DNA of 64,000 bases from NCBI RefSeq assembly GCF_000007005.1, contig NC_002754.1, one strand, 5' to 3'. This DNA comes from Saccharolobus solfataricus P2 (GTDB lineage: Archaea > Thermoproteota > Thermoprotei_A > Sulfolobales > Sulfolobaceae). The notes beneath the pieces were generated by a model, which was not told the origin of the DNA, made no database searches, and saw only the letters and a list, made by a program, of their open reading frames with translations. A program made the position numbers and the translations under genes. This document shows positions 1 to 64,000 of the stretch, piece after piece; position 1 is the first letter of the stretch, and each line of letters starts with the position of its first letter.

Positions 1-524
1 GAGGAATAAGAAAGTAGACATTAGGAGGAAATTAGCTAAGCTGATCGTTAAAGAGGCTTTTGAAAGTAGGAGTGTCATAGTTTTAGAGGACTTGCCAAGG
101 AGAACTCCGGAGCATATGATAAAGGACGTGAAAGACTCTCAGCTTAGGTTGAGGATTTATAGAGCAGCATTTTCCTCAATGAAGAATGCTATTATTGAGA
201 AGGCTAGGGAGTTTGGTGTCCCCGTGGTCTTAGTTAATCCGTCTCACACTTCCACTGTTTGCCCAGTTCATGGAACTAAGATCGTTTACCAACTCGATGG
301 GGGCGATGCCCCAAGGGTTGGTGTTTGTGAGAAGGGGAAGGAAAAGTGGCATAGGGATGTAGTTGCACTGTACAACTTAGCGAGGAGAGCTGGAGATGTG
401 AGCCCCGTGCCGTTGGGCTCGAAGGAGTCCCATGACCCACCTAAAAGGTGGTTGAGGGCTAAGTCCCTACACTCGATCATGAATGATCATAAAATGATTG
501 AAATGAAAGTGTAGGGACAAACGG
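1..524 (+). mobile_element. tnpB: 3' part of IS607-family element (ISC1904/ISC1913-like) with tnpB C-terminus; right end ...GACAAACGG
   Basis: ORF 92..514 is nearly identical to the C-terminus of TnpB 45080..46312 (zinc-finger CPVH...CEK, RDVVA motif). It shares the right end GTGTAGGGACAAACGG with 46307-46322. Confidence 0.9.
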
Positions 525-573
525 GTTATTGTTCGTGTTTAGGAGTAATTATTTTAACTTATACTAGAATGAA

Positions 574-1102
574 GTGGTTGTGGAGAAGGATCTTTATAGG
601 GTTGGAGAGGATTACGTGGAGGCTAGGATAATTGAAAGCTTATCTGACCTTCTCCTATCTCTTACTCTATGGAAGGAAGGATATACTAGGAACTCTGCGG
701 AGAAAGCTTTTAGTGCGGTAAAAGCGTTATTAAGCGCTCTCATAGTAACTAATGAAGAGAAGTTAATTAATTTAGCTAAAGATGGAAAGGAAATGGATTA
801 AAAAGAAGGCCCACATAGTGCCTACACACGCCATGTACGGTTTAGCACAAGTACTAAAGGATATAGGAATTGACGTTATAAGCCTTGTGAACTATGCTCT
901 AAATCTTCACGATTATCATTATAATGGTTTTGAACCTGGCTTTAGTAGATATAGTAAAAAAGAGGAAGTATTTAGGGATTTAATTACGTTAGTAAAGGAG
1001 ACTAGGAAAGTGATAGACATTTATTACTCTAAGTACGAAGTTAAGGAAATATTGGGAAAGATTAACGAGCTAATAAAGGAATTAACAGAAGGTAATAAAT
1101 AA
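574..1102 (+). pseudogene. PaREP1/HEPN-like protein, frameshifted near 780
   Basis: ORFs 574..801 and 782..1102 overlap out of frame. Motifs EG.TRNSAEKAF.A.KALL and H...PTH.M...A are typical of PaREP1. Confidence 0.7.
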
Positions 1103-1112
1103 GAGAGTTCAG

Positions 1113-1246
1113 CCTTGAAACAGTTGCTCTGATCGCTTTATTACCCCTCCTAGCCATTAAGGAAATTTAGAAGAACTCATATTTAAATATAAGGGGGCTA
1201 TACATTCCCGCTGGCGAGGCTTTTTGCACCTTAACGCCCAATTTTT
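1113..1246 (-). mobile_element. IS200/IS605 left-end remnant with first tnpB codons ([13 protein letters not shown])
   Basis: Matches 51415-51548. TTAC precedes the left end. Confidence 0.75.
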
Positions 1247-1368
1247 GTAATTTTGAATAAATCTCAAATAAATGAAATTATTGACCATACTCTAGATTAA
1301 TATATCTGAATTTTTTTTCCTTTCTAAGTATTAAGAATCTTATACGTTTTATAATATATCTTTTCATT

Positions 1369-2631
1369 TTAAGTTCTATACCATTGTTCTAGCTTTTTGA
1401 GATCTATAAACTCAGCCTCTTCATTAGTTTTTGAAAAGCTTTTTGCAAATATTATGTATTTTTTAACGTCTAGTCCTAAATCTTCAACTTTTCTTTTTAA
1501 TTCGTAAAGTACTTTCTCCCCATTTATTCCTTCACTCCACTTACATTCACCAGCTATTCCATCTCCATATATATCTATTTCCACATCCTTAAACCAGAGC
1601 CTTTCTACCTTAACCTTATATACGTCCTCCACGTACTCTCTAGCTATTTTCTCAAAAATTCTCCCTAAGTATACGTTATACTCGTCCTCTTTTATCTCAT
1701 AAATTCCTTCCTCTATTAAGCTTAAGTTTGGATAAATGAATGTGAACCAGAACAGTGTAAAATTATCCTTAATATAATACCTAGCACCCTTCTTCATCTT
1801 ATAGGGGAACTCCTTTCCTATTATTCCTATTTTCTCAAGTTTATTTAAATATGAAGAAACGTCTCCACTTATTCTAACAAAGTCCTTTATTTCCCCTAAC
1901 GTATTTTTGCCAGAAGAAATTGCGTGCAATATTTCCTTATACGTACCAATCTCAGAAAACTCGTATCTTAACATAAAGTCTATCTCATCTTTTATAAAAG
2001 AGTCAACTTCTTTTAATTCTGCATTGATCCACTTTAAGAATGGAGTTTTAGCCTTTGTGAGGTAAAAAGGCACTCCACCGGCAAAACCGTAAACGTGTAT
2101 CGCATCAATTAGAGAGAAATTAAATCCTTTCAGATCTTTAAATTTGAGCTCTTTTAATTCGATAGACGCAGTCCTCCTACCGTAAAGAGGGCTTTTATAG
2201 GATATTGCGTCTTCCATCATGGAAATGGAAGAGCCAAGTAAAATTAGCTTAGTTTTACTACCTTTTAGAGTCTCATCAACAATTTTTTGGAAGGTTGATA
2301 ATATGCTCTCATCCTCTTTTATCATATACGGAAATTCATCTATTATGATAATCTTATCTCTCAAATAGTGAAAAATTGCCTCCCAATCTTCCTTTACGTA
2401 TTTTATGTCTTCGTATTTACTTTCCGTCAATTCCTTGAATTTTCTTAAATTGTTTTTTTCTGTAGCTAAATAATATATGAAATCATAACCATTAACAGCG
2501 TTTATGATGAGGAAAGTCTTTCCTATTCTTCTCCTTCCGTAAATTATTATAAGCTCTAAATCATTTGATGAAAGCCTTTTCTTCAAGGCTTGTAACTCTC
2601 TTTCTCTATTTACCATATTCATAAATATCAT
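1369..2631 (-). CDS. Archaeal AAA+ ATPase (ATPase_2 + DUF234-type C-terminus)
   Basis: Walker A GRRRIGKT, Walker B IIIDEFP, SPLYGR motif, C-terminal EIDI...GECKW. Confidence 0.85.
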   Translation of the reverse strand: MIFMNMVNRERELQALKKRLSSNDLELIIIYGRRRIGKTFLIINAVNGYDFIYYLATEKNNLRKFKELTESKYEDIKYVKEDWEAIFHYLRDKIIIIDEFPYMIKEDESILSTFQKIVDETLKGSKTKLILLGSSISMMEDAISYKSPLYGRRTASIELKELKFKDLKGFNFSLIDAIHVYGFAGGVPFYLTKAKTPFLKWINAELKEVDSFIKDEIDFMLRYEFSEIGTYKEILHAISSGKNTLGEIKDFVRISGDVSSYLNKLEKIGIIGKEFPYKMKKGARYYIKDNFTLFWFTFIYPNLSLIEEGIYEIKEDEYNVYLGRIFEKIAREYVEDVYKVKVERLWFKDVEIDIYGDGIAGECKWSEGINGEKVLYELKRKVEDLGLDVKKYIIFAKSFSKTNEEAEFIDLKKLEQWYRT

Positions 2632-2903
2632 ATTCTAAAATATGATATTTAAAATTATGCTTAACGTCTAAGAATAGTAAATGAACAGTAGTTCACGGAA
2701 ATTTCCTTACCATAAAAAATTATAATATTCGCTCATGAGGGGTCATTCATGCATCCTTTGCGAATTCAGTTTATTTAAAGAATCGTAATGAATTTAATCA
2801 AATACCACCCCACTGACTAGGTGGAGATCCACGCTCAGCAGTTTACTTTGTTATAGTCTTTTTCATAATAGCTGCAACGGGGGCTAAAAGGGAGTTAAAT
2901 CTA

Positions 2904-3916
2904 GTGTTAGTAATGGAAGCTGTTGGGCTGAGTGTGCTAAGGACCTTAAAAAGGGAGATAAGGAAGCTAATTAGCAAGAAGCCCAAGAACCTAAACGAGA
3001 CAAAAGCTAGGGCAATACTACTACACTTGGAAGGAATGAAAATTAGCGAAATAGCTAAAATACTACAAGTTCACAAAAGCACAGTATATAGATGGATCAA
3101 CGAATTCGAAAAGGAGGGAGAAAAATGCCTATTCTACAAGCAAAGAAAAGGAAGAAAAAAGAAGGTAAACGAGAGGGAAATAAAGGTAGAAGAAATACAA
3201 GGAAAAACCATATGGGAAGCAAAAACATAGAGGAGAAGTTCAACGTGAAGATAAGCTACAGCTTGGAGAATAGCGAGAAAAAGACTGAAAATACCCTACA
3301 TAAAACCCTACAAGATCAACAAGAAGAGACCAATAGATGCTGACTTAGGGAGAGGTTGAAGGGCGTTATTAAGAAGGGCGTAAAAGTGTTTTTCATGGAC
3401 GAGTCTGGTATTAGTCATGATCCGTCTAGGGTTTGTATGTTGTTAGGGCTGATTATCCAAGTGTTAATATTCTAGCTTGTATTCCCTTGTTTGATGGTAA
3501 GCCTTGTTTTATGCTCATAATGTTGATTTTAGGGTTTTCGCTGATTTTCTTTACTTGCTTAGGGTTAGGAATTCTGGTAATGTCGTGTTGATTCTTGATA
3601 ATGCTAGCTTTCACAAGTCTTCTTATGTTCTCGCTACTGCTTCTAGGCTTAACATTAATTTGCTCTTCTTGCCTCCCTATTCCTTGGATTTGAATCGTAT
3701 TGAGTTTGGAAGGATTTGAAGCGTTGGGTTAATACTTATTATAACTTGGATTATGTTCTGGAGTTTATTGAGGATGAATTCTATTATTTGGTTTTTCAAG
3801 GTAATTACACTGGTTATTGGATTAACAAGTTTCACGATGTGCTTGAGGACCCTGAGGAAGATAGAAGTGGGGAGAAATTTTCTTCTATTTTGTTTATTAT
3901 CTATTATCAAGTTTAA
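2904..3916 (+). mobile_element. IS630-family transposase, fragmented pseudogene
   Basis: HTH fragment (VHKSTVYRWINEF), F.DES-like stretch near 3390, ILDNASFH and LPPYS.DLN.IE motifs spread over several frames. Confidence 0.8.
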
Positions 3917-4012
3917 TTTCACAATAATATAAGCTTTTCCCAATGTTTTTCTATATTTTGTTTTAAGAAAAGTATAAGCTCGTTGCATCTATTATGAAAA
4001 AGAACTCTGGTA

Positions 4013-4423
4013 CTATAACTCAGAAACAGATATCTTAACAATTTTTTCTATGAGATCCCTCTTTTTCAATATGTCCTTATCGAAAGTGATAAAAGATTTC
4101 GCATTAAGTAATAGAGCTGAAGATATCTGAAGAACATCTAGTGTCTTTAGTTGCAATTTAGTGGAGAGCTCTAATGACTTTCTAAATAGCCTGTTCATAT
4201 CTAGTTCGACAACCTTAACGTTACTGACTTTAAGTGCGTATTTTGTTGAGGCTTCTGCCAGAATTTCGTCCTTTAACTTTCTTGAGAAAAAGGAATACAG
4301 TTCTAGTACTGTAACCTCTGATGTCATTAGATCGTTAATTTCCCTAATTTTTAAGGCCTTGTTATAGTTCACATCTTGTTCCACAAAAGAAATTATGACG
4401 TTAGTATCAACAAATATGCTCAT
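4013..4423 (-). CDS. vapC: PIN-domain toxin VapC
   Basis: N-terminal IFVDTNVII, TLDVLQ, FITFDK; overlaps the upstream antitoxin. Confidence 0.85.
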   Translation of the reverse strand: MSIFVDTNVIISFVEQDVNYNKALKIREINDLMTSEVTVLELYSFFSRKLKDEILAEASTKYALKVSNVKVVELDMNRLFRKSLELSTKLQLKTLDVLQISSALLLNAKSFITFDKDILKKRDLIEKIVKISVSEL

Positions 4424-4665
4424 ACTCTTTCTTCCCTTAAATCTGAAGTGTCTAAACCCTTATACGGGAAACCGTCCTTAAGCCACTTATTTATCAGTTC
4501 CTCAACTTTCTCCTCTTTGTTTATCCATTTCTCGATCTCATTTCTACCATACTCTATTAGCAAGTTTACGGCCTCGTTTTTGGTTTTAGCAATGCCTAAA
4601 CTTATCATCTTTTCTATTAATTCTGAAATACGCTTGTCCACTTTAATCGTTATTACTACTGACAT
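4420..4665 (-). CDS. vapB: VapB-type antitoxin
   Basis: 81 aa RHH-like protein (VITIKVDK) overlapping vapC by 4 nt. Confidence 0.75.
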   Translation of the reverse strand: MSVVITIKVDKRISELIEKMISLGIAKTKNEAVNLLIEYGRNEIEKWINKEEKVEELINKWLKDGFPYKGLDTSDLREERV

Positions 4666-4891
4666 ATAATATATTATATAGGTATACCAATATAAGTTTT
4701 TGTCTAACTAGCTACTTTGTTGATATCTTCAATTTATTTCATAAGTATGATACAACGTAAGGAGAATTTTTCAGTAATTAATATTTATTTCAACGTTATT
4801 ATCAAACTCATACCCCTCTACCCGGTAGCCCCAGCCTCTCTCTCACTCTTAAGCGAATAACCGTAAGCTACAATCAAGTTACTACCTAAGT

Positions 4892-5682
4892 CACTTTCAA
4901 CTGAGAAAGACCTTTTGCTCAAGGTCGATAAAGTATTTCCATGGGAAACGTTTAGGGGTAAACTTGAGTCACCTTACTCCAAGAAACCCAAGTGGGACGT
5001 TATATTACTCCTCAAAGTCCTATTAATCAAGTTCGTCTACGAAATCTCTTGGTTAGAGGGAGAAATTAGGGATAGCAAAATGTTTATGAAATTCTTAGGT
5101 GGGAAAGTCCACCAAAAAAGCATTCTTCTTCTACAAGAAACAGTTGTTGATGAGGGGGAGAGAATGTGGACAACTCTAATGACTCAACAAGGCCTTAGAC
5201 AAGGTGATTAACGAGTATAGGGAGAAGGGTTTCGAACTTGGGGTAGGAAGAGAAAAAACGACAAATTCGAGAACTATTACATAATTGATACATTCTTCCG
5301 CGAGGGAAAGAGGAGTTTTCAAACCGGTCTAGAGAAGATCTCACTTGACCTTGATGAGATGAAATTTAACGACGATTTTCTCCTCATGAGTTATAGTGTT
5401 TCTAAGCTCAAGTACTTTACAAGCTTTAGTATAAGGGTGGTTGGGGTAGGAAGCATGGTAAGTCATACTTTGGTTTTAAGGTTTGTTGAAAGGAGGACTA
5501 ATTTTGTTTAAGGTTGGGTTGGCTAATTTGAGTGATTTGGCCTTTTCCTTTGATGGTTTTAAGCTCTTGGCTGATAGGGCTTCTAGGAAGAACATCTTGG
5601 TTAAGGGCGTTAGTTCTGCTAGGCTTCCGGTTGAGGGATCAAGATTAGGGAAGGTAAGGCTTCAACAACGACTTTGAAGGGT
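4892..5682 (+). mobile_element. Degenerate IS5-family transposase fragment (duplicate of 19687-20491)
   Basis: KVDKVFPWETFRGKL...LLLKVLLIK..Y IS5-like N-terminus; many stops; near-identical second copy. Confidence 0.65.
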
Positions 5683-6081
5683 GCTGTGATAGAGGTCTTC
5701 TTCCTCAACCTCTATCGCAATCTTGAAGTACTCTTAACGAGGATTGGGACAAGGGTAGGGTTAATTAACAAATTTCGCTTACTAGTTTTAGTTGTGAGTA
5801 TAACAAATTTTATTGGAAAATTATACAATTATTTGTATAATACTTGTTAATATATATTATATAATCTTTTCTAGTTGAATATAATGAATAATTTTATAGC
5901 AAGAAATATTATATTCAAGATAATTTTTCAATTTTGCTCAAGCTTGATAACGTCACGTGAAAAAAATCGTAAAAAGCAACTAACGGTTGAAATAAAGAAG
6001 AACTGAGAAGTTAAACTCAATAGACAAGAATGTCGAATTTTTGTGAAAATCTTTATTAATGTCTACGGCTAATAGACACGT

Positions 6082-6306
6082 ATGTCTACAGTGATAAGCG
6101 TGAGGATAAAGAAGGAGATAAAGGAGGAATTAGAAAAACATGGAGTAGACATTGATCAAGAGGTAAGAAAATTTTTAGAGGAACTTTACCTAAAGGTTAA
6201 GGCTAAAGAATACATAAATAAATGGATTGAAGACCTTAAGGACGTTAAACCTAGTGAGGAAGGGTTCTCATCAAATTCCGTGAGGGAAGATCGTGAGAGT
6301 CATTGA
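6082..6306 (+). CDS. vapB: VapB antitoxin
   Basis: MSTVISVRIKKEIKEEL RHH signature, ends VREDRESH overlapping vapC. Confidence 0.85.
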   Translation: MSTVISVRIKKEIKEELEKHGVDIDQEVRKFLEELYLKVKAKEYINKWIEDLKDVKPSEEGFSSNSVREDRESH

Positions 6307-6688
6307 CTCTTCTTCTTTAGTAAAATTTTTCTCTAAAGAGAAGGGTTGGGAAAAGGTTGTGGAAATTATATCTGAAGGAGTGATGACCTTGGACTTATCG
6401 ATTAAGGAAGTTGCTAACTCCTTGTGGAAAAAGATCCTTTTAGGCGAAATGAAAGAGGACGTCGTAATTAAAATACTTTCTGACTTATTAAAAAGAGAGG
6501 CTCTATTGATTGTAAGCCAAGATGAATACTTGATTGAGGCATTTAAGATCGCTAATAGGAATAAAATAACTGTTTATGACTCCTTGTTCATCGCATTAGC
6601 TAAGTCGAATAACCTTGAGTTAGTAACGTCTGATAAAAAGCAGTACGAAGTTGCGATAAAAGAAGGAGTTAATACGCGATTAATATAA
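6293..6688 (+). CDS. vapC: PIN-domain toxin VapC
   Basis: VIDSSSL, YDSLFIALA, LVTSD motifs. Confidence 0.9.
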   Translation: MRVIDSSSLVKFFSKEKGWEKVVEIISEGVMTLDLSIKEVANSLWKKILLGEMKEDVVIKILSDLLKREALLIVSQDEYLIEAFKIANRNKITVYDSLFIALAKSNNLELVTSDKKQYEVAIKEGVNTRLI

Positions 6689-6790
6689 GGACTAAAAAAG
6701 GCAGTCCTTTTCCACTTACTTAGCTTGTTTAAGTTGAAATTATCGAGCACTTTATTTATGTCAATTTACCTCTTGTAGGCGAAATTATTA

Positions 6791-6985
6791 CTAAGTCTTT
6801 AATGTTAAATTTCTCCTTAACTTTAGGCCACGCTTTAAATACTCCTCACCCTCAGCCATATACTTCTCAGCCAATTCAATTCTTAACTTAATGCTCTCTT
6901 TAGGGTCAATGCGGGACAAAGCTGAAAGTATTAACTCCTCGACGTCAATGCCTTTTTCCTCAGTCCTCTTTATTAACTCCTCCAT
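6791..6985 (-). pseudogene. Truncated PaREP1-like N-terminus
   Basis: GIDVEELILSAL..DP.E...LR.ELA.KY..E..E.L..G, then abrupt end. Confidence 0.6.
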
Positions 6986-7034
6986 AAGTTAAACTCTCCC
7001 AAAGAGATTAAAAACTGCAGAATATCAAATTTAC

Positions 7035-7485
7035 AGAAGAAGGGAGTTCAAAGAGGCGGAAAGTCCCCTTATACTTAAATACTTCTTTTGCTGAAATTCT
7101 CTTAGTAACCTCTTAGTAACATTAAAGATGCTCTTTCCCAACTCTATGGGACTGTTGAAGGGTAATTAGAATCTCTTCCTATGGGAACTACTAATCTTAG
7201 CCAAAACCTTCTTAATTGACATACTAATAACTACTCTCGTCTAAGAAGAATACCAGTTTTACTTTCAATTCTTTTTAAGAGTCTTCCAATTTTCCCTTTC
7301 AGCTTGAACGTTTGTTGGTCTAGGAGTATTATACAGTACTATCGAGGAAGTTGGTTAATTATTCTCCTCCCTCACATAATGGTTTTTACGCTGTTGGTGA
7401 GACAAGGGTTAGGTTGGTTAATAATGTACTTTATTGGCAAAACGGGCGACAAGCCTCGCCCCTTCTAGGGGCAGGGTAAAAGTTT
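7035..7485 (+). mobile_element. Degenerate non-autonomous IS200/IS605 derivative
   Basis: TTAC at 7031-7034, left-end-like GGCGGAAAGTCCCCTTATACTTAAATACTTC, right-end-like CCTCGCCCCTTCTAGGGGCAGGG; no intact ORF. Confidence 0.55.
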
Positions 7486-7499
7486 TTAAATTTTCAATT

Positions 7500-8006
7500 C
7501 GCTTTTTCCATCATATGTATACATATTTAATAAAAAATTAAAGAAAAATTATAATATTCCACACTTTTTATAATGAATTCCACGTTAGACTGAAAATTGC
7601 TATAATTTATTAAGATTAAATTAATAAAATTATTATTTATATTGAAAATTCATATAAGATATTTTATATTTACTAAAAGATTTTTATCATTTGTATTTTC
7701 TTATGCTAAAACTATCCCTTTAAAATCCAGTAAAAATACGATTATTAAGAATAGACGAAAATCTTGTAAATGATTACATTTCTCTTAAAGAAAATATAGG
7801 GAAAGAGTTCCCCCGTATACAATCGTTGTTTTCCTTATTCGCTAATTCGTTTTGGGCTAGGTTGTTATCCTAAATTCATTATCTTTATGAAGAATTCGTT
7901 AAAATCCCGGGAAAACCCGGGAATAGTAAAAAAGAGAACAAAAATAATAATAATACTAATGAAAGAAGGGAGAAGAAAAGATAAAATAGAGGGTTTAAAA
8001 TCCTAA
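7500..8006 (+). promoter_or_regulatory. AT-rich CRISPR leader region
   Basis: ORF-free, very AT-rich stretch immediately 5' of the first repeat; left boundary approximate. Confidence 0.6.
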
Positions 8007-8417
8007 GATAATCTACTATAGAATTGAAAGATACTGCAAGCGAATTGGCGGAAAATTGGCAGCGACGTGGATAATCTACTATAGAATTGAAAGTTATCTA
8101 ATTTTAATAATCAAGGAAATTCATTAACTCAAATAGATAATCTACTATAGAATTGAAAGCCCATTCATCTCTTTCTTTGCAGCTTTGTTCTAACATTAGA
8201 TAATCTACTATAGAATTGAAAGTGGTAAATAGCTCTGTTAGGCCCAGTTATTCCATATTCTGAGATAATCTACTATAGAATTGAAAGATTTTCTAATATA
8301 TCTAATTCACTCTGCGTATCATTATGGATAAGATAATCTACTATAGAATTGAAAGTTAGCCCAACAATTAACTAAAGATCCTGAAGCAGTCAAGATAATC
8401 TACTATAGAATTGAAAG
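8007..8417 (+). CRISPR. CRISPR array, 7 identical 24-bp repeats GATAATCTACTATAGAATTGAAAG, 6 spacers (38-44 bp)
   Basis: Repeats start at 8007, 8070, 8136, 8199, 8264, 8332 and 8394; no adjacent cas genes. Confidence 0.98.
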
Positions 8418-8695
8418 AAATTTATCAAGTCGAAGATTGCACTAGAGTCAAAAGGTATCATTTCTTTCTTTCCTTCATTTCTTTAACTCTCCGACTACTT
8501 CATCAGTATTGATTTTTACTATCTCTTTAGATGCTAAATCCAATAATCTTCTTGCTTGCTCTTCTTCCTTCTTTCTAACTTCTTCTTCCAAATCCTTTCT
8601 TAAAACCTCACTTACATTAATCTTATATTCTTTTGCTTTTTCTAACATTTCTCTCCTAACCTTTGTCGAGGCAGCAACCCGTTCGCCTATAATGA
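8418..8695 (-). pseudogene. Relic vapB (8475-~8695) and truncated vapC start (8418-8461)
   Basis: Minus-strand translation ...ASTKVRREMLEKAKEYKINVSEVLRKDLEEEVRKKE... resembles VapB 48480..48704; followed by MIPFDSSAIFDLIN (PIN beta-1 motif). Confidence 0.7.
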
Positions 8696-9028
8696 CCTTC
8701 TTGAATTATAAGGTAATAAATATTCTGTAGTAGAATGTTTTCTACCTTATGCTTTCTAGGCTTAAAATTTAAATTCTTTAGGATGATAGATATTAATTGT
8801 GGAATGATTTCGAGGCTTAGACTAACCATAAAAGAAACCTCATAATCTTTGTACATAACGTTTGTTAAACTGTATTTAGCCTTTACATTTCTAGGTTTTT
8901 CTGCATGAGTATCTTTAAAGAAGTAGTTTTGTATTATGCTAATAATTTTAAAGCAAATATAGAATAAGATAACTGCATAAGAACACTCTAAAATGCAGAG
9001 CCAACAGTATGTATTGCTATAGAGTAGC

Positions 9029-9559
9029 TTAATTAAAGACGTCTGCCTTTTCTAAGGGCGGGCACTGTGAGTCCTTATCGCTTATAATAAATTCCTTTAT
9101 TGGCCAGTCTACATAAGAGTAATTTACGCATCTCTCGTCAGATTTAGAGTATTCGTTATGGGTTAGGAAGTAGACTACTATTGAATCTTCTAATGCTTGA
9201 AATCCATGGGCAAAACCCGGAGGTATCCATAGTATGTAGTGGTTCTCATCGTTAAGCTCAACTTTAACGTATTTCCCGAAAGTAGGGGATGATTTTCTTA
9301 GGTCTAAAGCAACATCCAATATTTTACCTTTAGGAACAAATACTAACTTACCTTGTTCCTTGGGAGTTATCTGATAGTGTAGACCTCTAACTACTCCTTT
9401 AAAAGAGAATGACATATTAGTTTGTACGATATTAGGAATTTCTGCTTTAGTGAAGTCTTCAGATTTAAATACTTCAAGAAAGAAGCCTCTTTTATCTGGG
9501 AAGACTTTCGGCTTTATGAGGACAATACCCATTCCTAAGTTTTCAAATTCAAACGGCAT
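9029..9559 (-). CDS. rfbC: dTDP-4-dehydrorhamnose 3,5-epimerase
   Basis: FPDKRGFFLE, GVVRGLHYQ, DLRKSSPTFGK, WIPPGFAHGF. Confidence 0.95.
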   Translation of the reverse strand: MPFEFENLGMGIVLIKPKVFPDKRGFFLEVFKSEDFTKAEIPNIVQTNMSFSFKGVVRGLHYQITPKEQGKLVFVPKGKILDVALDLRKSSPTFGKYVKVELNDENHYILWIPPGFAHGFQALEDSIVVYFLTHNEYSKSDERCVNYSYVDWPIKEFIISDKDSQCPPLEKADVFN

Positions 9560-9648
9560 ATGATTATATTATACACGATCTATAAAGAGCTATCTGAATG
9601 ATTACGGGCTATCCATCCCTTAAGGAAGGAGGACTTTCATCCCCTTAA

Positions 9649-10880
9649 CCTATACAGGTTTTATTAGTCGGGTAGAGTAATACTCTCCTCGACTGGGGAA
9701 ACATGGTCGAGACACTATCTGAAGCAAAGTCTTCGGCTACGGGCGTGACTAACCCCTACCGTCGGACTGAACATTGTGATAAAATTCACGAATATAGGTG
9801 TGACAAAGGGGTAGGGGTAATAGGAATAGACGTATCAAAAGATTATTTAATAACTAGTAGGGGGAGGGTGAGAAAATACGAGAACAACAAAGAGGGATAT
9901 GAAGAGATACTTGAAATGAAACCTTGTACAATAGTCCTAGAACCTATGGGAGTTTACGCAATAAGGCCTTCACAATACTTCAAGGAGAAAGGAATAAAAG
10001 TACTACAGGTTAGTCCAAACATGTTATCAAGAGAAAAGGAGTTTAGGGGAAAGAAAACAGATTTTTACGATGCTGAAAAAATAGAAAACATGGTTGATAA
10101 GGCAAAGGAGTACGAGTATAACCCCTTAAGAGAACTAGTAACACTTTACCTCTTCCTCAAGGACATAGAAGTAAAGTACAAGAACAGGTTAGAGAGAACA
10201 CTATTCCTAGTAAGCGACAACAACAAGATAAGCAAGGAAAGGTTAGAAAAACTCGCAAAAGGAGATTTTACACAAGAAGAACTATACCAACTAGAATACA
10301 CACCAATAGTAGTTGAAGAAATCAAAGTCCTAGCAAAAACACTCCTAGAAACGCAAGAGAAATTGAAAGAAGTTAGGAGGATGATCGAGGAACAAGTACC
10401 GGATAATCACGTTTTATTAACAATCCCGGGAATTGGGAGGCTTGCAGCTGGTATTATTATTGGTATTGTTGGTGATATTAGGCGTTTTCCTAAACCAGAA
10501 TCATTTGTTGCCTATTGTGGTCTAGATCCCGTAGTGGAGAGGAGCGGGAAGGCTGTGGTAAGTAAGGGTATTTCGAAGAGGGGTAATAAGTACTTGCGTA
10601 GTTTGCTTTACTTCTTGGCAGGGAGGAATTATTCTAGGAATCCTAATTTGCTGAAGTTTTATGAGACACACAAGGATAGGCTTCACGGTAGGAAGTTGTA
10701 TGCTGCTTTGGCTAGGAAGTTGGCAAGGGTTGTATGGAGTGTATGGTATAATAATAAGCCTTATGAGCCTAAATAGGTGAACCCTTCCCCTTAATCGCCA
10801 CCTGGGTTGAAAGGACCCACGTGGCAATGTTAGCTAATACTATGCTTGAAGTTTGACCGAAAGGTTTATTACTGAACGCC
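9649..10880 (+). mobile_element. IS110-family element (~1230 bp, ISC1229-like), transposase ORF 9703..10776
   Basis: DEDD N-terminal GIDVSKD, C-terminal YCGLDP...SG...ISKRGN; no TIRs; CC core at both junctions (9649-50, 10879-80). Confidence 0.9.
9664..9800 (+). ncRNA. Putative bridge RNA of IS110 copy at 9.65 kb
   Basis: Same scaffold as 25878-26013. Donor guide ACTGAAC matches own right end 10871-77; target guides differ from the other copy. Confidence 0.65.
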
Positions 10881-11366
10881 TCTCGCTTGCATCTTCACAA
10901 GCGGTGTAGATGTAGTGTGAGGGTAAGTCCTTGTGCTTCTCCCTCTCAGTCTTGTAAACTCCAGATTTAATCCTAGTGAATGAGGTAGTCTTATTTACGA
11001 GTCCATAATTTATTGTGTCCTCTAGTATCTTTTTATACTCTTCTTCGACTTCCTTCAACTTCTGGTAGGTCTTATTGTCTACTTTAACCCTTAACTTCAC
11101 TGTCCTCTCCACTTAACTCACCTATCAACTTTTTTACACCTTGAACGAGGACTGTCTTCTTATGACTCCTTATTCCGTAAATTTTCCCAGCGAATGATGT
11201 AATAATGGAAATCAAATCTTCCACAAGTTCTTGTGTAGCATCCTTAGGTTCTTCTCCGAGAACAACCTCAATCCTAACCCCCATCGTTGAGAAGAACTCC
11301 TCAAGGTACTCAAATCCAAAACGCGTTAGTCTATCTTTGTATGTTATGAGGATAATGTCGACGCTC

Positions 11367-12550
11367 CTTATATAAAACATATTAGTCAGATCTGTGTAAT
11401 ACAGATCTGACTGGGGTGTAGGCCGTGACGCTCCTTGGGCTTAAAGCCCGATGGGGAGCTTGGCCGCCTCCAATTCGGACCGGAAGTTGGGCAAAAAGCC
11501 CGAATAAAACATAAGGGTGAGTATACATGGAGGCCCCAGTTGCAGGAATAGATGTATCAAAAGATAAATTAATCGTGTATTTTCAAGGTAAACTCTACGA
11601 GTTTACTAATGATAGGCAGGGGTTTGAGGAGATAAGGAAGATCTTGCCTAGTGGTTGCAAAGTGGGTATTGAGAGTACTGGAGTTTACCACGTTAACCTA
11701 GCAAAGTACTTGAATAATGAGTATGATGTTAGGATTATTAATCCCTTTATACTCAAGAAGTTCAAGGGTTTTAGGGGTAAGAAGAGTGATAAGAATGATG
11801 CTAAAAAGCTAGCAGAAATAGTTGTAAGTATGGGTAGTGGGTTTGTAACAAGTGATGCTAGGGAGTTAACAAGCCAGTGGGATTTTGTTATTAGGAGTAT
11901 TGCTAGGGTTAAGAATAGGTTGAGGAGGGATTTGGTACTTTTAGGCTATAGGGATAGTTTGTCTAAGAAAAACTTGGAGGAGGTTTTGAGGGGTGGTGGG
12001 GATAGTGTTGTCTTGTCTGAGGTTAGGTTTCTTTTGGAGGAGCTTGAGAGGCTTGAGGGTAGGAAGAGGGAGATTGAGAAGGAGCTTGAGGATTTTGTTC
12101 CCAAGGATAGTTTGATTTTCACCATTCCCGGTATTGGTAAAACCTTGGGTTGTATTATTTTGGCTAGGGTTGGTGATGTTAGGCGCTTTAGTGATAAGAA
12201 GAGGTTTGTTGCTTATTGTGGTCTCGACCCAGTTGTTGAGTCTAGTGGTAAGAGTGTTGTCTCAAGGGGTATATCCAAGAGGGGTGATGCTGTTTTGAGG
12301 AGGGCTTTTTACTTGGCAGCTTTGACTGCTATTAAGGTTAATCTTATTATCAAGCGTTTTTATGAGGAGCACAAGGGTAGGCTTAGGGGTAAGAAGTTGA
12401 TTGTTGCGTGTGCTAGAAAGTTGGCTGTTATTACTTGGGCTGTGCTGTATTATAATAAGCCCTTTGATGCTAGTGAGTAAAGCAGGTTTCATTGCGTAAG
12501 TAGTGTGAATTATGCTCGATTTTCAAGGAAAAGTTTTTATACCGGAAGCT
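11367..12550 (+). mobile_element. IS110-family element (~1185 bp, ISC1190-like), copy A; transposase 11527..12480
   Basis: GIDVSKD...EST...KND..DA DEDD motifs, YCGLDP; CT core at 11367-68 and 12549-50. Confidence 0.93.
11384..11520 (+). ncRNA. Putative bridge RNA of ISC1190-like copy A
   Basis: 11-bp 5' hairpin. GACGCTCCTT (11427-36) equals left junction 11360-69. GGGGAGCTT (11453-61) is complementary to the right junction. ACCGGAAG (11479-86) equals the right end 12541-48. ATAAGG (11511-16) is complementary to the left end. Confidence 0.8.
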
Positions 12551-12968
12551 TCCCTCAACCAGTTTGAAGAGCTTCAGCAATCCTTTCCTTTGCGTGTTCA
12601 ATCCGCTTGCAATATCTTTTAGTACTTCAACTACCTTGTAACCCTTTGCCGTTGCGTAATTCGTGAGATAGTTTATTTGTCTCTCCAAGTCCTCTTTCTG
12701 GTCTGCTGATGAAACTCTTGCGTAAATTACTGCTCTTGGTTCTTCCCTCCTCTCTAAGTACTTCTTAATCTCGCTGTAAGGTATCCTGTACTTCCCTCCT
12801 TCAGTTGTTACTACCCTTATTTTCCCTTCTCTAATCCACCGTAGGAGTGTTGAGTATGAAATGCCGAGAAGTTGGCAAGCCTCCTTAGGTCTCAGTAGTC
12901 TTTCCACAAAATTGGTTGATAATAAATGAATATAAAAAGATTTCTATTAACACGAAAAAGGATTCAGC

Positions 12969-13025
12969 CCCAGTTAGGTCTGTATTACTCAGACTTAACT
13001 AATATGTTTTATATAAGGAAGTCAG
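12969..13025 (-). mobile_element. Left-end remnant of a diverged ISC1190-like element inserted in an IS605 right end
   Basis: Reverse complement reads CTGACTTC-CT-TATATAAAACATATTAGTTAAGTCTGAGTAATACAGACCTAACTGGGG, cut by the IS607 left end. Confidence 0.75.
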
Positions 13026-13075
13026 ACTCAAGGGTGCGTAAATTAAACATTAGATATTTTAACTAGTTTAACTCT

Positions 13076-13408
13076 ATGAAAGTGCTTATAAAAGATGTTG
13101 ATGAAAAGCTTTACAGAATGTTAAAGGCTAAAGCGTCAATTGAAGGTATTTCCGTAAGTGAGGCAATAAATGAGGCAATAAAACTTTGGTTAATAAATAA
13201 AGATTTAGACAGAATTATGGTAATAAAGAGTAAGGACTTTTGGGACGCTGTAAATGAGGGGAAGTATGCGTTATTCTGTGATGGTAATTTTATAGGCAGC
13301 TTTGAAAACGAGGATGAAATGATAAAGGAGGCTAGGAAATACAATAAGTGTTACGCTCTAAGCAAAAAGTGGCTAATTGGAGAGGGTGAACTCACTGGAG
13401 TGTTTTGA
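13076..13408 (+). CDS. RHH/CopG-like N-terminus plus DUF5678-like small domain
   Basis: VLIKDVDEKLYRMLKAKASIEGISVSEAINEAI; GKYALFCDGNFIGSF. Confidence 0.55.
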   Translation: MKVLIKDVDEKLYRMLKAKASIEGISVSEAINEAIKLWLINKDLDRIMVIKSKDFWDAVNEGKYALFCDGNFIGSFENEDEMIKEARKYNKCYALSKKWLIGEGELTGVF

Positions 13409-13766
13409 TATAAATGAAAAGCCTATACTGCACGTAAAAGTATCTGACCCTAAGAATGAAAATTCTGCTGAGATAGATGTACTAGTTAACACTGGATTTT
13501 CTGGTTGGTTACTCCTCAACTACGAAATTTATACGAAACTTAACTATATGGAGATTCCTATTACTAGGAAATACAGAAGCATTTTAGGTAATATTGAAGT
13601 TTACATGGCCAAAGCTAGTATTTCTATCAATCGTTTAAATATAGATGCATTTATTGAGTCCTCTCCTTATGTAGAAATGAACCTACTAGGGAGAGAAATA
13701 TTAAAGAAACTAAATATATGCTTCTATAGAATGAATAAAATATGCATCTACTCTGATGTAGTTTAA
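13377..13766 (+). CDS. Clan AA retropepsin-like protein with NTG instead of DTG
   Basis: VLVNTGFSG and NLLGREIL flanking motifs of retroviral-like aspartyl proteases. Confidence 0.65.
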   Translation: MERVNSLECFDINEKPILHVKVSDPKNENSAEIDVLVNTGFSGWLLLNYEIYTKLNYMEIPITRKYRSILGNIEVYMAKASISINRLNIDAFIESSPYVEMNLLGREILKKLNICFYRMNKICIYSDVV

Positions 13767-13833
13767 CACTCGCAGAGACTAAATTTTCCTTACAAATTTA
13801 GAAGAGAGGAAAAAAGAAGAATATAGTTCTTGA

Positions 13834-15093
13834 TTATAATAGACCTCTGGCCTTCATTGCCTTTACTACTCTATCCACAGCTAAAGCCATTGCCACAGTC
13901 CTCAAATCTTGATCAGCAAACTTCCTCTTATGAAAATCGTATAAAGTGTTAAAAGCGTTAGTCATTCTATCAATAATAAGTTTCTTAGCCTCCTCATCAC
14001 TAATTATCCCACCAGACTTATTGTTAGCCCACTCCACGTAACTTCCAACGACTCCACCAGCATTAGCCAAAATGTCTGGTATAACAACTATACCACTTTG
14101 TTTTATTACATCGTCTGCATCTGCAGTCAATGGACCATTTGCACCTTCAACAATAAGCTTAGCCTTAACCTTGGGTGCATTAAATTTATTTATGACATTT
14201 TCCACTGCGGCTGGAATTAATATATCACAATCACTTATTAGCAACTCTTCATTTGTAACCTTTTTACCCTCTGGATAATTCACAACACTACCCGTTCTCT
14301 GAACAACTTCCAACGCCTTATTAACGTCTATTCCATTCTCATTAATTACCCCTCCCCCAATATCACTAACTCCAATTATTTTAGCCCCCATTTCGCTCAA
14401 GAATTTAGCGGTAAAAGAACCAACGTTTCCGAACCCTTGAATTATAACCCTTGATCCTTCAATTCCTCCTATGAACTTATTAGCAGCCTCTCTAGCAATT
14501 GTTGCTACACCTAACCCTGTACTGTATAATCTAACACCTATCCCTCCTAGTTCATAAGGCTTACCGGTAAACACTGCGAAATCAACTTCACCAGTTATCT
14601 TTATGTATTCGTCTAGGAACCAAGCCATAGTTTGAGGATTAGTATTAATGTCAGGCGCTGGGATGTCCACATTACTACCCAAATAGTTGTGAATTAATTG
14701 AATGTATTTTCTAGACAGATCCTCCAATTCCTTTAATGTTAGCTTCTTAGGATCTACTCTTATCCCACCCTTTCCTCCACCATAGGGTAATAATAACAAG
14801 GAATTCTTCCACGTCATAATCATTGATAATGCTATTACTTCTTCTTGTGTAACATTGGGACTGTATCTAACTCCTCCCTTATATGGGCCTAAGGCCGAAT
14901 TGTGTTGACTTCTCCAACCCACAAACGTCCTTAACTTACCATCAGAACCCCTAATTTGTATCTTAACTTGTATAACCCTTTCCGGCTGGGAAAGGGCTTC
15001 TAGAGTATCAATATCTAAACCCAACAATTCTCCAACTTTATACAACTTCTTAACTTGTTGGACGAACAAATTCGAGGTAAGGAGTTCTTCCAT
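13834..15093 (-). CDS. gdhA: Glutamate dehydrogenase (start likely MEELL at 15093)
   Basis: [45 protein letters not shown]. Confidence 0.95.
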
Positions 15094-15337
15094 CGCTTTA
15101 ATCAAATACTTTAAGAATAAAAAATTATTCCAACTCAATTTTGAAAATTTTTAATATACAGTTCTCCTAAAGTGAGAAAGACAAATTGATATTAGAGGTC
15201 TTCTCAAAGTGCAGAAACTAAATATAAGGTTTTTAGCGACTCTTGAATACTTTTAAGTATACTTGAGGTAACAAGGACTTTCCTATAAGCACTTTTTTCG
15301 ATCAAAAAGTTTAAATATTTACTCTACCAAAGTAAAG

Positions 15338-15796
15338 TTGAGTGAAGAAAAAATGAGTGAAGAAAGTCCATTTGATAAGATTATGCATATGCCTCTTGAT
15401 AAAGTAAGAGAAATACTTAATAGAACAAACCTGGAGAGGCAAGTATTTAATGAAATTGTCGGAGATAACTGGAAGGTAAAAATCATAGAAACAAAAGTGA
15501 ATAAAAATAATTATGAAACTATATATAGATTATATGGTATTTATCTCGGAGATAAATCCGTAGCAGTAAGTGTTACAAGTGACGGAAAACTTAGACATAT
15601 AATATTAAATGACGTAAAAGTAGTTAGTGAAACAGACCAGACTGTAAAGAAGAAAAATACCATGCTATTACTGGACTATGAAAATCAGAGGGCGATATTT
15701 ACTGAAGGTGAAATGGAACTATGGAAAGGTAAAATTGGTTTTGACGCAATTAAGTCAATTAATATCCTAAAGAACGAATCAAGGGACTTTCAATGA
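15338..15796 (+). CDS. Hypothetical protein
   Basis: 152 aa ORF with TATA-like AAGTTTAAATA upstream; no recognised motif. Confidence 0.6.
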   Translation: MSEEKMSEESPFDKIMHMPLDKVREILNRTNLERQVFNEIVGDNWKVKIIETKVNKNNYETIYRLYGIYLGDKSVAVSVTSDGKLRHIILNDVKVVSETDQTVKKKNTMLLLDYENQRAIFTEGEMELWKGKIGFDAIKSINILKNESRDFQ

Positions 15797-16224
15797 ATAT
15801 AAGTAGTCAGAATAAAATTTATACTGTGAAGAGAAATTTAATACTTGAATATTGCAAGACTCCTAAATCCTTCACGGAACTAAGGGATCTAACTGGGATG
15901 TCTGATGCGGGTCTATCTAAGGCACTAAACGACCTTATAAAGAAAGGGTACTTGCAGAAGACTTCGGATGGAAAATATGTGATAACCGATAAGGTAATGC
16001 AAAGCTATAAGGAGAGAATTGTTAATAGGATTTGGTTTAAATATCAAGGAATCTCAGATGAGAAAATTGAAAAAATAGCTGATCTTTTGAAGGACGAGGG
16101 AGAATTTTATATTCTAGCTTCTAAAGGCAAGGATAAGACAGACGACTTAACGCTTCTGCTACAATATCTATTTCTACTTACATACGAAATTGAGGGGTCA
16201 AAGGAGCTGAAAGTCACGCAATAG
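15793..16224 (+). CDS. Winged-helix transcriptional regulator
   Basis: KSFTELRDLTGMSDAGLSKALNDLIKKGYL wHTH; ATGA overlap with upstream gene. Confidence 0.75.
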   Translation: MNISSQNKIYTVKRNLILEYCKTPKSFTELRDLTGMSDAGLSKALNDLIKKGYLQKTSDGKYVITDKVMQSYKERIVNRIWFKYQGISDEKIEKIADLLKDEGEFYILASKGKDKTDDLTLLLQYLFLLTYEIEGSKELKVTQ

Positions 16225-16575
16225 AATAGATAGCCAATTTTGTAAATTAACATACAATATAGCTATTAACCTAAAAATTCGTCACTTAGCTGATCTTCAT
16301 AAAGAGAAGTCTTACACTGATATTCGTATATGTGTTTGAGATATAGAAATAAATAATATGATTATAAAATTAACTTTGACTCTTCCTCCAAGCACTATGG
16401 ACGATTCGTTTTATTCTTTATGACAGAAAAAGATTAGATACTAAAGAGTTTGGACTTTATTTCGTGCTTAGCATTAGTTACTGTACTAAAATATAGATAT
16501 CTTATTAAATTTCGATTAAGAACTGCCTTTATAGAATCTTAATAAGATGTAATTATAAAAACTTTTATAAAAAGA

Positions 16576-17430
16576 TTATAATTCCTTTAATACTTCGGCC
16601 AAGCTTATTTCTTGATGAGATGTTATGACAATGCTATAATTATCTTGTTTATTTATCCCTATCATTACGAATAGGCTCCTATTGTAATAAGTTGCATTTA
16701 TTGAATAGACTACAACAGTAGCATTCTTAAAAACGACTTTCCCGGCTACAGTAAAGTTACCTATGGTTATGTTAAAGTACTTTAAAAGTTTGGTCACACT
16801 ACTAAAGTTACCGGTACTCTTCAATATTAGTTGGCTATTTGACGAGAATAATTGAAAACTACCATAAGTTGTATTGCCATATGCTATTACATTAATAGAT
16901 GGTTGAGATGCAAAGATTTTCTGTGAGGTGTAAAGGTACTTTAGGAGAAAGAAAGTAGTGTTAAAACTTGCGTTATCCTTGACAATATAAAAGTAATGTC
17001 CATCAAATCCAAAAGCACTAGTGTTTTTATAATCATAAAGTAAGGTATTATATTGGCCGTATACAAAGCCGTGTTTCACTAAAGTTTTATTTATTATTGT
17101 GAAGGCAAATGATGACAAGGGACTAGAAGCCTTAAAATAGCCTATTATTGCGAAGGTGTTATTGAACGATATGAAATTTATTGTACCATTACCAATTATT
17201 TGAGATGCTAGTGATAATGCTAGTGTTGCATTAGTATTATTAACATAGTATGAGATGAAATTGGTTATGGGTGAAATATTATACGTATGTATTTCATCTA
17301 ATGTGGAATAGTGGAATGTATCGGTTGTAGAACCACTCTCTTGAGTAGTTGGGTGTGTGCTGGCCAAGACGACGATAAACGCAGATATCAAAACAATAAT
17401 TGTTAAAATAATGGGTTTTTTTGCATTCAT
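16576..17430 (-). CDS. Secreted or membrane-anchored hypothetical protein
   Basis: N-terminal signal/TM segment; many N-x-S/T sites. Confidence 0.7.
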   Translation of the reverse strand: MNAKKPIILTIIVLISAFIVVLASTHPTTQESGSTTDTFHYSTLDEIHTYNISPITNFISYYVNNTNATLALSLASQIIGNGTINFISFNNTFAIIGYFKASSPLSSFAFTIINKTLVKHGFVYGQYNTLLYDYKNTSAFGFDGHYFYIVKDNASFNTTFFLLKYLYTSQKIFASQPSINVIAYGNTTYGSFQLFSSNSQLILKSTGNFSSVTKLLKYFNITIGNFTVAGKVVFKNATVVVYSINATYYNRSLFVMIGINKQDNYSIVITSHQEISLAEVLKEL

Positions 17431-17658
17431 ACACTATAATCTTTTGGTTAACAAATAAACTTTTTGCAAACCCGTGCTTTGTTGAATACTTCAATTTTCT
17501 AAGATGTTAAGCTCATTAAGTTTTCTTAAATTCGAAATCAGGCGTTGATTTAAAAGTAAGTTCCACGTTAACTCAGATAAAAATTAAGTAACCCACAAAG
17601 CAGCAAACCCGCTATTATACACGCTTTTAAACAGGAATATAAATTATTATACAGTAAA

Positions 17659-18552
17659 ATGATCGTTGTAAGCAGTATTGTCAAGAAATACGGCAATAAA
17701 ATAGCATTGGATAACATCTCATTAGAGGTTAAGAAAGGGGAATTCGTCTCACTTATAGGCCCTAACGGTGCGGGAAAAACTACACTTATCCGAATCCTAC
17801 TAACTCTAATGAAGCCAGATAAGGGGGAAGTGCAAATACTAGGAGAAAATCCTTTTAGAAACAAGAGAATCTTTAAGGCGATTGGCTACGTTCAAGAGAT
17901 CCCCAATTACCCACCATTTCTTACTGGAAGGCAAGTGTTAGAACTTTCAGCTAAGATAAGAGGAGTAGATAAAAGTGAGGTGAAGAGGGTTTTAGAATTT
18001 GTTGAAATGGAGAACTACGCTAACAGTCCCATAATTAAATACAGTAAGGGAATGGTTCAGAGAATAGCAATAGCCGAATCCTTACTTGGGAATCCATCTA
18101 TTCTAATAATGGATGAGCCGAACATGGGAATTGACCCTATTTTTTCTTTGAAGACAAGAGAGTTACTAAATAAGTTGAAGAGAAAAGATAACGTATCGAT
18201 TTTGATGACATCCCACGAATTAGAGGATGTAAAGAAGTTATCTGATAGAATATTCATGATATATAAGGGGAAGATAGTTTTTAGCGGTACCGTTGAGGAT
18301 ATGATTAAGGAGTTTTTAGGTATACAAGTAATAGTTGAAACTGATGAAATTGAAAATGCTGAAGAGGCACTAAAGGGGATAGAGTATGTTAAAGGGGTAT
18401 TCAACGATGGGAATAGGTTAATAGTTAAACTTAACGAGGATAGAAGAGAAGATCTGTTAAGGGATTTGGTTACAAGTGGTGTTAAGGTAAAGGGTTTCTA
18501 TATTGACCTAAACTTGGAAGAGGCTTACATGAGGGCGTTGAGGAATGTTTGA
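17659..18552 (+). CDS. ABC transporter ATP-binding protein
   Basis: GPNGAGKTT, YSKGMVQR, IMDEP. Confidence 0.92.
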   Translation: MIVVSSIVKKYGNKIALDNISLEVKKGEFVSLIGPNGAGKTTLIRILLTLMKPDKGEVQILGENPFRNKRIFKAIGYVQEIPNYPPFLTGRQVLELSAKIRGVDKSEVKRVLEFVEMENYANSPIIKYSKGMVQRIAIAESLLGNPSILIMDEPNMGIDPIFSLKTRELLNKLKRKDNVSILMTSHELEDVKKLSDRIFMIYKGKIVFSGTVEDMIKEFLGIQVIVETDEIENAEEALKGIEYVKGVFNDGNRLIVKLNEDRREDLLRDLVTSGVKVKGFYIDLNLEEAYMRALRNV

Positions 18553-19378
18553 GATAATGCTTTACGAATGGAGAAGGGCAATAGCTAGGAAGAAGGTTAT
18601 AGTACTATCTATAATAACGTTTATATTTGAGCTTGGGATTTATTTAGCAATATACTTAGCACCTTCACACTCACTTAAGACCTTAATAATCCCTCTCTCT
18701 CCCTATTTATGGGCTCTTGGAGTATTATTACCACAAGTGCTCCTAATACACTTCTTAGCAATATCAATAGCTTCTGGATCGATGGCAGAGGAATATGAAC
18801 AAGGAACAGTGGATTATTTCATATCAAAACCAATAACGAGGTTGAGGTTTGTTATGGAGAAGTGGCTTGGTTCATTCTCCTTACTTTTAATCATTTACCT
18901 ATTCATGGTAGTGCTTGCCTTAATCCTTTCATCTCTTCTCTTTGGAGTACAAAGTGAGTTAATACTATTACCTGAGCTTTTCTTTTCGATAATATTCTCA
19001 ACACTAGTTTTCCTCAACATTGCATTTGCAATAGGTGAAATACTAAGGAGGAGCAATCTATCCTTTACAATTAGTGGATTTATCTTAATAGCCTCAATAA
19101 TAGTATCTGACGTACTTGTCTTCGTGTCTGTAATAACGCACAACAGCAACTATGAAACGATTTCTGAGTACTTACCAACCTGGGGTTCCACGGAGTTACC
19201 ATTTATGCTATTACACAACTCTCCATTTTCAGCAATAGCTAGAGGACTGAACATTTTACCTTCCATAAGCAATAATGTGAGTTTAGCAATTGTGTCGATT
19301 GTTGTGTACTCCCTTATTCCCTTAGTTTTATCGATAATAAATTTTCTGGGAAGAGACATATCGAAGAAGGTAAGTTAG
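18545..19378 (+). CDS. ABC-2 type permease
   Basis: Six TM segments, EEYEQGTVDYFISKP motif. Confidence 0.88.
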   Translation: MFEIMLYEWRRAIARKKVIVLSIITFIFELGIYLAIYLAPSHSLKTLIIPLSPYLWALGVLLPQVLLIHFLAISIASGSMAEEYEQGTVDYFISKPITRLRFVMEKWLGSFSLLLIIYLFMVVLALILSSLLFGVQSELILLPELFFSIIFSTLVFLNIAFAIGEILRRSNLSFTISGFILIASIIVSDVLVFVSVITHNSNYETISEYLPTWGSTELPFMLLHNSPFSAIARGLNILPSISNNVSLAIVSIVVYSLIPLVLSIINFLGRDISKKVS

Positions 19379-19686
19379 TAAGGTACTTTTTATATCATGA
19401 AAAACAATAATTTCTTGACCTCGGGGTTTGGGCTTCATAGGATTTCATAATATTTAATATCAATCCTCAGCCCTTGGGCTTCACCAAAGTCACGGGGCAT
19501 TGCCCCACTCATACCCCTCCGCCCCTTTAGCGGGATAACCCCAACCCAACGGACTATCCGTTGGGGAAATCCGTACATCTTTGATTTTTATTGTCACACC
19601 TCGTCGTGACGTTGTCCAAGATGATAAAAATGGGAAATTGATGAGTAATATTAATAAGAAATTGGGATGAGATAATATTATGAAGA

Positions 19687-20763
19687 CACTTTCAACTGAG
19701 AAAGACCTTTTGCTCAAGGTCGATAAAGTATTTCCATGGGAAACGTTTAGGGGTAAACTTGAGTCACTTTACTCCAAGAAACCCAAGTGGGACGTTATAT
19801 TACTCCTCAAAGTCCTATTAATCAAGTTCGTCTACGAAATCTCTTGGTTAGAGGGAGAAATTAGGGATAGCAAAATGTTTATGAAATTCTTAGGTGGGAA
19901 AGTCCACCAAAGAGCACAATATTCTTCTTCTACAAGAAACAGTTGTTGATGAGGGGGAGAGAATGTGGACAATTCTAATGACTCAACAAGGCCTTAGACA
20001 AGGTGATTAACGAGTATAGGGAGAAGGGTTTCGAACTTGAGGTAGGAAGAGAAAAAACGACAAATTCGAGAACTATTACATAATTGATACATTCTTCCGC
20101 GAGGGAAAGAGGAGTTTTCAAACCGGTCTAGAGAAGATCTCACTTGACCTTGATGAGATGAAATTTAACGACGATTTTCTCCTCATGAGTTATACTGTTT
20201 CTAAGCTCAAGTACTTTACAAGCTTTAGTATAAGGGTGGTTGGGGTAGGAAGCATGGTAAGTCATACTTTGGTTTTAAGGTTTGTTAAGATGAGTACTAA
20301 TCTTGTTAGGAATTTTAAGGTTGGCTAATTTGAGTGATTTGGCCTTTTCCTTTGATGGTTTTAAGCTCTTGGCTGATAGGGCTTCTAGGAAGAACATCTT
20401 GGTTAAGGGCGTTAGTTCTGCTAGGCTTCCGGTTGAGGGTAGTGGGATCAAGATTAGGGAAGGTAAGGCTTCAGCAACGACTTTGAGGGGTCCAATAGAG
20501 TCTTCTTATAGGAACATTAAGGCTTTTCTTCCATTTACTGGTTCTACTAAGTTTGTTTTCCGCACGTTGATCTTCGTGCTGGCCCTTGTACTCTACTCCT
20601 TATATACCATATTCAAGGGGGAGGTGGGGAGAGAGGAGTTTAGATTATTATTAATTCTTTTATTTCCTGATTTATTCAATCCAGAGAATTTTACATTTAA
20701 TGTAATTGAAACACTTATTTACACTATAGATTTATTTTTAAGGAGGTGATTTTGGGTCTACCG
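19687..20763 (+). mobile_element. Chimeric IS5 fragment plus ISH3 (ISC1225-like) 3' remnant
   Basis: Duplicate of 4892-5682 joined to RGPIESSYRNIKAFLPF...; ends in TIR GATTTTGGGTCTACCG. Confidence 0.7.
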
Positions 20764-20767
20764 GTGA

Positions 20768-21992
20768 CGGTAGACCCAAAATCATTTTACAAAAAATAAT
20801 TTTGGTTGGGTAATATCAGATTCTGAAAAATAATAGAATTTATAGCTTTGACAAGAACGCAATTAATTGAAGAAAGATTTAAGGTGAGGAAGCCGGTATT
20901 ATCACGTGGTGAAGACAAGGTGATAACACCTGGTCTTCCTCACCAAAATAATCTACAACAAGTAGGGTATAAATTACTTTCCATGTTGAGCTTCAAGGGA
21001 AGAAAGGCGGAGGAGGTATCGAGAGTTCTGGTCTCCGCGTGCTTGTGGAACGACTCCGTGGAAAGCAAGTCCAAAGGGTATAACGTGTCACCACAGACCG
21101 TGAGGAACTACGTGGAGGAGCAGGGAACTGAGGTGATCGAGAAGCTATTAGAGTCCATGAGGAGGATTTCCATGGAGATACTCAAGGGAGTGAAGGAAGT
21201 CGACATCTCCATAGACTGGACAACCAAGACGTGGTATGGTAAGCCGGTGGAGGGACTGGGTAGTTCAGCCAAGGGGAACTCGTGGAACTACGCTACCGCG
21301 ACCACGAAGTATCAGAATATGGTGCTCCTCCTAGCTTTCGTTCCCCAAGTTAACGGGATGAGCAAGGATGAGATCGTGAAGCTTCTCATGGAGCAAATTG
21401 TGGGAATGGGCTTCAAGGTGGGGCTCGTAACCTTGGACGCGGGATTCTACACCGTGGAAGTCCTCAAGTTCATATCGCAGTTCAAGTTCGTGATAGGAGT
21501 CCCTGTGGGGGACGTGAAGATCTACGAGGAGTTCGACGGAGAGTACACGACAAACAGTAAGAGGCATAAGAAGGAAGAGCAGGTCAAGTTCAGACTCCTG
21601 GTGTATGGTAAGGAAATCGTTAAGAAGAGGAAGAAGACCGTGGTGTACTTCGCGAGGGCGACCAACCTCGACCTACCCAAGAGGGAAGTGCTGAAGTTGT
21701 ACAACAAGGTTAGGAGTCCCATTGAGACGTCTTACAGGAACATCAAGGCCTTCCTTCCCTTCACGAGCTCCACCAAGTTCATCTTCCGCGAGTTGATCTT
21801 CGTGCTGGCCATGATCTTCTACTCGCTTTACACCGTGTTTAAGAACGTCATGACAAGAGAGGAGTTTAGATTGCTGCTCATCCTCTGCTTTCTAGACGAT
21901 TTATCTGATCTAAAGGATTTTATATTTAATCTTGAGGAAACACTTATTAATACTATAGATTTATTTTTATGGAGGTGATTTTGGGTCTACCG
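20768..21992 (+). mobile_element. ISH3-family element, 1225 bp (ISC1225), transposase 20848..21978
   Basis: 16-bp TIR CGGTAGACCCAAAATC; 4-bp TSD GTGA (20764-67, 21993-96); SIDWTT, LDAGF, IETSYR motifs. Confidence 0.93.
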
Positions 21993-22073
21993 GTGAGGGC
22001 GGGGTAGTTCACATTTTTAGTATGAGCAACTAACTATTAGTCTAGCCTTACAATGATCAGTAAATTTAATAAA

Positions 22074-22102
22074 TACGGTGCCGTAATTTATACGGTGCCG
22101 TA
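22074..22102. promoter_or_regulatory. Tandem near-palindromic 12-mers TACGGTGCCGTA between TATA-like box and start codon
   Basis: Copies at 22074-85 and 22091-102. Confidence 0.55.
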
Positions 22103-22105
22103 TAA

Positions 22106-23269
22106 TTGCTATTTAACACGAGACCCAAGGAAGATAGGAAAGACCTATACGATAGGGAGAAGGAAATTGAAATGATTAAGGATAGCATTGCAAGAGGTGA
22201 ATGGATTGCCGTATTGGGCATGAGAAGGATAGGAAAGACAAGCGTTGTTAACGTTGCAGTAAAGGAAATTGGGGCAATAAAAGTCTCTATTAATCTTATG
22301 AGAATACACGATTCAAGAAAGAAGCAGTACCCAAAACACGTTTTAATAAGTTTGCTAATTGAGGAGATAAATGAGGCTATAAAGAACTACACAATTTTAG
22401 GCAAGGTTGCAAAATTACTTTCAAATATTTTAGGCGTTGAGGAAATACAAACTAATAAAGTTAGGGCTAAGTTAACGAAGATTAGGGGTACAGACATAAC
22501 TTACATTATAAGAGAAATGGACTCAATTGCTAGGGATAATAAGAAACAACTTGTGATAATTTTAGATGAAGCTCAAGAGTTAGCAAAGGTGAATGGCCTA
22601 GACTTTCCCTCAATTTTTCACGACGTATATGACAATTGCAAAAACACTGTGATAATTTTTACGGGAAGTATGGTCAAGTTAATCGAAAAGACGCTGAAAA
22701 ACATTGAATACACAGAACCATTCTTTGGGAGATACATTAGAAAGATTACACTAGGGAGATTTTTACCGGAACAAAGTAGAGAATTTCTAGAAAAGGGATT
22801 TGAAGAGGAGGGGATAAAAGTGGACGAAAGCGTTATTGACGAGGCAGTAAAGAGGCTAGATGGAATTCCAGGTTGGCTAACACTATTCGGTTCAGAATAT
22901 ACCTTTAGCGCTAAAATGGGTACTAAGCCTAGGATTGATGAAATTATAGAGAAGGCTATAAACGAAGTGAGAAATGAGGCTAGGAATTTCATATTTTCAA
23001 CGCAATCTCCCTTAAGGTATTCAGCAGTGATTTTAGCGCTAGATAGATTAGGGGGTAAAGGTGAACTCCACGAAATTGTTAAAGTCTCAAGCACAATTTT
23101 AAACGAGAACATACCGGAACCTAGAGTCTACGAGATTCTCAACAGATTGGTTGAATTCGATTTCATAGAGAGAAGGGAAGATAATGAATATTACTTACAC
23201 CAAGATGAACCAAATAGAAAAGGCTTAATTTTAGCAGCTAAAGACTCTCCGGCATCTTATAGTATATAA
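22106..23269 (+). CDS. Archaeal AAA+ ATPase with C-terminal wHTH
   Basis: GMRRIGKT, IILDEAQE, LDGIPGWL. Confidence 0.88.
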   Translation: MLFNTRPKEDRKDLYDREKEIEMIKDSIARGEWIAVLGMRRIGKTSVVNVAVKEIGAIKVSINLMRIHDSRKKQYPKHVLISLLIEEINEAIKNYTILGKVAKLLSNILGVEEIQTNKVRAKLTKIRGTDITYIIREMDSIARDNKKQLVIILDEAQELAKVNGLDFPSIFHDVYDNCKNTVIIFTGSMVKLIEKTLKNIEYTEPFFGRYIRKITLGRFLPEQSREFLEKGFEEEGIKVDESVIDEAVKRLDGIPGWLTLFGSEYTFSAKMGTKPRIDEIIEKAINEVRNEARNFIFSTQSPLRYSAVILALDRLGGKGELHEIVKVSSTILNENIPEPRVYEILNRLVEFDFIERREDNEYYLHQDEPNRKGLILAAKDSPASYSI

Positions 23270-23303
23270 TAATCTTTATAGCTTAGTTATATGAATATTT
23301 CTT

Positions 23304-24605
23304 ATGGGCATCATAGATGAGGCAAAAAGGGGTCAGATAACAGATGAGATGAGGGCAATAAGTAAGCTAGAAGGTATACCAGTAGAGAAGGTCAGAAATA
23401 GGATAAGTGAAGGTAAAATAATGTTGATAAGAAATGCGAAGTACCCCAGTAGAAAACTTGTCCCAATAGGTAAGGGACTAACTACTAAAGTTAACGTAAA
23501 CATAGGCACTTCAAGTGAGGTTGTAGACTTAGACATGGAATTACAGAAGGTAAAGGTTGCAAACAAGTGGGGAGATACTCTAATGGATTTATCAACGGGA
23601 GGAGACTTAGATGCCATAAGGAGGGATATAATAAAGGCATCAGATCTACCAGTTGGTACAGTCCCAGTTTACCAAATTTTCATAGAGTCCTTTAAGAAGA
23701 AGTCTGGAGGAGCGTATTTTACTGAAGATGAATTACTAAACACAGTGGAAAAGCACTTAAAGGATGGGGTTGCATTCATGACAATTCACGCTGGAATAAC
23801 TAAGGATTTAGCTATTAGGGCGTTAAAGAGCGATAGGATTATTCCAATAGTCTCAAGGGGAGGGGACATGATAGCTGGTTGGATGATACACAATAACTCG
23901 GAGAACCCCTATAGAAAGAACTGGGATTACGTGTTAGAAATGTTTAAGGAATATGATGCTGTAATCTCTTTGGGAGATGCCTTAAGACCTGGAGCTACTG
24001 GAGACGCTCATGACGAGTTCCAAATTGGAGAACTATTGGAAACCGCTAGGCTAGTTAAAAGTGCGTTGCAAAAGGGTGTGCAAGTTATGGTTGAGGGACC
24101 GGGACACGTACCGCTGAACGAAATAGCTTGGGACGTTAAGTTAATGAAGAAGTTAACTGGTGGTGTACCATATTACGTTTTGGGTCCCTTGCCCATTGAT
24201 GTAGGTGCACCCTATGATCACATAGCCTCTGCAATAGGTGCGGCAATATCATCAGCTAGTGGTGTTGACTTATTATGTTATCTAACCCCAGCTGAGCACT
24301 TAGGGTTACCAACTGTTAAGCAAGTTGAGGAGGGGGCAATCGCTTATAGGATTGCTGCCCATGCAGGTGATGTGGTTAAGTTAGGCAGGAAAGCTAGGAA
24401 GTGGGATGACGAGGTCAGTTATTATAGGGGGAAACTGGATTGGGAGAACATGATTTCTAAGCTAATAGATCCGCAAAGGGCTTATCAAGTTTACACTCAG
24501 TTTGGTACTCCTAAAGTGAAAGCTTGTACCATGTGTGGTGGATATTGTCCAATGATGTGGGCTATGGATCAAGTTAGGAAGATAGGTTCTTCATCATCCC
24601 TATAA
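23304..24605 (+). CDS. thiC: Phosphomethylpyrimidine synthase
   Basis: [40 protein letters not shown]. Confidence 0.96.
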
Positions 24606-25646
<1,041 letters not shown>

Positions 25647-25718
25647 AAATTACGCTAAGACATTACAGCGTTTACCCGTTGCGTAACTTATCCTTACTTT
25701 TAATTCCGTCACGGGCAC

Positions 25719-25802
25719 CCTATATAGGTTGAAAGGACCCACGTGGCAATGTTAGCTAATACTATGCTTGAAATATGACTGAAAGATTTATTACTGAACG
25801 CC
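25719..25802 (+). mobile_element. 84-bp non-autonomous miniature of the ISC1229-like IS110
   Basis: Left end CCTATATAGGTT fused to right end GAAAGGACCCACGTGG...TTACTGAACGCC; CC cores at both sides. Confidence 0.8.
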
Positions 25803-25862
25803 ACTTTTTAAGGGATCATGCACACTCACCCTTAAGTCATTAGGCCCTAGTCGAGGGAAACA

Positions 25863-27092
25863 CCTATATAGGTTTATTAGTCGAGGAGAGTAATACTCTC
25901 CTCGACTGGGGAAACATGGTCGAGAGGGAAACTGAAGCGAAGTCTTCGGGTAGTGGCGTGACAAACCCCTACCATCGGACTGAACATTGTGATAAAATTC
26001 ACGCATATAGGTGTGATAAAGAGGTAGGGGTAATAGGGATAGATGTATCAAAGGACCATTTAATTACAAGTAGGGGGAGGGTGAGAAGATACGAGAACAG
26101 TAAGAAGGGTTATGAGGAAATCCTCAAGATGAAACCTTGCACAATAGTCCTAGAGCCTACCGGAGTATATGCAATAAAGCCTTCACAATACTTCAAGGAG
26201 AGAGGGGTAAGAGTACTACAAGTCAGCCCAAACGTGTTATCAAGAGAAAAGGAGTTTAGGGGAAAGAAAACAGATTTTTACGACGCAGAAAAATTAGAAA
26301 ACATGGTCGACAAGGCTAAGGAGTACGATTACAACCCCTTAAAGGAATTAGTAACACTCTACCTCTTCCTAAAGGACATAGAGACGAAATACAAGAACAG
26401 GCTAAAGAGAGCACTATTCCTAGTAAGCGATAACGATAAGGTAAGCAAGGACAGGTTGGAAAAACTTGCGAAAGGAGATTTCACACAGGAAGAACTATAC
26501 CAACTTGAATACACCCCCTTAGTACTTGAGGAAATCAAAATCCTGGCTAAAAACCTCCTAGAAACGCAAGAGAGGTTGAAGGAGGTTAGGAGGATGATTG
26601 AGGGGCAAGTCCCTCAAGACCACGTCCTATTAACGATACCAGGTGTTGGGAGGCTTGCAGCTGGGGTTATTATTGGTGTTGTTGGTGATGTTAGGCGTTT
26701 TCCCAAGCCAGAATCATTTGTTGCCTATTGTGGTCTAGATCCCGTAGTGGAGAGGAGCGGGAAGGCTGTGGTAAGTAGGGGGATTTCCAAGAGGGGTAAT
26801 AAGTACTTGCGTAGCTTGTTCTACTTTTTAGCAATGAGGAGTTATTCTAGGAACCCAACCTTATTGAAGTTTTATGAAACACACAAGGATAGGTTGAAGG
26901 GTAAGAAGTTGTATGTCGCTTTGGCTAGGAAGTTGGCAAGGGTTGTTTGGAGTGTTTGGTATAATAATAGGCCTTATGAGCCTAAATAAGTAAGCCCTCC
27001 CCCGAATCACCACGTGGGTTGAAAGGACCCACGTGGCAATGTTAGCTAGTACTATGCTTGAAGTTTGAGCGAAAGATTTATTACTGAACGCC
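25863..27092 (+). mobile_element. IS110-family element, 1230 bp (ISC1229-like), transposase ORF 25916..26989
   Basis: DEDD and YCGLDP motifs; CC core at 25863-64 and 27091-92. Confidence 0.93.
25878..26013 (+). ncRNA. Putative bridge RNA
   Basis: Four guide segments match own flanks and ends (see findings). Confidence 0.85.
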
Positions 27093-27394
27093 ACTACCCT
27101 CCCATCCACACTTTTATCACTTCCCAAACCTCGTGAGTAGTACCCGTCATCAGTTAGGGGGATCATCAATAAAAAATACATTAGTAATAATATATAGACA
27201 TAAACTCACATCAAAACGATATTTAGAATTGATTAAAACTAACTAGTAGTTACGTAGAGGCGTTATAGTCTTTTTCTTGTTAGCTTAGTCAATTTCCATA
27301 AATCCAATTATTATGACCTTTTCGTTTTGGAAGGGTAAAGTTTGGCGAAAAGTGCCAATAGCTAATAATAGTCTCATTTAACACTGCTAAGCAG

Positions 27395-27425
<31 letters not shown>

Positions 27426-27429
27426 CAGT

Positions 27430-29526
27430 ATGACCTTCTCAATAGTCATTTACGACCCAGAGGAAAAAGCTTGGGGAGTGGGAGTGGCAAGTAAATTCTT
27501 AGCTGTAGGAGCTTTCGTACCTTGGTTGAGACCGAATGTGGGTGCAATAGCTACTCAAGCCTTAGCCAATTTAACTTATGGTGTAAATGGTTTATCATTA
27601 CTAGAAAAGGGCTATAGTGCATCAGATACCATAAGAGTTCTAACTGAGTCTGACCCTTTAAGGGAAAAGAGGCAAGTCGGTATTGTCGACACTAAGGGAA
27701 GTGCGGCAGCATTTACAGGAAAAGAATGCTATTCATATGCTGGACATATTGTTGGAAATAACTTCACTGTACAAGGCAATATATTGGCCGGAGAAGAGGT
27801 TCTAGAGAGAGTGTCCCAAGCGCAAATAATTGAATAAATATAGTATGATAGAAAAATAATTTTATAATTAATTAAGAATAAAATATAATTATATCTTTCA
27901 GTATAACGAGAGATTAAGCTTATATTGTAATGGAAAATAATCAAGTATAGAGAAAAACAGAATTTCCAACATAGTCCACACTACCTTGATCAACTCTCGC
28001 GGTACAAGTTAGTGGGCGAGTTGACTCTCCGGAACACGCGATAACACAGAAGTGTAGATGTAGGAGTTGTAAATCAACGCGATAACGTAGACAAAGAACT
28101 CGACCATACCCTTTTCAGTAGCGTAAGGCCTCCAATACCTCCTCAAGAAGATCCCAAAGAACTCCACATACCTCCTGAAACTAGAGAAACCTATCAACCA
28201 GGTCGAGGACTTCCCCACGAAGCCCCTATCCACTACCTTATAACCGCTGCGAGAGAAGCCAACCTTATTGTCCGGAAAATTGGCCAGTTCCACTTGAATC
28301 TCGTGAACTATCATTGTTGGCGACATGAGGTTGAAGACCTTGAAGCCGAAGTAACTCCTGTTCCTCTTCTTTGTAAACTCTCCCTTGAACCTCCTCCTCG
28401 CTTTGCACTTAATGTAAAAGAAGAGCGTGTTAGCCGCCTCCCTGTACTTCCTCTGCCTTAGGTCTAGCTCAAACTTCTTCTTCAATGTTTCCTTGTTCCT
28501 CTTCCCGAAGGGTACCTCGATTAGGAAGGAATCCACGATCCACAGCTTTCCAACCTTTCCGTATAACGCACTGCTAGGTAAGTAGTCGGCAAGTCTACTC
28601 ATCTTCCCCTCCAACTCCTTGGCGTACTCCTTGAACAGAGTCTTTACCTCTCCCCTAAATTTCTTTGCCCTCCTATGGATCTCCGACTTAGACTTGTACT
28701 CGCCTAGGAACCACCTTACCACCACGTCTGACTCGTAGTAGCTCCGCACGTCCCTGTAGGAGCACGTCCACACAATCATTACTATTAACGCTCTCAATAT
28801 GAAGAGGTCAGAGAGACGCGACAGCACTTCAGACGTGATCAGCATGTAGTTCATTTTCACAAGTGTTTTATGCCTTGCTGATAAATGTTCATAGGGAACC
28901 GGGCCGTTGTAGTATTCTATCCAATGCTTCATGTGAATCGGTACTACATCGTCCCGGTTCCCTTTAAGTATTACGCGACTTTTTGCTTCAAGCGAAAATT
29001 CAAAATTTCTCAGTAATTCACGATATCTTTTGAATTATTATCTATAAACCTTTACATAGATTTATTCAATTATTTGCACTTGGGACACTCTCTAGAGGCT
29101 ATGGCAAAGGAGGCAGAAAGTAAGGGCAAAATTTACGAGAAAATTCTTAGAGCGCTAAAGGCTGGGGAAAGTAAGGGTGGAGATAGGAGGGGAAAGCAGA
29201 GTGCTGCAATCATTGTTGTTAAAACTGTTGATAAGAGCGAGAAGGAGATTGATCCCTTGATTGTAGGGAAGTATGTAGACTTAAGAGTTGATGATAGTCA
29301 AGATCCCTTAAAGGATCTGGAAAGGCTTCTGGACTTATGGGTAGCTACTTTTATAGAAGAGGAGATGGTTAACGTTAAGGATTATGAGAACCAAATAAGA
29401 CAAGCATTAAACAAGTGGGGATATAATGATTTGAGAACTTGGGTTGAGATGAATAACTTAGAGGGAAAATATACGGGGGATAAGATAGGTAAAACGGTGT
29501 TGAAGATCTTGCTATCCAAAGAATAG
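27430..29526 (+). pseudogene. DUF1028 (Ntn-hydrolase-like) gene interrupted by IS5-family element
   Basis: MTFSIV...GVASKFLAVG...VQGNILAG; after IS removal the frame reads GEEVLE-AMAKE; continues AGESKGGDRRGKQSAA...DLRVDD. Confidence 0.9.
27808..29091 (-). mobile_element. IS5-family-like element (~1284 bp, ISC1290-like), transposase 28009..28932
   Basis: ~32-bp TIR AGAGTGTCCCAAG.GCAAATAATTGAATAAAT; TSD CTAGAG (27802-07, 29092-97); IVDS, YFGFK and VDRGF motifs. Confidence 0.88.
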
Positions 29527-29751
29527 GTAACTTACTACATTTATGACGAAAACTGATATTTTTATCGAATTATATAATATAAACACTAACAACATAATGA
29601 GATTATTAACTCAACTATTTTTTCCTTAAATCTATTAACTATCTTACTAGATGGCATTTCGTTCTATGTCGAAAGGTTAAGAGTTTAAAAATTAATCTTC
29701 TATATAATGAGAAATAAAAAGATTAAATAATTAAACATTCATCTTTTAATT

Positions 29752-29931
29752 ATGCAGTATAAATGGATTGCCTTAAGCAATACGACAATTGGAGTGTTAG
29801 TGGCTTCAATAAATGGTACAATAATACTAATCTCATTACCGGCAATATTTAGAGACATTAGCATTAACCCTTTCACTTCCTTTCAATACTTATTATGGAT
29901 ATTAACGCTAATGAAATACTTAGGAATTTAG
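29752..29931 (+). pseudogene. Truncated EmrB/QacA-like MFS transporter N-terminus
   Basis: [33 protein letters not shown]..., stop after 59 codons. Confidence 0.7.
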
Positions 29932-29997
29932 TAGACGAAATGTTAAGCGATGTGGAAAATATCCCAGAACTACTACAAGGTTTAAGTAAAATACTTT

Positions 29998-31983
29998 CTA
30001 AAATAGGAAGCTCCAAAGACTAGGACTGCCTACATAATGGTCTAGATAGTTAATTTCAGGCTTCCCAGTATAACAATTTATCCTGGACGGCTGATCCCAT
30101 ACCATACCGTTTCTCACCAAGTTATCCCATTCCTTCTTGCAAAAGCTTAGATCACCGACACCCTTCTTATAAGCTAACCAGCAAATGGCAAATACTAGTC
30201 TAGGCCAAGAGGAGTAAGTTTGAACACTCAAGTTAACAATCTTACCGTTTTCATCAACTAGATTGGGAACACAATAGGGAGAGGCATTACCATTAAGTCT
30301 TATAATACTTTCTAAAGCACTCTTTATCATATTTTCATCGACAATATTTTCCAATTCCAATAAAGTAGTAAACCACTCACCGTATAGTTGGGCAAGAAAT
30401 GAAGCCTTATCAACACCGTCCCATGCCTTGAAATACTTACCGTTGAACATTTTCCTAAACGCTTCTCTAGCAACATTTAACTTTTCATTAATAAAACCAA
30501 CATAATTGCTGTCGCCAACTAACTTTGCAATTTCTCTCATTGCAATTAAAGAAGCTATGAAAAGTGAAGAGGTGTAACTATCATGGCCCTTAATTATGGT
30601 AGCGTCAAATGCGTTATCCATTTCTCCTTCCATGAAAGGCAAGCCGTCTCTACACTGTCTTAACTCCCAATCCATGACTTTAACTATAGTTGGGTAAACC
30701 TCTTTCAAGAAGTCGATATCGTTAGTGAACTTAAAGTACCTATAAACCAATAATATTAAGCTAGGATTCATATCCTTCCACTTAGGAGGAGAAGTAGTGC
30801 CATCAATGGGAGAATCCAAGGAGTGAAAACCCAGATCGTGGGGAACATAACCATCATTCCTTACGTAACTAATCAATAGCTTTAAAAACAACTTCTCCAA
30901 CTCTGGGAACATTAAAATCACTGGTAGGGAGCCAAACTCATAACAGGTACCAATTGTACCTAAATATGGACAATTCTGCGGGGCTTCATAAATTGCAAAT
31001 CTACCCTTCTCATCTAACCAAGTATTGGAGGATAGAATGTATGAACTATTTATTATTGCATCCCTTAACCACTCCTCCTTCACATTTACAATATTGTGAA
31101 ATATATCCTTTCTCAAGTGATCAAAGTTGTCCAAGAAATATTTCGCAATTTCTGAGGAATCCTTAAAGAAGTTCTCATAGTAATGCCCATAGGGGTAAAA
31201 GACGTGTTTACCATTGAAATACCATGCAAACACATATCTCATTTCCTCCCCTTCTGATATTATAATACTTGCTGGATCATCCCTATGACCAGTTACCTCG
31301 TGAGGATTGTCCTCAATTTCCTCTCCCCTATTCAATTTAACCCAAGGCTCCTCGTTTTCGTATTGTGATAGCCAAAAGTTCATCGTCTCACTTGGTTTCC
31401 TCTTAAGGTTGTATTGCGTTATAATATCACTCACGTTGTTTGATATTAACGTAGTATTTCCCTTTGCCGGATCGTAATCGTTTGCCTTTAAGTTCTTATG
31501 AATAACGCCATTCCTTATACTTTCATTTACCCTCCCAATACTCACACTACCAACAATGTTTGGGAAGGATATTGCTACCTTTCCCTCCTTAATACCCTTA
31601 ACTTTTAAACTAATTCCTATTGCAGGTAAGGATGAGTTCTTCAAGTCATTGGGGATTATTGGCGAAAACGCTTCCAATTCCACTTCAACTTCATTACTCT
31701 TTCCCACTACTTTGACAACTGGATATTTTCCCTCATAAATAATTTCCCCTGGAAACTCACTTACCTTATATATTCCACCGTCCTTTTGGAAGATGAATCC
31801 CCTCTTGTCTTTAGGTTTTATGAATACGTGGAATCCTCTTAAAAGCTTAATGGGATTGCCCCAATTATTCCTTATCGTAACGTTGATTATTCTCACCTTG
31901 TTGTCGATTTCCAGTTTTCCAGTGCCAATTCCTCCCAGTGGAACTCCAGCCACTATCCTATCCTTGTCAGTGTATTTAACCAT
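29998..31983 (-). CDS. GH116 beta-glucosidase/xylosidase
   Basis: GVPLGGIGTG, FAIYEAP, GYVPHDLG, WKDMNP, DNAFD motifs. Confidence 0.88.
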   Translation of the reverse strand: MVKYTDKDRIVAGVPLGGIGTGKLEIDNKVRIINVTIRNNWGNPIKLLRGFHVFIKPKDKRGFIFQKDGGIYKVSEFPGEIIYEGKYPVVKVVGKSNEVEVELEAFSPIIPNDLKNSSLPAIGISLKVKGIKEGKVAISFPNIVGSVSIGRVNESIRNGVIHKNLKANDYDPAKGNTTLISNNVSDIITQYNLKRKPSETMNFWLSQYENEEPWVKLNRGEEIEDNPHEVTGHRDDPASIIISEGEEMRYVFAWYFNGKHVFYPYGHYYENFFKDSSEIAKYFLDNFDHLRKDIFHNIVNVKEEWLRDAIINSSYILSSNTWLDEKGRFAIYEAPQNCPYLGTIGTCYEFGSLPVILMFPELEKLFLKLLISYVRNDGYVPHDLGFHSLDSPIDGTTSPPKWKDMNPSLILLVYRYFKFTNDIDFLKEVYPTIVKVMDWELRQCRDGLPFMEGEMDNAFDATIIKGHDSYTSSLFIASLIAMREIAKLVGDSNYVGFINEKLNVAREAFRKMFNGKYFKAWDGVDKASFLAQLYGEWFTTLLELENIVDENMIKSALESIIRLNGNASPYCVPNLVDENGKIVNLSVQTYSSWPRLVFAICWLAYKKGVGDLSFCKKEWDNLVRNGMVWDQPSRINCYTGKPEINYLDHYVGSPSLWSFLF

Positions 31984-32043
31984 GTCTTGTTATTTGAATA
32001 ATAAGGTAAAAAAGGTTTAGAGTTTTTCGTTATTAAAAAATTA

Positions 32044-33048
32044 TTAGAGGAGAGTTTCATAGAAATTCGATATTGTCCATGAGAAGTAGGCTGTACCATT
32101 GGAAGTCATTGTTCCCCATTCCGTACCGAACTCCCAATCCGTTAAGTAATAGTTTGTAATGTTGTAGCTTGCGAAATTATTTAACGCTTTGATGAACAAG
32201 TTGGGCTCATATGCGACGTAACCATTTGTGACTTTCCAGCCATCTGGTCTAAATGCTATGTACTCCCAACCTCCCCATGGGACGTTCTTCATCTTCCACA
32301 CTTGGAAAGTGGCGTTGACTAGAGTGTGATTAATATATATTGGGATTACTACTTCTCCAACTTGTTGCCCAGCAGGCTGTAAATTCTGACTAAATAACCA
32401 GACCATTATCTCAATGTCCCCATTACCTGGAGCAGTTCCGGGACTAAATGCTATTTGAGGCCTAACTATCCAAGCGTCAGACGCAATATCGAAATTTATT
32501 GACGGGTCTAGCTTAGTTAAGTTTATGTAAAACGATACCATAAACGGTGTCATATTGCCTATCCTCATTGGGAATATGTTACCTGCATATGAAGTATCCC
32601 AGGGTTTTCTGCCCACGTAAATTTCCGGATAGCCATTAGTCCACTGTAATGGATTAACTTGCGTTAAGTTGAAACTAACAGAGAGCGTACGAGTAAGCGG
32701 GTTAAAGACCATGGTATAGTTGCCATTCCAAGTTTTAGCATTCCACATGTTCACTTCAAGATAAAATGATGGTACAGTTGAGTTATTTAGATAAACTGGA
32801 GTTGGTGAACTAGCAGAGGATGTAACATAGATTAGCTGAGGAATAGAAGATGTAGTGGGCGTTACTGTTGTAGGTACGGTATTGGTTGTTATGCTCATTA
32901 AAGTTGTGGTTTCGTTAGTGGTGACAGTTATCGATGATGTTTTGACATTAGGTGACTGATGGTGTAGGTAAATAGCTCCACCAATTACACCCACAACTAT
33001 TATTACAATTATCGGAACTATAATGATATATAATTTATTCATTATCAT
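32044..33048 (-). CDS. celS: GH12 endo-beta-1,4-glucanase (CelS/SSO1949-like)
   Basis: Signal anchor, Ser/Thr linker, EVNMWN, GYPEIYVG, EIMVWL, WEFGTE. Confidence 0.88.
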   Translation of the reverse strand: MIMNKLYIIIVPIIVIIVVGVIGGAIYLHHQSPNVKTSSITVTTNETTTLMSITTNTVPTTVTPTTSSIPQLIYVTSSASSPTPVYLNNSTVPSFYLEVNMWNAKTWNGNYTMVFNPLTRTLSVSFNLTQVNPLQWTNGYPEIYVGRKPWDTSYAGNIFPMRIGNMTPFMVSFYINLTKLDPSINFDIASDAWIVRPQIAFSPGTAPGNGDIEIMVWLFSQNLQPAGQQVGEVVIPIYINHTLVNATFQVWKMKNVPWGGWEYIAFRPDGWKVTNGYVAYEPNLFIKALNNFASYNITNYYLTDWEFGTEWGTMTSNGTAYFSWTISNFYETLL

Positions 33049-33059
33049 ATATCACCTAG

Positions 33060-34571
33060 CTGACTTTCTCCCCGCCCTGAAAGGGCGATGGTTCCCCTTC
33101 CAGAGGGATCATCGTTCCCACCATCGATTCGGGTTTACATCTCTCATCTGGTGGGCAGTCGAGTGGATCAGAGATCCACTCCCATTCGAATAGGGGACTT
33201 TCATCCATAACGTCTAGTCCCTTAAGAAATACTAGATGCTCCTCCCACAGTCCCATTAAGCCCTCAATCGAGCTGGGGAGCTTCCGGTATAAAAACTTTT
33301 CCTTGAAAATCGAGCATAATTCACACTACTTACGCAAGTGATGAAACCTGCTTTACTCACTAGCATCAAAGGGCTTATTATAATACAGCACAGCCCAAGT
33401 AATAACAGCCAACTTCCTTGCACATGCAACAATCAACTTCTTACCCTTTAACCTACCCTTGTGCTCCTCATAAAAACGCTTGATAACAGGATTAACCTTG
33501 ATGGCAGTCAAAGCTGCAAGATAGAAAGCCCTCCTCAAAACAGCGTCACCTTTTTTAGAAATACCTCTCGATACAACACTCTTACCACTAGACTCAACAA
33601 CTGGGTCAAGACCACAATAAGCAACAAACCTCTTCTTATCACTAAAGCGCTTAACATCACCAACCCTAGCCAAAATAATACAACCCAAGGTTTTACCAAT
33701 ACCAGGAATAGTGAAAATCAAACTATCCTTGGAAACAACATTCTCAAGCTCTTTCTCAATCTCCCTCTTCCTAGTTTTAAGCCTCTCAAGCTCCTCCAAA
33801 AGAAACCTAACCTCAGCCAAGACAATACTATCCCCACCCCTCAAAACCTCCTCCAAATTCCTCTTTGACAAACTATCCCTATAGCCTAGAAGTACCAAAT
33901 CCCTCCTCAACCTATTCTTAACCCTAGCAATACTCCTAGTAACAAAATCCCACTGGCTAGTCAACTCCCTAGCATCACTTGTTGTAAACCCACTACACAT
34001 ACTTACAACTAATTCCGCAAGCTTTTTAGCATCATTCTTATCACTCTTCTTACCCCTAAAATCCTTGAACTTCTTGAGAATAAAGGGATTAATGATCCTA
34101 ACATCATACTCACCCATCAAGTACTTTGCTAGGTTAACGTGGTAAACTCCAGTACTCTCAATACCCACTTTGCAACCCTTAGGTAAGATCTTCCTTATCT
34201 CCTCATAACCTCGCTTATCATTAGTAAACTCGTAGAGTTTACCTTGAAAATACACGATTAATTTATCTTTTGATACATCTATTCCTGCAACTGGGGCCTC
34301 CAATTATACTCACCCTTATGTTTTATTCGGGCTTTTTGCCCAACTTCCGGTCCGAATTGGAGGCGGCCAAGCTCCCCATCGGGCTTTAAGCCCAAGGAGC
34401 GTCACGGCCTACACCCCAGTCAGATCTGTATTACACAGATCTGACTAATATGTTTTATATAAGGAGCGCCGTTAGCATCACTAAAAGATATCTCAACAAG
34501 GAAGTATTTAAATATAAGGGGCTATCCATCCCCGCTGGCGAGGCTTTCCTCCCCCTTAACCTCCAATTTTT
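33060..34571 (-). mobile_element. ~330-bp tnpB-less IS605 MITE (SMN1-sized) interrupted by IS110
   Basis: TTAC-preceded left end at 34571; right end ...GAAAGTCAG at 33060; retains tnpB tail ([13 protein letters not shown]-like); 329 bp after removing IS110. Confidence 0.75.
33279..34463 (-). mobile_element. ISC1190-like IS110 copy B, transposase 33353..34303
   Basis: Highly similar to copy A; CT core at both junctions; target GGCGCTC-CT-CCCCAG. Confidence 0.93.
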
Positions 34572-34643
34572 GTAAAGTGAAAAGGTTTACGGTTAACTTT
34601 TATTAACGAATTAGCTTTTTATTCTTAGCTCACTATATCTCTT

Positions 34644-35825
34644 ATGGATTTAGTTGAGAAGTTGAAGAACGACGTGAAGGAAATAGAGGATTGGATAATT
34701 CAAATTAGGAGGAAAATTCACGAGAATCCTGAACTTTCCTATAAAGAGTATAGCACCTCTAAACTAGTGGCAGAAACGTTAAGGAAATTGGGAATAGAAG
34801 TAGAGGAGGGCGTTGGATTACCCACTGCAGTAGTTGGTAAGATTAGGGGAAATAAACCCGGGAAGACAGTTGCCTTAAGAGCGGATATGGATGCCCTCCC
34901 CGTAGAGGAGACTAGTGACGTAGAGTTCAAGTCCAAGGTTAAAGGGGTAATGCACGCGTGTGGTCATGACACTCACGTAGCAATGCTCTTAGGTGGAGCT
35001 TATCTCTTGGTTAAAAATAAAGATTTAATCAGTGGCGAAATTAGGTTAATATTTCAGCCCGCAGAGGAGGATGGAGGATTAGGAGGAGCGAAACCAATGA
35101 TCGAGGCTGGAGTCATGAATGGTGTAGATTACGTATTTGGTATACATATATCCAGTAGCTATCCATCTGGAGTCTTCGCAACTAGAAAAGGTCCAATAAT
35201 GGCTACGCCAGATGCGTTTAAGATTGTGGTTCACGGAAAGGGCGGTCACGGTTCTGCTCCTCATGAGACCATAGACCCAATTTTCATATCATTACAAATA
35301 GCCAACGCAATTTACGGTATAACAGCTAGGCAAATCGATCCCGTTCAACCCTTCGTCATATCCATAACTACGATACATTCTGGGACAAAGGATAATATAA
35401 TACCAGATGACGCTGAAATGCAGGGAACGATTAGAAGTCTAGACGAGAATGTTAGGAGTAAGGCTAAGGATTACATGAGGAGAATAGTTTCATCAATATG
35501 CGGAATTTATGGTGCAACTTGTGAGGTCAAATTCATGGAGGACGTCTATCCAATTACAGTAAATAACCCAGAAGTAACTGATGAGGTGATGAAAATTCTA
35601 TCTTCAATATCCACAGTCGTTGAGACTGAGCCAGTTCTAGGAGCTGAGGATTTCTCTAGGTTCCTACAGAAAGCTCCCGGTATGTATTTCTTCCTGGGAA
35701 CTAGAAATGAGAAGAAAGGTTGCATATATCCCAACCATAGCTCTAAGTTCTGCGTAGATGAGGATGTGTTGAAACTAGGTGCTTTAGCCCACGCATTATT
35801 GGCAATAAAGTTCAGTAACAAATAA
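34644..35825 (+). CDS. cpsA: M20 family thermostable carboxypeptidase/amidohydrolase
   Basis: HENPELS, LRADMDALP, MHACGHD, FQPAEE, GAEDFS, NHSSKF. Confidence 0.9.
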   Translation: MDLVEKLKNDVKEIEDWIIQIRRKIHENPELSYKEYSTSKLVAETLRKLGIEVEEGVGLPTAVVGKIRGNKPGKTVALRADMDALPVEETSDVEFKSKVKGVMHACGHDTHVAMLLGGAYLLVKNKDLISGEIRLIFQPAEEDGGLGGAKPMIEAGVMNGVDYVFGIHISSSYPSGVFATRKGPIMATPDAFKIVVHGKGGHGSAPHETIDPIFISLQIANAIYGITARQIDPVQPFVISITTIHSGTKDNIIPDDAEMQGTIRSLDENVRSKAKDYMRRIVSSICGIYGATCEVKFMEDVYPITVNNPEVTDEVMKILSSISTVVETEPVLGAEDFSRFLQKAPGMYFFLGTRNEKKGCIYPNHSSKFCVDEDVLKLGALAHALLAIKFSNK

Positions 35826-35848
35826 AGGATTTAATAATTAAGTGATTA

Positions 35849-36328
35849 TTGGAAATGGATAAGGAAAAGGTTCTAAATATTTTGAGGAATTCCTCAAACT
35901 TACCCTTAGATTTAATTAGGAGACTCCTTTCAGACAAGGATAAGGATATTAAACACGAAGCGTGGAATTACGTTATTTCGAACGTAAGGGATAAGGATTT
36001 CCTATTGGAACTTTTATCATTTCACGATACTGGGACTAGGTATAGAGCGTGGAATAGTGTTCCTGAGTTCGTAGAGAGGGGTATATTAACTTTGGAAGAG
36101 GTTATCAAAAGAAAAGAACATTTCCTTGAAATGCTAAAAGATAGCAATAAGGTCGTAAGGGCGCTATCTTGGTATGTTACGTTAAAACCCCTACTAGAAA
36201 TGAATGTGGTAAGTCTAGGAGAAGTTCTTAGCTATTCGCCTTTCCTATGTGAGTTAATTAACTCAGAATTTCATGAAGTCGTAGAAGGAGTTATGCAGGA
36301 GTTTAAGATCACGTGCAAATTTATATAG
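35849..36328 (+). CDS. HEAT/ARM-like helical hypothetical protein
   Basis: Repeated LLSD.D.D....AW / LKDSNKVVRALSW units. Confidence 0.6.
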   Translation: MEMDKEKVLNILRNSSNLPLDLIRRLLSDKDKDIKHEAWNYVISNVRDKDFLLELLSFHDTGTRYRAWNSVPEFVERGILTLEEVIKRKEHFLEMLKDSNKVVRALSWYVTLKPLLEMNVVSLGEVLSYSPFLCELINSEFHEVVEGVMQEFKITCKFI

Positions 36329-36462
36329 AATAGAAGATGTGGTTATTCATATAAATATATGAAATTTATTTTCGTCTATTTTACTTATGAAATACCTTAT
36401 ATAAGTATTATAGATCTTTTCCCGAAATCCTTTTATTTCTAACTTATAATTAGCTGATTAGA

Positions 36463-37191
36463 TTGATTTCAATTATCATACCGGCATTTAATGAGGAAAG
36501 AAGAATTGGTAGGACGTTGGAGAAAATATCGTCAACACTACCTAATGCTGAAATAGTGGTAGTATTTGATGGACATGATAATACGCCAGAGGTTGTTAAG
36601 AAATTTCCCGTAAAGCTCCTAATAAGTGAGAGCAGACTTGGTAAAGGGGGAGCGATAAAGAGAGGAATTAATGAAAGCAATTTCCAGAGAGTTTTGTTAT
36701 TAGATGCCGATTTTCCCATAACTGAGGAGGAATTAGATAAAATCTTAAGCACTGACGCTGACCTAGTCATACCTAAGAGGAAAATTGTGGGGATGCCATT
36801 AAAGAGGAAGTTCCTACATAAGGGATTTATAATAATTACTAAGATACTCTTTCCGTCGCTAGCAAAATTTTCGGACTTCCAAGCTGGTGTTAAGCTAGTA
36901 AATAGGGAAAAGGTTTTAGATATATTAGACGAGTTAATAATTAACGATTTTTTATTCGACGTTAACTTAATTTACGGATTTAAACGTAGACATTATAAAG
37001 TTAAAGAAGTTGAAATAAATTATATTCATGATGAGAGTGATAGTAAGATATCTAAAAAGTTAATAAAAGTCATAATTCTAATGTTCCTCTCCTTGATAAA
37101 ATTAAGAGTATATTATTCTCCGTTTAGGAAAATTCTATACACTAAAACTTACCTTAAAGCACAGGACTACATTTTACGAAAGCTTAGATAG
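36463..37191 (+). CDS. GT2 glycosyltransferase (dolichol-P sugar synthase-like)
   Basis: IIIPAFNEE, VVFDG, GKGGA, LLDAD. Confidence 0.88.
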   Translation: MISIIIPAFNEERRIGRTLEKISSTLPNAEIVVVFDGHDNTPEVVKKFPVKLLISESRLGKGGAIKRGINESNFQRVLLLDADFPITEEELDKILSTDADLVIPKRKIVGMPLKRKFLHKGFIIITKILFPSLAKFSDFQAGVKLVNREKVLDILDELIINDFLFDVNLIYGFKRRHYKVKEVEINYIHDESDSKISKKLIKVIILMFLSLIKLRVYYSPFRKILYTKTYLKAQDYILRKLR

Positions 37192-37713
37192 CCTACTAAT
37201 TATTATTCTTGAAATCAAGTTAAAGGTACCTGCAAAAAGGGCGATCCAGTAATAAGTTGTGGGATAACTTTCAACTAAAATTGTTACCATAACGTTTTTG
37301 TAAAATACAGTCATGTTCTGGCTCCCTATTATAAATAATGGATATTTCGTTGGAGTAACATACCCTACCACGTAATTAAATAATAAGTAAAATAAAAGAG
37401 GATCCAACAAGTAAAGATAGCTTATCCAAGTTATTAATAGGTAGTTATTGATTACGTCCTTTTTCAAGGCGAGATAAATGTAATAGAGGGAAACACTTAT
37501 CACATAAAATCTAAATGCGAACAAAATATAGTTTATTATTATACCTATTTCCAACTCTTTACCTAGAAATTCTAGATAAAATGAGAAGAGGCTATCCTTA
37601 ATTACTACCATTCCTCCAGCGGAATAATACCACCAATAACCTGGTAATAACGCTACAAGTACATTTAGTAACATGCTTATAGTCAATATTAACGTTCTTT
37701 TTGTAACTATCAT
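37174..37713 (-). CDS. Membrane hypothetical protein
   Basis: Four hydrophobic segments. Confidence 0.65.
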   Translation of the reverse strand: MIVTKRTLILTISMLLNVLVALLPGYWWYYSAGGMVVIKDSLFSFYLEFLGKELEIGIIINYILFAFRFYVISVSLYYIYLALKKDVINNYLLITWISYLYLLDPLLFYLLFNYVVGYVTPTKYPLFIIGSQNMTVFYKNVMVTILVESYPTTYYWIALFAGTFNLISRIIISRLSKLS

Positions 37714-38120
37714 ATCATCTCACTTTGTGAAAAAGTTGTGTTGAACATCTTCATCACTATCGTCAAGTTATATGAATTATCGTGAATAGCCCTCTCGAAC
37801 ATTTCCAAATTAGTCACAACCACACTAATGTTCTTTACCTCATTAGGGTTAATTGTTACCGGTTTTGATAAGTAAGTGTAATCCCCAGTTACGTTTAGTA
37901 AGGTTATTGGGAAGTTGAGAGTATTGTTAAAAGTTAAGATTAACTGGTTATTGGAAATAACTAGACCTATTTTTGGTTGCGAAGTGAATAATATGAGTAT
38001 GGTGGAGTTGATTTGGTTCAAAGTTGTTTGAAGTAAACCGTTGAAGTTATTAATCATGGCAAACTGAACAATTAGTACTGAAATGAACACTATTAAACCT
38101 ATAATTTTACCTAAATCCAC
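37710..38120 (-). CDS. Membrane-anchored hypothetical protein
   Basis: N-terminal TM, beta-rich C-terminus; overlaps downstream gene. Confidence 0.65.
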   Translation of the reverse strand: MDLGKIIGLIVFISVLIVQFAMINNFNGLLQTTLNQINSTILILFTSQPKIGLVISNNQLILTFNNTLNFPITLLNVTGDYTYLSKPVTINPNEVKNISVVVTNLEMFERAIHDNSYNLTIVMKMFNTTFSQSEMI

Positions 38121-38143
38121 GTTTTAATATTATATGAAAACCA

Positions 38144-39268
38144 CTATAAATGTTTCAAGGATAAAAGTGATATGATAGATATTATACACCCAACGTCCAA
38201 GGCTAACATTGATATAGAGAAGCTATGGGTCAAATACAGTGTCAAACCTACAAATGATGGAGCGATCATCGTCCCAATTTGGGATACGGCGTTGGCGTAA
38301 CCTATTGAAGTTCCCGCACTAGATTGCCCAGCTATTCTCATTATTAGAGAATCAGTTGGAGGTCTATATGAGAACGAGAAAATCCCCAATAAGAAGGCCT
38401 CGGGTAATATATCGATGTTATTTGAGAAAATTATTGAAAACGTTAGTAAGATGAATCCTATCAGATTTATTAAGATAACGGTTCTATCGCCAAATCTTTC
38501 CACTAACCTTTCCACACTTAAAATCCCTACTAGCTGACCAACTCCGAAAAGAAGAAGAAATAGGGCTGATAAAGTCGGAGAGATGTTTCTATAAAGTACT
38601 AACATTGGGAAAATCCACGTTGTTGTACCCCACGTGGACCACAGCTCCCCTAATCTAATTAGCGTTGCAATTGTTATTTTTCTATCAAGGATTATCTTGA
38701 ACGACCTCTTGATTTCAGTCCTATTGACATCTATCCTATTGAAATGACTGAAAATTGCAATTAGCCCGAAACTTATGGCCATGATTAGGTAAATAAATCT
38801 CCATAAATGCAACAGAAAACTTGCTATTATACCCAAGGTGATGATAGTTATTGGTCCTGCACTTTCCACTAAAGCCACGTAAAATGTGAACTTTGAGCTG
38901 TTGGAGTAACTAACTGCCACTATTTTCATGGCTGATGGAAATATGGCAGCTGTTATAAGTCCTTCTATGAGGTAGGCTACGAGTAGAATAGCGTAACTTG
39001 TAAGGAAGAGAAAGAGTAATAGATTCATTCCTACTAAGAGAATCGATGCGTACTCCACAGCACTACTTGGGCCTATTCTATCTATAATCAAACCCCAAGG
39101 GATTGAGGAAACTACATAACCTATGTAAAAGACTGTGGCAACTAGCCCAATCTGTATGGAGTTTAAGTGAAAAACTAAGGCTATTGGCAATGATATGACT
39201 CCCCAACTGAGCCTTAAAAACAACTGAAGAAAAGTACCAATCCAACTCACTATTATATTTCTTAACAC
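38144..39268 (-). CDS. MFS transporter
   Basis: About 12 TM segments; GLIIDRIG and VERFG motif-A-like loops. Confidence 0.88.
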   Translation of the reverse strand: MLRNIIVSWIGTFLQLFLRLSWGVISLPIALVFHLNSIQIGLVATVFYIGYVVSSIPWGLIIDRIGPSSAVEYASILLVGMNLLLFLFLTSYAILLVAYLIEGLITAAIFPSAMKIVAVSYSNSSKFTFYVALVESAGPITIITLGIIASFLLHLWRFIYLIMAISFGLIAIFSHFNRIDVNRTEIKRSFKIILDRKITIATLIRLGELWSTWGTTTWIFPMLVLYRNISPTLSALFLLLFGVGQLVGILSVERLVERFGDRTVILINLIGFILLTFSIIFSNNIDILPEAFLLGIFSFSYRPPTDSLIMRIAGQSSAGTSIGYANAVSQIGTMIAPSFVGLTLYLTHSFSISMLALDVGCIISIISLLSLKHL

Positions 39269-39364
39269 AAAATGACAATGAGTTAAATCTCTCTTTTATG
39301 ATTATCGTTCTAAAATATATTTAGCATAAAATAATTTTATAATCTCCTAGGCGTATATTCAATT

Positions 39365-39841
39365 ATGCCAAGAGAGTTAACCCCCATTGAGCAGTTACAA
39401 TTACTTTTACCAGGTTATAGGGGGTATAAAGCAAAAGATCTAATTAGACAAGACGATTTCCTAGTTAGAAGAGCAGTTATTGATAGATTAGAACAAACGA
39501 TAAGGATAATCTCAGAAAAGGAAAGCTTTATTGCCTCAACCGATCCATTTTCACCCCAACTTAAGGTAATGGAGTTCTTGATCTCTAAAATCAGGGAGTT
39601 AATAAACAATATAATGTCAAGTCAGGGTGGAGGTGCGGATATTTACGCCAGGTGGAAAGTTACAACTGAGGAGTTGGATCAAATAGTTAATCACGATATG
39701 AAAATGATTGATATTGCTTCACAATTAGTGGAGCTTGCTAAGAATAATAGAATTGAAGAGTTCGAACCATTACTTAATGACCTAAGAGCAGTATTTTATG
39801 ATAGAATGAAATTATTTTATCCTCCAGAACTTAGAAAATAG
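39365..39841 (+). CDS. Helical hypothetical protein (LPGYRGYK motif)
   Basis: 158 aa coiled/helical ORF upstream of SPFH gene. Confidence 0.7.
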   Translation: MPRELTPIEQLQLLLPGYRGYKAKDLIRQDDFLVRRAVIDRLEQTIRIISEKESFIASTDPFSPQLKVMEFLISKIRELINNIMSSQGGGADIYARWKVTTEELDQIVNHDMKMIDIASQLVELAKNNRIEEFEPLLNDLRAVFYDRMKLFYPPELRK

Positions 39842-39884
39842 TTACGAAAAAATTTAAATATCAACACTAGAATAATTCTAATAT

Positions 39885-40751
39885 ATGTCTTTAACCATTA
39901 GAGGTCAAGTTATTTCGACAGAAAAAGAAGATGGATCGAGTTTTATGACAGCTGATGCTATAATTTTCAAATACCCAAAGGAGGCAATTACTTCGAAATC
40001 ACTTATAATAGTACAACCCACAGAGAGAGCCATAGTTTTAATACAAGGACAAATTGTTGCAGATTTACCTCCCGGTAGTCATAATATTCAAACTCCAGGG
40101 AATCCGGTTTCAGCTTTTCTATCTAAGTTTAGGTATAACACGTTACCATATGATACTGTAGTTTATTTCATCTCGACCACCAGACATGAGGTTAGAGTAG
40201 CGGGTGTTAGCCAGACAGATGACCTAGTACCCTTAGAGTATGAGACCGCAATATACTTTAGAGTTCAAAACCCTGCAGCCTTAGTCACAAATGTCCAGTT
40301 CGGTTCCCTATATTTCAAAGACGCAGATCTAGCTCATTATATTTCACCAATTGTAGATCAAGAAGTTAGTTCAGTACTTAATCGTGTAAATCTAACTGAT
40401 GTTTTCAAGAAGTTCTCTGAAATTTCTACTGCAGTTACGGCAGCGTTAAAGCAATTCCTAGCAGAAATAGGTGTAGACCTAATATCTGTAAGAATAACTA
40501 GACTTCTGCCTCAAGATCCAGAGCTGAGAAGAATAATACAATTAAGGGATATGGGAATACCATTAATGGATGCAGTTCGAATGGGTTTGGCTAGAATATT
40601 AGCTGAACAGCAGAACGCAGCAGCAGTCAATATGGCAATCGGAGTGCCGTATTATCCAAACCTATCAACAATAGTTAATCTACCAGATGGCCTAATAAGA
40701 GTAGGTATAGGTAGAAGGGGGCAACAACAGAGTGGTGGAGCACAACAGTAG
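39885..40751 (+). CDS. SPFH/band-7 domain protein (YdjI-like)
   Basis: LIIVQPTERAIV..QGQI...LPPG.H; FRVQNP; IGVDLISVRIT. Confidence 0.78.
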   Translation: MSLTIRGQVISTEKEDGSSFMTADAIIFKYPKEAITSKSLIIVQPTERAIVLIQGQIVADLPPGSHNIQTPGNPVSAFLSKFRYNTLPYDTVVYFISTTRHEVRVAGVSQTDDLVPLEYETAIYFRVQNPAALVTNVQFGSLYFKDADLAHYISPIVDQEVSSVLNRVNLTDVFKKFSEISTAVTAALKQFLAEIGVDLISVRITRLLPQDPELRRIIQLRDMGIPLMDAVRMGLARILAEQQNAAAVNMAIGVPYYPNLSTIVNLPDGLIRVGIGRRGQQQSGGAQQ

Positions 40752-41148
40752 AATTTTAGGTTATAATATTGCCACGTCAATTGGGTATTCTTTTATCCTA
40801 ACTATAATTATGGCCATAGTATCGTTAATAGTTAAGGCATTTTATCCTCCAAGTACCTTTGATATTTCACCAATTGAAGCCATGATTCACTCCCCTGCGG
40901 AAGGAATAGTGCAGATTTTAATATTGGTAATATTAGTAGTATTTGTCTTCCCTACGAGAACAAATCTTGAAAAGTCGTCTTTAATTCAAGTTAGAAAGAT
41001 AGCGTTAATCACTGCATCATCTTATTTGGTATTTTCCTTATTGCCATATGCCTTCCAAGTGTCTTATCCTCAAACGTACTTAGGATTAACGATAGCTTAT
41101 AATTTATTAAACGGTACATTTGCTGGATTTATAAGTACCATCGTATGA
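40732..41148 (+). CDS. Four-TM membrane protein
   Basis: Overlaps the SPFH gene end; hydrophobic. Confidence 0.7.
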   Translation: MVEHNSRILGYNIATSIGYSFILTIIMAIVSLIVKAFYPPSTFDISPIEAMIHSPAEGIVQILILVILVVFVFPTRTNLEKSSLIQVRKIALITASSYLVFSLLPYAFQVSYPQTYLGLTIAYNLLNGTFAGFISTIV

Positions 41149-41541
41149 ATGCTAGTTTTCTCGTTATAGAGGAATAATCCCTATTCTTGTTAATCAATAT
41201 TTAGGAGTCTACTCTATTATATTATGTTTATGAAATAAATTGAAGAGATCAACAAAGTACCTTGTTGGTTGTTCTCTTATTCAAGTACTTCACGGGTTTG
41301 AACCTCGGTACCAAGAAAATTGCTAGGTTGATAAAAAGTACTTATCAGACTTCTGAAGGGATAAAGAAATTGTTTATGCGGAGGAGAAAAACATACACTG
41401 CTAAACGGTATTTAAAAGCTCCTCAGAGTGAGATTAATGGCAAAACTTTTATTTTATTAAAAATAATTTTATAATTTGGAAAGATTTTCTATTTTGTTAG
41501 AAATATTTCTATAATTTAGTTTTTTATATAACCATAAAGAA

Positions 41542-42315
41542 TTAACTGAGTAGAGCAACCATCATCCCAAAATAACTTGGGACTTGATATTCCATCAACT
41601 TAACGCTATACTTATTATAACTACTCTCAAGAATTCCGAGCATTATGAGCAATTGCCAATAGCTATCGGGCTTCGCCTCACTAATAACTTTATCATCAAT
41701 CTTCATCAAATCCTCAAATCTTTCGCTCTTAAAAATATCTACAATAGTGGAATCGTAAACCGCAGCGTATTCTGAATAACCATAAGGTCCCTTAGGATCG
41801 TGGGTATGAGCGTGATCCGCACTAACTATTACTCCAACCCTTTTTCTATGATCTCTTAAAACTTCACCAATTACTACTCCAAACTTCCTCAATATCTCCC
41901 TTTTAACTCCCCTAGCTGGAGTCAACAATACAATTCTCCTCCTTTTCAAGAAGTAAAGAGGAATCGATGACCCCCAATCTAGCGCGATCTTTGACTCCTT
42001 TCCTTCTAAAGCCCCGAAATTAACACCAACCACCGGTAGGCCACTCCCTTTTGCCCTTTCATATATTTCGTAAGCCAATCCCCTATCACAAAGGTACTTT
42101 CTCTTGATTTTACCCCGCTTTCCTTCAGCGTATTGCGTTAATATTACCGCCATGTGATCGTCAATTCTTATATTATGGGGAGTAATTACGATGTACTTAT
42201 CAGCCTTAACTAAACTTGCAGCTTCCCTCATTGCCTTATTTAACAACGATGATTTTTCATCTTTTGGATCAATTATCTCATCTCCATGAGGTGCTACTAA
42301 AATAAAGCTTATCAC
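41542..42315 (-). CDS. LigB/MEMO-fold extradiol dioxygenase-like protein
   Basis: VAPHG, ITPHN, LDWGS.IPL, VSADHAH.H motifs. Confidence 0.75.
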   Translation of the reverse strand: MISFILVAPHGDEIIDPKDEKSSLLNKAMREAASLVKADKYIVITPHNIRIDDHMAVILTQYAEGKRGKIKRKYLCDRGLAYEIYERAKGSGLPVVGVNFGALEGKESKIALDWGSSIPLYFLKRRRIVLLTPARGVKREILRKFGVVIGEVLRDHRKRVGVIVSADHAHTHDPKGPYGYSEYAAVYDSTIVDIFKSERFEDLMKIDDKVISEAKPDSYWQLLIMLGILESSYNKYSVKLMEYQVPSYFGMMVALLS

Positions 42316-42439
42316 ATTTAACTCTTGCTATTTCAAACTTTAAGTTTTGTACTGTGTATCGCATTTCAACAAGATCTCGTTAACTTACTGTAGTATAATA
42401 TGGTAAGTTTATAAAGAGTTACTGTAGCATAGTACATAA

Positions 42440-43050
42440 TGAATGTTGAGGAATTAAAGAGAGTTATTGTTAATCAAAGGGAAATTATAGAGGAGAAGAG
42501 GAATTTAATTTCACCTTAGGTCGTTACACGATATAAAGGTGAGATTACTTTCTTACTCTTGTCTATCTAATCAGCTCAATAAAAACTTGTACAAGGGGAC
42601 GAGTTTTATCTTCTTACCCTCCCTTTCCTCTTCACCCTCAATATCGTAAGTGATCATTATTAACTCCTTAGTTCTTAACATTTCCTCAGCCTTTAGAAGA
42701 GATCTTATCTCCCTCTCTTCGATCTTATCTGAAGCGTAAGTCACTTGCAGCAGACGTGAGTTAACCTCATCATAAAAATCTATTTCGAAGTCCTTACCTT
42801 TAACGTAATATAGCCCTTTTAATTGGTTATCTCTTAACAGCTTTAAAGCAACTAAATTCTCCATAACCCTCCCCCTATCCTTAGCCCTCAGAGCTACTCT
42901 CGAAATTATGCCTTGGTCTACTACATATACTTTCTTATTAAACGTCAGCCTCTCCCTAGGCTTTTCACCGTACCTAGGCCTAAATGCCGTTGTCAATAGT
43001 TTCCGATAACCGTAAAGTTTATGTTATTTGATATCATTTAGCATTCCTAA
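42440..43050. pseudogene. AAA+/DUF4143 ATPase fragments: N-terminus on + (~42440, MNVEELKRVIVNQRE) and C-terminus on - (42571-~43050)
   Basis: KVYVVDQG, ENLVAL, EIDF, QVTY motifs. Confidence 0.65.
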
Positions 43051-43219
43051 CTATCTTTTCACGAAGTTTATAAACTTTTATGTTAACGTTAGAATAGAGA
43101 GCACCACCATGAACTCTATGAGCAATGTGAGAGGGAGGAAGATGCTCAATGAAACCCCCATGTCCTCGAAGGGAGTGGTTTGACTACCGCTCCCGTAGAC
43201 GGCACGGGGAGGGAAATAA

Positions 43220-46200
43220 GGGCTGAATCCTTTCTCACGTTAATAGAAATCTTTTTATATTTATTTATTATCAACTAATCTTGTGGAGAGACTACTGAGG
43301 CCTAAGGAGGCTTGCCAACTGCTCAGCATTTCATACTCAACACTCCTACGGTGGATTAGAGAAGGAAAAATAAAGGTGGTAACGACTGAAGGAGGGAAGT
43401 ATAGGATACCTTACAGCGAGATAAAGAAGTACTTAGAGAAGAGGGAAGAGACGAGGGCTGTAATTTATGCAAGAGTTTCGTCAGCAGACCAGAGAGAAGA
43501 CTTGGAAAGACAAATAAACTACCTAACGAACTACGCAACGGCAAAGGGTTACAAGGTAGTTGAAGTACTGAAAGATATTGCAAGCGGGTTAAACACACAA
43601 AGGAAAGGATTGCTTAAGTTATTCAAACTTGTTGAGGGGAGCTTCCGGTATAAAAACCTTTCCATGAAAAATCGAGCATAGTCCACACTACTTACGCAAG
43701 TGATGAAACCTGCTTTACTCACTAGCATCAAAGGGCTTATTATAATACAGCACAGCCCAAGTAATAACAGCCAATTTCCTTGCACAAGCAGTAATCAACT
43801 TCTTACCCTTTAACCTACCCTTGTGCTCCTCATAAAAACGCTTGATAACAGGATTAACCTTGATGGCAGTCAAAGCTGCAAGATAGAAAGCCCTCCTCAA
43901 AACAGCGTCACCTTTTTTAGAAATACCTCTCGATACAACACTCTTACCACTAGACTCAACAACTGGGTCAAGACCACAATAAGCAACAAACCTCTTCTTA
44001 TCACTAAAGCGCTTAACATCACCAACCCTAGCCAAAATAATACAACCCAAGGTTTTACCAATACCAGGAATAGTGAAAATCAAACTATCCTTGGAAACAA
44101 AATCCTCAAGCTCCTTCTCAATCTCCCTCTTCCTACCCTCAAGCCTCTCAAGCTCCTCCAAAAGAAACCTAACCTCAGCCAAGACAATACTATCCCCACC
44201 CCTCAAAACCTCCTCCAAATTTTTCTTAGACAAACTATCCCTATAGCCTAAAAGTACCAAATCCCTCCTCAACCTATTCTTAACCCTAGCAATACTCCTA
44301 GTAACAAAATCCCACTGGCTAGTCAACTCCCTAGCATCACTTGTTGTAAACCCACTACACATACTTACAACTAATTCCGCAAGCTTTTTAGCATCATTCT
44401 TATCACTCTTCTTACCCCTAAAATCCTTGAACTTCTTGAGAATAAAGGGATTAATGATCCTAACATCATACTCATTATTCAAGTACTTTGCTAGGTTAAC
44501 GTGGTAAACTCCAGTACTCTCAATACCCACTTTGCAACCCTTAGGTAAGATCTTCCTTATCTCCTCATAACCTCGCTTATCATTAGTAAACTCGTAGAGT
44601 TTACCTTGAAAATACACGATTAATTTATCTTTTGATACATCTATTCCTGCAACTGGGGCCTCCAATTGTACTCACCCTTATGTTTTATTCGGGCTTTTTG
44701 CCCAACTTCCGGTCCGAATTGGAGGAGGCCAAGCTCCCCGTCGAGCTTTAGGCCCAGAGGAGTCAACGGCCTACACCCCAGTCAGATCTGTATTACACAG
44801 ATCTGACTAATATGTTTTATATAAGGAGTGTCGACATCGTATTAATAACATACAAAGATAGGTTAACAAGGTTCGGTTTCGAGTACATTGAGGAGTTCTT
44901 CTCAACCATGGGAGTTAAGATTGAAGTAGTTTTCGGTGAGGAGCCCAAAGATGACGCACAAGAGCTAGTTGAGGACTTAATCTCAATCATTACCTCATTC
45001 GCTGGGAAAATTTACGGAATGAGGAGTCACAAGAAAACACTCCTAGTTCAAGGTGTAAAAAAGTTAATAGGTGAGTTAAGTGGAGAGGACAGTGAAGTTA
45101 AGGGTTAAGGTTGATTATTCTACATACTCAGCACTTAAGGAGGTCGAGAAGGAGTACAGAGAGGTTCTAGAGGACGCAATAAATTATGGGCTGTCAAACA
45201 AAACTACCTCCTTCACCAGGATTAAAGCTGGAGTTTACAAGACTGAGAGGGAGAAACATAAGGACTTACCCTCCCATTATATTTACACAGCTTGTGAGGA
45301 TGCAAGCGAGAGATTAGACAGTTTTGAGAAGTTAAAGAAGAGAGGTAGGAGTTACACTGAGAAACCGTCAGTGAGGAGAGTTACTATTCACCTCGACGAT
45401 CATCTGTGGAAGTTCAACCTCGACACGATTTCAATTTCCACAAAGAGGAGTAGGATTCTCATTTCACCAACCTTCCCTAAGATCTTCTGGAGATATTATA
45501 ACACGGAGTGGAGGATTGCGAGTGAGGCCAGGTTTAGGCTGATGAAGGGGAATGTTGTAGAGTTCTACGTCATTTTTAAGAGAGATGAGCCTAAACCTTA
45601 TGAACCTAAAGCGTTTATTCCCGTCGACCTTAACGAGAATTCGGTCTCGGTGCTCATCAACAGTAAACCCTTATTGCTTGAGACTAACACTAAGAAAATT
45701 ACTCTGGGCTATGAGTATAGGAGGAAGGCAATAACTACTGGTAAGTCAACTAAGGATAGGGAAGTGAGGAGGAAGTTAAAGAGGCTGAGGGAGAGGAATA
45801 AGAAAGTAGACATTAGGAGGAAATTAGCTAAGCTAATCGTTAAAGAGGCTTTTGAAAGTAGGAGTGCAATTGTCTTGGAGGACTTGCCAAGGAGAACTCC
45901 GGAGCATATGATAAAGGACGTGAAGGATAAACAGCTTAGGTTGAGGATTTATAGATCTGCATTTTCCTCAATGAAGAACGCTATTATTGAGAAGGCTAGG
46001 GAGTTTGGTGTCCCCGTGGTCTTAGTTAACCCATCTTATACTTCCACTGTTTGCCCAATTCATGGGGCGAATATCGTTTACCAACTCGATGGGGGCGATG
46101 CCCCAAGGGTTGGTGTTTGTGAGAAGGGGAAGGAAAAGTGGCATAGGGATGTAGTTGCACTGTACAACTTAGCGAGGAGAGCTGGAGATGTGAGCCCCGT

Positions 46201-46322
46201 GCCGTTGGGCTCGAAGGAGTCCCATGACCCACCTACCTTAAGTGGGTGGTTGAGGGCTAAGTCCCTACACTCGATCATGAATGAACATAAAATGATTGAA
46301 ATGAAAGTGTAGGGACAAACGG
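43220..46322 (+). mobile_element. tnpB: IS607 element (ISC1904/1913-like, ~1.92 kb without insert): tnpA split by IS110; tnpB 45080..46312 intact
   Basis: GG-bounded ends; YARVSS; TnpB RuvC PVDLNE, VLEDL, zinc finger, RDVVA. Confidence 0.92.
43640..44825 (-). mobile_element. ISC1190-like IS110 copy C, transposase 43715..44665
   Basis: CT core; target GACACTC-CT-CCCCTC at the same tnpA codon as copy A. Confidence 0.93.
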
Positions 46323-46459
46323 TGTGAGGACGAGGGTTAATACGAAATACTATGAAACCCTATGAAAGTCCGACCCCTATCAAAAACCCTTCTCCTTTTT
46401 TATCCCTATCTCATAACTCGATTATGCAGGGACAAATTGAGAAGGTTAGTGAATTTCAT

Positions 46460-46846
46460 TTAAATCCATATTCTCTTTATTTCTGCAACTTTATCTAACT
46501 CCTTATCTTCACTTAAGATCACGTTTATTGAATTGTTTAACATTACGGCAATATGAAAGGCATCAGATGGCTTAACTGAGTATTTTCTCATAATTTCTTT
46601 AGCCCTCTCATATTCCTTTATCGTGATTGGTAAAACTGTTAAGTACTTGAGCACTATTTCATCCAAGAATTCTATGGTATCGCAATACTTAACTCCATAC
46701 TTCTTCTTAGACACGTATATTACCTCATCTATAACTAAAGGATCTGAAAACAAGCTTTCATATGTGAGGAGTTTTATATAATACTCTTTTACCTCACTTA
46801 CACCCGAGTTTAAGTAGATTAAGAAATTAGCATCAAGAAAAATCAA
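46460..46846 (-). CDS. vapC: PIN toxin VapC
   Basis: IFLDANFL, PSDAFHIA, LSEDK. Confidence 0.88.
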   Translation of the reverse strand: MIFLDANFLIYLNSGVSEVKEYYIKLLTYESLFSDPLVIDEVIYVSKKKYGVKYCDTIEFLDEIVLKYLTVLPITIKEYERAKEIMRKYSVKPSDAFHIAVMLNNSINVILSEDKELDKVAEIKRIWI

Positions 46847-47108
46847 TCTTCAATTCCTCTTCAAGACTTATGTTCTCAAGTTCCCCAAGGCTTGCCCTTT
46901 TAGCATAAGATATCTTCCTCTCATGTTCTTCTAATTTTTTGACAACTTCTCGTATGTTAACCTTCCTCTCAGGTTCTAAGATTATCTTATCTCCAACGAC
47001 TGTCAAAATTAAGATATCCCCCTCTTTTATTCCCACCAAATCCCTTACACTTTTAGGAATTATTATATAACCCTTCTTTCCAACTTCCACTCTTAGAGTC
47101 AAACTCAT
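46833..47108 (-). CDS. vapB: AbrB/MazE-type antitoxin
   Basis: VGKKGYIIIPKSVRDLVGIKEGD. Confidence 0.88.
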   Translation of the reverse strand: MSLTLRVEVGKKGYIIIPKSVRDLVGIKEGDILILTVVGDKIILEPERKVNIREVVKKLEEHERKISYAKRASLGELENISLEEELKIDFS

Positions 47109-47478
47109 TCTACTATAGTTTAACTGGCTAAACTAATATTTAAAATTTAACGCTAATGAGCAACAACAAGTTTTATAATTTGTATAAATAATGTAGATTA
47201 TGCTAAATTTTCAAAGAAAAATTTTATAAAAGAAGCTTTATAATCCATTTTACTACACAATTCGATACATTTTTGGTCATGTCATTATATTCGACAATTG
47301 TCTAAAACTTTCGAAAAAGACTGAATTAGTAAGGATTAAAAACGTTAATACTGAAGGTTAAATGGTTTTAAAGTATTGCTTTCCCTTCACCGAGAAATTC
47401 TTCAGTTATGTCAAACTTGCCTCATGGTTTAACTCTATTGTAAGTTAAACTTTAATAATCGTTAAATGAATATATCTC

Positions 47479-47715
47479 ATGGAGGTAAAAGTTCACAAGA
47501 AAGGGATTATAGTTATCCCCGCTGAGGTTAGAAGGAGGCTTAATATTAAAGAGGGTTCTGTTATAGAGTTGGAAGTTGAGGGTGATAAGATTATTTTAAA
47601 ACGTAAATTAACCCTCTTGGACGCTTACGGCATAGATAAAGAGATGGGAGATTCTGCTGTAAAGGAGTTGGAAAAGCTGAGGAAAGAGGAAGTTGAGAAG
47701 GAAAATTCTGTTTGA
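47479..47715 (+). CDS. vapB: AbrB/MazE-type antitoxin
   Basis: VHKKGIIVIPAEVRRRLNIKEGS. Confidence 0.88.
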   Translation: MEVKVHKKGIIVIPAEVRRRLNIKEGSVIELEVEGDKIILKRKLTLLDAYGIDKEMGDSAVKELEKLRKEEVEKENSV

Positions 47716-48091
47716 CACCGGTTTTTTCCACGTATATTTTTCCGGGCTTAATGAAGAGGCTAAGAAAGCTGTGGAAGAAGTTTATACGGGTAAAAGTGTA
47801 GGTTATACTCTAGATCTTAATTTAGCGGAGTTCCTTTATACTTATGGCAAACTTAATGGGGTAGAAGAAGCTAATGTTAGACTCTCCTTAATTCTAAATT
47901 CACCAATAAAGATTGTTAGTACTAATAAGGAACTTGCTTTAAGGGCAGGTGAGCTCAAAGTTAAGTACCAAAACCTTTCCATAGTGGACTGTTTTCTAGT
48001 AGCCTTTGCTGAAAAAGAGAATACTGTAATATATACTACGGACTCTGAGATTAAAAGAGTATATAAAAACACAATAATTCTACATAGTTGA
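47693..48091 (+). CDS. vapC: PIN toxin VapC
   Basis: ILFDTG, SIVDCFLVA, YTTD. Confidence 0.88.
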   Translation: MRRKILFDTGFFHVYFSGLNEEAKKAVEEVYTGKSVGYTLDLNLAEFLYTYGKLNGVEEANVRLSLILNSPIKIVSTNKELALRAGELKVKYQNLSIVDCFLVAFAEKENTVIYTTDSEIKRVYKNTIILHS

Positions 48092-48479
48092 GAAAATTAT
48101 CCTGAGCGTAAATAATTGAATAAACCTATGTCCAAGTTTATACAGTGTAATCAATAATTTCGTTCATTTGAAATTTGGTTAAAATTTCCTTAAAGTCGTA
48201 TCATTTAAACTCTCTGATTTACAATAAAAATTTCGAACAAGGATAAAATTACAATACTATATTTTATTAACTGATAAATCTTGTGTTGAATTGAAATCAC
48301 ACTTTATATAATTTATACTGAATTAACAAAATTGTTTTCCACACTCGGTCTTTAGGCTAATTGTGACAAATTCTACTAGTTAAAAGTTGCTCATATGTTC
48401 TCTCTGAGAAAAAATTGTAGTAACCTACAAAGTATAAATATACGAAAGTTTTATATACGTATATTTCGTATACATATAT

Positions 48480-48704
48480 ATGTCAGACGTAATAAGCGTA
48501 AGGGTTAAGAAAGAGCTGAAGAAGAGGGCAGAGGAGTTGGGAATTAACATTAGGGAAGTTGTAGAAAAAGCTTTAGAAGAGGCCATAAGGGAGAAGGAGA
48601 AGGAAGAGCTTAAGGATATAGTTATGAGAATTAAGGAACTAATGAGAGATGTAAGTGAAGATGATTGGGTAAGGGCTGTTAGGGAGAGTAGGGATGAAAG
48701 ATAA
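48480..48704 (+). CDS. vapB: VapB antitoxin
   Basis: MSDVISVRVKKELK...GINIREVVEKAL. Confidence 0.88.
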   Translation: MSDVISVRVKKELKKRAEELGINIREVVEKALEEAIREKEKEELKDIVMRIKELMRDVSEDDWVRAVRESRDER

Positions 48705-49086
48705 GGAATTCCTATTCGATGCCTCAGCTTTGTACTCGCTTTTAGATTACGTGGATAAAATAGACTTAAAGAAAATTCATATACTTACCCTAACTTTTTA
48801 TGAGGTAGGTAACGTCATATGGAAGGAGTATTATATACATAAAAAGGTTAAAGATCCTATAACTCTTTCGATGCTTTTCCATAAATTAATGCGAAAACTT
48901 AACATAGTAGAGGATCCACCTCTTGAGGGAGTAATGAGAATTGCCGTAGAAAGGGGTTTGACTTACTATGACGCATCTTATGCATATGTTGCTGAATCTT
49001 TAGGGCTTATCCTAGTGTCTAACGATAAAGAGCTGATAAGAAAAGCTAATGCTATTTCATTAAAAGATTTGATAAAAAGTATGTGA
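48694..49086 (+). CDS. vapC: PIN toxin VapC
   Basis: FLFDASAL, TYYDASY, LVSND. Confidence 0.9.
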   Translation: MKDKEFLFDASALYSLLDYVDKIDLKKIHILTLTFYEVGNVIWKEYYIHKKVKDPITLSMLFHKLMRKLNIVEDPPLEGVMRIAVERGLTYYDASYAYVAESLGLILVSNDKELIRKANAISLKDLIKSM

Positions 49087-49091
49087 AAGAA

Positions 49092-51544
<2,453 letters not shown>

Positions 51545-51733
51545 GTAAAGAAATTAATAGTACAATGATATAACGACGATATTCACACAAAAGTACCTCT
51601 GGATTGAAATTATTTACCTAGAAAATATTCAGTAAAACTATGATAGAAAAAGAAGTCTAAATAGAAAATTTATAAAATATTTCCCTCTTTAAAGTATTTT
51701 GCTAACTGAAGCCTAAAGACGGTATAATAAATC

Positions 51734-52111
51734 CTAAGTAATTAGAGCGACTTTCAGTTCATTAAATTCGTCAGCTACTTTTAAAAAATCAGTATCCTTA
51801 GTCACTAGAGTTAAATCTCTATTGATAGCTTGGGCGGATATTAATATATCGAAATATCCTATCAACTTTCCCTTATCTCTTAATCTCTTGTATATCCTTG
51901 AAGCAATAATGGAATCTTTTTTATTAAGACCTATTACATTAAATGCTGACAAAAAGTCGAGGATTTTATTTTCCTCAACTTTGCCGAGTAATACTTCAAA
52001 AATTGTTAATGTACTAACATAAAAATCTTCAGAATTGGAAATAATTTCCTTTACCTTTGCATTACCTTTCAAATATTCAATAATTGCTGAGCTTTCTATT
52101 AATACTTTCAT
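51734..52111 (-). CDS. vapC: PIN toxin VapC
   Basis: LIESSAII, GYFDILISA, LVTKD. Confidence 0.88.
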   Translation of the reverse strand: MKVLIESSAIIEYLKGNAKVKEIISNSEDFYVSTLTIFEVLLGKVEENKILDFLSAFNVIGLNKKDSIIASRIYKRLRDKGKLIGYFDILISAQAINRDLTLVTKDTDFLKVADEFNELKVALIT

Positions 52112-52331
52112 CAGTTATCTTCCTCACTTCTTTGATTTCTTTCATAATCTCTTCTGCTTCCTCTTCATTAAGAATTCCGAAATACTTCTCCAATTTCCTC
52201 CTCCTCAAGGTTAGAGATTCTTCTATAAGTTCCTCAATTATTTCACTAAAGCTTTTGTCCCCTTTTATTTCTACCAATTTCTTATAGACGTCGTCCCTTA
52301 TCATTATCGTTTTCATATATGATGTATACAT
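52077..52331 (-). CDS. vapB: VapB antitoxin (DUF217-like)
   Basis: MKTIMIRDDVYKKL..IKG.KSFSEII. Confidence 0.85.
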   Translation of the reverse strand: MYTSYMKTIMIRDDVYKKLVEIKGDKSFSEIIEELIEESLTLRRRKLEKYFGILNEEEAEEIMKEIKEVRKITDESINRKLSNY

Positions 52332-52559
52332 ACTATAGGTAAATAAACCTTGTGGAGAATTTGCTTACAGAAAGTCTAGCCAAGTTGCATCTGACTTCTC
52401 TTCTAAATTCTCAATAATTCCAGCTCGACTGTGAGTAAAGCTTGTTATACTTCAGCCCTTGATTGAGGAGTAATTTCTAACAATTTTTCTAACTAGAGGA
52501 GAATTTCAAACTCAAATACATTCTATGCGTTATTAAGGAGGAAAAAATGAAAAAGATTT

Positions 52560-52904
52560 TCAACTACTTTTCTCCACTACAACCGCAGTTCCGTAAGCGA
52601 TAATTTCGTCCATCGCCTCTGATAACTCGTTAGAGTCGAATCTAACGTTTACTACAGCATTTGCCCCTAAGGCTTTCGCATTATCAACCATTCTCTGTAA
52701 GGCTTGTAGCCTTGCTTGTTCCGCTAACTCTACGTACTCTTTAATTTCTCCTCCTAGAAGGCTACGCAAAGAGGCAATTATGTTTTTACCTAGGCCTCTA
52801 GACCTTACTGTTATTCCTACTACTAAACCCTTTATTTCCACAATCTTATACCCGGGCGATTGTTCGCCGTTAGTAACTAGGACATCTCCTTCTTTATAGC
52901 TCAT
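52560..52904 (-). CDS. YbjQ/UPF0145 family protein
   Basis: LRSLLGGEIKEY...AR..A..RM...AKALGANAVV.VRFD...AYGTAV. Confidence 0.9.
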   Translation of the reverse strand: MSYKEGDVLVTNGEQSPGYKIVEIKGLVVGITVRSRGLGKNIIASLRSLLGGEIKEYVELAEQARLQALQRMVDNAKALGANAVVNVRFDSNELSEAMDEIIAYGTAVVVEKSS

Positions 52905-53207
52905 AAGGTAGTTGACGAAATAGTAAATTTAGACTTTGCTTTCAAACATGAAAACAGCAGATAAGGACAATGCGTTCACGCTATTAGCATATTAAGATGC
53001 TCTTCAAAGATATCACCTTGCATTCGTGTTCTCGTTGAGACACTTAGACGTACGTAACCCTACCCTATTAGCTAAGATCTTGATCTTCCTATTGTCCAAA
53101 ATTTACTGAACAGTCTCTTTCAAACATACATTAACGAATTTGGAAAAACGTGAAGCTTAGTAAGCATCAAAGAAAGAAAAGGAATACTGGATAAAAAAGG
53201 AGATGAC

Positions 53208-53730
53208 TTAAATCATTCTTCTGTCTATAATTGGTAACATGGGAATGTTGAATTTAGGAGTCGCACTACTTGGGCTCATAGCTTTCACTACTATGTATAT
53301 CGACGTATAAACGCTAACGTTATTCAACTTAACAGCAATCCAGCTTTTTAGACAACAATGAGCTTCAGTTTGACCGTGAGATATTAAAGTGAAGTATGTC
53401 GAAGGTTCTACTCCTATTAGTTCTAAGTTTTGGCTATATCTATATGCAGTAAAGCTTATGTTAATTATTGAGCCTGGTGAATAATACTTCCCTATTGTAC
53501 AATAATATAAGCAACAAACCTTACCGCAAGGTAATTCGTATTTTATGTATACGTTAAAGACGTAAGATACTAGATGAGGAGTTAACGTTACGTTCACGTT
53601 GTCCATACAACATTTACAAGCGTAAACTAACTTTATAGGAGTCGACGAATTCGGAACTAGGAAGCTTATATAAGTACAGTATACTTCTCCAGTTACTAAA
53701 TACTTGCAAAATCCGGGAGGTAAGAAGCAA
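53208..53730 (-). pseudogene. Cys-rich protein fragment, 5' end disrupted
   Basis: Open frame extends about 40 codons above ATG 53606 to a stop; CKCC, CGKVCC and HCC motifs; ISH3 element directly upstream. Confidence 0.5.
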
Positions 53731-53808
53731 TAACTTTATCCCTACTGCTCACCAAATGGAGTCCAGAATAGATGGTGGAAACGATGATGACGTAACCCTC
53801 ACCCTTCC

Positions 53809-56372
53809 CGGTAGACCCAAAATCGTATTATGAAAAATAATTCTGACAGAATAATATCGATTCATGATAGATAACAGGATTTATATGAGTATTAAGAATT
53901 CAGTTGAAGAAAGGGTTTAAGGTGAGGGAGATGTGGTATTACCACGTGAGTAAGTGAGATGGTAACACCCGGTCTCCCTCACCAAAATAACATTCAACAA
54001 ATAGGATATAAATTACTTTCCATGCTGAACTTCAAGGGAAAGAAAGGGGAAGAGGTGGCGAGAACCCTCATCTCAGCGTGTTTATGGAACGATTCGGTGG
54101 AAAGCAAGTCGAGGGCGTATGGCGTGTCCCCACAGACCGTGACGAATTACGTAGAGAAACAAGGGGTGGAAGTTATTGAGAAACTCTTGGAAAGCGCCAG
54201 GAAGATATCCTTGAAGGTACTGAAGGGAGTCAAGGAGATAGACCTCTCAATAGACTGGACAACCAAGATCTGGTACGGGAGACCGGTGGGAGGGCTCGGG
54301 AGTTCGGAGGAGGGAAACTCTTGGAACTACGCAACTGCGACGACAAAGTTTAACGGGAAAGTGCTCCTACTGGCCTTCGTCACTCAAGTCAAGGGGATGA
54401 CTAAGGAAGAGATCGTGAAGGCCCTCGTGGAGCAAGTCGTCGCCATGGGGTTCAAGATAAGGTTGATGACTCTCGACGCTGGTTTCTACACGATTGACGT
54501 GCTCAACTTCGTTTCGCAGTTCAAGTACGTAATCGGAGTTCCTGTTGGGGACGTGAAGGTCTACCAGGAGTTTGACGGCGAGTACGAGACTAACAGTAAG
54601 AGGCACAGGAGGGACGAGCAGGTCAAGTTCAGGCTCCTCGTGTACAGCAAGGAGAAGGTTAAGAGAAAGAGGAAGACTCTCGTTTACTTGGGGCTACTGG
54701 GTATAGTTGTGTGAGAAAATATGTAAGCAGAAGGTTAAAAGTCTTCATCAAGACTCACCTGGAACCTTGAAGCGTGGAGTTGTTTGAGATGATATGAGTA
54801 ATGCCTTATCACCGACATGGGCCTGAACTTCCAACGCGAATTACTTTCATGGATCGAAACGTAGAGATAGACCTCCAAGGAGCGAAGAGAGGGAAAGTAA
54901 CCTCCGAGCTCCTCCTCAAACCTAGCCAGGGTCAAGTTGAAACTCTCCGACGTGTTATTAGTGTAGAGGTAGTGTCTAATCTCCCTGGGGAAGTTGAGAA
55001 AGGAACAATACTTGTCAGCAGCGTCAAGAAGCCTCTTGGCTCGGGCTGGAGAAAAGGGTTGGACAAGTTGGCTGAGGGACAATATAGCCTTCCTTCCCTC
55101 CTCCACGTTCCTGGAGGACTTTAGATCCCTAACTCTAATCATTAGTTCCTCCTTCTCCTTGTCTGGGAGGACCCTCATGAGGTTCCTAACCATGTGTGTT
55201 ATACAGAGCTGGTGTTGAGAGGAGGGAAAGAGCGTGGACACGACGCGATCGAGTCCAGAGAAGTCATCGCTCACGATTACGTCAACCCTACTGACTCCCC
55301 TGCTTACAAGTCCGCTCAAGAAGGACTTCCAACCGTCCAAGTCCTCCCTATCCCTAACTTCGTAGTCCAAGACGAACTTATTCCCTTCTAAGTCAACTCC
55401 TATGGCAATGTAAATGGCTCTCTCCATGATCGACTCGCTGATTCTGACCTTTACGATCTTCACATCGATGTAAAGGGCTAGGAGATCGTGAGGTAGTTCG
55501 CGGCTCTTGTATTCCTTGAGTTTGTTGGATATTCTCTCGGCAACCCGATTCATTACGATCTCACTATACGGTATTCCCTTGGCTGCTAACACGGCCTTGA
55601 CTTGACTTGGAGTCATGCCTGATAGAACGAGCTGCTGGAGGAAGTCCTCGTAATCTGGGCTGGTCCTCTCGTACTTCTCCGGAAGGATCTTGGGTCTGAA
55701 GCCACCCTTTCTGGTTCTCGGTACTCTGAGTCTTAATACTCCGTCTCCGGTTCCCAGATATCTGAAGTAGGTCCCGTTCTTGTGGTCGTCCTCAACTTCT
55801 AGGTAGGCTTCCCTCTCTTCCATCATGGCCTCTTGCAAGATTATCTCCTCTATTTCCCTTAGGCTAACTCCTTCTTTGATTGCCTTTCTTATCTTTTCTC
55901 TTATTTCTTCCATTACCTTCATGGTATTACTCTCCCTTATGGTATTACCCCTTCCGGGGTTATTTTTACTTTTTGTCATTATTTTTCACCTTTTGCTACC
56001 ACAACTATAACTGGTAGCCCCCGTTTACTTCGCTAGGGCTACAAACCTCGACCTACCGAAGGGGGAGGTGTTGAAGTTGTACAACAAGGTGAGGGGTCCC
56101 ATAGAGACCTCTTATAGGAACATTAAGGCTTTTCTCCCATTCACCAGTTCCACCAAGTTCGTCTTCCGCACGTTGATCTTCGTGCTGGCCGTGGCCTTCT
56201 ACTCCCTGTACACCGTGTTCAAGGGGGAGGTGAGGAGGGAGCAGTTCAGGATACTCCTAATACTCTTGTTTTCTGATGATCTATTCTATCTAAAAGATTT
56301 TCTATTTAAATCAATAGAACCGCTTATTAATAATATAGATTTATTTTCAAGGAGGTGATTTTGGGTCTACCG
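53809..56372 (+). mobile_element. ISH3-family (ISC1225-like) element interrupted by IS256
   Basis: TIRs CGGTAGACCCAAAATC; transposase halves 53959.. and 56031..56358; flanks (TTCC / TAAT) are not a TSD. Confidence 0.9.
54690..56021 (-). mobile_element. IS256-family element, 1332 bp (ISC1332), transposase 54735..55979
   Basis: TIR GGGGCTAC..G.TATAGTTGTG; 9-bp TSD CGTTTACTT (54681-89, 56022-30); LYID, VSDD, QLCITH, TNNTSES. Confidence 0.94.
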
Positions 56373-56374
56373 TA

Positions 56375-59300
56375 ATGGGTGCGGCTTCCCTAGCCATCAT
56401 CTCGGTGCTCACGCACATGGCATTCAAGAAGGAGGAGGAGAACTACCTCAAGGAGATCATTGAGTTGAGGGAGAGCCTTGAGAGGTTGAGGAGACGGGAT
56501 GGCGAGTTTAATGAGTTGGGTAGGTTGTTGGTCTATAGGGTTGCCTACGCAATGGGGATGAGTTATGATGAGGCAAAGAAGGCACTAATGGACATAACAG
56601 GCTTGAGCATAGATGAGCTGGAGAGGAGGGTTAACGAGATTGAGAAGAAGATTAAGAAGCTTGAGAAGAAGATTAAGTTGTTCAGGCAGGAGGTGCCTGC
56701 GGGCATAGTCACGGCTGATGTTGGTGAGTTCGCGAAAGGTAGGATTTACCCAAACATCAAGGTTGAGAACGGCGAGTTGAGGGTTAGGGTTGAGGATGGG
56801 TACCACAGCATTGTTAGGGCAGGTAAATTCAACGAATTGGTTAACGAGGTTAGGGATAGGCTTTTGAAGCAGGGCTTCGTTGTAATCGTTGGACCCAAGG
56901 GTATTGGCAAGTCCACGCTAGCCGCAGCCGTGATTTGGAAGTTGTTCATGAACGGCGATATTGGGCTAGTTGCACGTGTTGAGGTGCTTGATTCGAAGAA
57001 TTACCCGAAGTTTGTCACATTCGTTGAGAACTTCGGTAAGGAATTCGGCAAGTACTTCGGTAGGTTGCTCATACTCTACGACCCAGTGTCAACCGAAGCC
57101 TATGAGAGAGTGGACATTGATGTGAAGGCATTCATACAAACAAACATCAAGAGGACAATAAAGGACTTGATGAATGCCATAAAATCGATAAGCTCCGAAG
57201 CTTCGAAACCGCTCACACTCATCGTGATACCGAGCGATGTCTACAACGCATTGAGTGGGGAAATGAGGAATGCGTTAGAGGTATATAGGCTTGACGTTTC
57301 GCAGGGACTCATCAACACCGAATTCCTGGCTGAGTTGATTAGGGAGTACACGAGGACCAAGAGCAACCCCAACGGGTGTGCATTAAGTGATAGGGAACTT
57401 AGTGAATTAACCGGCGAATTAGCAAAGTTCGACTCCGGCCACGCACTAATAGCTAGGCTCATCGGCGAGGAACTGGCGAGGAACAATTGTAGTGCCCGTG
57501 AGATCAAGGAGTTAATCAGCAAAGCCAAGGGTAAAGCCGAGAAGTTCATAATACTACACATAAACGGATTATTTAAGGTCCATAAAAACACTAACACGGC
57601 CAATGCCTTGGTCGAAATCTTCGCATTGAGGAGGCCATTCGTTGATTCAGTAAGGCCAGGCGTCCCAATACTGACGCCAGGCATTATTGAGCTAATTGGC
57701 GAGAAAAAGGGATCGAGTTTGCTCCAGAGTGCTGAGGGTGGGGAGTTGAGGGGTTGGTTAGTTATTAGGCAGCACGACCTAATTGAGGAGGCAATAAAGA
57801 AGCTGCTTATATGCATCGTGAATAGGAGTAAGGAGTGCGAGGAACTTGGTGATGAGTTGGAGCCCTGGCGCCTAGGAACTGTTAGGAGGTCGTTAAGGGA
57901 GGTCTCGGAGAAGGTAAGGGATGTAAGCACTGCCGTTGAGTATTTCGTAGGCAACTACGGCAAGGATTTCACAGACGCACTAAGGGATTTCAGCAATGAG
58001 TGCTGGAAGAGGGCCGCGTTAATCATTGGGTATGCCTCGGCTGGGCGTGTTTCAGTGCCTAGGCACGAGGACTTACCTTAGAGCTTGAGGAGAGATGTTG
58101 ATGAGTCCCTTGGTGATGCTTTAAGGGAATGCGATGTTGATTATTACCTACTCGTTGGTAACGAAATACCGCCATTAATAATAGGTCTAGTAATAATGGG
58201 TCTAGCTTATACACTTGCCTTGACCTTAGCATTCATCGATAGGTACAATGAGGCCGTTGCCGAGGTGAATAGGATCCTTAACATCGCCAGGGGTAGGGGC
58301 AGTATTTATGACGCTGAGAGTTTTTATGGTCTTGGGCTAGCCTCAATAATCGCCAACGCCGCCAGGTTAGGCAGGGATGTCAAGCCCGGCGATGCCGATA
58401 TAGCATTGCGCATAGCGTCATTCACTATACAACGTGTTGCATCACCAGACCTCATTAAGTCAGTGCTAGGTGCCTTAGAACCGTTGCATGGTAAGGCACC
58501 ACATAGGTACCTCGAACTACTAGCCGCCGCATTGAATATGGAGAACCTCGACCTTATCACAGTTAGGTACATATTTGATAAGCTGAATGAGATTTTAGAC
58601 AATTACTGTGATGTGGTTAGGGGGTATGCCTGGTCCCTCGTACATGCAATAATTGCCTACGCCAACCTGCTTAGTAGATACTTTGGTCATTTCAATAGTG
58701 AGGAAGTTGGGGATATGGTTGGTAGGGTTGTTGATTTGCTCAATGAGTTGGGTAGGTTCAAGTCCAGCCTGGGCGTCATTGCTCGGGCGGATGCTTTAGC
58801 CCCAGCGTTAGATAGTGAGTATGTGAGGGGGCTTATGAAGGAGAAACTAGGCATTGATGTGGTTGGTAAGGCTAGTGAGATCCTTGAGGAACTAAACGAT
58901 ATGAGAGAGAGGGTTCAGGAGTTAATGGGCGATAAGGAATTCATGAGCTACATCGAATCCAGGTCCGTAAAGGCTGATGAGGAGGCAGTTAGGAGATCAA
59001 TCCTTGAGGCAGCATCGCATCTCAAGCACGCATTGGTGTTTTATAGGCTTGATAATAATGAGCTTGATGAGGCGAGGGACCTATTTAACGAGGCAGCTGA
59101 GGAGCGTAGGGAGATCGGTGATTACGAAGACTACCTAGTTGCACGTAGTTTGGCATTGCGTGTTGAGGCGATTAAGGGCTCGTTGGTTGGCGAAAAGTTG
59201 GTTGATGGGTTTAGGCAATTGTATGAGGAAGCTTTTAATAAGAAGCGTTTCTCCATGCCCACGGCTAGGTATCTCAGTTTTGCATCGGGTATACTTGGTG

Positions 59301-60007
59301 AGTACCTCGTGTCCCTGGCCCTAACGGGTGATCACGAAACGATAAACAAGTTGCTTGAGGGGCATTTGTGGGTGCTGAACGCCGTTAGGAGCGTCTCGGT
59401 CCTGACTAGGCTTATGCTCAACGCCCTACTCAGTCCAAGGGGTAGGTTAAGCAGCGAGCTTAAGGGTAAGCTTAGCGTCAACCCTGAGGAGTTGATTTAT
59501 GCCTTTGGATATGATAAGCTTCGTAAGTACCTGCCTGCGTTAAGGGTTGCCCTTGGTATTGCGAAGCCTGAGGTTGGAATTAAGTTGTGTGAAGAGTTTA
59601 ACGATGAAGTTTGCATAGATTTCGTCTTGGCAGTTAAGGGAAACAGTGCTGTTGTTAAACAGTTAAGAGAAGGAGTAATTAATGCTTTTAACAATTCGCT
59701 TAAGGGATTTGGTTTTGACGTTGAGTCGTTGATTAATGAGTTTAGGGGGTTGGTGAGCGGGCTTGATGGCAGGTCCCTAGTCCAACTAATCGCCCCCTCA
59801 AACTCAATGGCTCAGTTAGCCCTAATGCTCCGCGCATTGATTAATGGTAATAAGGAACTAGCCAAGGCACACGCACTCTATGGAGCTATTTATTATTCCA
59901 GGAAGTTGCTCAGGAGGTTGTACCTTGAGGTCTATAAGGAGTGTTGCGACTTGGAGAGTGAGTCGTTTAGGCTTGCCTTAGCCAGGCTCTTCTTCTTCCA
60001 CGTTTAG
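56375..60007 (+). pseudogene. Large P-loop NTPase with coiled coil, STAND-like core and TPR-like helical C-terminus; split by in-frame TAG at 58079-81
   Basis: GPKGIGKST Walker A, LILYDP Walker B, GHALIARL; second ORF starts in frame at 58085; GC about 47% in a sampled line versus AT-rich flanks. Confidence 0.7.
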
Positions 60008-60329
60008 CCCTGGGGAGTCAGTCTCGGAGTTCTGGTCTGTTCTCATTGTCTAGTTGGCACGGCTTGTGTAATCGAGGTTGTAGTCAGGGTGGTGAATTGA
60101 TGCTTAGATGATGAGCGTTAATGCATAAATCCTAGTGCTCGTTATTGCCTTACCAGCGCGGTTGTGGTTAGGGCTGGGTCTTGGTTGTATTGTGAGGTTG
60201 AGCATCTACCAGTGACCATGATTAGGGTGCCGAGAGACGCTTGGCGTGGTCAAACCCTGCATCCATCTCAGCAGTTGCTTGGTTTGTTTGGGCCGTAATG
60301 CTTAAAGGGTTTGTTTGTTTTGGTGGTGT

Positions 60330-61045
60330 TATGGGTGCGTTGAAGTACGTGGCCATTGGCGTTGTGGTTTTCGCCACCACTGTGTTTTACTACTACCGAC
60401 ACCGGGTGCCTGTGCAGTACGTGGGTTCACCCAGCGGTTATGAGGCATTTGTACCAAATGGTCAAGCAATAAATTATAATGGACATACAGATCCTGTGGT
60501 GATTTAATACTAAGTAATGGAACTATGATACAAAATGTGGTATGGGATGGACAATATGCAGGTACAATAATTCAAAATCATTACCAAATAGTTCAATTGA
60601 ATGATGAATGGGTAGGAAGAACCGACCCAGTGAATAATCAACAATATGTAACTTTTCAAGATTTCTACGTGATCAAGGGTCAAGTACCAATTGAGAATGT
60701 AACAATAAATGGACAGACGTATTACGTGATAGATGCGGATAAAATAAACCCAGCGGACATCGCGGGATTTTTCACATACTGGAGATGGGTAAACAACTTC
60801 GTAACAGCAATAAACACACCAGGAACATATGCAGCAGTACTACCAGGGAACTCACCAGTATTCACCTGGGAAAACCTAACAGGAGCAGTAGCATATGAAA
60901 CGCGCAGGAACGGAATTATGGGTCTCGATTGGGGAATTGTATTAACCCAATGGAACTATAATTCCATACGGTAGTGGTGGTATTGCTGGTTTAGCTCTCT
61001 TTAACTTTTCCGCTCCACAGCAATCATATAACCTTTCCAGCTAAT
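60330..61045 (+). pseudogene. Secreted or membrane-anchored protein with two single-base frameshifts
   Basis: Frames join as DPV-GDLILSNGTMIQN (~60500) and IVL-PNGTIIPYGSGG...NLSS* (~60945); N-terminal TM segment. Confidence 0.65.
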
Positions 61046-61061
61046 TTTTTAGCAATATTTT

Positions 61062-61643
61062 TTAAGATACATTCACAACATAAGGCACGCCATATGTTAC
61101 AATAATCCAAATTAAGTACATAAACCCTGACCCTCCGCCAGAACCTGCTGAAACAAACAAATAAGGTGTTCCTACATATACACCTGCATCATCTTGCAAG
61201 TAATTTATATAAAAACGTTGTGAAGGAGTATTATATTCTTCCTTATATCCAAAAGTTCCAGGTACGAAGTTACTATTTACATCACTATAAGTAAATTTAT
61301 TATAATTATTCAAAGCTTTTTGATAATTTAGATTATAGCCCGAGGTTTCTTGATTAAACGCCGTATTATATGCGTTTATGTATGATTGTGCGAATATTGG
61401 TTCTCCAGTATTTGTAGATGCTGGTGGGCTTGGTGGTATTGCATATGCACTAAACGGAGAACATTCCAATAACCAACAATTAGAGTCCCAAATATATTGT
61501 TCTAAAGCGAGTGAATAATTGTATATGTTTCCATTTATTAAGAAGAATATATTCATATTATTATTTTCTGCCTGGAACCAATTATACAACCAAAACACTC
61601 CATATTGATAATAATTTTTATTCTTTTGTTGATCTGGTGGCAT
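61062..61643 (-). CDS. Asn/Tyr-rich hypothetical protein, possibly the C-terminal remnant of a surface protein
   Basis: 193 aa ORF; no clear signal peptide; GSGGGSG near the end. Confidence 0.5.
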   Translation of the reverse strand: MPPDQQKNKNYYQYGVFWLYNWFQAENNNMNIFFLINGNIYNYSLALEQYIWDSNCWLLECSPFSAYAIPPSPPASTNTGEPIFAQSYINAYNTAFNQETSGYNLNYQKALNNYNKFTYSDVNSNFVPGTFGYKEEYNTPSQRFYINYLQDDAGVYVGTPYLFVSAGSGGGSGFMYLIWIIVTYGVPYVVNVS

Positions 61644-62336
61644 AAAAGCAAAATAATTTAATCCTTCATGTGGTGCTTAAAACCGCAAAAATTCAACAAC
61701 AAATCCTCGGTGCAAATCTCAAGTACCATTTTCTAAGCTTCTCGTGCCTAGGGCTCCAGTAGCGAGCAATTAATATGCAGAACTCGCTGCTTTGCTGTGT
61801 AGTGTGTTCGCAACGCTCTCCGGCATGCTCATCCGCGTGTGAATGGCTCGTGGAGCTCGAGATCTGTGGGGTTAATACTGCCTTCGGAGTTTTCGATGAG
61901 AACGTTGATCAAGATAAAAGGAATCAAGTGTTTCTTAAGGGGCAGGATAATGATGATGATGAATGAATAAGTAATGAATAAAATTCTCAGCTCATGTTTT
62001 TGCTTTTATCTACTTGCTGGATGCGTAGAAAGAGATTTTTTCCTCCTCTTGAGCTTCTTACAAGTTCTAAATAAATAGGCCTCAAGACGTTTGCTGTCGA
62101 AAAGACCTTTCATGATTATTAAATTTCATTCATATATTGTAATATTAAGTTATTAATACTGAAGCTAAACTAACTTATTAATCTTTATCTTATATGGCAG
62201 TAATTGACCTCCTTTTTATCGTGATAAATTATATTTATAGAGATAATAACGAGAAAAATATCGTGGATAAAAGCGCGTAAGAACTTTTGTATTATGAATT
62301 ATACAATATAAATATCCGATTCAATCAACTATTATT

Positions 62337-62930
62337 ATGACTAGTGGAGCTGGATGGGAAGAGCAGGTATTTTTACCAATAACAAATTCTATTTCTTCTG
62401 AGGATAATAATCAAATAAAAATTGGAAGTAGTGTTTCAATAGAATATAATCAGAATGGACAACATGTCAGTCAAATCGATGATAAGGGGCTTCATAATAT
62501 CTTAGTACTTACAGGTTATGCAATAGATGAAAGTACCGGCGAACTAGTACCTACTTTTGATCCTTGTGATTACGTAAAAGGAATTTTGATAAGTGGTAAA
62601 ATTTTAAAAGGTAACCATTTTAAGATTATCGGCATTCCTTCAAACAAATTATATATAATTCGCAAGAAGGACGTGCATGGAAATATAACTTTTAGTCTTC
62701 CAATAAAAAACTTTAATACGGGAACCTATCAAGTAGATCTAAGAGATAAAGTCACATCGTTTGTAAGTTTAGACCGAGATGTCGCTAAGACAATTGTTGA
62801 CAATGTTTTAGCGAAAATCTATGCGAAAATCTATAATAGTTTAAATAAAGAGCAAAAGGATAAGCTTTATAGGGATGTAGAAGAAATATTCAACTACTAT
62901 TCAATAAAAAGTTTAAAATCGAATCCCTAA
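62337..62930 (+). CDS. cmr7: Type III-B CRISPR subunit Cmr7
   Basis: 197 aa, recognised as Sulfolobales Cmr7 (MTSGAGWEEQVFLPITNSIS...); directly upstream of cmr4. Confidence 0.8.
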   Translation: MTSGAGWEEQVFLPITNSISSEDNNQIKIGSSVSIEYNQNGQHVSQIDDKGLHNILVLTGYAIDESTGELVPTFDPCDYVKGILISGKILKGNHFKIIGIPSNKLYIIRKKDVHGNITFSLPIKNFNTGTYQVDLRDKVTSFVSLDRDVAKTIVDNVLAKIYAKIYNSLNKEQKDKLYRDVEEIFNYYSIKSLKSNP

Positions 62931-62943
62931 GATATATTGCTAA

Positions 62944-63870
62944 GTGATTATAATGACTTATTACACTTTTGTTAAACCTTTTTTTATTAAGGCAGTAACT
63001 CACTTGCATGTAAGTTCTGGAACATCTGTAGAAGAGGAAGTAGATTTACCTTTTCAAAGAGATGAGTTAAACTATCCCACAATATTTGCATCTAGTCTTA
63101 AGGGTGCAATAAAATCGTTCCTACTAAAGGAATATAGTAATGCAAGAGAAATAATTTATAAGGTTTTAGGTTCTGACGAAAATCCTGACGAAGCCTCTCT
63201 AGGATCTTTTTTGGATGCAGTTCTTTTTGCTATTCCTGCCAGAAGTATAGGCGTTAGCGGTCTCGATGAAGCATGGGTTTATGTTACCACGTATGAACTT
63301 CTCAGGAAGGTAAAATCACTTCTAGAATCGATGAACACTTTATCCGCTACACAATTTACCTCTCTTCTGGACGCTATTAATAACATTCTCCAAGAGAGTA
63401 AAAATTTGATAATTTCTGATAATGCGGCTAGTGTGATCTTAAACGAGGACTTTTACGTAGAATTGAGTAATATTCAAAACGAGTATATTCAGTCTCTTTT
63501 AGGAGACATGCTAATTGAGAATTCAACGTATAACCAGAGTAACCAAAATTCTCAGTCTCAAGGAAACCACTTAGTAAAGCCTTTAATAGTCCTTAAGGAT
63601 TCAATAGGTAGGGAAGTGATTAATAGGTCATTAATAAGAGTGAGAAGGATAAAAATTAAGAGAAGTAGTAAAACCGTGGAAGAAGGTGGTTTATGGTCTG
63701 AAGAATATGTTCCAGTGAACTCATTGTTCTTTTCCTCTTTTTTAGCTAGAGGAAGTAAGGATACCGCATATTTTGCTGACTGTATTTTAAGGAAAACAAG
63801 ATACTTAATTTTAGGAGGTAAGGAAACTATAGGTAAAGGAATTGTTGAATTGAGGTGGTTAAATGACTGA
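62944..63870 (+). CDS. cmr4: Type III-B RAMP Cmr4
   Basis: THLHVSSG, DLPFQRD..YP.IFASSLKG, LWSEEYVP, LGGKETIGKG. Confidence 0.93.
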   Translation: MIIMTYYTFVKPFFIKAVTHLHVSSGTSVEEEVDLPFQRDELNYPTIFASSLKGAIKSFLLKEYSNAREIIYKVLGSDENPDEASLGSFLDAVLFAIPARSIGVSGLDEAWVYVTTYELLRKVKSLLESMNTLSATQFTSLLDAINNILQESKNLIISDNAASVILNEDFYVELSNIQNEYIQSLLGDMLIENSTYNQSNQNSQSQGNHLVKPLIVLKDSIGREVINRSLIRVRRIKIKRSSKTVEEGGLWSEEYVPVNSLFFSSFLARGSKDTAYFADCILRKTRYLILGGKETIGKGIVELRWLND

Positions 63871-64000
63871 AGTACAAGAGGAGAAAGATTATAAACTAGC
63901 TATTGAGGCATTTAACCTAGTCTATAATGCTCTAGATAAGAAGGCTAGAGAAAAATTTAGGAGTAGGGCAAGGGATATGGTGGAGGAGATATATACTTCT
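63863..64000 (+). pseudogene. cmr5: Cmr5 start, apparently frameshifted (+1) near 63922
   Basis: ATG 63863 gives MTEVQEEKDYKLAIEAFNLVL* (TAA 63926-28); the +1 frame continues YNALDKKAREKFRSRARDMVEEIYTS, Cmr5-like. Confidence 0.7.

Follow-up and report, generated by a model that had tools for sequence, protein, structure and literature searches.

A predicted leader-encoded bridge RNA in ISC1190-type insertion sequences of the archaeon Saccharolobus solfataricus

A 64,000-nucleotide stretch of the Saccharolobus solfataricus P2 genome (hereafter referred to as the window) was analyzed for IS110-family elements. Sequence comparison confirmed that one of them, copy A, is a real and intact ISC1190 insertion sequence with a predicted IS110-type bridge RNA encoded in its leader. 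We interpret it as an autonomous Saccharolobus/Sulfolobus ISC1190-type element that most likely transposes by an IS621-type bridge-RNA mechanism, and assign this reading a probability of roughly 0.85. As such, it would be an archaeal case, expected though not described before, of a mechanism already known.

Copy A is 1,182 bp long and occupies positions 11369..12550 on the plus strand, as defined by alignment of four copies and by the junctions. The strings quoted for it in a first-pass annotation were all found at the positions given there, but the bounds of 11360-12556 included flanking DNA. The core dinucleotide CT lies just outside the left end (11367-11368) and again as the last two bases of the element (12549-12550). 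The left target half-site plus core, GACGCTC-CT (11360..11368), is within the tnpA gene of a host IS607-like element, and the right target half-site, TCCCTC, follows at 12551..12556. The interrupted gene encodes an IS607-like serine recombinase, and joining the two flanks restores its reading frame (...KLVEGRSVDIILITYKDRL...). The element has neither terminal inverted repeats nor a target duplication; CT is present at both junctions in 4/4 window copies, homology between copies ends exactly at CT, and paralogous sites without the insertion exist in which the target is uninterrupted. Copy A has a long non-coding left end (158 nt, 11369-11526) and a short right end (70 nt, 12481..12550), the latter carrying a TATA-like box, the left donor half-site CCGGAAG, and the core CT.

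The gene between these ends (11527..12480, plus strand) is intact and encodes a 317-aa IS110-family DEDD recombinase with DEDD_Tnp_IS110 (PF01548) plus Transposase_20 (PF02371) domains. Its product scored 215 bits against the NCBIfam model NF033542, 'IS110 family RNA-guided transposase' (cutoff, 140). It aligned over its full length with the recombinases of ISCro4 (9t56; E, 8e-25) and IS621 (8wt6; E, 1e-22), and has the catalytic residues D9, E49, D88, and D91, as well as S240, which aligns with the ESG-motif serine of ISCro4. Bacterial ISCro4 (PDB 9t56) was the best match of solved structure, covering residues 5-316, and was compared by protein alone. Saccharolobus proteins named ISC1190 were 84-93% identical to the proteins of the window copies, and the two IS110 families of the window match the ISfinder names ISC1190 and ISC1229.

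Two copies of the element had been noted earlier; the window holds four (A, B, C, and the frameshifted D) and a solo left-end remnant. Divergence among the window copies is 5-8%. Copy B (33279..34461, minus strand, with the left core at 34462-34463) has an intact 316-aa ORF with a TTG start, and both of its bridge-RNA loops are identical to those of copy A. Its target is GGCGCTC-CT-CCCCAGC, so that the junctions assigned to it previously, GGCGCTC-CT and CT-CCCCAG, are indeed present. Copy C (43640..44823, minus strand, intact 316-aa ORF) lies in another copy of the IS607-like element, at the same site as copy A; element plus flanks are 92.5% identical to those of A. Its target-loop module is unlike that of A (UUGACUCCUCU / GACGGGGAG); a related locus, L078, has the same site with an A-type module. 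In copy D (49102..50279, plus strand), a 5-bp deletion splits the recombinase gene into parts of 170 and 159 aa, and the bridge RNA is intact; its target, CTGACTTC-CT-CCCCACC, is the terminus of a tnpB element. The solo remnant (12968-13017, minus strand) consists of the core CT and left-end positions 1-48, including the 5' hairpin, and is cut off where the IS607-like element ends.

The leader of copy A folds with a free energy of -62.5 kcal/mol (z = -5.45) into a 5' hairpin and, after it, two internal loops. The hairpin, AGUCAGAUCUGUG-UAAUA-CAGAUCUGACU (11384..11412, plus strand), is supported by the fold and by compensatory changes, which affect 13 of its 19 pairs (H0 extension included) across ISC1190, an Acidianus relative, and the ISC1229-like lineage. 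No covariation was detected in stems within the ISC1190 group alone, where the test was uninformative because the stems are nearly invariant, and a cross-lineage alignment was therefore made through a covariance model. In this alignment, which is fitted to that model and comprises three lineages only, 95.7% of the cells were paired and 25/41 stem pairs showed compensatory change; none of 500 shuffles reached this number, and slid controls gave 3-6 pairs. The first-pass annotation had proposed that the two IS110 families share a 5' hairpin, and this proved real: a covariance model built from ISC1190-type leaders alone found both ISC1229-like leaders at full length (9651-9823, 47.7 bits; 25865-26036, 42.8 bits). 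A search of Rfam 15 gave no match at the gathering threshold, and over 11340-11560 no hit had E<1, possibly because Rfam may hold no model for this lineage. Weak matches to two C/D-box models (E, 5.9-6.9) were treated as noise.

The predicted target-binding loop module extends over 11421..11465 (plus strand) and is closed by a GGCC/GGCC stem. It contains, all on the plus strand, the left target guide GACGCUCCU (11427-11435), which equals the left flank plus core of copy A; an inner stem-loop, GGGC-TTAAA-GCCC (11437-11449); and the right target guide GGGGAG (11453-11458; GGGGAG-CTT, 11453-11461). At the DNA level, the 9-mer GACGCTCCT thus stands at the left junction (11360-11368) and again in the leader (11427-11435). 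It occurs five times in the window against 0.2 expected (0/100 shuffles), three times in target loops and once at the junction of copy A; the occurrence at 59387 is unrelated, a half-site followed by AACG and unoccupied. The left guide matches the element's own left flank plus core at 9/9 positions in copy A and 8/9 in copy B. The right guide, 6-7 nt in length and complementing the core and right target, pairs with CT-CCCC in copies B, C, and D, and with CT-TCCC in copy A through one G.T wobble; the right-side match is 8/9 in copies B and D and 5/9 plus one wobble in copy A.

Related copies were collected by scanning metagenomes with the 17-mer TATATAAAACATATTAG. Many chance matches from gut and marine samples were removed by a BLAST filter, leaving at least about 45 true left ends. 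A protein-based genome scan used exact peptide patterns whose excessive specificity limited the yield to three loci. Look-up of protein P0020 returned three strains that share one insertion and therefore added only one site; look-up of P0059 returned no record. Four further copies from complete genomes (L130-L133) carry UGACUUCCU and lie in CTGACTT(C/T/G)-CT.

Among the matches listed, 24 sites had an intact target loop, and at 13 of these the element's own left guide matched at 8/9 positions or better. Over the same 24 sites, guides and flanks in their own pairs agreed at 111/168 positions (upstream control, 42/144); after re-pairing of guides and flanks, the number was 81±9.7 (p≈0.001). The guide variants GACGCUC, UGACUUC, GAUUUCC, and GACGCCU each occurred with a different left flank among these matches. 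About a third of the sites listed were not matched by their own left guide (D, L076, L091, L084, L035, L027, and L117). The right guide paired on average with 3.2 of right-target positions 1-4 in the same set, where its re-pairing test was not significant (p≈0.08) owing to the near fixation of GGGG/CCCC in the ISC1190 group; the variant GGUUGUUAG mismatches its one available right flank (L014). Column entropy among the matches listed was highest on the 5' side of the target loop (0.75-0.85 bits), followed by its 3' side (0.5 bits), and was 0.00-0.41 bits elsewhere. Target-guide variants track the left flanks in related copies. Since the main targets are repeated elements, conservation of the flanks alone could also reflect site preference at the protein level.

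The predicted donor-binding loop module follows at 11466..11534 (plus strand); its closing stem pairs 11466-11472 with 11528-11534, overlapping the ATG (11527). The left donor guide ACCGGAAGUU (11479-11488, with ACCGGAAG at 11479-11486), an inner stem-loop GGGC-AAAAA-GCCC (11489-11501), and the right donor guide AUAAG (11511-11515) are all on the plus strand, and the two guides match the joined ends of the element, ACCGGAAG-CT-TAT. At the right terminus, ACCGGAAG-CT (12541-12550, plus strand) is followed by TCCC. A right donor side of ATAAGG had been proposed before: its first five nucleotides, AUAAG, pair with CT-TAT, and the additional G is unpaired. There are 10 occurrences of ACCGGAAG in the window against 1.2 expected, eight of which are accounted for by the donor guide and right end of each of the four copies; those at 5624 and 20426 are unrelated. 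Donor guides were identical in 20/21 copies among the matches listed. The right end also contains a TATA-like box, TTTTTATA (12534-12541, plus strand), a putative promoter judged by its sequence, and the spacing of box, 7 nt, and core is the same in an ISC1229-like right end. The loop assignments made in the first-pass annotation follow the published rule for IS621, in which the 3' side of a loop complements the core and the half-site to its right (Durrant et al. 2024, PMC11208160), and they are backed by guide/target and guide/donor covariation in related copies.

The repeated 9-10-mers might instead be subterminal direct repeats, either protein-binding sites or footprints of old recombination, with the supposed left flank belonging to the element. 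They are indeed exact direct repeats on the same strand: GACGCTCCT stands at the junction and recurs 59 nt into the element, and ACCGGAAG is present both in the leader and at the right end. The flank, however, differs among copies A, B, and D while the element stays the same, and the 3' sides of the loops match the right half-sites by complementarity rather than identity. Boundaries at CT are already indicated by the empty paralogous sites and by copy A's in-frame join, and membership of the flank strings in the element was rejected because inter-copy homology stops there and uninterrupted target sites exist. We regard this explanation as very improbable, the least credible of those weighed here.

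The second IS110 family of the window provided a further set of guides and ends. ISC1229-like elements have the ends ACTGAACG-CC-TATA and the donor guides ACUGAACAUU and UAUAGG. Of their 3'-side guides, UAUAGG pairs with CC-TATA and GGUAGUGG with CC-ACTACC; the left target guide leaves the core uncovered. A core of AC or CT was ruled out for this family, as the donor guides fit CC-TATA. The earlier suggestion that CT and CC cores coexist thus agrees with both the junctions and the 3'-side guides, and the differing donor guides suggest that the two families may be orthogonal. Where the right end changes from ACCGGAAG in ISC1190 to ACTGAACG in the ISC1229-like family, the left donor guide changes from ACCGGAAG to ACUGAACA. 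In the Acidianus relative (L127), donor guide and end have changed together (CAT/AUGAG), and its target guide GGCCGAAAG pairs with CT-TTCG. The right donor guides and ends of the three lineages accordingly form the pairs AUAAG/CT-TAT, AUGAG/CT-CAT, and UAUAGG/CC-TATA.

These paired changes bear on a further explanation, in which the leader is only a 5' untranslated regulatory structure of the transposase mRNA that might, for instance, sequester the start codon, while the protein picks the target and the matches between loops and flanks are incidental. The 3' strand of the donor-loop closing helix does overlap the start codon in ISC1190, and in the ISC1229-like family it overlaps the beginning of the coding sequence; the main targets, moreover, are conserved termini of insertion sequences of other kinds, which a protein could recognize. 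Against this, the sides of the loops match flanks and ends in the strand-specific register of bridge RNAs, different loop variants accompany different flanks, donor guides and element ends change together across three lineages, and variation is concentrated in both sides of the target loop. A purely regulatory leader is in our view unlikely, though the strongest of the competing explanations; a regulatory role could nevertheless exist alongside guidance.

Under the preferred bridge-RNA reading, the element would be excised as a circle, joining ...ACCGGAAG-CT-TATATAAAAC... and bringing the TATA-like box of the right end to 24 nt before the first base of the hairpin. This is close to the archaeal distance between TATA box and transcription start, so the box could drive the bridge RNA. 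The recombinase-bound RNA would use one loop to pair with the junction of the circle and its other loop to pair with a genomic GACGCTC-CT-CCCC-type site, after which strand exchange would take place at CT. The target loop would act as a swappable module, and a single donor loop is common to all variants; given this shared donor loop, the RNA of any variant could move any copy, including the frameshifted copy D and 310-bp derivatives lacking the transposase. Such derivatives of about 310 bp were seen only in related metagenome loci, and among the matches listed one 310-bp deletion derivative was present at 7 different sites, having therefore moved after its deletion arose. The main target-loop variants would be directed against the right end of tnpB (IS605/IS607-type) elements, namely its final 8 nt plus core, where insertion would part the guide-RNA scaffold of the tnpB element from its terminus. 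That one donor loop serves a natural set of swappable target loops, mobilizes other, dead, or 310-bp copies in trans, and thereby preys on tnpB elements is a tentative proposal, which we hold somewhat less probable than its converse.

The RNA may also have guided transposition in the past, with the window copies being decaying relics that are no longer mobile. The frameshift in copy D and the divergence of the window copies fit such decay, as do the many related copies that, among the matches listed, are remnants or have deleted loops. Copies A, B, and C, by comparison, have full-length ORFs, every catalytic residue, and intact loops; the 310-bp derivative moved after losing its transposase; and Sulfurisphaera ohwakuensis has at least seven distinct full-length related proteins. 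Complete loss of mobility is thus quite unlikely, slightly more so than a purely regulatory leader.

The IS1111 group carries its seekRNA in the right end and shows RNA-guided DEDD transposition. Copy A, with a right end of only 70 nt, lacks a long right end and a guide RNA downstream of the gene; its structured RNA is in the left end, as in the IS110 group. ISC1190 resembles the IS1111 group, as well as IS4321 and IS5075, in that insertion takes place at a fixed point within another mobile element's terminal sequence; IS4321/IS5075 target the inverted repeats of Tn21-type transposons (cited in PMC11208160). At about 9 bp, the inverted repeat around the ISC1190 donor site (GTTTTTATA...TATATAAAAC) exceeds the length of 2-3 bp reported for the IS110 group. 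MITEPpu9, a transposase-less derivative of the IS110-family element ISPpu9, is presumed to be mobilized in trans (PMC12288879); the derivatives of about 310 bp likewise lack the transposase, but unlike MITEPpu9 they are simple internal deletions that retain the complete bridge-RNA leader and the right end.

The closest parallel is IS621 from Escherichia coli (PDB 8wt6). Besides the DEDD-plus-serine recombinase that aligns along its full length, the two share an RNA in the left end, upstream of the gene, with a 5' stem-loop, target loop, and donor loop in that order; a 9-nt top-strand left guide that includes the core; a right guide that is shorter and complements the core together with the right half-site; CT as the core; and repeated sequences as targets. 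ISC1190 differs in having an archaeal, hyperthermophilic host and a shorter RNA without detectable sequence similarity, which measures about 150 nt between the hairpin and the closing helix, both included. Its left donor guide has UU opposite the CT core (one U.G wobble), its right donor guide is a contiguous 5 nt, its donor-loop closing helix overlaps the start codon, and the circle junction would carry a candidate TATA-box promoter in place of the sigma-70 promoter of IS621.

To our knowledge, experimental study of bridge RNAs has been confined to bacterial elements, and a literature search found no experimental data on binding of the RNA by the recombinase or on RNA-dependent recombination for any Sulfolobales element. 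In Supplementary Table 5 of Durrant et al. (PMC11208160), the field 'Detected Bridge RNA End' is empty for both ISC1190 and ISC1229; the leader RNA predicted here fills that entry. For two archaeal lineages that coexist, the result is an explicit RNA model giving coordinates, structure, guides, and core, and the naturally reprogrammed target loops with their insertion sites constitute a free "mutational screen" of the positions that matter. Since the host grows near 80 °C, these elements are a candidate source of a compact, heat-stable programmable recombinase, and they raise the question of how guide duplexes of 9 and 6 nt keep their specificity near that temperature. For annotation, the model accounts for the clustering of these elements inside other insertion sequences in Saccharolobus genomes. 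If the proposed predation on tnpB elements is true, an RNA-guided insertion sequence would be preying on another RNA-guided element with guides of 9 + 6 nt at about 75-80 °C.

A BLAST search of the region against the window returned four copies of the ISC1190-type element at 92-95% identity: copy A, the element under study (11369..12550, +), copy B (33279..34461, -), copy C (43640..44823, -), and copy D (49102..50279, +). The dinucleotide CT was the limit of homology on either side of all four. In element orientation, copy A is bounded by GTCGACGCTC-CT followed by TATATAAAACA on the left and by ACCGGAAG-CT followed by TCCCTCAAC on the right. The corresponding flanks are AACGGCGCTC-CT and CT-CCCCAGCTC for copy B, GTCGACACTC-CT and CT-CCCCTCAAC for copy C, and AACTGACTTC-CT and CT-CCCCACCCT for copy D. 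Copy A interrupts a MerR-HTH/resolvase gene (minus strand, 12907..12470 and 11380..11084), and its flanks, fused through a single CT, encode an unbroken peptide (...KLVEGRSVDIILITYKDRL...), indicating that insertion was scarless and duplicated only the core CT. The ORFs of copies A, B, and C are full-length, and that of copy D is broken into 170 and 159 aa by a 5-bp deletion. Rfam placed the Sulfolobus sRNA Sso133 at 43139-43211 (+; 100.4 bits), identifying the window as Sulfolobaceae DNA, and the nearest proteins were from Saccharolobus, Stygiolobus, and Sulfurisphaera.

The copy A recombinase ORF (11527..12480, +) is intact and encodes 317 aa with the Pfam domains DEDD_Tnp_IS110 and Transposase_20. 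It matched the NCBIfam model NF033542, "IS110 family RNA-guided transposase", with 215 bits, and Saccharolobus proteins named ISC1190 were 84-93% identical to it. Residues 5-316 aligned to both of the solved bridge recombinases, ISCro4 (9t56, E 8e-25) and IS621 (8wt6, E 1e-22). The recombinase has D9, E49, D88, and D91, with S240 aligned opposite the ESG-motif serine.

The 158-nt left end preceding this gene was predicted to fold at -62.5 kcal/mol (z = -5.45) into a 5' hairpin (11384-11412) and two internal loops, each closed by a stem. Durrant et al. (PMC11208160) described two rules on bridge-RNA loop geometry, and both loops conform to them. On its 5' side, the target loop reads GACGCUC-CU, which equals the left flank plus core of copy A at 9/9 positions and of copy B at 8/9. 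Its 3' side, GAUGGGGAG, is the complement of CT-CCCCAxC and fits the right flanks of copies B and D at 8/9 and that of copy A at 5/9 plus one G.T wobble. In the donor loop, the 5' side reads ACCGGAAG-UU, equal to the element's right end (ACCGGAAG-CT) except for a single U.G wobble in the core, and the 3' side reads AUAAG, complementary to CT-TAT (the core and left-end bases 1-3). The first-pass annotation had proposed these target-junction and donor-end matches and had named copy B as a further copy; both proposals held, and the strings that it quoted were all found in place. The window has five instances of GACGCTCCT (0.2 expected), in three target loops, the copy A junction, and one unoccupied half-site. 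ACCGGAAG occurs 10 times (1.2 expected), eight of them as donor guides and right ends of copies A-D. On the 3' side of the donor loop, AAAACAU (11507-11513, left-end 139-145) is a same-sense repeat of left-end 6-12; this segment is absent from several otherwise intact copies and some miniature elements.

Relatives outside the window (L-numbered loci) were collected by scanning metagenomes with a 17-mer from the left end, by protein look-ups, and by a genome scan, and BLAST filtering retained at least ~45 true left ends and at least 22 right ends. Across 21 aligned intact leaders, column entropy peaked in the target loop, at 0.75-0.85 bits on its 5' side and 0.5 bits on its 3' side, versus 0.00-0.41 bits elsewhere. 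These leaders carry 11 distinct left guides and 12 distinct right guides, and the donor guides are the same in 20 of 21, as would be expected if the target loop were programmable and the donor fixed.

Left guides track left flanks among these relatives. Guide GACGCUC-CU accompanies flank GACGCTC-CT (A, B, L033, L078, and L007), and UGACUUC-CU accompanies CTGACTTC-CT (L038, L080, L050, L074, L075, L130, and L131, and with one mismatch L132 and L133). Further pairs are GAUUUCC-CU with TATTTCC-CT (L016/L012), GACGCCU-CU with GACGCCT-CT (L014), UACGCCU-CU with AACGCCT-CT (L086), and UUGAUCUCC with TTGATCTCC in the canonical S. solfataricus ISC1190 (L005). Over seven non-core positions at 24 sites, guides matched their own flanks at 111/168 positions, compared with 81±9.7 when guides and flanks were re-paired 20,000 times (p≈0.001); a control six bases farther upstream gave 42/144. 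Copies D and L076 are exceptions, having the GACGCUC guide but a CTGACTTC-CT flank, and L091 and L084 are the converse; in all four, the flank fits the other major guide variant at 8-9 of 9 positions. Three locus pairs (C/L078, D/L129, and L016/L012) share one site with unlike target-loop modules, a sign that modules were exchanged, or sequence rearranged, between copies; the right flank of L129 differs from that of copy D. For the exceptions and the pairs alike, either the RNAs act in trans on copies with common donor ends, or target-loop modules are swapped after insertion. Right flanks mostly start with CCCC, facing GGGG of the right guide, with a mean of 3.2 Watson-Crick pairs at right-target positions 1-4. 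Since this side is nearly fixed, re-pairing of right guides within the ISC1190 group gave no significance (p≈0.08).

Within the ISC1190 group alone no covariation was found, the stems being simply conserved; the Acidianus and ISC1229-like lineages provide it. L127, from Acidianus manzaensis, encodes a 56% identical protein. Its left end starts with CAT, not TAT, its right donor guide is AUGAG, not AUAAG, and its right target guide GGCCGAAAG lies opposite right flank CT-TTCG. The ISC1229-like family, a second IS110 lineage, comprises c1 (9651..10880) and c2 (25865..27092) in the window, L018, and L128. Its joined ends read ACTGAACG-CC-TATA, and its donor loop has ACUGAACAUU and UAUAGG. The left guide of c2, AGGGAAAC, equals its left flank, and its right guide, GGUAGUGG, is the complement of right flank CC-ACTACC at 8/8 positions. 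The right guide of c1, CUACGGG, fits the right flank of L126 (CC-CGTAG), not its own. Left guides in this family end one base before the CC core. The c1 and c2 leaders (9651-9823 and 25865-26036, both +) share the same five-helix architecture. A covariance model trained on ISC1190-type leaders alone matched the Acidianus leader with 113.6 bits and all four ISC1229-like leaders full-length with 41-48 bits (E ~1e-9 to 1e-11), in agreement with the 5' hairpin architecture that the first-pass annotation saw in both families. In the three-lineage alignment fitted to this model, 95.7% of cells were paired and 25/41 pairs had two-sided changes, a level reached by 0/500 shuffles (slid controls, 3-6 pairs). 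With their different donor guides, the two families may be orthogonal, as the first-pass annotation proposed.

Loop geometry, guide-flank tracking, and cross-lineage covariation all support the earlier interpretation of the leader as a bridge RNA, to which we assign, from sequence comparison, a probability of roughly 0.85. The bridge-RNA mechanism is already known, and NCBI names such proteins "RNA-guided transposase". A bridge RNA for ISC1190 itself is previously undescribed: "Detected Bridge RNA End" is blank for ISC1190 and ISC1229 in Supplementary Table 5 of Durrant et al. (PMC11208160), Rfam has no family matching the leader, and full-text literature searches turned up no account of a Sulfolobales bridge RNA.

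Joining of the ends in a circle form would set TTTTTATA of the right end 7 nt plus the core ahead of the junction and 24 nt 5' of the first base of the hairpin. TATA-like boxes are at 12534-12541 (copy A) and 10864-10870 (c1), and ISC1229-like right ends have TTTATTA at the same spacing to the junction (7 nt plus core). Because an archaeal TATA box is centred near -26/-27, transcription would be predicted to start at about left-end position 13-17, making this putative junction promoter the archaeal counterpart of that of IS621. A covarying helix (left-end 9-12 with 48-51) lies upstream of the predicted start. Binding of the chromatin protein Cbp1 to the ISC1229 3' flank has been reported in S. 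solfataricus (PMC10883916).

Like other IS110-family elements, the ISC1190-type element inserts in repeated mobile DNA, as its tnpB-element and IS607-like targets indicate. For copies A and C, the insertion site is within an IS607-like tnpA gene. Region 9650-13020 is a nested insertion-sequence cluster in which IS607-like tnpA (12907 to 11084, -) is split by copy A and the N-terminal part of tnpB (10840..11112, -) abuts c1; the non-contiguous flanks of c1 suggest later rearrangement. A solo ISC1190-type left end (12968-13017, -; core CT and left-end positions 1-48), with flank GTCTGACTTC-CT and two compensatory pair changes in its 5' hairpin, is truncated where the IS607-like element hosting copy A terminates. 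Sso133 lies directly outside the end of the element hosting copy C, at the place equivalent to that of the left-end remnant by copy A. Other remnants are a solo ISC1229-like right-end fragment (25727-25805, +), 56 bp upstream of c2, and a degenerate ISC1190-like right end (47185-47237, +; 78% identity).

The target CTGACTTC-CT followed by CCCCRCCCTGGAAGGG is the right-end terminus of tnpB elements on the opposite strand; CTGACTT is the exact start of homology across at least 13 occupied and at least three unoccupied sites. Copy D lies 8 nt plus the core from such a terminus, 30 nt past the stop codon of a solo tnpB gene (50309..51457, -; 382 aa; Pfam Cas12f1-like_TNB and OrfB_IS605), and gene arrangement at L132 is as at copy D. 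Judged from its position, this insertion would separate the presumed tnpB guide-RNA scaffold from the element end and may disable that element's guide RNA. Adjoining tnpB, a putative VapC/VapB-type toxin-antitoxin pair is formed by small ORFs of 125 and 84 aa that overlap each other (51734-52331, -). The insertion point of copy B is ~215 bp into a MITE-like derivative of the same tnpB element that lacks tnpB itself (33059-33280 and 34464-~34610); this derivative retains a terminal target, TGACTTTCT-CCCC, that is unoccupied (33061-33073).

Transposase-less ISC1190 derivatives of ~310 bp (L076, L033, L027, L084, L032/L126, L088, and L035) retain the whole bridge-RNA leader and the right end and share a single deletion junction. 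They occupy at least seven different sites, none inside the window, and their nearest described analogue is MITEPpu9 (PMC12288879). These derivatives, the natural series of target-loop variants, and the possible action in trans give the ISC1190 system added interest.

Follow-up and report, generated by a model that had tools for sequence, protein, structure and literature searches.

The first ~165 nt of ISC1229, an insertion sequence of Saccharolobus solfataricus P2, are best explained as encoding a bridge RNA that would specify both the element's own ends and its insertion site. We consider this reading of the left end to be supported and assign it, taken as a whole, a probability of about 0.87. 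It draws on the boundaries and CC core of the element, a covarying fold, hypervariability confined to the target-guide windows, covariation of these windows with the flanks, and homology of the protein to RNA-guided recombinases. The copy analyzed lies in a 64,000-nt stretch of the P2 genome, called the window below. All positions are those of the window, and all features described are on the + strand.

Boundaries and core of the ISC1229 copy

The segment 25863-27092 is a copy of ISC1229, an IS110-family insertion sequence, and is probably active. Its body (25865..27090), for which P2 coordinates 1,761,872-1,763,092 have been given (PMC10883916), extends from the left end TATATAGG to the right end ACTGAACG, as read from the junctions and an empty site. 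The left target GAGGGAAACA (25853..25862), the first 9 nt of which equal the left target guide, is followed by the left copy of the CC core (25863..25864). The last bases of the right end, ACTGAACG (27083..27090), constitute the left donor and are followed by the right copy of the core (27091..27092) and the right target ACTACCC (27093..27099), which is the reverse complement of the right target guide. The two targets adjoin in an unoccupied site (L040) that reads GTCGAGGGAAACACCACTACCCTCCCATCC, i.e. GAGGGAAACA-CC-ACTACCC.

Comparison of the occupied copy with this empty site indicates that insertion added everything from TATATAGG through ACTGAACGCC, and thus one CC is assigned to the target. 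CC is the sole sequence common to both junctions, and a crossover further left is excluded by the A/G difference just before it. The empty site therefore confirms the CC core given in the original prediction. An AC core located 3 nt leftward, which would restore an IS621-like geometry, was also considered and was excluded by the empty site and by the A/G difference, which stays with the left arm at each junction. Insertion is site-specific, with a short core at both junctions and no duplication beyond it. The element lacks terminal inverted repeats: neither of its ends, TATATAGG and ACTGAACG, is an inverted copy of the other. A second ISC1229 copy in the window (9649-10880) has flanks that fit the guide classes of other elements, not its own guides.

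Recombinase

The ORF starting from ATG 25916 (25916..26989) encodes a 357-aa IS110-family recombinase identified by Pfam, NCBIfam and PDB homology. It contains the Pfam domains PF01548 (30.8 bits) and PF02371 (91.4 bits) and matches NCBIfam NF033542, 'IS110 family RNA-guided transposase', with 194 bits against a cut-off of 140. Its PDB matches include ISCro4 (9t56; E = 1.6e-15) and IS621 (8wt6; E = 1e-13). The N-terminal domain of the protein is of the DEDD RuvC-like type, and a catalytic Ser lies in its C-terminal Tnp domain; the catalytic residues D43, E80, D120, D123 and S281 are all present, and the DEDD and Ser residues align with those of ISCro4. On these sequence matches, the ISC1229 protein is a genuine IS110 recombinase.

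An in-frame GTG at 25958 provides an alternative start that is better conserved than ATG 25916. The frame is open from ATG 25916 in 55/60 distinct copies. Gene callers annotate 357-aa proteins. A protein-pattern scan of genome contigs returned only 7 loci, because the chosen patterns fell within the N-terminal extension, and a search for contigs encoding recombinase proteins gave 1-2 places per protein.

Fold of the predicted bridge RNA

The predicted bridge RNA begins with a 15-bp 5' hairpin with the loop UAA (25877..25909), which is present in the minimum-free-energy fold and shows compensatory changes in 11/15 pairs of its helix (helix 1). The following target-binding stem-loop (25919..25962; outer stem GUCG/UGAC) is delimited by the fold, by entropy peaks and by flank covariation. 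Its internal loop carries the left target guide GAGGGAAAC (25924-25932) and the right target guide with handshake bases GGGTAGTGGCG (25948-25958), and the minimum-free-energy fold places an inner hairpin, CUGAAG/CUUCGG (25932-25949), between them. The donor-binding stem-loop (25966..26030; outer stem CCCCUACC/GGUAGGGG) was assigned by sequence match and fold. It carries the left donor guide ACUGAAC (25979-25985), which matches the right end and is followed by A-UU opposite G-CC, an inner hairpin found in the fold (25988-26003), and the right donor guide AUAUAGGUG (26005-26013), which matches the left end. The layout of target loop and donor loop that had been proposed is thus present, with a 5' hairpin, a variable target-binding loop and a conserved donor-binding loop, as described for IS110 bridge RNA (Durrant et al., 2024; PMC11208160).

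The minimum-free-energy fold of the left end, which contains the 5' hairpin and the small stem separating the target guides, has an energy of -59.8 kcal/mol (z = -6.2), and none of 200 shuffles was equally stable. In a joint alignment of relatives from 110 loci and the sister element ISC1190, compensatory changes occur in 27/44 base pairs, a count reached in 0/500 shuffles. In this alignment 95.8% of cells pair, compared with ~40% when partners are slid, although the former figure is somewhat generous since the alignment was fitted to the model. Helices 4, 5 and 7 covary, and an ACU/GGU 'helix' inside the guides shows no compensatory change. RNAalifold, applied to an alignment of ISC1229 only, wrongly paired an arm of the hairpin with the donor loop owing to low diversity and 3' truncation; the single-sequence fold was tested instead. 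No Rfam family matches the left-end region, and an Rfam search with the host repeat at the insertion site gave nothing meaningful. A scan of viral contigs for the donor-loop pattern yielded 0 matches.

Fold and covariation evidence does not distinguish between RNA and DNA as the pairing strand. The guide could act as DNA, with windows of the excised element, such as a single-stranded circle, pairing with the target, and the fold would then be a feature of the DNA or the mRNA. Single-stranded circles have been reported for IS621 (preprint 10.64898/2026.08.31.748434). However, many stems are kept through G-U pairs (UG:53, GU:53, UG:52), which mark one folded strand, as expected of RNA, because the opposite strand would have A-C mismatches at these positions. 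In addition, the protein is homologous to IS621 and ISCro4, for which RNA-bound structures have been solved. A DNA guide is therefore improbable, and we infer from natural covariation and homology that the ISC1229 guides act as RNA and are programmable.

Guide matches in the window copy

The four guide matches originally predicted for this copy are all borne out by the letters themselves. The left target guide GAGGGAAAC at 25924-25932 is identical to 25853-25861, and the right target guide GGGTAGTGGCG at 25948-25958 is the exact reverse complement of CGCCACTACCC at 27089-27099. On the donor side, ACTGAAC at 25979-25985 is identical to 27083-27089, and ATATAGGTG at 26005-26013 is the exact reverse complement of CACCTATAT at 25861-25869, with AUAUAGG of the donor loop complementary to CCTATAT of the left end. 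The left end CCTATATAGG is a perfect palindrome, and the same RNA window also matches it in the same sense (ATATAGGT, 8 nt), so the strandedness of the right donor guide is not readable from this copy alone. The target recognized by the guides in 25877-26030 would be GAGGGAAACACCACTACCC (longer form, GTCGAGGGAAACACCACTACCCTCC), and the donor junction, right end-CC-left end, would read ACTGAACGCCTATATAGG (longer form, TTATTACTGAACGCCTATATAGGTTT).

Chance matches could arise in an AT-rich, repeat-rich genome. All 5,929 CC dinucleotides in the window were taken as pseudo-insertion sites and compared with the 176-nt left end. Single 7-nt matches are common, with a left match of at least 7 at 112/5,929 pseudo-sites, though the comparison is crude, accepting matches anywhere in the left end, and is usable for the joint criterion only. 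Only within the two ISC1229 copies did a left match of at least 9 coincide with a right match of at least 7. No site other than the real one has joint positioned matches, and the pattern recurs across independent guide classes at counts that permutations do not reach (below). Chance is refuted as an explanation.

Covariation of guides and flanks across copies

Among 42 distinct left ends (87% mean identity), entropy maxima fall at alignment columns 66-73 and 94-99. These columns are the two sides of the first loop; no other stretch of the region, which is otherwise ~87% identical, is hypervariable. The 5' side of this loop has the same sense as the left flank, and the 3' side is complementary to the core and the right flank. 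The left guide matches its own left flank at 8/9 or more bases in 9/21 classes, and the right guide has at least 5 consecutive matches directly after CC in 7/15 classes; neither count was reached in 20,000 permutations (0/20,000 for each side). Covariation of guides with flanks across copies, by which the original prediction was to be checked, thus holds on both sides of the core. The second (donor) loop is invariant bar one position in the 42 left ends. Both this loop and the element ends are nearly invariant within ISC1229 and show no within-family covariation; the role of the donor loop therefore rests on identity, not covariation.

Complete genomes contributed the best two-sided cases. Two-sided matches with unrelated guides were found there at L105, L108, L110 and L103, with the natural guide pairs GACAUUAUC with GGAGUGUGG at L105 and CUUGACGUC with GGACAAGGG at L108. 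At L104 the left flank matches at 9/9 bases and the right flank at only 3, and at L106 the match is on the right only (6/7). A single-base compensatory case was found at L037, where guide GGGTATTGG accompanies the flank AATACCC, versus GGGTAGTGG with ACTACCC elsewhere. At least one guide is matched in 24/32 distinct insertions with both flanks, and neither guide in the other 8/32, which include the second window copy. At one insertion site the target loop differs between samples (L017, L029 and L031 vs L072 and L097), which points to an exchange of guides between copies, or to their action in trans, either after insertion or in its course.

These data bear on two further explanations. The match of the window copy could reflect homology, if the ~200-bp host repeat containing the site were an ISC1229-related relic whose flank GTCGAGGGAAAC resembles GTCGAGAGGGAAAC of the element by descent. 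The similarity does continue on the 5' side of the guide and, interrupted by a 2-nt gap, reaches into the conserved stem (GTCGAG), GGGGAAACA is also found in the element after the hairpin, and the host-repeat palindrome CCCGTGGCG/CGCCACGGG resembles the right-end hairpin. Descent is nevertheless contradicted already at the level of the whole family, where unrelated guide classes match unrelated flanks in single-copy contexts (L028, L103-L105, L108, L110). The right guide is also complementary, not identical, to the right flank, and the change at L037 is compensatory. We regard shared ancestry as a very unlikely source of the match.

Target choice by the protein would require that the variable windows, as part of the N-terminal ORF extension from ATG 25916, encode a variable DNA-reading peptide. 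The frame that is open in most copies and the annotated 357-aa proteins would be in keeping with such a peptide, but it would leave unexplained nucleotide identity on one side of the core and complementarity on the other. Natural +1 indels occur within both windows (L036, the L003 group); they disrupt the frame from the ATG but not that from the conserved GTG at 25958. Outside the guides, the column with the highest variability corresponds to a second codon position, and an H/R replacement covaries with a synonymous substitution on the opposite side of a stem. A peptide reader is thus highly implausible, and the bridge-RNA reading is retained below.

Sister element ISC1190

ISC1190 is, like ISC1229, an IS110-family element, and occurs in Sulfolobales. 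Four ISC1190-like copies are present in the window, with proteins only ~42% identical to that of ISC1229. A covariance model built from ISC1229-like left ends finds all four ISC1190-like left ends at full length (43-52 bits, E = 1e-9 to 1e-12). The guides of ISC1190 fall into two classes, each agreeing with its own flanks and also with an empty site. The donor-loop sequences of ISC1190, ACCGGAAG and AUAAGG, are in line with its different ends. The two elements share the RNA architecture and the right-guide register, which comprises 2 handshake bases, the core and 5-6 nt. In contrast to ISC1229, ISC1190 has a CT core, a left target guide of 7 nt plus core (as in IS621), and an ORF that begins after the RNA. 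The core of ISC1190 was first read as CC. This was replaced by CT on the basis of an occupied/empty pair (L042 vs L051 and L070) and of the spacing seen where a homologue of the interrupted IS607 resolvase is intact; an unoccupied copy of the interrupted resolvase site was not found in the sequence data searched.

Register at the core and handshake bases

In the IS621 model the core dinucleotide takes part in all four guide pairings. This is the case in ISC1190 but not in ISC1229, where CC is included in the right guides and the left target guide ends 1 nt before CC in the window copy and 7 guide classes. The missing core in the left pairings is a departure from the IS621 pairing model, not from the family definition. 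The spacing between the left-guide match and the left end is 3 nt in 7 classes, 2 nt in 3 and 1 nt in 3. Such variable spacing is not predicted by a rigid RNA-protein complex.

Handshake pairing across the core had also been proposed. By the definition in PMC11208158, under which the 2 nt beside each right guide pair with the final 2 nt of the left arm of the partner, it is true of this copy, in which CG is the right-end terminus and CA the left-target terminus. The target-loop side gains one cross-lineage change, with CG in ISC1229 and AG in ISC1190, each being the last two bases of the element's own right end. The donor-loop side finds no support from covariation, since its bases UG (26012-26013) are nearly invariant while the last two left-target bases vary between guide classes.

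Right end, circle and non-autonomous derivatives

The right end contains a hairpin, CCACGTGGGT-TGAAAGG-ACCCACGTGG (27010..27036), with a TTGAAAG motif like the 3' end of a CRISPR repeat. Cbp1 ChIP peaks have been reported in the 3' flank of ISC1229 copies (PMC10883916). A BRE/TATA-like box, GAAAGA-TTTATTAC (27071..27084), is located 7-20 nt before the core, and TTTATTACTGAA is kept in every right end read. The box lies at a suitable distance for a Sulfolobus promoter; it could act as the promoter of the predicted bridge RNA only in a circular form that places the right end directly before the left end. A metagenome contig (L019) contains one junction of the type right end-CC-left end. Non-autonomous derivatives that share the same internal deletions occur at different loci, which shows that units keeping only the ends and the RNA region are mobilized in trans.

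Taken together in the bridge-RNA reading, the element would excise as a circle, right end-CC-left end, in which the promoter-like box of the right end would lie upstream of the left end and drive the RNA. The DEDD/Ser recombinase would bind this RNA, made up of the 5' hairpin, the target-binding stem-loop and the donor-binding stem-loop. In the target-binding loop, a left guide in the sense of the left flank and a right guide complementary to CC and the right flank would recognize the target, and the donor-binding loop would recognize the element's own right end (ACTGAAC-G-CC) and left end (CC-TATAT). Donor and target would be paired simultaneously, with strand exchange at the CC core, giving insertion without duplication beyond it.

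Comparison with known systems

ISC1229 resembles IS621 (PMC11208160, PMC11208158) and ISCro4 in its DEDD RuvC-like and Tnp(Ser) recombinase (E = 1e-13 to 1e-15). As in IS621, terminal inverted repeats are absent, a 2-nt core is present at both junctions, and the predicted guide RNA lies in the left end, upstream of the recombinase. The left guides have the sense of the DNA top strand, the right guides are complementary with the core included, the two bases 3' of each right guide match the partner DNA in the window copy, and the preferred target is a repeated genomic element. Unlike IS621, ISC1229 belongs to an archaeal, hyperthermophilic host and has the core CC, not CT. Its left target guide stops 1 nt short of the core in most classes, whereas that of IS621 includes the core, and its left donor guide extends to the core only across one mismatch and two potential U-G wobbles. 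The predicted RNA region and the recombinase reading frame overlap, in place of a purely non-coding end, and a promoter, if present, would belong to the archaeal BRE/TATA type and not to sigma-70.

IS1111-group seekRNA elements (Siddiquee et al., 2024; PMC11187229) share the recombinase family and RNA-specified target choice, but their RNA lies in the right end, downstream of the gene, and they have subterminal inverted repeats. The predicted left-end RNA of ISC1229 is the IS110-group arrangement. The archaeal C/D-box sRNP (Nop5) has been proposed to derive from IS110 recombinases in a study that counted 662 archaeal IS110 recombinases and in which the bridge RNAs of archaeal elements were not mapped (Vaysset et al., 10.1101/2024.06.21.599552). 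Common to both systems are a Nop-like domain and the two bulged guide regions of the RNA, but the sRNP catalyzes RNA methylation without DNA recombination.

Bridge RNAs have already been predicted for most IS110 elements, and the principle is published and reflected in the NCBI protein name cited above. What is unusual in ISC1229 is the left target guide set back 1-3 nt from the core, the overlap with the reading frame, and the guide-carrying non-autonomous derivatives. Tentatively, and with considerable doubt, ISC1229-type elements might together constitute a natural system for retargeting throughout a population, differing from the IS621 model on three points. The left target guide, binding 1-3 nt off the core, would be a movable anchor, with the cut position set by the right guide and CC; part of the bridge RNA would double as coding sequence of the recombinase mRNA; and short non-autonomous derivatives would multiply and act as interchangeable guide cassettes, by which the recombinase encoded by autonomous copies is redirected. 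Such cassettes would account for the many copies located at sites that the guides of another copy specify.

The bridge-RNA reading itself provides a coordinate-level map of a predicted bridge RNA for an archaeal IS110 element whose host grows near 80 C. More than a dozen natural target-guide pairs on nearly identical scaffolds come close to a natural reprogramming experiment, and the element may serve as a starting point for a heat-stable programmable recombinase. It also adds archaeal material to the proposed link between IS110 recombinases and C/D-box guide RNPs. In Sulfolobus, the preference of ISC1229 and ISC1190 for particular repeats would be accounted for by their guides.

The ISC1229 element and its copies

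The ORF at 25916-26989 contains Pfam domains PF01548 and PF02371 and matches the NCBIfam model NF033542 (IS110 family RNA-guided transposase) with 194 bits. The encoded recombinase matches the structurally solved bridge recombinases ISCro4 (9t56, E = 1.6e-15) and IS621 (8wt6, E = 1e-13), and D43, E80, D120, D123 and S281 are all present in this comparison. Two full copies were identified in the window, at 9649-10880 and 25863-27092, 16,213 bp apart. The copy at 9649-10880 has an intact ORF and is 86% identical to the other, and its left flank is the terminus of another repeated element (...CCCCTTAACC). An 80-bp remnant at 25721-25800, followed by the CC core at 25801-25802, is composed of 9 nt of left end (TATATAGGT) fused through a GGTT microhomology to 71 nt of right end. 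The remnant keeps only those donor sequences read by the donor loop. A study of Cbp1 lists ISC1229 in S. solfataricus P2 at 1,745,648-1,746,880, 1,761,872-1,763,092 and 1,761,726-1,761,802, entering the remnant as a partial copy (PMC10883916). The spacing of the two full copies and the remnant fits this list, and the element is therefore ISC1229 itself.

Guide matches, boundaries and core

The original prediction held that four guides in the left end of copy 25863-27092 match the junctions of the element around a CC core, and direct reading of the sequence bears out each match. The left target guide GAGGGAAAC (25924-25932) is identical to the left flank (25853-25861), and the right junction (27089-27099), read as its reverse complement, gives the right target guide GGGTAGTGGCG (25948-25958). 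The left donor guide ACTGAAC (25979-25985) equals the right end (27083-27089), and the right donor guide ATATAGGTG (26005-26013) reverse-complements the left junction (25861-25869). Because the left end CCTATATAGG is palindromic, which the original prediction does not mention, the right donor guide match is present in the same sense too (ATATAGGT). When every CC in the window was taken as a mock insertion site, a left match of at least 9 together with a right match of at least 7 occurred only at positions within ISC1229 copies.

The unoccupied site GTCGAGGGAAACACCACTACCCTCCCATCC is present in metagenome locus L040, with a variant in L044. Compared to the empty site, the occupied one gains TATATAGG...ACTGAACG and a single CC. 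CC is preceded by A at the left junction and by G at the right, so the crossover lies no further left and the core is CC, as predicted. CT or AC replaces CC at rare junctions (L017, L028, L059, L103).

Predicted RNA structure and its conservation

The strand at 25876-26030 folds at -59.8 kcal/mol (z = -6.2). The predicted fold comprises a 15-bp 5' hairpin, a stem-loop with a 7x7 internal loop (AGGGAAA / GUAGUGG), and a second stem-loop whose internal loop bears ACUGAAC and AUAUAGG. Across 42 distinct ISC1229-like left ends (mean identity 87%), 94% of the structure is paired, versus about 42% after sliding. Compensatory change is found in just 4 pairs, because the family is young. Entropy per column is highest at both sides of the first internal loop; the second has one variable position, and all remaining columns, those of the entire donor loop among them, hardly vary. 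The same pattern, a poorly conserved first loop and a conserved second loop, was described for IS110 elements by Durrant et al. (PMC11208160).

A covariance model made from this alignment detects each of the four ISC1190-like left ends of the window in full (43-52 bits), and three further ones in the collected loci. ISC1190 is a sister IS110-family element, with recombinases about 42% identical to that of ISC1229. In the joint alignment 95.8% of cells are paired and 27 of 44 pairs show compensatory changes, with none of 500 shuffles close; as the alignment was fitted to the model, the pairing percentage is somewhat flattering, and the count of pair types is less affected. The three ACU/GGU pairs drawn by the energy model inside the donor loop show zero compensatory change, as expected if these bases serve as guides and not as stem.

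Covariation of guides and flanks

A total of 110 loci were collected, 7 of them from representative genomes, 92 from hot-spring metagenomes and 11 from complete Sulfolobales genomes, the metagenome loci being retrieved via the conserved donor-loop sequence. Among 21 distinct 9-nt left guides, 9 match their own left flank at 8/9 or better and 13 at 7/9 or better. At least five consecutive bases right after CC are matched by 7 of 15 distinct right guides. Permutation of flank sets among guide classes (20,000 trials) gave maxima of 7 (left) and 6 (right), never reaching the observed counts, against a background that is inflated because related guide classes share sites.

Complete genomes supply the clearest cases. 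In Sulfolobus sp. S-194 (L105), guides GACATTATC / ACACTCC lie beside GACATTATG-T-CC ... CC-ACACTTG. In S. shibatae (L108), guides CTTGACGTC / CTTGTCC lie beside CTTAACATC-G-CC ... CC-CTTGTAA; both left mismatches place G opposite A and could be accommodated by G-T wobble pairing. At another site (L104), this element type matches the left flank at 9/9 and the right at just 3 bases. In S. islandicus (L110), guides AAGTAAAAC / CACTTCC lie beside AAGTGAAAA-CC ... CC-CACTTGT, and in Sulfolobus sp. E5-1-F (L103), TTTTACTCC / CTTGCCC lie beside TTATTACTCC-T ... CC-CTTGCCT. Within the guide class of copy 25863-27092, L037 carries guide GGGTATTGG beside AATACCC, where the usual form is GGGTAGTGG beside ACTACCC, a single-base compensatory pair. 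Covariation of guides and flanks, on which the original prediction had staked its case, thus favors the bridge-RNA reading.

Mismatched copies and guide register

Among 32 distinct insertions having both flanks, both guides match their own flanks under strict criteria in 8, and four more miss this class solely through one internal mismatch in a 6/7 match. The left guide alone matches in 14, the right alone in 2, and neither in 8. Copy 9649-10880 falls in the last class, with guides GACACTATC / CGTAGCC (the right guide also given as GGCTACGGG) at site CCCCTTAA-CC-TCTCGCT. Its left flank fits metagenome guide CCCCTTAAC (L046, L070), and its right flank fits TCTCGCC of L041 and L098 (GGCGAGAGG). 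Single insertion sites can also carry different target loops between samples (L017, L029 and L031 vs L072 and L097; L022 vs L032). Among the simplest readings of the mismatched copies is the action of the RNA of one copy on the circle of another, since the donor ends are common to all copies. In another, copies undergo gene conversion with each other across the conserved inner hairpin of 18 nt. A third may be 'half-match' recombination, reported for IS621 (preprint 10.64898/2026.08.31.748434).

The register of the right guide is constant in all guide classes. The gap between the left-guide match and the left end is 3 nt in 7 classes (the originally proposed guide-N-CC register), 2 nt in 3 and 1 nt in 3; C-runs at several junctions leave some registers ambiguous, with the seven 3-nt cases unaffected. 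In ISC1190, by contrast, the same RNA positions span the CT core together with 7 nt of flank, just as in IS621, so the ISC1229 lineage has a left target guide set off from the core. In the ISC1229 donor loop UU faces the core and could wobble-pair with GG of the bottom strand.

The original prediction also invoked 'handshake' pairing. By the definition of Hiraizumi et al. (PMC11208158) this is correct for copy 25863-27092, where the right target guide is followed by two bases complementary to CG, the right-end terminus, and the right donor guide by two complementary to CA, the left-target terminus. The target-loop pair is invariant on both sides within the ISC1229 family and changes jointly between lineages: in ISC1190 the RNA reads AG, and the right end has AG as well. 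The donor-loop bases are constant (UG) while the left-target termini vary (CA, GT, CG, AC), so across the family the donor-loop side is unsupported.

Overlap with the recombinase gene

Only two in-frame starts precede the catalytic IGIDVSK motif: ATG 25916 lies 5' of the target loop, and GTG 25958 falls within the closing stem of that loop; the ISC1229 ORF has no start codon between the donor loop and this motif. ATG 25916 is kept in 55 of 60 distinct copies and GTG 25958 in 59. Two natural +1 indels in guide windows disrupt the ATG frame only and leave the GTG frame intact, and no indels occur between GTG and the motif in the 60 copies. The donor loop is translated whichever start is used, and the recombinase frame overlaps the predicted bridge-RNA region at 25916-26040. 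ISC1190 differs in that its ORF begins downstream of the RNA. The RNA looks to be what drives selection on the overlapped stretch: outside the guides, the column that varies most falls at a second codon position, and an H/R replacement goes together with a synonymous change in the opposite arm of a stem.

ISC1190 elements

Four full ISC1190-like copies, at 11367-12550 (+), 49100-50279 (+), 43640-44825 (-) and 33279-34463 (-), and a left-end fragment near 12958-13025 (-) were identified. The core of the copies in the window is CT. The left guide GACGCUC-CU matches their left flanks at 9/9, 8/9 and, in two, more weakly. The right guide predicts CCCCAT, and the flanks found are CCCCAC, CCCCAG, CCCCTC and TCCCTC. 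The left donor guide ACCGGAAG equals the element's own right end. A second guide pair, UACGCCU-CU / AACAAC, in two metagenome copies, accompanies sites TATGCCT-CT ... AATAAA and AACGCCT-CT, with empty sites for the latter reading ...GCCTCT/AACAAG. ISC1190 serves as an independent replicate of the ISC1229 guide logic.

Two copies of an IS607-family serine-recombinase gene (11332-11366 and 12551-12907 (-); 43290-43640 and 44826-44860) are each split by an ISC1190-like insertion. Both are interrupted at the same codon (...KLFKLVEG / RSVDIILITYKDR...), so here an insertion sequence acts as a preferred target for another. In addition, L005 and L007 (about 1620-1700) are hybrids that switch, at the IGIDVSKDKL coding stretch common to both element types, from an ISC1229-type left end and bridge-RNA region to an ISC1190-type C-terminal end and right end.

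Target repeat, derivatives and right end

A host repeat of about 200 bp adjoins many genes in Sulfolobales and offers ISC1229 two distinct target sites, separated by about 70 bp. It lies at 25640-25862 and 27093-27190 in the window and at 6864-7050 in L044 (GTTTACCCGTGGCGTAACTT...CCGCCACGGGCACCCCTCTTAAGGGATCAT...GTCGAGGGAAACACCACTACCCTCCCATCC...CATCAGTTAGGGGGATCATC), has no Rfam match, and may be REP-like or a MITE. One site is the preferred target for the guide class of copy 25863-27092. A different guide pair (L028, L099, L005) specifies the second, ACGGGCAC-C-CC-TCTT, which in the window is occupied by the remnant 25721-25802, 60 bp upstream of the full copy. This repeat targeting parallels the preference of bacterial IS110 elements for REP elements (Durrant et al., PMC11208160).

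Non-autonomous derivatives retain both ends and the whole bridge-RNA region, with most of the recombinase gene gone. They measure 451 bp (L018, L074, L076, L078, L066), about 556-572 bp (L030, L037, L052, L054), 331 bp (L013, L048, L065; one locus only) and 477 bp (L059, L092; one locus only). Deletion breakpoints are fixed within the 451-bp form and within the ~560-bp form, yet both are found at several different host-repeat copies and were therefore mobilised in trans.

At the right end, the loop and 3' arm of a hairpin (27010-27036; 10797-10826) start with TTGAAAGG, resembling the 3' terminus of CRISPR repeats from Sulfolobus. In a published ChIP study, Cbp1 bound strongly in the 3' flank of copies of ISC1229 (PMC10883916). 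A conserved BRE/TATA-like box, GAAAGA-TTTATTAC, is located just inside the right end (27071-27084, 10859-10872, 25781-25794). In a circle or tandem, transcription from this box would begin approximately where the 5' hairpin has its first base, and the candidate would be an archaeal counterpart of the bacterial IS110 junction promoter. On the minus strand of L019 (about 590-625), CC and then 12 nt of left end directly follow a right end (ACTGAACGCCTATATAGGTTTT) before unrelated DNA begins; this is the predicted circle or tandem junction, kept as a remnant.

Relation to known bridge RNAs

Our literature search found no paper mapping a bridge RNA in any archaeal IS110 element, ISC1229 included, and the ISC1229 left-end sequence was not found in those supplementary files of Durrant et al. 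that were searched. The ISfinder set of that study includes the ISC1229 protein, and its covariance models predict bridge RNAs in 85.7% of ISfinder IS110 elements (PMC11208160). The NCBI name for the Saccharolobus homologues is already 'RNA-guided transposase'. Given these predictions and this naming, the predicted ISC1229 bridge RNA is not a new mechanism; it is a well-supported further case of a known one, with some unusual details.
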